IMG/VR virus record: IMGVR_UViG_3300037991_001422
Span: 1-24,894 of that record
Source of the DNA: a virus
Taxonomy: Duplodnaviria; Caudoviricetes
Strand: one strand, 5' to 3'
Length of the DNA: 24,894 nt
Part shown: piece after piece, positions 1 through 24,894 of the stretch
Position numbering within the stretch: position 1 is the first letter of the stretch
How the letters are laid out: each line of letters starts with the position of its first letter
Position numbers and translations under genes: made by a program
Notes under the pieces: generated by a model
Database searches by the model: none
Told to the model about the DNA's origin: nothing
Seen by the model: the letters and a program-made list of their open reading frames with translations, nothing else

Positions 1-57
1 CCTCTAAGGCGTCCTTGGTGGGATTGTACCTTAGAGGCTTTTTAGAGGGCTTAGAAG
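1..57 (-). repeat. Inverted repeat/hairpin plus three short direct repeats downstream of the 270-aa ORF
   Basis: CCTCTAAGG (1-9) is the reverse complement of CCTTAGAGG (29-37), with an inner TCC/GGA pair. TTAGA(G/A)G recurs at 31, 42 and 51. May extend beyond the window edge. Confidence 0.5.
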
Positions 58-60
58 CGA

Positions 61-873
61 TTATTTCTTCTTCTTTTGAGCAGCTTGACGCTTCTTAGAA
101 CGCTCACGCATTGCACGCAGTTCATCTACGCGCTGACGTGACACTGACTTACCAGTCTTAGCTACAGAATAAGCACGACCGCTTGCTACAGGACCCACAC
201 CGCTTACACCGTTACCTTTTTTGACTTTAGGTTTTTGTGTTTGCTGTTGGTTTTTAGGTTGGGAAGGTTTAGCTGCCTTAGCTTCCCGTGCTTTTCTCTC
301 GGCTTGATAGTCGCGAGACTTTTTGCGGGTAACAGTCGTGTTGTCCTTTTGGACTTTAACCTTGCCTTTGGGTTGCTCTTTTTTCTTGTTACGCTCTTTT
401 GCAGTGCTACCTCGTGCAGCATTAATAGCGTCGTTAGTTGCCATTGCAGCCATCAGAGCGCTGCCTGATCCGTCGTCACGTCCAGCTACAAGACGAGCAG
501 CACCTTTACCAAGTACTTTAGCTCCTCTAGCAAACCGGCGTGCTGCAGTTTCTAGTTGTGCTCTACGAACTGACCTAGCTACGCGGTTAGCGCCAAAATA
601 ACGGTTGGCTGCACCTGCAGGTTGTCCTTGACGCACAGTAGAGCCTTTAGTACCTTGAGCAGCTCGTGCTTGTTTAGCAGCTGCTTGAGCACGCCGAGAA
701 GATGCGGTACCGCCAGAGTACCTACGACCACCTGTAGTGGCTTTGGGAGGAAGGGCTTTTTGGGCGCGAACATTTTTGTTACGTGCAGCTCGTTGTTCGC
801 GCAGCAGACGTTGTTGACGTTGCCGCATTGTTTCTTTAGGCTTTTTGCCTTTGACTCGTTTTCGTTCAGCCAT
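61..873 (-). CDS. Very basic, low-complexity hypothetical protein (270 aa)
   Basis: Long ORF on the phage coding strand; start coupled (TGATG) to the HNH stop; dominated by K/R/A/Q and ends in KKKK. Confidence 0.75.
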   Translation of the reverse strand: MAERKRVKGKKPKETMRQRQQRLLREQRAARNKNVRAQKALPPKATTGGRRYSGGTASSRRAQAAAKQARAAQGTKGSTVRQGQPAGAANRYFGANRVARSVRRAQLETAARRFARGAKVLGKGAARLVAGRDDGSGSALMAAMATNDAINAARGSTAKERNKKKEQPKGKVKVQKDNTTVTRKKSRDYQAERKAREAKAAKPSQPKNQQQTQKPKVKKGNGVSGVGPVASGRAYSVAKTGKSVSRQRVDELRAMRERSKKRQAAQKKKK

Positions 874-1202
874 CAGTTGATGTGATCCATAATTCGTTGT
901 TCTCTGTCAGGATGCAGCCCATATTTAGCACGCATCCAATTTAACCAGTTGTCGCTACCTTTGTCCTGATTACAATGGGTACAAGCGGGTACCAGGTTGC
1001 TCGTGAGATCTTCTCCACCCAGAGACTTAGGGTGAACGTGGTCAAGAGTAAGTTCATGTAATTCATAAGTTTCTCCACAATAAACGCATTGACATTTGAA
1101 GTGCTCTTTGATTGCACGCCTCCATAGGCGCTTAGCTTCTGGGGATGTCATGGTTATTAGGTTGTATAAGTAATGATCAGGAGTAGGTAGCAGAGGAGTC
1201 AT
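873..1202 (-). CDS. HNH endonuclease (109 aa)
   Basis: CVYCG...TLDHVHPKSLGG...SNLVPACTHCNQDK: two CxxC pairs with DH, N and N residues, typical of Zn-binding HNH (McrA-like) nucleases. Confidence 0.9.
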   Translation of the reverse strand: MTPLLPTPDHYLYNLITMTSPEAKRLWRRAIKEHFKCQCVYCGETYELHELTLDHVHPKSLGGEDLTSNLVPACTHCNQDKGSDNWLNWMRAKYGLHPDREQRIMDHIN

Positions 1203-1477
1203 CTGATTGTCAGCTTGCTCCGGTTTCTAGCTCGGTTTTTGGACGGGTCCTCGCGGACGAACGTGCCTTTCGTGGTTTTGGAGAAGTCTTTGCCTCCTTT
1301 ACCGTAGACTCCGGCTTGGCGACGGGCTTTGTTGTGCTCTGCGCGGTAGTCTTTGCGGTCTTCGCGTTTGTTAATTTGCCGATTCGTTGCGTTTTTATGG
1401 GCTCTAGCGGCTGCATTGTCGCGGTAATTCTTCGCACTTTTGCGTAGCTGGTTGTAGGGTTTCTTTTTAGGAGCCAT
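1199..1477 (-). CDS. Small basic hypothetical phage protein (92 aa)
   Basis: TAATG coupling to the terminase small subunit and ATGA coupling to the HNH gene. K/R-rich, with C-terminal GKGGKDFSK...PSKNRARN. Confidence 0.8.
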   Translation of the reverse strand: MAPKKKPYNQLRKSAKNYRDNAAARAHKNATNRQINKREDRKDYRAEHNKARRQAGVYGKGGKDFSKTTKGTFVREDPSKNRARNRSKLTIR

Positions 1478-1716
1478 TAGCGTCTTACTGCCTTTTGTAC
1501 TTCATCAAAATTGATGGTTGGCATAATATCAGCAAGGCCGCTGAGAGCAGAACCCTCAACGGCCACACCAGTGATGTCATTTTTGGACAACCAGTCACAA
1601 GCTGCTTTTAGGTCTTGTGTGGTTGCTTCGCCAGACTTGATTCGCGCTAAGAACTCCTCTGTGATAAGGTTGTGAAGCTCGTTAAATGAGTCCTCACTTG
1701 CTCTTTTCTTGCTCAT
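1477..1716 (-). CDS. Terminase small subunit (T7 gp18 / DNA maturase A-like)
   Basis: ASEDSFNELHNLITEEFLARIKSGEATTQDLKAACDWLSKNDIT resembles T7-like gp18 homologues (A...FL.DN.I-type motif). Size 79 aa and position after the tail genes fit. Confidence 0.8.
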   Translation of the reverse strand: MSKKRASEDSFNELHNLITEEFLARIKSGEATTQDLKAACDWLSKNDITGVAVEGSALSGLADIMPTINFDEVQKAVRR

Positions 1717-2365
1717 TTTTAGATTTTACGGACACGATAGGTACAACATCGTGACACAACACCTCAACACGGCTGCCAGGTCTAAACTGGAACCCAGCTT
1801 TCATGATTTCAGTGCACTTAAGAGCACGAACTAGCTCGTAATCCAAGCGAAGTTTCTGTTCATGCTTTCTGGCTATGCTTTTACACAGCTCAATCATGCT
1901 GCCATCAAGGGGTACACTAAAGTTAATCTGCATACCAAAGTTATTGTTGCGGACATACCCCGTATCTTCGTACGGAATAGTGTCATTGCCCATGTAAAAC
2001 GGGCTAAGTTGCATAGTTGCACCATTGCAGCTAACGTTGTTAGCAAAGTATTGGCGAGATGGTGCCCCGTTGTTTTGGAATTGAACGGCTTGATTGGTCA
2101 CATTGCCTGTAGCTGCTGCCACAGGGTTTGAGCTGTTCTGAACTGTAGGGTCTTCAGCAGCAAACGCAGGGCTTACTGAGAGAAGACAGACAGTGAGGTA
2201 GTGGTAGAGGTTGACTCGATGAGTTCTTCGATTACGATGTTCTCCACTACTCCCGCATCCCGAACGACAGTCTCCAGTTGAAACTGCTCGCCCGCGTTGG
2301 TTACGGAATAGGTTGTGGAGTCGCTCAAAATATCCCCACTGGGGGTTACGTTGGTTCCAGACCAT
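1694..2365 (-). CDS. Putative exported Cys-containing hypothetical protein; start uncertain
   Basis: The protein-like part begins near 2215 with signal-peptide-like YLTVCLLSVSPAFA|AED, then SNPVAAATGNVTNQAVQ and several Cys. The only upstream ATG (2365) lies 193 nt inside the preceding gene. Confidence 0.7.
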   Translation of the reverse strand: MVWNQRNPQWGYFERLHNLFRNQRGRAVSTGDCRSGCGSSGEHRNRRTHRVNLYHYLTVCLLSVSPAFAAEDPTVQNSSNPVAAATGNVTNQAVQFQNNGAPSRQYFANNVSCNGATMQLSPFYMGNDTIPYEDTGYVRNNNFGMQINFSVPLDGSMIELCKSIARKHEQKLRLDYELVRALKCTEIMKAGFQFRPGSRVEVLCHDVVPIVSVKSKNEQEKSK

Positions 2366-2523
2366 GATTTGTAATCGCCACCATAGATGTTGGTCTCGAT
2401 AGTACGATCAATATCTACAGTGGTAGTAGTAGTGGATTGCATGCTGCCCTGTGTAAAGTTGGGCGTGACTTGCTGAGCTGCAGCGGGGCTAGCTAGAAAG
2501 AGAAGGAGTAGTAGCTTTTTCAT
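2173..2523 (-). CDS. Secreted hypothetical protein with Sec signal peptide (116 aa)
   Basis: MKKLLLLLFLASPAAA|QQ is a textbook signal peptide. Thr/Ser-rich mature part VTPNFTQGSM...TTTSLSVFSQ; ATGA overlap with the upstream gene. Confidence 0.85.
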   Translation of the reverse strand: MKKLLLLLFLASPAAAQQVTPNFTQGSMQSTTTTTVDIDRTIETNIYGGDYKSWSGTNVTPSGDILSDSTTYSVTNAGEQFQLETVVRDAGVVENIVIEELIESTSTTTSLSVFSQ

Positions 2524-2801
2524 GTGTCTTTCTTGGGTTCGTTTGATTTGTTGCTTCTGTTGTTAGACGTGTTGAGTCCAAACGTAGCGAGAGCGCCTGT
2601 AAAGACGCTAGCAACAAAGGTAATGTCACCACCGCTTTGACCTTTTTTAATCATAGGGATGTCGACATAGTTAAGAGTGATAATAAAACCACTCCAAACA
2701 ACGACACCAAGCCGAACAAAGGTTGCTAAGAACTCAATCTCTTCGTGATGCTCTTTCAACTTTTTAAGGATTGGTCTTTTTTCTTGGTTAGTTTGCTCCA
2801 T
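2520..2801 (-). CDS. Two-TM membrane protein, holin-like candidate (93 aa)
   Basis: Hydrophobic segments FLATFVRLGVVVWSGFIITLNYV and ITFVASVFTGALATFGL with charged termini. Holin function is inferred from size and position only. Confidence 0.7.
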   Translation of the reverse strand: MEQTNQEKRPILKKLKEHHEEIEFLATFVRLGVVVWSGFIITLNYVDIPMIKKGQSGGDITFVASVFTGALATFGLNTSNNRSNKSNEPKKDT

Positions 2802-3178
2802 GTTTGTTTGAATACAGGTTTAAGAACCATTACGATGTACTTGAACAAAGACGTAGCAGTCAAAGTGGCAGCAACACTGATAAACGCTGTGGTGGCTGCA
2901 GTGGTCATAATAGTTGTGGTCGGCATCGGGACTTCAATGTCCGTAAATGGGATTTCAACTATCTGTGCCTCTGGTGGAAGGCTTTTGGTTTTGTCAGGAG
3001 CTTTATCCTGGTTCTCACCCTTAACACCCGGTGGGGGCTTGAGGTCGCTAGGAGGCACCACAAGGGGCTTGTAGCTAGGTAGCTGAGCCCTTGGTACCTC
3101 CAGGACCGCTTGGGGCAGCTCAGGGGCTGCTGGAAGGGTTAGAGAGGGGAGAAGCGGAGGATTACTCCAGGGGTCCAC
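2756..3178 (-). CDS. Pro-rich protein with C-terminal hydrophobic helix (140 aa, GTG start)
   Basis: Pro-rich N-terminal half, then TTAATTAFISVAATLTATSLFKYIVMVLKPVFK and a basic tail; overlaps both neighbours. Confidence 0.75.
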   Translation of the reverse strand: MDPWSNPPLLPSLTLPAAPELPQAVLEVPRAQLPSYKPLVVPPSDLKPPPGVKGENQDKAPDKTKSLPPEAQIVEIPFTDIEVPMPTTTIMTTAATTAFISVAATLTATSLFKYIVMVLKPVFKQTWSKLTKKKDQSLKS

Positions 3179-3329
3179 CGAACAAACCGCGTTCGATAAA
3201 TTTCACGGCTTCATCGTCTACAGAATTTTCAGTAGATTCGGCAAGCTTGGTCAAAAGATCTACGACCAAACGCTTGACTTTGTCAGAGTTAATAAATGAA
3301 AAAAGAATAGGGCGGATAAGGGTGATCAT
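3162..3329 (-). CDS. Small amphipathic hypothetical protein (55 aa), not in the ORF track
   Basis: Manual translation from ATG at 3329: MITLIRPILFSFINSDKVKRLVVDLLTKLAESTENSVDDEAVKFIERGLFGGPLE*. Fills the gap between 3350 and 3178 and resembles small cyanopodovirus proteins with a T.N..DD..V motif. Confidence 0.8.
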   Translation of the reverse strand: MITLIRPILFSFINSDKVKRLVVDLLTKLAESTENSVDDEAVKFIERGLFGGPLE

Positions 3330-3349
3330 AATAAATAACTAAATTAAAC

Positions 3350-4561
3350 TTACCATTGATTGAGAATTTCGTCACGTTCAGCCCACTTAGGACGGCCTGT
3401 AAGAATAGCCATACCCATACCCATGTTCTCACTTGGGTGACCAAGTTGTTTTAGTGTGCCACTCCAGTTAGTACCGCTTGCTGGGTTGTGTGGCCTACCT
3501 CTGATTTTGCCATCATCGTCGTAGCCGTTCCACCAAACATAGCCTTGGCTGTATACGATGTCGTTAGGATAATTAAAACTACTGGATCCACTGGTATCCT
3601 GAGAGCTGTAAAGCGGCATCAACCGGTTGCTGCCAGCGTTGTAACGGTAAGTCTCGTACAACAATTGTGTTGTAGTAATGGCGTTTTTTCTAATAGCAAG
3701 TACGTAAGTTCCGTATGGAGTCGGGTTAAATGATTGTACTTTTGGACCATTCATATTTGTCCAAACACCGCCTGTTGTCGCAGGATTAGTATCAACTTCT
3801 CCAGTAAGAACTCTCAGTCTAAAGTCGGCTTGTTGATCTTGACCGGCTGCAATCACATGCCCATTAGGATAATAAGCAAGGAATGTAGCTTCTTGATACA
3901 TTACAGAGCTTGTACGAGCATTTGAAAACTGACCACTAGAAGAAACAACGAGTGATTTTAGACGCCCACTGCTACCTTTGTCATGAAAGACAAGCCTTGC
4001 ATTACCGCTTGAATCGCCTGTAGTGCCAAGATTGCTTTTATCAAGTCTACTACTACTGGATACATACGGGGGGGATATTGCATTTTCGACGCTGTTATTT
4101 GCATGTGAGCTGGTAGCTATATGGTTAAAACTACCATCATTATTTATGCTATATGATCTAACATCACTTCCAGTAAATACACAAGCAAAATTGTTTCTGG
4201 TAGTACAGCAACCTCGGTTGTTACTTCCACCACTTGTATTCATTGTAGTGCCCAGCGTTCCATCTGACAGCTTAAATGCTCTCATTTGGCTAGATTTAAT
4301 AGCGTATCCCCAAGCTGTACCGTCAGGTGAGATAATAACATCAGCCATTGAGGCTGGAAATGAAGTACTGGCACTCCACATGGCAACACCATTAGTGCTT
4401 GAAGTCCAGTTGTTAGAAAGTGCAGTAAGGCCGCTATTGACTTTAGCTATCCTGCTACTACCGACATAAAAAAGTTCGTCTGGGTTACCAGGCAAATCTA
4501 AACCGCCGCCACCACCAGAAGTTGTCCAGTTGGATGTAAGACTAGAAATAATAGGTGACAT
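3350..4561 (-). CDS. Putative receptor-binding adhesin / fibre tip protein (403 aa)
   Basis: N-terminal MSPIISSL...SGGGGG then S/G/N/T- and aromatic-rich beta-type sequence. Directly follows a fibre gene and looks more AT-rich than the core genes. Confidence 0.65.
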   Translation of the reverse strand: MSPIISSLTSNWTTSGGGGGLDLPGNPDELFYVGSSRIAKVNSGLTALSNNWTSSTNGVAMWSASTSFPASMADVIISPDGTAWGYAIKSSQMRAFKLSDGTLGTTMNTSGGSNNRGCCTTRNNFACVFTGSDVRSYSINNDGSFNHIATSSHANNSVENAISPPYVSSSSRLDKSNLGTTGDSSGNARLVFHDKGSSGRLKSLVVSSSGQFSNARTSSVMYQEATFLAYYPNGHVIAAGQDQQADFRLRVLTGEVDTNPATTGGVWTNMNGPKVQSFNPTPYGTYVLAIRKNAITTTQLLYETYRYNAGSNRLMPLYSSQDTSGSSSFNYPNDIVYSQGYVWWNGYDDDGKIRGRPHNPASGTNWSGTLKQLGHPSENMGMGMAILTGRPKWAERDEILNQW

Positions 4562-4563
4562 AA

Positions 4564-5454
4564 TTAAGCCTCATATTCAGCCTGAGACACCAGGGCAGTA
4601 AATGTACCGGAGGCAGTTTTAATTATGCTCATTGTTGTGGCACAAATTGCGTTTGCTGTACCTGCTGAGCTAGGAGCACCACCAACATATCTAACAGTAA
4701 CGTTAGAAGTTGTTCCGTCAACTTGAACACCAGCAAGCTTGTAAGCAGTTGATCCGTATTGAACAATACCGACCACGGTCATAACTTGACCAGTAGACAT
4801 AATACTGTCAAGAGTGGTGCTACCGTCTCCTCTAATGTTATAAGTATAGTCACTTATAGTGTTGCCTTGCAGCCAATAAACAGCTTGCGTTTTTACATTA
4901 AAAGGGATTGCGCCACCACCTGAGTTAGGAATAATAGTGGCCTTTTCTTTTACTCGCTCAATGGAGATAGCTTCGTTAAAAGCAACGTCACCAGTAAAAG
5001 TACCACCTGATGCACCAATACCTGCGTTGTTATCGACGTATTGCTTTGTTGCAGCCTTAAGGTTAGCGTCAGGATCTCCTGAAAGAACCAGATCACCAGT
5101 TAAAGTACCACCAGCCAGCGGCAGTTTAGTGGCAATGCTGTTAGTAACAGTTGTAGAGAAGTTAGCATCATCTCCGAGAGCAGCAGCAAGCTCATTCAGT
5201 GTGTCAAGAGTTCCAGGTGCTGAATCGACCAGAGCAGCATTTGCTGCTTGAACAAAAGCAGTTGTTGCGATTTGAGTTGTGTTAGTACCTGTAGAGGCTG
5301 TAGGAGCTGTTGGAGTTCCAGTAAAGTCTGGATCATTAAGATTAGCTTTAGCGTTGAGAGTATTACCGCTAGGAATTGTACTGACATCAACGTCTACATC
5401 GCCACTGCCAGTGTCATAAGTAAGAGTATTAACGCGGATTTTTCCGTGTGCCAT
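4564..5454 (-). CDS. Secondary tail fibre protein (296 aa)
   Basis: PDFTGTPTAPTASTGTNTTQIATTAFV and APGTLDTLNELAAALGDDANFSTTVTN are typical phage fibre repeats (P2 gpH-like). Also LPLAGGTLTG and AATKQYVD shaft motifs. Confidence 0.85.
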   Translation of the reverse strand: MAHGKIRVNTLTYDTGSGDVDVDVSTIPSGNTLNAKANLNDPDFTGTPTAPTASTGTNTTQIATTAFVQAANAALVDSAPGTLDTLNELAAALGDDANFSTTVTNSIATKLPLAGGTLTGDLVLSGDPDANLKAATKQYVDNNAGIGASGGTFTGDVAFNEAISIERVKEKATIIPNSGGGAIPFNVKTQAVYWLQGNTISDYTYNIRGDGSTTLDSIMSTGQVMTVVGIVQYGSTAYKLAGVQVDGTTSNVTVRYVGGAPSSAGTANAICATTMSIIKTASGTFTALVSQAEYEA

Positions 5455-5456
5455 GA

Positions 5457-5726
5457 TTAAATAATTGTAAGAACAGAAGTAGAACTGACAGTAACGGTTG
5501 CATTAGAAGCAACAGTAATAACAGGTCCCATCAAACCGTAGTTTGTGGAACCCGTGTAGTTTTTGTCGGCAGTAATAGACTGCGAGGTTTCAAGTTGTTC
5601 GACGGCGGAGGAGCCGCCACCTCCAGAGGAAGCGGCGCTCCAACGACCGTTTGAGTAGGTGTACACAACACCACTAGGGCTCGTCCACGGAGATGAGGAC
5701 GAACCCGGAAAGTTAATTGCTGCCAT
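5457..5726 (-). CDS. Small fibre-associated structural protein (89 aa)
   Basis: MAAINFP...G.VYTY..GRW N-terminus, Gly linker and C-terminal GPVITVASNATVTV beta strands; TAATG-coupled to the long fibre gene. Confidence 0.7.
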   Translation of the reverse strand: MAAINFPGSSSSPWTSPSGVVYTYSNGRWSAASSGGGGSSAVEQLETSQSITADKNYTGSTNYGLMGPVITVASNATVTVSSTSVLTII

Positions 5727-8700
5727 TATTTAATAAGAAGTTTAGTTGATGACAGGGCAACACCGGCTTCAACTGAAGGAGTTCCTGCTGAAGTAGCCAA
5801 AGTACCGTCCGGTTGTACAAAGTATTTAGTGCCAGCAGTCAATCCGGACTGAGCATCATCGACGGAACCTACAACTTGAATAGTTGCTGTCTGACCGTTC
5901 GTATAAGCACCGTTGGAAATGCCAATAAAGTTCGCAGCCGTTAAATTAGTAGAGGTAGGTTGAATGTCTACCGTAAAAATTTTAGGGGTATAGGGAGAGC
6001 TAGCAGGATTGGCACTAAACAGAATAAATCCATTAGGACCATCTACGCTAGAACGAGTATACATATATTGTGTGCTAAATTGACCATACGAAGTAACAGT
6101 CGTGCCACTACCAGTTGCAACAGCGACAGAATGTTGTCCGTTGTTTGCACCAGATTGCTTATACAAAAGTAAAAGTTTATTGTTATGATCGTCAAATGTA
6201 ATAGAGGGACCCTCAATACCTACTGAGTACACTTGAATAGCGGCATCGGCTGTGAAACCTGATGACGGAGTAGCATAACCACGAAGCTGTGCAACTTGAT
6301 TGTGTTGGTAAAAGAAGAATACTTTATTTACGTTTGAATCGTAAGCAACATCAAAATCTCCAGCAACGCTCGTTGTAACATTTGTTCCAGTGTGGAACGA
6401 CATATTACCGTTACTACTGTTAATTGAAAAGTTCATTATTGCTAAGTTTGAACCTTCAGTACGGCAATATACAAATACGTTTTCTGTTGAATTGAAAACT
6501 ATCTTATGATAATAAGCGGTGTTGCTACTTACAGAACTAACGTTGCTAAATTGAGAAAGACTATTGTCTGTATTCCACTTGCAAGATAACACCTTTGATT
6601 GACCATTTTCGCTCCATCCGATAGCAATACGGTCTCCAGTTGGAGTAAATGCAGCAGTGCAATAAAGTACACTATTATTGCTAAACAATGAGGCACTTGT
6701 AAACGTAATTGACCCATCGTTGTTAATAACGCCACGAACATAAGAACCAGTACCGGAGATGTTTCGGAAGAACAAAACAATACGATTGTCTGACGGATGA
6801 CTCACCAGTGCCAGATTATTACCAAAAGAAGCAAAAGCTGTAACGGGAGTTGCCCAGTTAATTGTTGAGCCACTAATTGTTCCAGTGACCGCTTCGATAT
6901 GGTTGTTGGTATTTACATAAACATAAACAACTCTTCCTGTTGTAGAATTGTAAGCCAGTTCGGATATATCCGTTGAACCTGGTGCAGCCGTAATTGCAGA
7001 GCCAAAAGACGGCGTATTTGATGATGTTTGCGTAACAGCACTAACTGTTCCATCGGTATTTACAACTACTTTGGTGCCATCAGCAAGCGTCCCTGATGCA
7101 GTTGCTTGTACTGTTGGGCTTGCACTAATGTCACCCCACGTGGGAGCAGCACTAGAGCCGCCGCTCATCAACACCTGACCAGTCGTGCCGTAGTTAGCAC
7201 CAGCGATGCCGACTTGACCAAGCGAACCAAAACGAAGCCGTTCTGTCCCGCCAGGTGAAATTACAACAGGCTGATTAAACGTCCAGGAATCTGTCGAGTT
7301 AGACCAAACAATAGTTTTGTCAGTAGCGCCTTTGAGCGTAATACCACCACCGTCTGCTGTTGTGTCAGATGGAGTAGAAACACTACCAAGTTCAATGTTC
7401 TTGTCATCAACAGTCAAAGTCGTTGAGTTGACCGTTGTAGTCGTTCCATTGACTGTAAGGTTACCTGCAATCGTGATGTCGTTTGCAAGCTTTGCGCTTG
7501 TGACAGAACCACTTGCAAGTTCTGTACTGGTGATCGAGCTGCTAGGGACCGGATCTGCAAAGCTGAGGTTACCGTTAGTGTCGCTGGTCAGCATCTTCCC
7601 AGTAGAACTAGGCATTGCTGTAGGCAGCGTCATCGTGTAGGTAGCGCCAGCACTGTGTGCAGGTCCTTTCAGCTTGACACCGTGAGAGTTGAACTCACAG
7701 TTGAGGGTGATGTCACCAGATCCACGAGTCGAGTTACCTTTAACAACGACAGAACCTGATCCGTTGGGGTCAAGGTCGATATTACGGTTGCTGCTAGAGA
7801 CAATGTCGTAGGTCAGGACATCCAGGTCGCCACCCAGTTCAGGCGAGGTGTCTTCGCTGAGGTTGTTGATTCCACCACCGCCACCACCACCTTGTGGGGT
7901 AGCTGCAATCCAAATCTTTCCACTAGCGCCACCACCAGAGGGGTCATCATAGTTGACGTACAGGCTGCCATCAGTATCATCCGAGTTCCACCACAGAGTG
8001 CCTTCGTCATAAGAAGAGGCAGTAGGTGCGGTTGGAGAGATCAGAACCTGTGAGCCAGTACCACCAAGAGAGTTCAGTGCTTGCCAGCTTAGAGTACCAT
8101 TGCCATCAGTGCTAAGCACTTGGTTCTGCTGACCGTCAGACGATGGGAATGCCAGACCGTTGATGTTGTTGATTGTGCAGAGACCAGACTTCTGGTCCAC
8201 AACCATGAAGTTACCAACAGTAAACTTACCGTTGTGGTCAGTACTAGACTGCCATACAGCACCATTGTTGCGTTCAATAACACGGTTAGCTTCAATAGGC
8301 TGTCCACCGTTCTCAGGAGCTGCGTCGTAGTCAGTACCAGCACCCACATACTCGAAGGTGTGACCACCAGAGCTGATGTAGGAGCGGAAGTAGAAGTTGA
8401 CAGTAGCACCGCTTGACACCGCATTGATCAAACCGTCGTTGATAGAGCGGTTAGAAGCGCGGGTACGGACAACGTTGACACGGTAACCAGTAGGATTTTG
8501 CTCTGTACCTAGGGTAGTAGAGCCAGTAATGGTGTAAATGTCACTACCAATCTCCATCAGCATGTCGTCAGCAGGACGAGTAGCATGAGTACCACTACCA
8601 AACCAGCCAGAAGGAGCTGAAGCAACAGCAATATCTACATAAGTATCACCTGCAGAGGCGGCAGCCTGAGCAGTAGAGCTGTAGATAGGGCTAGAAGACT

Positions 8701-10798
8701 TGCCATCAGCAACCAAACCATAACGACCATAGTCAGTCGTACAGTTACTAAGGTTAACACGGCCACCATTCAGTGACTTACAGTGGTAGTGAGTGAAGGT
8801 TCCGAAGAACGACACAAACTGAGCATAGGCGTTGTTACACACCAATGCACCAGGACCGTCCAGGTTGATCTGAGTGAACGAGTCAACCACCATAGACCGC
8901 AGGGGAGACGTGCTAGAGACGGCGTTACCGTCAATAAACATGCCACCGCCAGTCGGTGAGGAGGTTCGGTCACCACCAAAACCACCTTGGTTTACGTTGT
9001 TAGGGTCAAAGAACCCACCAAGGCTGTTGTTAGCGTTGTATTCAGCTTGAGTGTGGTTGTAGATCCCACTATCCATGAACGTTGTACAGTTCTGGATGTA
9101 AGGGCTCTTGTAGATGACTGAGTTTGGATAGAAGCTAATAGCCCATCCCTGGTTTGCTGGCAGACCGTAGGTCGGATCACTATCAACAGCGTGACCACCA
9201 CGGGTGCCACTTGCCTTCATACCTGCCATCGAGAAGTTGGCAATCTGAGTACCGCTGTTGACACGGAACAAGACGCTTTCTTCAGTTGCAGGAGTCGGGT
9301 GTACGAAACAGCTACGGAGAGACTGACCAATGATCGACAGGTTGTTAACCGTGATGTCAATAGGGGCAGCTTCTCGGTACACACCAGGAGCCACAAGCAC
9401 AATATCACCTGCATCAGCAGATGTTACAGCAGCTTTAATGGTTTTCATTGGGTCAATAACCCGGTGACCATCGTTCTGGTCATCACCGTTTACTGAATCA
9501 ACCCAGATAACGGTAGGCTGGGTGACAAACGTACCACCAGAAACAACCCCAAGCCAGTTAGAGCCATTCCAGATGTACAGGGTTTGGTCACCAGGGTGGT
9601 TGTACCACAGTTTACCAACTTGCCAGTCAGTTCCAGCAGGTGTAGTGCTCTGATACAGCACATCGTGACGCTTTTCAAGCGCACCAACAGTAGCCAAGGC
9701 ATCGTCCAGACCAACCCAAGAGGGAGATCCAGCATCCTGCTCAGCAGTTGTGATAATGTCATCAGGCTTGATCTTGCTGATGTCGACAGAACCGTCAGCA
9801 ATGCTCAGTTCTACCTCACCATCTGCAGTGTAGGTAGTGGTAACAGGGGTGGTAGATTGGATACGAACCACACCTTGCTGTGATGCAGTGCTACGATCCA
9901 CACCAACGGTGACTTCACCATCAGCAGTATAGGTTACGTTAGCAGCATCAGCCTGCTGAATCTTGACCACACCCTGCTGGGTTGCAGTACTCTTGTCAGC
10001 AGTGATGACAGCGTCACCAGCAGTGTAAGTCACGCCAATAGCATGACCCTCATTGATGGAGACCACACCTTTGTTGGTCTTAGAGCTGTCTTCACCAGCG
10101 ATAACAGCGTTACCGTTGGTATAGGTTACATCAATACCCTCACCTTCGTTGATTGTGACAGCACCTTTGTTAGTTTTGGAGCTATCCTCAACGGAGATGG
10201 TGACTTGCTTGTTAGAATTGCTACCACCTGTAACGTCAGTAAGGTCAATAGCCTCACCTTCCAACAGGTCATCAGTAATCACCTTACCCAGCTGGGCACG
10301 GTTGACTGCGTCGTCGTCAGTGTTAGCGTCTGCTACGTGCTCAACACGCAGACCACGTGCATCCAAAGACAAAGAGTTTTCCCTAGAAGGGGTCATACCA
10401 TCTTTAGCGGTATTGACACCCTCTTGAGCCATGAAGCGTACTTGCTCCAAAGCTTCGTTCAGTTCTTGGGCACGGATCGTGCTGCCAGGAACAAAGGTGA
10501 CTACAGAAGAGTCTTGAGTAGTACGCTCAATAAAAACAAACGCCCCATTGGTAGGGGCGCTATTGAACGCAATGGTTGTATCGTTAACAAAGGTGTAGTT
10601 AATCAGAGCTGTGCCCTGAGTAATGTCACCAGAGATAACTTGCGGGTGAGTCGGATCGGCAGTAGAAGCAGTATTCTGTTGTAGTTGAAGGACAGAGTCG
10701 ATGTAGACATCAACGTCAGCCTTCGCAATGTATTCAAATGGAAGCGTGAACTGGGTTTGTGTCCCGTTCGCGTCGTAAGTTTGTTTTGTAACTGCCAT
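5726..10798 (-). CDS. Long tail fibre/tailspike, T7 gp17-like N-terminus (1690 aa)
   Basis: N-terminal NGTQTQFTLPFEYI...DVDVYID...IERTT...F.PGSTIRAQELN...QE matches the T7 gp17 tail-attachment domain. Follows the gp16-like gene; has internal repeats and a beta-helix-like region. Confidence 0.9.
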   Translation of the reverse strand: MAVTKQTYDANGTQTQFTLPFEYIAKADVDVYIDSVLQLQQNTASTADPTHPQVISGDITQGTALINYTFVNDTTIAFNSAPTNGAFVFIERTTQDSSVVTFVPGSTIRAQELNEALEQVRFMAQEGVNTAKDGMTPSRENSLSLDARGLRVEHVADANTDDDAVNRAQLGKVITDDLLEGEAIDLTDVTGGSNSNKQVTISVEDSSKTNKGAVTINEGEGIDVTYTNGNAVIAGEDSSKTNKGVVSINEGHAIGVTYTAGDAVITADKSTATQQGVVKIQQADAANVTYTADGEVTVGVDRSTASQQGVVRIQSTTPVTTTYTADGEVELSIADGSVDISKIKPDDIITTAEQDAGSPSWVGLDDALATVGALEKRHDVLYQSTTPAGTDWQVGKLWYNHPGDQTLYIWNGSNWLGVVSGGTFVTQPTVIWVDSVNGDDQNDGHRVIDPMKTIKAAVTSADAGDIVLVAPGVYREAAPIDITVNNLSIIGQSLRSCFVHPTPATEESVLFRVNSGTQIANFSMAGMKASGTRGGHAVDSDPTYGLPANQGWAISFYPNSVIYKSPYIQNCTTFMDSGIYNHTQAEYNANNSLGGFFDPNNVNQGGFGGDRTSSPTGGGMFIDGNAVSSTSPLRSMVVDSFTQINLDGPGALVCNNAYAQFVSFFGTFTHYHCKSLNGGRVNLSNCTTDYGRYGLVADGKSSSPIYSSTAQAAASAGDTYVDIAVASAPSGWFGSGTHATRPADDMLMEIGSDIYTITGSTTLGTEQNPTGYRVNVVRTRASNRSINDGLINAVSSGATVNFYFRSYISSGGHTFEYVGAGTDYDAAPENGGQPIEANRVIERNNGAVWQSSTDHNGKFTVGNFMVVDQKSGLCTINNINGLAFPSSDGQQNQVLSTDGNGTLSWQALNSLGGTGSQVLISPTAPTASSYDEGTLWWNSDDTDGSLYVNYDDPSGGGASGKIWIAATPQGGGGGGGINNLSEDTSPELGGDLDVLTYDIVSSSNRNIDLDPNGSGSVVVKGNSTRGSGDITLNCEFNSHGVKLKGPAHSAGATYTMTLPTAMPSSTGKMLTSDTNGNLSFADPVPSSSITSTELASGSVTSAKLANDITIAGNLTVNGTTTTVNSTTLTVDDKNIELGSVSTPSDTTADGGGITLKGATDKTIVWSNSTDSWTFNQPVVISPGGTERLRFGSLGQVGIAGANYGTTGQVLMSGGSSAAPTWGDISASPTVQATASGTLADGTKVVVNTDGTVSAVTQTSSNTPSFGSAITAAPGSTDISELAYNSTTGRVVYVYVNTNNHIEAVTGTISGSTINWATPVTAFASFGNNLALVSHPSDNRIVLFFRNISGTGSYVRGVINNDGSITFTSASLFSNNSVLYCTAAFTPTGDRIAIGWSENGQSKVLSCKWNTDNSLSQFSNVSSVSSNTAYYHKIVFNSTENVFVYCRTEGSNLAIMNFSINSSNGNMSFHTGTNVTTSVAGDFDVAYDSNVNKVFFFYQHNQVAQLRGYATPSSGFTADAAIQVYSVGIEGPSITFDDHNNKLLLLYKQSGANNGQHSVAVATGSGTTVTSYGQFSTQYMYTRSSVDGPNGFILFSANPASSPYTPKIFTVDIQPTSTNLTAANFIGISNGAYTNGQTATIQVVGSVDDAQSGLTAGTKYFVQPDGTLATSAGTPSVEAGVALSSTKLLIK
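9794..10189 (-). repeat. Four tandem ~32-33 aa repeats in the tail fibre
   Basis: EDSSKTNKGAVTINEGEGIDVTYT.. / EDSSKTNKGVVSINEGHAIGVTYT.. / DKSTATQQGVVKIQQADAANVTYTADGEV.. / DRSTASQQGVVRIQSTTPVTTTYTADGEV.. Confidence 0.85.
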
Positions 10799-13700
10799 TA
10801 TTTGGGCATGTCAAGGAGTTCTTTAATGCGGTCCAGTTGCCCAGTTTGACTGAGTTTCTGGGTGGTACGGCGGGTTTCAATACGGTCATAGAGTTCAGGG
10901 TTTTCACGCTTCAGCTTTGCAACTGCAATCTGTTTTGCCTTCTTGAACTCTTCGTCCACCAGTTGGTAGAACTTCATCTTGAACAAATCAGCACCTTCAC
11001 TGATGCTGATGTTTGCTTTCTTATATTCATCAAATGCTTTACGCCAGTAGGGATCTTTGACCATCACTCTTTCAAGTCGAGCACGTAAATCACCCATAGA
11101 CATGAGCCTGCTCAGCTCAGACTTCTCGTAAGCGTTCAGAGGCACACCATCAATCTTAGACAAGATCTCAGGCATGTTGTAACGCATCTCTACAAGACCT
11201 TGCTTAATAGGATCGTTTGTAATATCAGTCACAGCAATAGGACTGAAGGCGTTGAAGACACGGAGAAGGGGATTCTCAGCAGCCAAGGACAACGCTTTAC
11301 CAGACCTATCCTTAGACAAAATGTCGTGTTGGTTAGGCAGGAAAGCTTTGACAAACGGATCACGCTTGAAGATCATCTCTCCAAGAGTGGTAGCTTCTTT
11401 ACGGTTAGCGTCCATAAGATCGCCAATCTGTCCCATCAATCCAGCATAAGGAAGGTGAGAGCGGATAAACTTAGCACCAGTTAGTTTGATGCGCTGCTCT
11501 GCTGTGTCTTGATTCATCAGGCTAGCCAGGTCTTCGACACCAGCAAGCATAGACTTATCCACAATCACAGCCGATGTCATAAACACCAGCTTCTGCATCC
11601 AGTTCTCAACAGTCTTTTCGCCCAGAGTATTGGCATTCTGGACAACGTTTGCAGCCATGGCAAACAGAGTGTTGAAGGGTTCCAGATCGTTGTAGCCCAT
11701 GTAGATGGTCTTGCCACCCACCTCAAACTTGTAAGAGTAGGGCTTTTTACCAGCTGCTTCCCATGCAGCACGGTCTTCCTTGTTGTAAGGATAGTCGCCA
11801 GTCAGGTTACCAGACAGAGCAGCGATGGTAGCCATACCCATGATCGTAGATCCCATGGCAATACGACCTTCCATCAAGGCTCGCTCTTGACCAACAGTCT
11901 TAGCAGTCAGTCCATACTCCTCAAGGTTCCTGCCGATTGCCCCAGTTTTAGGGTCAACGTACATCAGATCCTTGTACTTTTTATGGAAGACAGCCAGCGG
12001 AGTGTGCTGGAACGTCAGGTTCAAAGCATTGAAACCAGTACGAACAAACGGGAAGAAGGCATTCATCATTGGGAGTTTGCCAATCAGCTCCCAACCTTTC
12101 ATGTTGCCTTGCAACGCTGTCGTCATAGCGGCTTCGTCACCAGCCATCTTAGCAGCTTTGTCAGTTACGATGAACTGTCCGTCACGGTTCTTCTTAAAGA
12201 TCTCATCACGGAAGTTTTCTTCATACTTACGGACAAACGCCTTAACATCTTTAGGGTCAATACCTTGGTCCAACGCAGCAATAGCAGCGTTCTGACGCAT
12301 CTGCATACGACCAACTACCGTACGGGCTAGTGCGTCACCAGCACCCATGGCGTTTTGGCTGTACTTAACAAGAGGGTTAGTATTGAAGTTGACAATGGTA
12401 TCCATCATACCATAGGCTTTCTTCTGAGCGTTAGTACCATACTCCTCATAAAAAGGAGCTAGAGCCTTCCACTCATCCATCTCAGCCTCAACGTCAAACC
12501 TACCATCGTAAGGCAGGTTCTTACGGTTCAAGCCTTGATCCCAGGCATACTTAAACATACGCCATCCTTCTGCTAAAGCCTGTCCGTAACCATCCATCTG
12601 GACAGCTGCAAGCAGCATATCTCTTTCGCTGAAACCGTCTGACTTACCAACCATCTTTTTAATGCCTTGAGCATAAGTAGCTCCAAGGTAAGCTTGAAGA
12701 GGACGAATCAGAGCAATCAGGTTGGTACCTGTGATAGCTTTGATAGGAGTCTTGAGAGAACTCAGAATGGAGTTGTAGAACATAGAGGCAGTCTGAGTCC
12801 GTGCTTCACCACGAATCGTAATGCCATCCATTTCTCCACCTCTGATACGTGCGGTCAGAAACTCTTTAATCTGAGCCATGACACGGACACGTCCACCAGA
12901 CAAGGCATTCATCTCCATCAGAGCTTTGATGGACTTCTGATCGCCTCTCTCTAGAAGTGCCTTAAGTTCACCGTTAAACTCATCAGCTTCTTTGTCAATC
13001 TCTGCCAAACGTTTTTGTGTGGCATCTCGGAGATCTTTGGGCATCAGGTTAACTTGCTGATACTTACCATCTAAACCCCAGAAGTAGCCAATCTTTTTAT
13101 GCTCTTTTAGCGCCACAGTCATGGCATCAAAGACAATCTCACCCTGCTTTCTAATAGACAAGCCTTCTTCAGCCAGCTGGAAAGTACCAGCTGAGATAGC
13201 TTGGACTTGCTTAGCCAAGGAGTTGATAGTCAGCTGCAGGGCTGCTTTCTGTGCAGGAGAAGCAGTAATGATACGGTTGCCTGCGTTGATGTAAACACGG
13301 GCGTTAGCATCAGCACCTTCTTCAAAGTACTTAGCAAAGCCAGCAGCGATGTCACCGCCAGCATCAATGATCTCACTGAGGTCAGCTGCTGTAGCAAGCG
13401 TCATCATCTTGATCTGATCAAAGCTGAAGGTGTTACCTGCTTCTTTGAAGACATCATCAGCCATCGAGTTGATAGCTTCGTCAAGGTACTCCTGGATGTT
13501 CTTGTCACCACGAGCGATAGCCTTCAGTGCAGACTCAGTAAACAGAGGGATGTAAGACTTAGCCTGTCCATCACCCAGCTTCATGTTCTGCATCAGGTCA
13601 TTAACGTGAGCAGCAAAGCCACCAGACTGAACAACTGCCTTATCTACATCATCGTAGAGCTGGGGCTGAACATCAGGAGTGGTAGTTTCTCCCTCTTTGA

Positions 13701-14607
13701 TAGCAGCTTCTCTGCGCTCATCAGCAGCTTTGTTCTGATTAGCTTGACCTTCTTCTACAGTTTTTTTATATTCTGCGTTGCCTTCAGCGTTTGCTTGTTC
13801 TGGAGTCTTGCCTTCCTTAAGAGCTTGCTTGGCTTTGAACCTGCCTCGGATAAATCCAGCCAGTGCCCAGCCAATGTGAGCAAGTCCCATACCCTCAGTG
13901 GTAGTCTTGATACGAGCTACCCAAGGGTTATCTTCTTCATCAATAGCCAGGGCATTGCTAAAAGGGTTAGCCAGCCAAGGCACATCTTGAATCAGGTTAG
14001 AAAGGTTCTCTTCTTCAGAGCTGCTAGAAATAAGATCAGCAGCAGCACCTTCAGAAGCTACCTTAGCAGACTTACCTACAAACTGCAGCAGACGGTTACC
14101 AGAACTGTACTGCTTCCAAGCGTTGGTAGCTTTCGCAGCAACACCTACGCCACGGGCTAGACCGCCTACACCACCAGTACCGATGCTCAGCAGACCAAAC
14201 TCAACCAAGCTCCTACCTACTTTACCTAAGGCGGTTTTGTTTTCAGGAGCCCAATCATCAGGCAGGTCAAGCCAACCAGCATCACCCTCTACATACTCAG
14301 AGCTGAAAGGGTTCTGGGTGTTGTCAATAGGACGACCGAACAGCGAGTTGAAACCAGTCTTGAACGTGTCACCTGCCAGTTCAGCAAAGTCACCAACGCT
14401 CTCAACTGCCTGTGCGCCACCACCTCTGATGGCTGCACCTGTTTCAGAAACGACAAGTCCTAGTCCTTGAGGTTCAGCAGCCTTGGCTTCCTCAGCTGCC
14501 TTCTTCTCCTCATCTTCTTGCAGGAGCTGCTCTCCTGTCATCTCCCTGATCGGGTCCAGGTAGGACCCAATGGGAGTATTCATGTCAATGTTAAGATCTT
14601 CTTCCAT
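10798..14607 (-). CDS. Internal virion protein, T7 gp16-like (1269 aa)
   Basis: Size, helical composition and position between the gp15-like gene and the fibre. FFPFVRTGFN and YNDLEPFNTL motifs resemble those of podovirus large ejection proteins. Confidence 0.75.
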   Translation of the reverse strand: MEEDLNIDMNTPIGSYLDPIREMTGEQLLQEDEEKKAAEEAKAAEPQGLGLVVSETGAAIRGGGAQAVESVGDFAELAGDTFKTGFNSLFGRPIDNTQNPFSSEYVEGDAGWLDLPDDWAPENKTALGKVGRSLVEFGLLSIGTGGVGGLARGVGVAAKATNAWKQYSSGNRLLQFVGKSAKVASEGAAADLISSSSEEENLSNLIQDVPWLANPFSNALAIDEEDNPWVARIKTTTEGMGLAHIGWALAGFIRGRFKAKQALKEGKTPEQANAEGNAEYKKTVEEGQANQNKAADERREAAIKEGETTTPDVQPQLYDDVDKAVVQSGGFAAHVNDLMQNMKLGDGQAKSYIPLFTESALKAIARGDKNIQEYLDEAINSMADDVFKEAGNTFSFDQIKMMTLATAADLSEIIDAGGDIAAGFAKYFEEGADANARVYINAGNRIITASPAQKAALQLTINSLAKQVQAISAGTFQLAEEGLSIRKQGEIVFDAMTVALKEHKKIGYFWGLDGKYQQVNLMPKDLRDATQKRLAEIDKEADEFNGELKALLERGDQKSIKALMEMNALSGGRVRVMAQIKEFLTARIRGGEMDGITIRGEARTQTASMFYNSILSSLKTPIKAITGTNLIALIRPLQAYLGATYAQGIKKMVGKSDGFSERDMLLAAVQMDGYGQALAEGWRMFKYAWDQGLNRKNLPYDGRFDVEAEMDEWKALAPFYEEYGTNAQKKAYGMMDTIVNFNTNPLVKYSQNAMGAGDALARTVVGRMQMRQNAAIAALDQGIDPKDVKAFVRKYEENFRDEIFKKNRDGQFIVTDKAAKMAGDEAAMTTALQGNMKGWELIGKLPMMNAFFPFVRTGFNALNLTFQHTPLAVFHKKYKDLMYVDPKTGAIGRNLEEYGLTAKTVGQERALMEGRIAMGSTIMGMATIAALSGNLTGDYPYNKEDRAAWEAAGKKPYSYKFEVGGKTIYMGYNDLEPFNTLFAMAANVVQNANTLGEKTVENWMQKLVFMTSAVIVDKSMLAGVEDLASLMNQDTAEQRIKLTGAKFIRSHLPYAGLMGQIGDLMDANRKEATTLGEMIFKRDPFVKAFLPNQHDILSKDRSGKALSLAAENPLLRVFNAFSPIAVTDITNDPIKQGLVEMRYNMPEILSKIDGVPLNAYEKSELSRLMSMGDLRARLERVMVKDPYWRKAFDEYKKANISISEGADLFKMKFYQLVDEEFKKAKQIAVAKLKRENPELYDRIETRRTTQKLSQTGQLDRIKELLDMPK

Positions 14608-17216
14608 CAGTTGTAACGATTAAGAACGGAGGTGGTGTATTGCTGCATATTAGGGTCTACTGTGGTGGGACCTTTGATGTCGGGATTGTCATACTCTCCC
14701 ATTGTACTGCCACCACCATACCATGCAGCAGCTACCATACGAACCACAAGGTTAGGATCGTTGGTCTGCTGATACGCTTCTTTAATGTACTGATTGAGTT
14801 GCCAATCAGCCAGCTGTTCTTGCAACCGATGGTTTTTCAAGAAAGCGTTCTGGCTTACAGGGACAGGATAACCTGCTTTCCTACACCATTCTTGTACGTT
14901 TTTCCAGAGGATCTGGTACTTACCCAGAGCAGGATTCTCTTTGCCATAGGCAGTCTTGTTGTAAGCACCGTAGTCATTGCTTGACTCCTGCATACCCAGA
15001 GCACGCTTCATGCCACGTGCACTGACCAAACCCATCTCGCGTTGAGACCTCTCAATATTGTTAGGAGTGGGATTCTGGGCAAGCATACGCTTGATATGCG
15101 GATATTTATCTAGCTCCTTCTGCAGCAACACAGCCTCTTGGGGAGGCTCCAGGGGCTCAGCTTCAGGGTTCTGCAGTCTGCGTTGAGCATTCAGCATTTC
15201 CCATGGCGTCACACCTTGGAGAGCAGCTAGATCAGCGATAAAGGGACGAGGATAACCCCCAGCGGTAAGAGTGAGATCCTGAGCAGTGAGCCCAAGATTG
15301 GTTTCAAGGAGGTTGTCACCCCTTGCATCAGCGGTTTTTGCATTTTTGTAAACGGTTCTGTAGCGTTCAAGGGTAGCCTTTTGGATGCCTTCGGTAGCGA
15401 GCTGATCAAACTTCTTAAATCCTTCACCAGAGCTGTTGTAGAAATCCTTGTATTCAGGGAAATCTTTGAGCCCATTTTCGCCATTGACACCAATAATACC
15501 CTCAGCAATAGACTGACCAGCCTGCTTGATAGCGTCAGCCTCACTCAACGTTTGACCCTGCTCTGCAGCAAGGCGTTGCAGTTGACGAGCCTTAGCCATG
15601 ACGCGGCGTTGTGCTGCTGTACGGGCACGACCAGTGGCAAGAGTGTTGATGCCAAACTTGGTGTTCTCTTTAGAAACCTGAGCAATAGCTCTTTCGATTT
15701 CTTCGTTGGCACTCGTGACAGCTGCAACAGCGTCCTTGCCCATAGGCTTCTCAGCAATAATGCCTTGCTCAATACCTTCTGCAATGATGTTAAGGTCTAG
15801 TCCTTCAACTGCAGACCGAGGAATCTGTGCACCGTCTTTACCGTCAGTGACTCCAAACTGTTCCTTGAGTTCGTTGATGCGTGTCTGAGAGTCAGACGCA
15901 CTAGCGATAGCTGGTGTCATTGCTTCCAGCAGTCCCAGCATCATCTCACGTTGATCAGGATGCTTCTTGTAGAACTCAGCAACCAGCTTCATCTTGTCAG
16001 CTTCAGTGGTGCTAGGGTCTCTGTAGACCTCCAGAATAGCATCTCGCAGCTCTGTAGCTGCTACTGTATCAGCAGCTTGATCAAGACGGAACCGATCGAT
16101 CCTAGCCTTTGTAGCTACAGCATCAATAGATGCATCGCTGAACTCATCACCATAGAGTTCTTGCAAGGACTTCTTACCAGAGGGGTGATCAAGTTTGTGC
16201 TCACGCAGAGCTTTCTTAATCTCATCAGCCCGCTCAGGGTTAGCTGCGATCACAGCATCAATCTGGCTACGCAGTTGCAGACGAGCAGCACGCTTGCCTG
16301 TGCCTCGCTTGCCACCAATAGTCTCTAGATTATCAGAGGCAGTCTGAAGCCAGGTGTCAAACTGTGCACCCATCTGCTTAGCGTCACCGTCCTGCAGAAC
16401 ATTGTGCAGAAGGTTCTCTTGTGCATCCAGGTGCTCTTCAGCAGCCTCCAGCTCCAGACCTTGAATCTCTTCACGGCGGTGGATCTGTGAGTTCTCAAGA
16501 ACCTTATCAGTCAGGTACTTGTTGACAACCTTGGAGCTGAGGTTACCAGGATTGCTGTCCTTGAGGTACTCAGCTTGCAGGTACTTGAGTGCAGCGTCAT
16601 ACTGCTCCAAGCCCTCGTAGTCCTTGATTGCAAACTCGTTACCTTGAGCATCAGTGATGACAGTCTCGTTGCTGTCAAGCTCAGCCTCAAGGTGAGCATC
16701 CCAACCGTTTGCTCTTTCTTTGAGTCCTCCAATCTCCCAGCCCATGCGCTCATAGGTGGAGAGAGAACGGACCTTTTCTTTGGCTTCAGCAGTAGGAGCC
16801 TTCTGAGCTTCTGCCTCCACACGGTTGTGCAGCTCTTGGTTAGCAGCCAAGGCTTCATCAACTTCTTTGTTTTCTTGAGCAGCTAGCTCAGGATTGGTAG
16901 CACGCAGCTCGATGCCACGTTGAATACCTTCTTCTTTACGCTGTTTCTCAAACTCCAGGTAGTCTTCCTGAAGAGTCCTTTTAATAGTGTTGCTAAATTT
17001 AGAGAGAGCTTGCAGCTCGTACTGAGAGTTAGATGATTGAATGTCACTAACTCTTTTCATTTCTCGGATTTGCTGAGACGCTTGCGTCTCCATTCCTTGG
17101 ATCCGTTCCCTACCACGCTGTTCAAGTTGAGCAGCCTCCTGGCGCATACGCTTGGAGGGGTCAATGACCTGGCGGTTACGGAAACCAATGGACTGTGCAC
17201 TACCTTGGTATGCCAT
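14607..17216 (-). CDS. Internal virion protein, T7 gp15-like, with C-terminal lysozyme-like domain (869 aa)
   Basis: Synteny and helical body. C-terminal QESSNDYGAYN...ALGKYQI...AAAWYGG resembles the lytic transglycosylase/lysozyme superfamily. Confidence 0.75.
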   Translation of the reverse strand: MAYQGSAQSIGFRNRQVIDPSKRMRQEAAQLEQRGRERIQGMETQASQQIREMKRVSDIQSSNSQYELQALSKFSNTIKRTLQEDYLEFEKQRKEEGIQRGIELRATNPELAAQENKEVDEALAANQELHNRVEAEAQKAPTAEAKEKVRSLSTYERMGWEIGGLKERANGWDAHLEAELDSNETVITDAQGNEFAIKDYEGLEQYDAALKYLQAEYLKDSNPGNLSSKVVNKYLTDKVLENSQIHRREEIQGLELEAAEEHLDAQENLLHNVLQDGDAKQMGAQFDTWLQTASDNLETIGGKRGTGKRAARLQLRSQIDAVIAANPERADEIKKALREHKLDHPSGKKSLQELYGDEFSDASIDAVATKARIDRFRLDQAADTVAATELRDAILEVYRDPSTTEADKMKLVAEFYKKHPDQREMMLGLLEAMTPAIASASDSQTRINELKEQFGVTDGKDGAQIPRSAVEGLDLNIIAEGIEQGIIAEKPMGKDAVAAVTSANEEIERAIAQVSKENTKFGINTLATGRARTAAQRRVMAKARQLQRLAAEQGQTLSEADAIKQAGQSIAEGIIGVNGENGLKDFPEYKDFYNSSGEGFKKFDQLATEGIQKATLERYRTVYKNAKTADARGDNLLETNLGLTAQDLTLTAGGYPRPFIADLAALQGVTPWEMLNAQRRLQNPEAEPLEPPQEAVLLQKELDKYPHIKRMLAQNPTPNNIERSQREMGLVSARGMKRALGMQESSNDYGAYNKTAYGKENPALGKYQILWKNVQEWCRKAGYPVPVSQNAFLKNHRLQEQLADWQLNQYIKEAYQQTNDPNLVVRMVAAAWYGGGSTMGEYDNPDIKGPTTVDPNMQQYTTSVLNRYN

Positions 17217-17218
17217 TG

Positions 17219-17932
17219 TTAACCTTTAAGTGTTCTGTAAGTACCGATACCGGCGCTTGCGCCGTCAATACCTGCTCCCAGCAAGGACCCAGCCAACGCA
17301 AGTCCCGAAGGACCCTTGGCTTTGATAGGTTTGACAGGCAGGAAGGAGGCTTCTGGTGAGAGTGGAGCGGCAGGTAGATTGTTCCATGCAGAAACATTAG
17401 CAGCGTTCTGATCGAGAAGGATACCTTCACGCTCAACGCCTGCAGCCGTAGCAGCATCGTAGAGGGTTTGGTTGATCTGAGCCTGCTCAAAGCCAAGCTG
17501 ACGCTGAGCATCCATGGCTTGCAGGAGGAAGGACTGACCAGCTTTACCGCTAGCAAGTACTTCACCTTGAGCTTGGATAGCAGCTGCTAGTTTAGTCTGA
17601 GCATCAAACGCTGCACCTGCTCGTTTTTCATTTAGTTTTTGATTAGAGGAAGCCAGTGCTCGGTTAGCTTCAGTCTGGTTAGCAGTGAGCTGGGCATAGT
17701 ATGCATTTTTAGCAGCAGTATCTGCCTTCAGTTCTGCCTGATACACACGTCCCTTTTCACGGTCTCGCGCTGCAGCAATCTGCAGATCACGTTGATACTG
17801 TTGCTGAGCAATAGCGTTGGACCTAGCCACCGCCGCCTGCTGAGATTGGTGAGCACCGATGGCTTGCATACCACCAGCTGCTGCAGTACCAAAACCCATG
17901 ACAAGAGAGGTGGTAGTTATTGGTTCACACAT
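17219..17932 (-). CDS. Internal virion protein, T7 gp14-like (237 aa)
   Basis: MCEP N-terminus, Ala/Gln/Gly-rich, located after the gp13-like gene. Confidence 0.75.
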   Translation of the reverse strand: MCEPITTTSLVMGFGTAAAGGMQAIGAHQSQQAAVARSNAIAQQQYQRDLQIAAARDREKGRVYQAELKADTAAKNAYYAQLTANQTEANRALASSNQKLNEKRAGAAFDAQTKLAAAIQAQGEVLASGKAGQSFLLQAMDAQRQLGFEQAQINQTLYDAATAAGVEREGILLDQNAANVSAWNNLPAAPLSPEASFLPVKPIKAKGPSGLALAGSLLGAGIDGASAGIGTYRTLKG

Positions 17933-18378
17933 AGTTTAATAAATTGAATCAGGGGGACACCGTTGTGAACGTGATAGTTGATAAATGTAAACTTAAGAAG
18001 CTTGAGCAACTTGATATGGCTCTCATTCCTCATGTCTGCATGATTATACAGGTATGGGTTATGGAGACTGTCAAGCCACCTTCTAGCTTCTCTTACGAAT
18101 GTATGCGGATATTCTTCACTGGCTTTAGTACATAACATCCAGATCTTATTGTCTGGTGTTACGCCTGCCACACCGGCAGCCTTGCCGTTGGGCACAGTGA
18201 AATAGACAGAGAAAGCAGAACGATAGTAAGACTCCAGGACTGCTGCCGGAGCAGTCAGCCCTGTGGTCTCTTCTACTTCTCTGATGTCTTCCCAACGCAG
18301 ATTCTCGCCAACTTCTAGAGCTAGCTGAGGGGTGCATGGTTGAATGTAATTACCGACGTATGTGTCGTTTGTTGTCAT
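17917..18378 (-). CDS. T7 gp13-like protein (acetyltransferase-like fold, 153 aa)
   Basis: NLRWEDIREV...AGVAGV...IWMLCT...LYNHADMRNESHIKLLKLLKFTF pattern; directly after tail tubular B. Confidence 0.75.
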   Translation of the reverse strand: MTTNDTYVGNYIQPCTPQLALEVGENLRWEDIREVEETTGLTAPAAVLESYYRSAFSVYFTVPNGKAAGVAGVTPDNKIWMLCTKASEEYPHTFVREARRWLDSLHNPYLYNHADMRNESHIKLLKLLKFTFINYHVHNGVPLIQFIKLCVNQ

Positions 18379-21082
18379 AACGTCCGTCCCAGCTTCCTGA
18401 GACTATAGTGGCGGTAAAGGGGTCAGGGATTTTAACAGTAAGGGTGTATTTTTCGTTCTTCCTGTAGATAGGAACTTTGACAGACTTGTAGGGAGCAGTA
18501 GGTGTAGCGTTGAACGAGCCCAGATCAACCTCCATGCCAGACTCATACTGGATGTAGTTGTCTACCTGTGGAGACACAAGGTGGAACTCCATAGGACCAG
18601 AGATGCCTAGTTCAAAGTTGATGCGGTTGATACGCAGCTCACCATCAATATCGTACTTACCGCTGTCAATAGCGTAGTAGAAGTGAGGAAGTTCGATCTC
18701 TGTGATATACTTGTATCCAATAGCAACATTGCCTGTAGTCAGATCAATGTTGTTAAAAGTAGCAGTAGTACCACTAACGCTGTCAGGAACTCTGACAACA
18801 CCAGCATCAGTACCGCTGAGGAATACAGCCACCATATCGGTGCTGCCATCATAAGTGTAAGGTAAAGTTACCGTAGAAATTTTTGTCGCAGAATCGTAGG
18901 AGGCTGACGCAATGGTCATGTTGTCCAGGGTAGCCTCAAACCTACGTCCGATAGAGCCAGTGCCTACCTGATAGCTCCTGTTGTTAATGGTGTCAGTAAC
19001 CATCTCGTGACGGTTCAGGACGTAGTTACCGTTCTGATTGCTGACTACAAATTGGTTACCAGCAGTATAGGTGCTGTGTACAAAGCTACCAGTCAGGGTC
19101 CAAGTGTACCATGCAGACTGCTGACGTTCAGTGCCAGAGTCGTAGTACTTGTAGAAGTAGATCTGTGTGTCACCCTTCTTGCCATAGGTCACCAGTCCAA
19201 CCTGTGAGGAGTTAGACGAGTGATCAATGTCCTTAGGGATCAGCTCAGGGATTACACGGGTCTGCTCCAGGACCTTGGGAGGGACAGTCTCATCCTGGAT
19301 CACCATCTCAAACACACGAGTGTGTGCTGCACTGCCAGTGCTAAACATCACAGAGGTGCCCATGTCGATAGGACGAACTGTTGGACTACACTCGTAGGAG
19401 GACAGCTTCTTCAGCTGTGCAGTGTTAGCACTGAACCGATCTGAATCAGTAAACAGCATGAACTGTGCTGACTCACTAAACAAGACCAGACCCTTTTGAA
19501 GAGGCAGGACATGGTTCAAAAAGGCAGGCTTGATGTCAGAGGCTGCGATGTCGATGGGATCTGCATCACTAGTAGTAATTGCAGAAACGATGAAAAAGTT
19601 AAAGTAATCAGCAGGCTGACTAAGGATGACGTTTTCACCAGCAATAAATCCTAAGCGGTTACGGTAGAAGAAAATGTCTTTGATACCCTTACCAACAAAG
19701 GTAGGGTCAGGGTTACTGTTTATATCACCAGCCTGCCTGTCAATCCAATAATTATCAGGATCAGCAGACTGACTTAGCGGACGAAAACTGAAGGTACCGT
19801 TGCGGTTGTTGACCAGAGCATGGGGCATGGTAGAGGGGTTGAGTCCAGCTACAATGCCAGGAGCTACAGTCTCTTCCCATGAACCTGTACCCTTGTTACC
19901 ACTGTCAGCTACAAACTTGACATAATAGTCATCAGACTCAGACTCCTCAGTGTTAGACACCTTGGCGATGTACCCGTCCTTGCACTGCTGTGGCAGCTTG
20001 CTGACGTTGGCTACAGAGTCTTGGATAACTTCCAGTGAGTTGTTTACCGTACCACCCCTGACTTCGATTGTAAAGCTAGAGCTGGATGTGATAAACAAGC
20101 CATCACCAATGATCTCACAGGTTACGCTGTAGTTAGATTGAATGCTGCTTTTTAGCTCACCCAAGATTGTGTTAATACTCAGGCTACCCTTGTCAGGATT
20201 CTTTGGTGTGCGATAAAATCCTACACCAGAGTCAGAGTAAGTTTCGTAAGGTTCAGTGGAATTGATAGTGACATTATAAAGTATGCCAGCAACGTTTACA
20301 CCATAACTAGCACTAGAGTTCACATCAAACCCTGGATCTTGCAGCACTACTTCGGCATTGTACTGTGCACCATACTGTGCTTCACTGTTAGCATTATAGC
20401 TATTGACAAAGCTACTGCCATTGACTAGCACAGTAAACTTAAGTCCAGTAGCAGCGTCAAAGTATTCTTGCTTACCTGCGTGTTGTGCCGGTCCAGCAGT
20501 TCCACTTGTATCTTGCCAGGAGCTGGAAGTTGTACCATTCTTGACAACACTCAAAGCACCTGCACGGCGTTTGGTTGTAGAGCTGAGGTTAGAACCATTG
20601 ATAGCAACCACGTACTCTGCGTTGTACGCCACTGTGTTAATTGAAACAAAGGCGTAAGCGTTTCCGTTGTTGAAGGTATCAGTGGTTCCCGTCGTTCCTA
20701 CGGTCTGCTGGGGGTTAGTGATGAGCGTGTAGTCACCGATGGTCTGGAGACCGTAAGGCTGAGTAGCACCAGCCAAGTAACTCATGCTACCACTCACAGT
20801 CTGGGCAGCACCTGTCTCAAGGTTCCAGACTTTGATGTCAGAGCTAGTGATTTGCCCAATAAATTTTTCGTCAGAATCTCTGATAATCTCAAACCACTGA
20901 CCACCGGAGGTAGCGCCTGCCAGCTGACCAACGAACTCACCAGGAGGTCGCTTAGACAAGCCAAAGGTCACATCAGGGTATGCGTTGTCACACTTCCTGA
21001 GCTGACCAGGGAACTTAATAAAGTCTGGCTGCTGTGAGACGCCTCCAAGAAAGTTTTGAATCCGTTGATTAACTGCTACCAT
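18350..21082 (-). CDS. Tail tubular protein B (T7 gp12-like nozzle, 910 aa)
   Basis: N-terminal IQNFLGGVSQQPD...N.YPD...GL.KRP, plus WEET, TMPHALV, P.FVG..I..IFFYRNRLGF and QSAW..W motifs. Confidence 0.93.
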   Translation of the reverse strand: MVAVNQRIQNFLGGVSQQPDFIKFPGQLRKCDNAYPDVTFGLSKRPPGEFVGQLAGATSGGQWFEIIRDSDEKFIGQITSSDIKVWNLETGAAQTVSGSMSYLAGATQPYGLQTIGDYTLITNPQQTVGTTGTTDTFNNGNAYAFVSINTVAYNAEYVVAINGSNLSSTTKRRAGALSVVKNGTTSSSWQDTSGTAGPAQHAGKQEYFDAATGLKFTVLVNGSSFVNSYNANSEAQYGAQYNAEVVLQDPGFDVNSSASYGVNVAGILYNVTINSTEPYETYSDSGVGFYRTPKNPDKGSLSINTILGELKSSIQSNYSVTCEIIGDGLFITSSSSFTIEVRGGTVNNSLEVIQDSVANVSKLPQQCKDGYIAKVSNTEESESDDYYVKFVADSGNKGTGSWEETVAPGIVAGLNPSTMPHALVNNRNGTFSFRPLSQSADPDNYWIDRQAGDINSNPDPTFVGKGIKDIFFYRNRLGFIAGENVILSQPADYFNFFIVSAITTSDADPIDIAASDIKPAFLNHVLPLQKGLVLFSESAQFMLFTDSDRFSANTAQLKKLSSYECSPTVRPIDMGTSVMFSTGSAAHTRVFEMVIQDETVPPKVLEQTRVIPELIPKDIDHSSNSSQVGLVTYGKKGDTQIYFYKYYDSGTERQQSAWYTWTLTGSFVHSTYTAGNQFVVSNQNGNYVLNRHEMVTDTINNRSYQVGTGSIGRRFEATLDNMTIASASYDSATKISTVTLPYTYDGSTDMVAVFLSGTDAGVVRVPDSVSGTTATFNNIDLTTGNVAIGYKYITEIELPHFYYAIDSGKYDIDGELRINRINFELGISGPMEFHLVSPQVDNYIQYESGMEVDLGSFNATPTAPYKSVKVPIYRKNEKYTLTVKIPDPFTATIVSGSWDGRYDNKRHIRR

Positions 21083-21084
21083 AG

Positions 21085-21705
21085 CTATCGAGCAACTGCG
21101 TTAAAGGGTTTGTAGGAGGGGTATGGGTTGCGGAAGTCGGTGCCTTGGAACATGTTGTACTCAGCCTGCTGGGTGTCATACTCAACAGCTAGAGCACGGA
21201 GCTGTACCTCGTCTGCTGTGAGGAGCTTGACAGCTTTCTCATCGTTGACCATACGGGTCACAGCAATGCGGGAAGCGCGTGAAGCGATGTAGTCACGGAA
21301 GACCTGAGGGATGTCATCAAACTCGAAGAACCACACCACATCACAGTAGAGAGTATCGATGTCCTTAAATTTATAGGAGTGAGAATAACGATCATACAGC
21401 TTACCATCCCTCTTAATTACATCATAGTCATCACGATGCTTGAACTTGTTCACGTCCAGCTGGAGGACAGTGGGCGGAATCAGCACCTCGTCGTTGGTGT
21501 CTACCACAAACGGGAACTCGTATTCAGTATTGTACACCCAGCCCTCAGACTGAACTTCACGACAGACTTGTCGGAGAGTGTTCTGAGCAATAGCAACTTC
21601 AGGACTTTGGGTGGTTAGTGTATTGACAGGAGACTCACCCACGCTCATGAGAACGTGGTTAACAGCATCCAGTTCGGTGGACGATGCGTACGAATTAGTT
21701 GTCAT
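21085..21705 (-). CDS. Tail tubular protein A (T7 gp11-like, 206 aa)
   Basis: TELDAVNHVLMSVGESPVNTL...VQSEGWVYNTE...F..IP..FR.YI..RA signature; directly after the capsid terminator. Confidence 0.93.
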   Translation of the reverse strand: MTTNSYASSTELDAVNHVLMSVGESPVNTLTTQSPEVAIAQNTLRQVCREVQSEGWVYNTEYEFPFVVDTNDEVLIPPTVLQLDVNKFKHRDDYDVIKRDGKLYDRYSHSYKFKDIDTLYCDVVWFFEFDDIPQVFRDYIASRASRIAVTRMVNDEKAVKLLTADEVQLRALAVEYDTQQAEYNMFQGTDFRNPYPSYKPFNAVAR

Positions 21706-21710
21706 GATAT

Positions 21711-21737
21711 AAAAAAAGGGACCCCCGAAGGAGTCCC
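21711..21737 (-). terminator. Intrinsic terminator after the capsid gene (T7 T-phi equivalent)
   Basis: Minus strand GGGACTCC-TTCG-GGGGTCCC-TTTTTTT: 8-bp stem (one G-U pair), cUUCGg tetraloop and U7 tract. Confidence 0.93.
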
Positions 21738-21756
21738 AGTATAAAACAAGAATGGA

Positions 21757-22851
21757 TCAGAATGCAGAACCAGCGGTGCTGGTAGCGTGCAGTTCGACAC
21801 AAGCAGCAGGGTTCAGGTAGTCGGTACCCATGCTGAGGCGACCCAGAATCACGTCACCTTGGTAGATAACGGACACGTCGCCAGAGGTGACCTGGACCTG
21901 GGGTCCAATGGTCTCAACGACACCAGCGGCTTCGCGTTGGAAGATAAGTCCGCAGGAGGTATCGAAGTCAGAGGCACCACCGTAGGCGTTGTTTTCGCCA
22001 GTGGTGGTAGCTTCCACGTCAACGCCCACGTAGGAGCCAGCGTTGTCGATGGTAGAGGCGGTACCATACTTGCCCAGGAACGGGAGGTTCATGGACTTGA
22101 AGATCTTGATACCAGCGATCGACAGCACACCCTGACCGGACTGCAGAGCGGTGCCCTGCTCGTCACGGTTGATCAGAGCGTTGCTCTGCACGTTTTCCAC
22201 GAGCGAGTAGAATTGGCGTGGGGACAGAACAGCCACACGACCATCCTGAGACACACCCTTCTCATCCAGGACAGCGGCTGCTTCAAAGAAGGCTGCCACG
22301 ATCTTGGTGGAGTCGAGAGCATCGGCGGTAGTGCCAGTGCCAGAGCCGATTTGGATCTGGGTACCACCGGGCTCAACCTTGCCAGATGCAGAGATGGGGT
22401 GAGCAGCACGTGCACCGCGTGCAATAGCACGGAAGATGCGACGGTCATAGTGCTCAGCCAGAGCATAGCCGATCTTCTTGGAGATCTCGCCACGCAGCTC
22501 GTAGTGAGCCAGGGTCTCATCGAGATCATACACGAAAGCGGAGCTGACCAGCAGGTCATCGACCACGATGGTCTTCTCTGCCACCGGGGGATCACCAGAT
22601 CCCAGGATCGGAGTACCAGGCGTATGGAAACCAGCGTCCATGCGTCCAGTGTAGATGAACTGAAGAGACTTACCGTTCTTCAGCGTGCGCTTCATGACGA
22701 GGTCACGAGCGATGGTATTATGCTGGAAGCCCTTGAACATCTCACCAGAGAAGAGCTTCAGATAAAGTTCATACTTGTCACCAGAACCACCATAACCAGT
22801 ACCAGTACTGAGATTAGAGCGGCCTAGCGCAGTTTGTGTTGCGTTAGCCAT
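21757..22851 (-). CDS. Major capsid protein (T7 gp10-like, 364 aa)
   Basis: LYLKLFSGEMFKGF...RTLKNGKSLQFIYTG...EKTIVVDDLLVS..FVYDLDE..AHYELRGE.S..IGYALA..YDR motifs; strong codon bias. Confidence 0.96.
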   Translation of the reverse strand: MANATQTALGRSNLSTGTGYGGSGDKYELYLKLFSGEMFKGFQHNTIARDLVMKRTLKNGKSLQFIYTGRMDAGFHTPGTPILGSGDPPVAEKTIVVDDLLVSSAFVYDLDETLAHYELRGEISKKIGYALAEHYDRRIFRAIARGARAAHPISASGKVEPGGTQIQIGSGTGTTADALDSTKIVAAFFEAAAVLDEKGVSQDGRVAVLSPRQFYSLVENVQSNALINRDEQGTALQSGQGVLSIAGIKIFKSMNLPFLGKYGTASTIDNAGSYVGVDVEATTTGENNAYGGASDFDTSCGLIFQREAAGVVETIGPQVQVTSGDVSVIYQGDVILGRLSMGTDYLNPAACVELHATSTAGSAF

Positions 22852-22907
22852 TTGTTTAAGGAGTTAGTAAATTGTAACAGACTCCGAACGTTCAGATAAA
22901 AAAGTTT

Positions 22908-23006
22908 TGTGGTCTATCCCACCGTCTAGACGGCTAAGGGTGTCCCTCGTAAGGGGCCAAAGCCAATGACTGGGGGAGGAATCGAACCTCCCCTACACCG
23001 TCAGTC
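22908..23006 (-). ncRNA. Putative structured RNA in the capsid leader: mini tRNA-like element plus downstream hairpins
   Basis: GACTG-ACGGTGTA-GGGGAGG-TTCGATT-CCTCCCC-CAGTC-A, followed by GGCT..CCCT-TACG-AGGG..AGCC and GTCTA..TAGAC / GTGG..CCAC pairings. Confidence 0.55.
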
Positions 23007-23108
23007 GATCTCTTTATACACTACACCACGGTAGCGCAGGGCATCAGTATGATAACGCTCTGCGCGTTTCTTCTGTGATGCAAGGAAACGAATAAGATTG
23101 ATGGACAT
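23001..23108 (-). CDS. 35-aa YRGVxY peptide (DUF4278 / glutamine-riboswitch downstream peptide-like), not in the ORF track
   Basis: Manual translation: MSINLIRFLASQKKRAERYHTDALRYRGVVYKEID*. The LRYRGVVY motif is present and the ATG lies just 3' of the riboswitch. Confidence 0.85.
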   Translation of the reverse strand: MSINLIRFLASQKKRAERYHTDALRYRGVVYKEID

Positions 23109-23111
23109 GAG

Positions 23112-23184
23112 TTCGTACAAGATTAAACCTAACCCCCGTTCCATGGTTAGGCAGCATGCGTCCCGAATGGGATGAACGTACGAA
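23112..23184 (-). promoter_or_regulatory. Glutamine-II riboswitch (Downstream-peptide RNA motif)
   Basis: Minus strand CGTTCA-TCCC-ATTC-GGGA-CGCATGCTG-CCTAACC-ATG-GAACG-GGGGTTAGG. P1 CGUUC/GAACG, P2 UCCC/GGGA, pseudoknot CCUAAC/GUUAGG, GGAACGGGG core; upstream of a YRG peptide. Confidence 0.88.
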
Positions 23185-23186
23185 TA

Positions 23187-23300
23187 CTACTTCTTTTTCT
23201 TTTTCTTTTTACCAGAGGATTTCTCGATCAGAAGCTCCGTCCGGTCCTTTCGGTTTTTAAGTTTGTGGAACAATCCCACATGACTGGGTAGTTGTTTCAT
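23187..23300 (-). CDS. 37-aa basic micropeptide with poly-Lys tail, not in the ORF track
   Basis: MKQLPSHVGLFHKLKNRKDRTELLIEKSSGKKKKKKK*; ATGA overlap with the upstream ORF. Confidence 0.6.
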   Translation of the reverse strand: MKQLPSHVGLFHKLKNRKDRTELLIEKSSGKKKKKKK

Positions 23301-23458
23301 TTTGCGTACTTACGCTTCTTGGCAGTCTGTGCTGACCGCCTAAAATTAGCAGCAGTAGGAGCACCTGGAGCACCAGGCTTCCTCATCTTCTCACCACTGC
23401 CAGCAGCAATGCGCTTGCGCTTGGCGTGGATGTTAGCATAAAGTCCAGGTTTAGCCAT
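23297..23458 (-). CDS. 53-aa basic protein, not in the ORF track
   Basis: MAKPGLYANIHAKRKRIAAGSGEKMRKPGAPGAPTAANFRRSAQTAKKRKYAK*. GLYANIHAKRKRI is a motif I recall from aquatic phage small proteins; overlaps both neighbours. Confidence 0.85.
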   Translation of the reverse strand: MAKPGLYANIHAKRKRIAAGSGEKMRKPGAPGAPTAANFRRSAQTAKKRKYAK

Positions 23459-23519
23459 AACGTTTTTTCTTAGGCGGACGGCCTTTTTTTGTACCGTAAG
23501 TTCCTTTTCCTTGTGGCAT
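23451..23519 (-). CDS. 22-aa basic micropeptide with AT-hook-like motif, not in the ORF track
   Basis: MPQGKGTYGTKKGRPPKKKRYG*; starts 2 nt after the previous stop and overlaps the next start by 8 nt. Confidence 0.7.
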   Translation of the reverse strand: MPQGKGTYGTKKGRPPKKKRYG

Positions 23520-23521
23520 AA

Positions 23522-23755
23522 TCAGCATTTCCATTTGCGTAGTGCAAGAGCCTTCCTTGTGGGACGACCCTTGCTGTCTTTCATTGGTCCTTTGACACCG
23601 CCCATGCGAGCACAAAAGGACCTCTTGCGGCCTGCAGCCTTTTTAGTTTTAGGGTTAGGAGCTGGGGGTTTTAGGTTAGCCCCCTCCTTCGCTTTGAAGT
23701 GTCTCCTGCCCGCAGCGGTCAAACCGCCAGAGGGACTTTTGTGTTCTTTACGCAT
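23522..23755 (-). CDS. 77-aa basic hypothetical phage protein
   Basis: TGATG-coupled to psbA. GGLTAAGR...NLKPP...RKRSFCARM...PTRKALALRKWKC resembles a recurrent aquatic phage family. Confidence 0.85.
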   Translation of the reverse strand: MRKEHKSPSGGLTAAGRRHFKAKEGANLKPPAPNPKTKKAAGRKRSFCARMGGVKGPMKDSKGRPTRKALALRKWKC

Positions 23756-24834
23756 CAGCCAATAGCGGGGGCATTGAGTGCGACAGGGGTGGTCTCAGCG
23801 GCTGCGAGATCCAGGGGGAAGTTGTGGGCATTACGCTCATGCATGACTTCCATACCCAGACCAGCTCGGTTGAGGACATCAGCCCAGGTATTCACCACAT
23901 GACCTTGACTCTCAACAATGGATTGATTGAAGTTGAATCCATTGAGGTTGAAAGCCATGGTGCTGACGCCGAGGGCGGTAAACCAGATGCCCACAACAGG
24001 CCACGCTGCGAGGAAGAAGTGCAGAGAGCGGCTGTTATTAAACGAAGCATACTGGAAAATCAAACGTCCGAAGTAACCGTGGGCAGCGACAATGTTATAT
24101 GTCTCTTCTTCCTGCCCAAACTTGTATCCATAACTCTGCGAGACCTCTTCGGTAGTCTCCCTAATGAGGGACGACGTGACGAGAGATCCGTGCATAGCTG
24201 AAAAGAGAGCACCACCAAATACCCCAGCAACACCAAGCATATGGAAAGGGTGCATGAGAATGTTGTGCTCCGCTTGGAAGACAAGCATGTAGTTAAAGGT
24301 ACCTGAGATTCCGAGGGGCATTGCATCAGAGAAAGATCCTTGTCCGAAGGGATAAACCAGGAACACGGCAGAGGCAGCTGCAACAGGTGCAGAGTATGCC
24401 ACAAAGATCCAAGGACGCATACCTAGTCGATAGCTAAGTTCCCACTCTCGTCCCATGTAAGAATAGATACCAATGAGGAAGTGGAAAACGACAAGCTGGA
24501 ATGGACCCCCGTTGTAGAGCCATTCATCAAGTGTAGCAGCTTCCCAAATTGGGTAGAAGTGTAGTCCGATGGCATTGCTGCTCGGAACGACGGCTCCCGA
24601 TATGATGTTGTTTCCATAGAGGAGGGAGCCTGCAACGGGTTCACGGATTCCATCAATGTCAACAGGCGGTGCGCCAATGAAGGCGATAATAAAACAGGTT
24701 GTGGCTGCCAGTAAGGTAGGAATCATCAGGATACCAAACCAGCCTACGTATAGACGATTGTTTGTAGAGGTTACCCAGGAACAGAACTGCTCCCAGTTAC
24801 TCGTCTGACCTCTTAGTGAAGTAATCGCTGTCAT
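23755..24834 (-). CDS. psbA: Photosystem II reaction centre protein D1 (auxiliary metabolic gene, 359 aa)
   Basis: Unmistakable D1: [65 protein letters not shown] plus a 15-aa C-terminal extension; no intron. Confidence 0.99.
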
Positions 24835-24894
24835 GAGTATGTATGTTGTGACAGTTGGCGCAGATTACCCTGCACTTATCTATCTCATCCATAA
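24797..24894 (-). CDS. 3' end of an HNH-type endonuclease gene (truncated by the window edge)
   Basis: Manual translation ..[41 protein letters not shown] is a typical HNH C-terminal motif; overlaps the psbA start by 38 nt. Confidence 0.75.

Follow-up and report, generated by a model that had tools for sequence, protein, structure and literature searches.

A slot for tRNA-shaped RNAs and a self-complementary leader precede the capsid gene of T7-like cyanophages

INTRODUCTION

What drives the capsid gene of a T7-like cyanophage in which no late promoter is evident upstream of it? Prochlorococcus and Synechococcus are killed in large numbers by T7-like cyanophages, which are abundant, and in the literature that we searched we found no explanation of how the capsid gene is driven in such phages. 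The question is raised here by a virus record (IMGVR_UViG_3300037991_001422; 24,894 nt, ∼54% complete), referred to as the window, which carries T7-like cyanophage structural genes on the minus strand. The interval studied lies between psbA, encoding the photosystem II D1 protein (24834-23755), and the T7-like major capsid gene (gp10A-like; 22851-21757; Pfam E 9.2e-69; phrog_267). All its parts, like every window feature given below with coordinates, are on the minus strand. The original prediction had read this interval as one undescribed module that senses nitrogen through glutamine.

MATERIALS AND METHODS

Capsid-gene loci were collected from IMG/VR with four queries, namely the window (80 of 595 kept), Syn5 (50), S-CBP4 (80 of 597) and the Roseobacter phage CRP-171 (80 of 587), the last being the query for the Roseobacter group; isolate genomes were added to these. 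Loci with less than 150-170 nt upstream of the capsid gene were excluded. Co-occurrence was counted on loci with at least 1200 nt upstream, the flanks of the Syn5 and Roseobacter groups being only 1500 nt long. Riboswitch copies were counted with a profile whose training set was 14 copies verified by Rfam, and the leader covariance model was built from 49 close sequences. Four RNA runs were used as assembled contigs, mostly of relatives, from which ends, strand and level are unreadable; three of them have a contig gap at 22986-23093, to which we give no evidential weight.

RESULTS AND DISCUSSION

Composition of the psbA-capsid interval

The elements proposed for the interval, a glutamine-II riboswitch, five small ORFs and a tRNA-shaped RNA on the capsid-ward strand, are all present. 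As predicted, no terminator-like site was found on the minus strand within the interval; the terminator scan gave one, a hairpin at 21737-21718, located 3' of the capsid gene. The description of the five ORFs as coupled holds for the four that abut or overlap, while the fifth, encoding the YRG peptide, is set apart by the riboswitch.

The four ORFs following psbA code for small basic proteins. The first, whose start overlaps the psbA stop codon, encodes a DUF6321 protein of 77 aa with 24 lysine and arginine residues (23522-23755; Pfam E 1.5e-27), and is an optional, mobile gene. It is followed by a 22-aa micro-ORF of the MPQG type (23451-23519), optional and also present in Roseobacter-group phages, and by the gene for a 53-aa protein, 'MAKP' (23297-23458; phrog_16028, E 3e-29), which is optional and very widespread; 7995 of the 8000 scored candidates for this family passed. 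The 37-aa lysine-rich ORF (23187-23300) is rare and the least supported of the small ORFs: by alignment score it was found in 1 of 43 close loci, with a weak match in two more, and it is skipped in one RNA-run contig. Matches in the ESM Atlas were to DUF6321 clusters only. Single-base codon differences between the small ORFs of the window and homologues of at least 70% identity were biased towards synonymous ones (585:93, 164:28 for the 22-aa ORF, 1024:208 and 55:7), these homologues being chosen by protein score and related, hence not independent, and the 37-aa ORF having a single one.

Among loci with at least 1200 nt upstream, the DUF6321 gene was present in 18/43 of the closest loci and in 13/63, 0/35 and 0/61 of the S-CBP4-, Syn5- and Roseobacter-group loci, respectively. 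The corresponding counts were 18/43, 36/63, 0/35 and 14/61 for the 53-aa gene, and 13/43, 0/63, 1/35 and 15/61 for the 22-aa gene. The basic ORFs sit ahead of psbA in S-TIP37 and S-SBP1, are absent from a locus with 95% capsid identity to the window (L037), and have homologues in Pelagibacter phage HTVC168P; three of the four also occur in SAR11 or Roseobacter phages. The riboswitch was detected in 44/44 of the closest loci and in 14/63, 14/35 and 0/61 of the three other groups, and the slot and leader described below occur without it in 49/63 S-CBP4-group and 21/35 Syn5-group loci. From this presence and absence of parts across groups we concluded that the interval is not one conserved cassette. 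The co-conservation that had been expected is seen for the riboswitch and the YRG ORF, an ORF with a [YC]RG motif lying downstream in 99/99 riboswitch copies (the script searched for that motif), whereas most of the parts occur independently.

The original prediction had also named untranslated small ORFs as evidence against it, and on this point it stands better. Homologues of three of the small proteins are translated during infection by S-TIP37, a laboratory phage with the same layout: Supplementary Data 1 of PMC12695635 lists 3 peptides for the DUF6321 homologue, 9 for the homologue of the 53-aa protein, and 14 peptides with 906 spectra for the YRG counterpart. The basic micro-genes (23187-23755; homologues in L006 and L093) are found between the scaffold and capsid genes of cyanobacterial, SAR11 and Roseobacter T7-like phages. 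Our guess would be a nucleic-acid-binding role in head assembly.

The glutamine-II riboswitch and the YRG peptide

The glutamine-II (Downstream-peptide) aptamer, RF01704, spans 23127-23181 with 56.1 bits (E 2.7e-11; gathering score 33). It was the sole Rfam match at the gathering threshold in the whole window, and at E up to 10 the psbA-capsid interval gave, besides it, only chance-level matches; 20 related loci yielded glutamine-II and tRNA matches only. The AUG of the YRG ORF (23001-23108; 35 aa) is 19 nt 3' of the aptamer. A longer, 47-aa reading from 23144 was rejected, as it starts inside the aptamer and relatives begin at the 23108 position. The peptide is DUF4278-like and has the motif LxYRGxxY, a wording that comes from our own alignment, in which Y26, R27, G28 and Y31 are invariant (29/29 peptides); this alignment offers no conserved stretch usable for a search among hosts. 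The window peptide itself had no match to Pfam PF14105 (DUF4278); 23 of the 29 related peptides matched at E up to 1 (best 5.1e-6). The riboswitch likely gates translation of this peptide. We did not find a conserved OFF helix or expression platform among its copies (7/48 versus 11%).

This unit is of a host type already described, and in this respect the system is not the undescribed one that had been proposed. The type 2 glutamine riboswitches of marine picocyanobacteria, as presented in PMC6212724 and PMC2864571, precede IF17-like DUF4278 ORFs, and the window shares with them the aptamer and the LxYRGxxY ORF. Glutamine riboswitches have been published in other marine phages (PMC9004378), and the 2010 alignment in the supplement of PMC2864571 already includes the copy from P-SSP7 among its rows. 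The window differs from the described systems in three respects. IF17-like proteins belong to DUF4278, whereas the window peptide itself matched no Pfam family. Its ORF ends in a tRNA mimic, while three of the five parsed copies from a Synechococcus single-cell genome end, by eye, in a hairpin and a T-run. The gifB-type control region has an NtcA box upstream, whereas none of the 12 matches in the window to GTA-N8-TAC, the consensus of this box, falls inside 22852-23755. The unit is thus known in kind; its peptide is abundant in infection, and in P-SSP7 the corresponding 17-aa YRG ORF (L003:3072-3125) is unannotated in the RefSeq record.

In S-SBP1 (L005:7160-7340, where it is annotated as gp32) and in a second locus (L007:212-390), the glutamine-II aptamer has a 54-aa ORF nested within its first hairpin loop; both aptamers score below the Rfam gathering threshold.

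A slot for tRNA-shaped RNAs

The tRNA mimic (23006-22967) consists of an acceptor-like stem of 5 bp (23006-23002/22972-22968), a 7-bp T-arm (22993-22973) with a canonical T-loop cap, and a discriminator-like A at its 3' end (A22967); it has no anticodon arm and no CCA. Neither ARAGORN (0) nor Rfam (RF00005) reported a tRNA gene in the window, and no cloverleaf with an anticodon arm was found. What is found, an acceptor-like stem stacked on a T-arm with a T-loop, ∼12 bp in all and within a longer transcript, is common to the tRNA-like processing elements. Folded alone, the window sequence gives a z of only −1.9, so that the support for the mimic comes from comparison: of 48 distinct T-arm loci, 45 can form an acceptor-like stem of at least 5 bp, with unrelated stem sequences, compared with 21% of shuffles.

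The same position is filled differently in other phages. Among the 76 closest loci we observed the T-arm mimic in 45, a CACCUCAG-loop hairpin in 29 and a tRNA-Gly in 2; NATL1A-7 also has a tRNA-Gly annotated at this position. The 76 S-CBP4-group loci had the mimic in 5, the hairpin in 54 and a tRNA in 7, with 10 unparsed; the 43 Syn5-group loci had 17 mimics, 10 hairpins, no tRNA and 16 other or unparsed fillers. The S-CBP4-group tRNAs include tRNA-Trp and an odd 'Cys(aca)' tRNA. Irrespective of the filler, the distance from its loop to P1, the first stem of the leader, is nearly fixed: 15-16 nt in 41/43 T-arm loci, 16-17 nt in 64/65 hairpin loci, 15-16 nt in 6/6 tRNA loci, and 15-17 nt in 111/114 overall. 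On a capsid tree built with FastTree from 107 of 154 rows, the filler changes type at least 29 times; thinning of the rows favoured differing labels, and recombination contributes. Of 120 viral matches to the CACCUCAG-loop hairpin, 78 had enough downstream DNA to be assessed, and in 77 of these a capsid gene follows. We rejected this loop as a host motif, since 72 matches in 596 Gb of genomes are fewer than the ∼280 estimated by chance; the lone Synechococcus match is itself a phage capsid leader.

As different tRNAs and non-tRNAs occupy the slot at one spacing, it is shape and not decoding that is conserved. We infer from this that the slot would be a host processing site; one spacing for a tRNA, a mimic or a third hairpin would pinpoint such a site to the single base. 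A further suggestion from this is that certain phage tRNA genes that occur alone are cut signals more than decoders. RNase Z cuts after a CCA-less end. RNase P cleaves tRNA-like RNAs, phage ones included (PMC11143913), and cyanobacterial tRNA maturation involves RNase E (PMC8682795). Compared with the tRNA-like processing elements, the slot is distinct in its fixed pre-capsid position, in being filled by a tRNA, a mimic or a phage-specific hairpin, and in that the product of the predicted cut would be the downstream mRNA.

The slot tRNA of L157, L173, L183, L189 and L194, which ARAGORN calls Cys(aca), has an anticodon loop that is atypical, and this tRNA may be in decay.

The mimic is also where the glutamine signal could meet the capsid gene. 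A YRG ORF adjoins the mimic in 27 T-arm loci, and in all 27 its stop codon is located no earlier than the first base of the acceptor-like strand (two of these loci were mis-parsed, with the stop still inside); this provides a physical route from glutamine to processing. Such a link is possible only for the loci with the stop in the mimic. A reading close to the original one takes it further: glutamine would turn on a peptide inhibitor of glutamine synthetase and would steer capsid output through the mimic, all parts forming a single nitrogen-sensing cassette. The presence of the riboswitch in every one of the 44 closest loci with at least 1200 nt upstream, within 400 nt of the capsid start in all 29 of them that have a T-arm, is in keeping with this, as are the stop codons within the mimic and the DUF4278 matches of the related peptides. 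In the proteomics of PMC12695635, moreover, the YRG peptide of wild-type S-TIP37 drops at the final time point (1.91 to 1.18e9), the sole one of seven neighbouring proteins to fall, as its six neighbours rise, including the capsid protein (19.9 to 35.6e9); in the nblA mutant the peptide stays higher and the capsid protein lower. Nitrogen was not a variable in these experiments, however, and the opposite courses fit separate control of the peptide and its neighbours. Further, the basic ORFs, slot and leader exist without the riboswitch, the basic ORFs even outside cyanophages, and Syn5 has the mimic without it. In loci whose slot carries the other hairpin, the end of the YRG ORF may precede the stem or be as much as 1.3 kb away, and the IF17-like proteins of Prochlorococcus are reported in PMC6212724 to be without the region required for enzyme binding in Synechocystis. 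We therefore regard a single cassette as rather unlikely.

The core of the capsid leader

Two bases past the slot begins a structured element (22964-22860) that was missing from the original prediction and is the least known part of the interval. Its core is the stem P1/P2 (22964-22932), with an invariant C opposite AYAM in a 1 × 4 loop and a UNCG-type cap; a small stem, P3 (22922-22909), follows. The P1/P2 pattern was found in 80/80 close loci. A stricter core pattern was present in 65/68, 52/59, 31/35 and 46/49 distinct leaders of the four phage groups (194/211 in total), compared with just one of the 844 control windows. T7, in which a terminator likewise follows the capsid gene, is without the core motif. 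The pairs of the stem covary, and two in P2 change on both sides (in 30/49 and 31/49 sequences). The covariance model found one copy each in the window and in P-SSP7 and recovered the S-CBP4-group copies; at E up to 1 it matched neither T7 nor the elements of Syn5, the Roseobacter group and SAR11, so that the kinship of these latter elements rests on the pattern parse. Three readings of the bulged hairpin were dismissed by eye: a self-cleaving ribozyme, a C-loop and an S8 site.

Neither the slot hairpin nor the leader corresponds to an Rfam 15 family, and we found no description of them in the literature that we searched, with one set of candidates compared by description only. Fremin et al. 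2023 (PMC10690425) list five candidate RNAs upstream of PHA00201 capsid genes (DNAVirus_231, 3706, 3823, 3864 and 5397), all at most 25 nt upstream of these genes; two of them, DNAVirus_3706 (43 nt) and DNAVirus_3823 (80 nt), are mostly marine. One of these candidates may cover part of the leader; in their descriptions there we found no tRNA slot or dimer.

In the Roseobacter group (L093, L225-L304), the C/AYAM hairpin lies ∼150 nt before the capsid start within a larger multi-stem RNA that has conserved unpaired stretches and neither palindromes nor a slot. In L011, L019 and L023, an ORF of ∼95 aa, whose motif we take to be LAGLIDADG-like, parts the leader core from the capsid gene by ∼375 nt; the second of the palindromes described next was not found in these three loci.

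Two palindromes in the leader

The leader contains two stretches that are self-complementary to their centre. Palindrome 1 (22934-22921) has outer arms common to P1 and P3, and palindrome 2 (22896-22883) includes one G·U pair; the 3' arm of the latter has an alternative partner at 22864-22860, immediately before the start codon. Of 143 distinct cyanophage leaders, 117 had both, as against 0 of 39 from the Roseobacter group; 5 of 30 Syn5-group leaders had neither, and the first was lacking in 16 of 50 S-CBP4-group leaders. For palindrome 1, 97% of cells are paired with 35 double changes, a value reached by 0/500 shuffles. Its innermost pair is UA in 24, AU in 10, CG in 5 and GC in 3 sequences; this covariation goes beyond the needs of a simple hairpin.

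In an unbiased centre test, the best hairpin was picked regardless of its loop and the 4-nt centre was then scored. The centre of palindrome 1 was self-complementary in 19/20 of the closest, 1/4 of the S-CBP4-group and 17/21 of the Syn5-group leaders, and that of palindrome 2 in 28/32, 11/11 and 9/18, respectively, against 237/5300 (4.5%) in capsid coding DNA. On the capsid tree the centres change sequence at least 30 times with symmetry kept. Internal mismatches were G·U in 17/22 and A·C in 2/22 cases (control, 6/58 and 17/58), a bias that points to pairing in the sense RNA, with T-rich 5' and G-rich 3' flanks themselves favouring G·U. Support for the alternative pairing at 22864-22860, which would hide the start region, varies from group to group (27/51 versus 29% of shuffles, 36/36 versus 56%, and 7/22 versus 24%).

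Two other explanations of these palindromes were weighed. According to the first, the leader works as DNA, as a late phage promoter or as symmetrical binding sites. Dyad symmetry, which the leader has, is typical of sites for dimeric proteins. The phi10 promoter of T7 occupies the same position before gene 10, and part of P3 is similar, by eye, to the beginning of the T7 gene 10 leader; P-SSP7 has its middle/late boundary between gene 28 and gene 29, the capsid gene (PMC7885011). On the other hand, centres that keep changing while staying symmetric, and mismatches strand-biased to G·U, speak against a DNA site, and the leader element is single-copy. No word of at least 12 nt is shared between the 260 nt that precede the capsid gene and the remaining sequence, either in the window (about half a genome) or in Syn5, and this lowers the probability of a promoter; P-SSP7 has just three such matches, all inside genes. 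The longest repeated word of Syn5 outside the tail-fibre gene (at 4929 and 44797), presumably the promoter of its polymerase, is not in the leader. A role as DNA is in our view distinctly unlikely.

The second takes the palindromes for ordinary hairpins within one molecule, or for products left behind by template switching; the leader would then remain a monomer and serve as a stabiliser or as an operator bound by protein, forming no dimer. Palindrome 1 does fold on itself in the window fragment and in the consensus, and the invariant C/AYAM loop, kept in the palindrome-free leaders of the Roseobacter group, resembles a protein-binding site. The predicted homodimer energy, −15.3 kcal/mol compared with −14.8 kcal/mol in that palindrome-free group, does not separate the two, and 12/100 shuffles equal the value of the window leader. 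However, a hairpin has no need of a self-complementary loop, yet at least 10 different centres recur, and the neighbouring hairpins (the T-loop and the P2 cap) have ordinary loops. The probability of the own hairpin in full leaders averages at most 0.25. We consider this explanation doubtful, though one to be kept in mind.

The simplest use of a centre-perfect palindrome in an RNA would be pairing with a second copy. Retroviral dimer-initiation sites, for example, are RNA homodimers formed through palindromic pairing. The HYER1 and HYER5 ribozyme homodimers, as described in PMC12990946, have in common with the leader covarying, G·U-tolerant self-complementary stretches. The window leader is different in having two palindromes, in belonging to a phage mRNA, in placing them between helices rather than in a hairpin loop, and in that its dimer is predicted. 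Natural mRNA dimers are described in PMC12990946 as seldom documented.

Proposed mechanism

We favour, with moderate confidence, a reading in which the interval has three separable parts: optional basic micro-genes, a host-type riboswitch-YRG unit, and a capsid leader that is independent of the riboswitch and comprises a likely-cut mimic and an mRNA predicted to pair with itself. It builds on the parts as observed, their covariation and independent distribution, and the fixed spacing of the three slot fillers. The slot together with the self-complementary leader is the new part; as an RNA structure it is well supported by the comparative sequence evidence, which is strong for the self-complementarity, and as a mechanism it is a proposal.

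In this proposal, a transcript would read through from the psbA region, RNase P would cut where the acceptor-like stem begins on its 5' side (23007/23006), and a second cut, by RNase Z or RNase E, would fall just past A22967. The cuts would release a capsid mRNA that begins with a stem-loop. P1 would stabilise the freed mRNA, taking the role that the phi10 promoter has in T7, and the mRNA would pair intermolecularly through its two self-complementary stretches. In the subgroup with the stop codon in the mimic, a ribosome finishing the YRG peptide might melt the acceptor-like stem, and for this subgroup high glutamine would then slow the cut.

A more far-reaching version, which we offer tentatively and think has a limited chance of being right, is that T7-like cyanophages have replaced the T7 capsid promoter by a tRNA-punctuation site and an abundance-sensing leader. 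The mRNA would dimerise via the two palindromes, strand exchange would free the start region, and capsid synthesis would come on past a threshold; in the lineage of the window, the glutamine riboswitch would tune the cut via the ribosome stopping in the mimic.

Two features of the window lie apart from this interval. HNH-type ORFs are present on the minus strand at 24797-24892, where the cut end of the ORF overlaps the psbA start, and at 873-1202 among the late genes. The 12 GTA-N8-TAC matches exceed the 4.9 expected, and 0/100 shuffles had as many.
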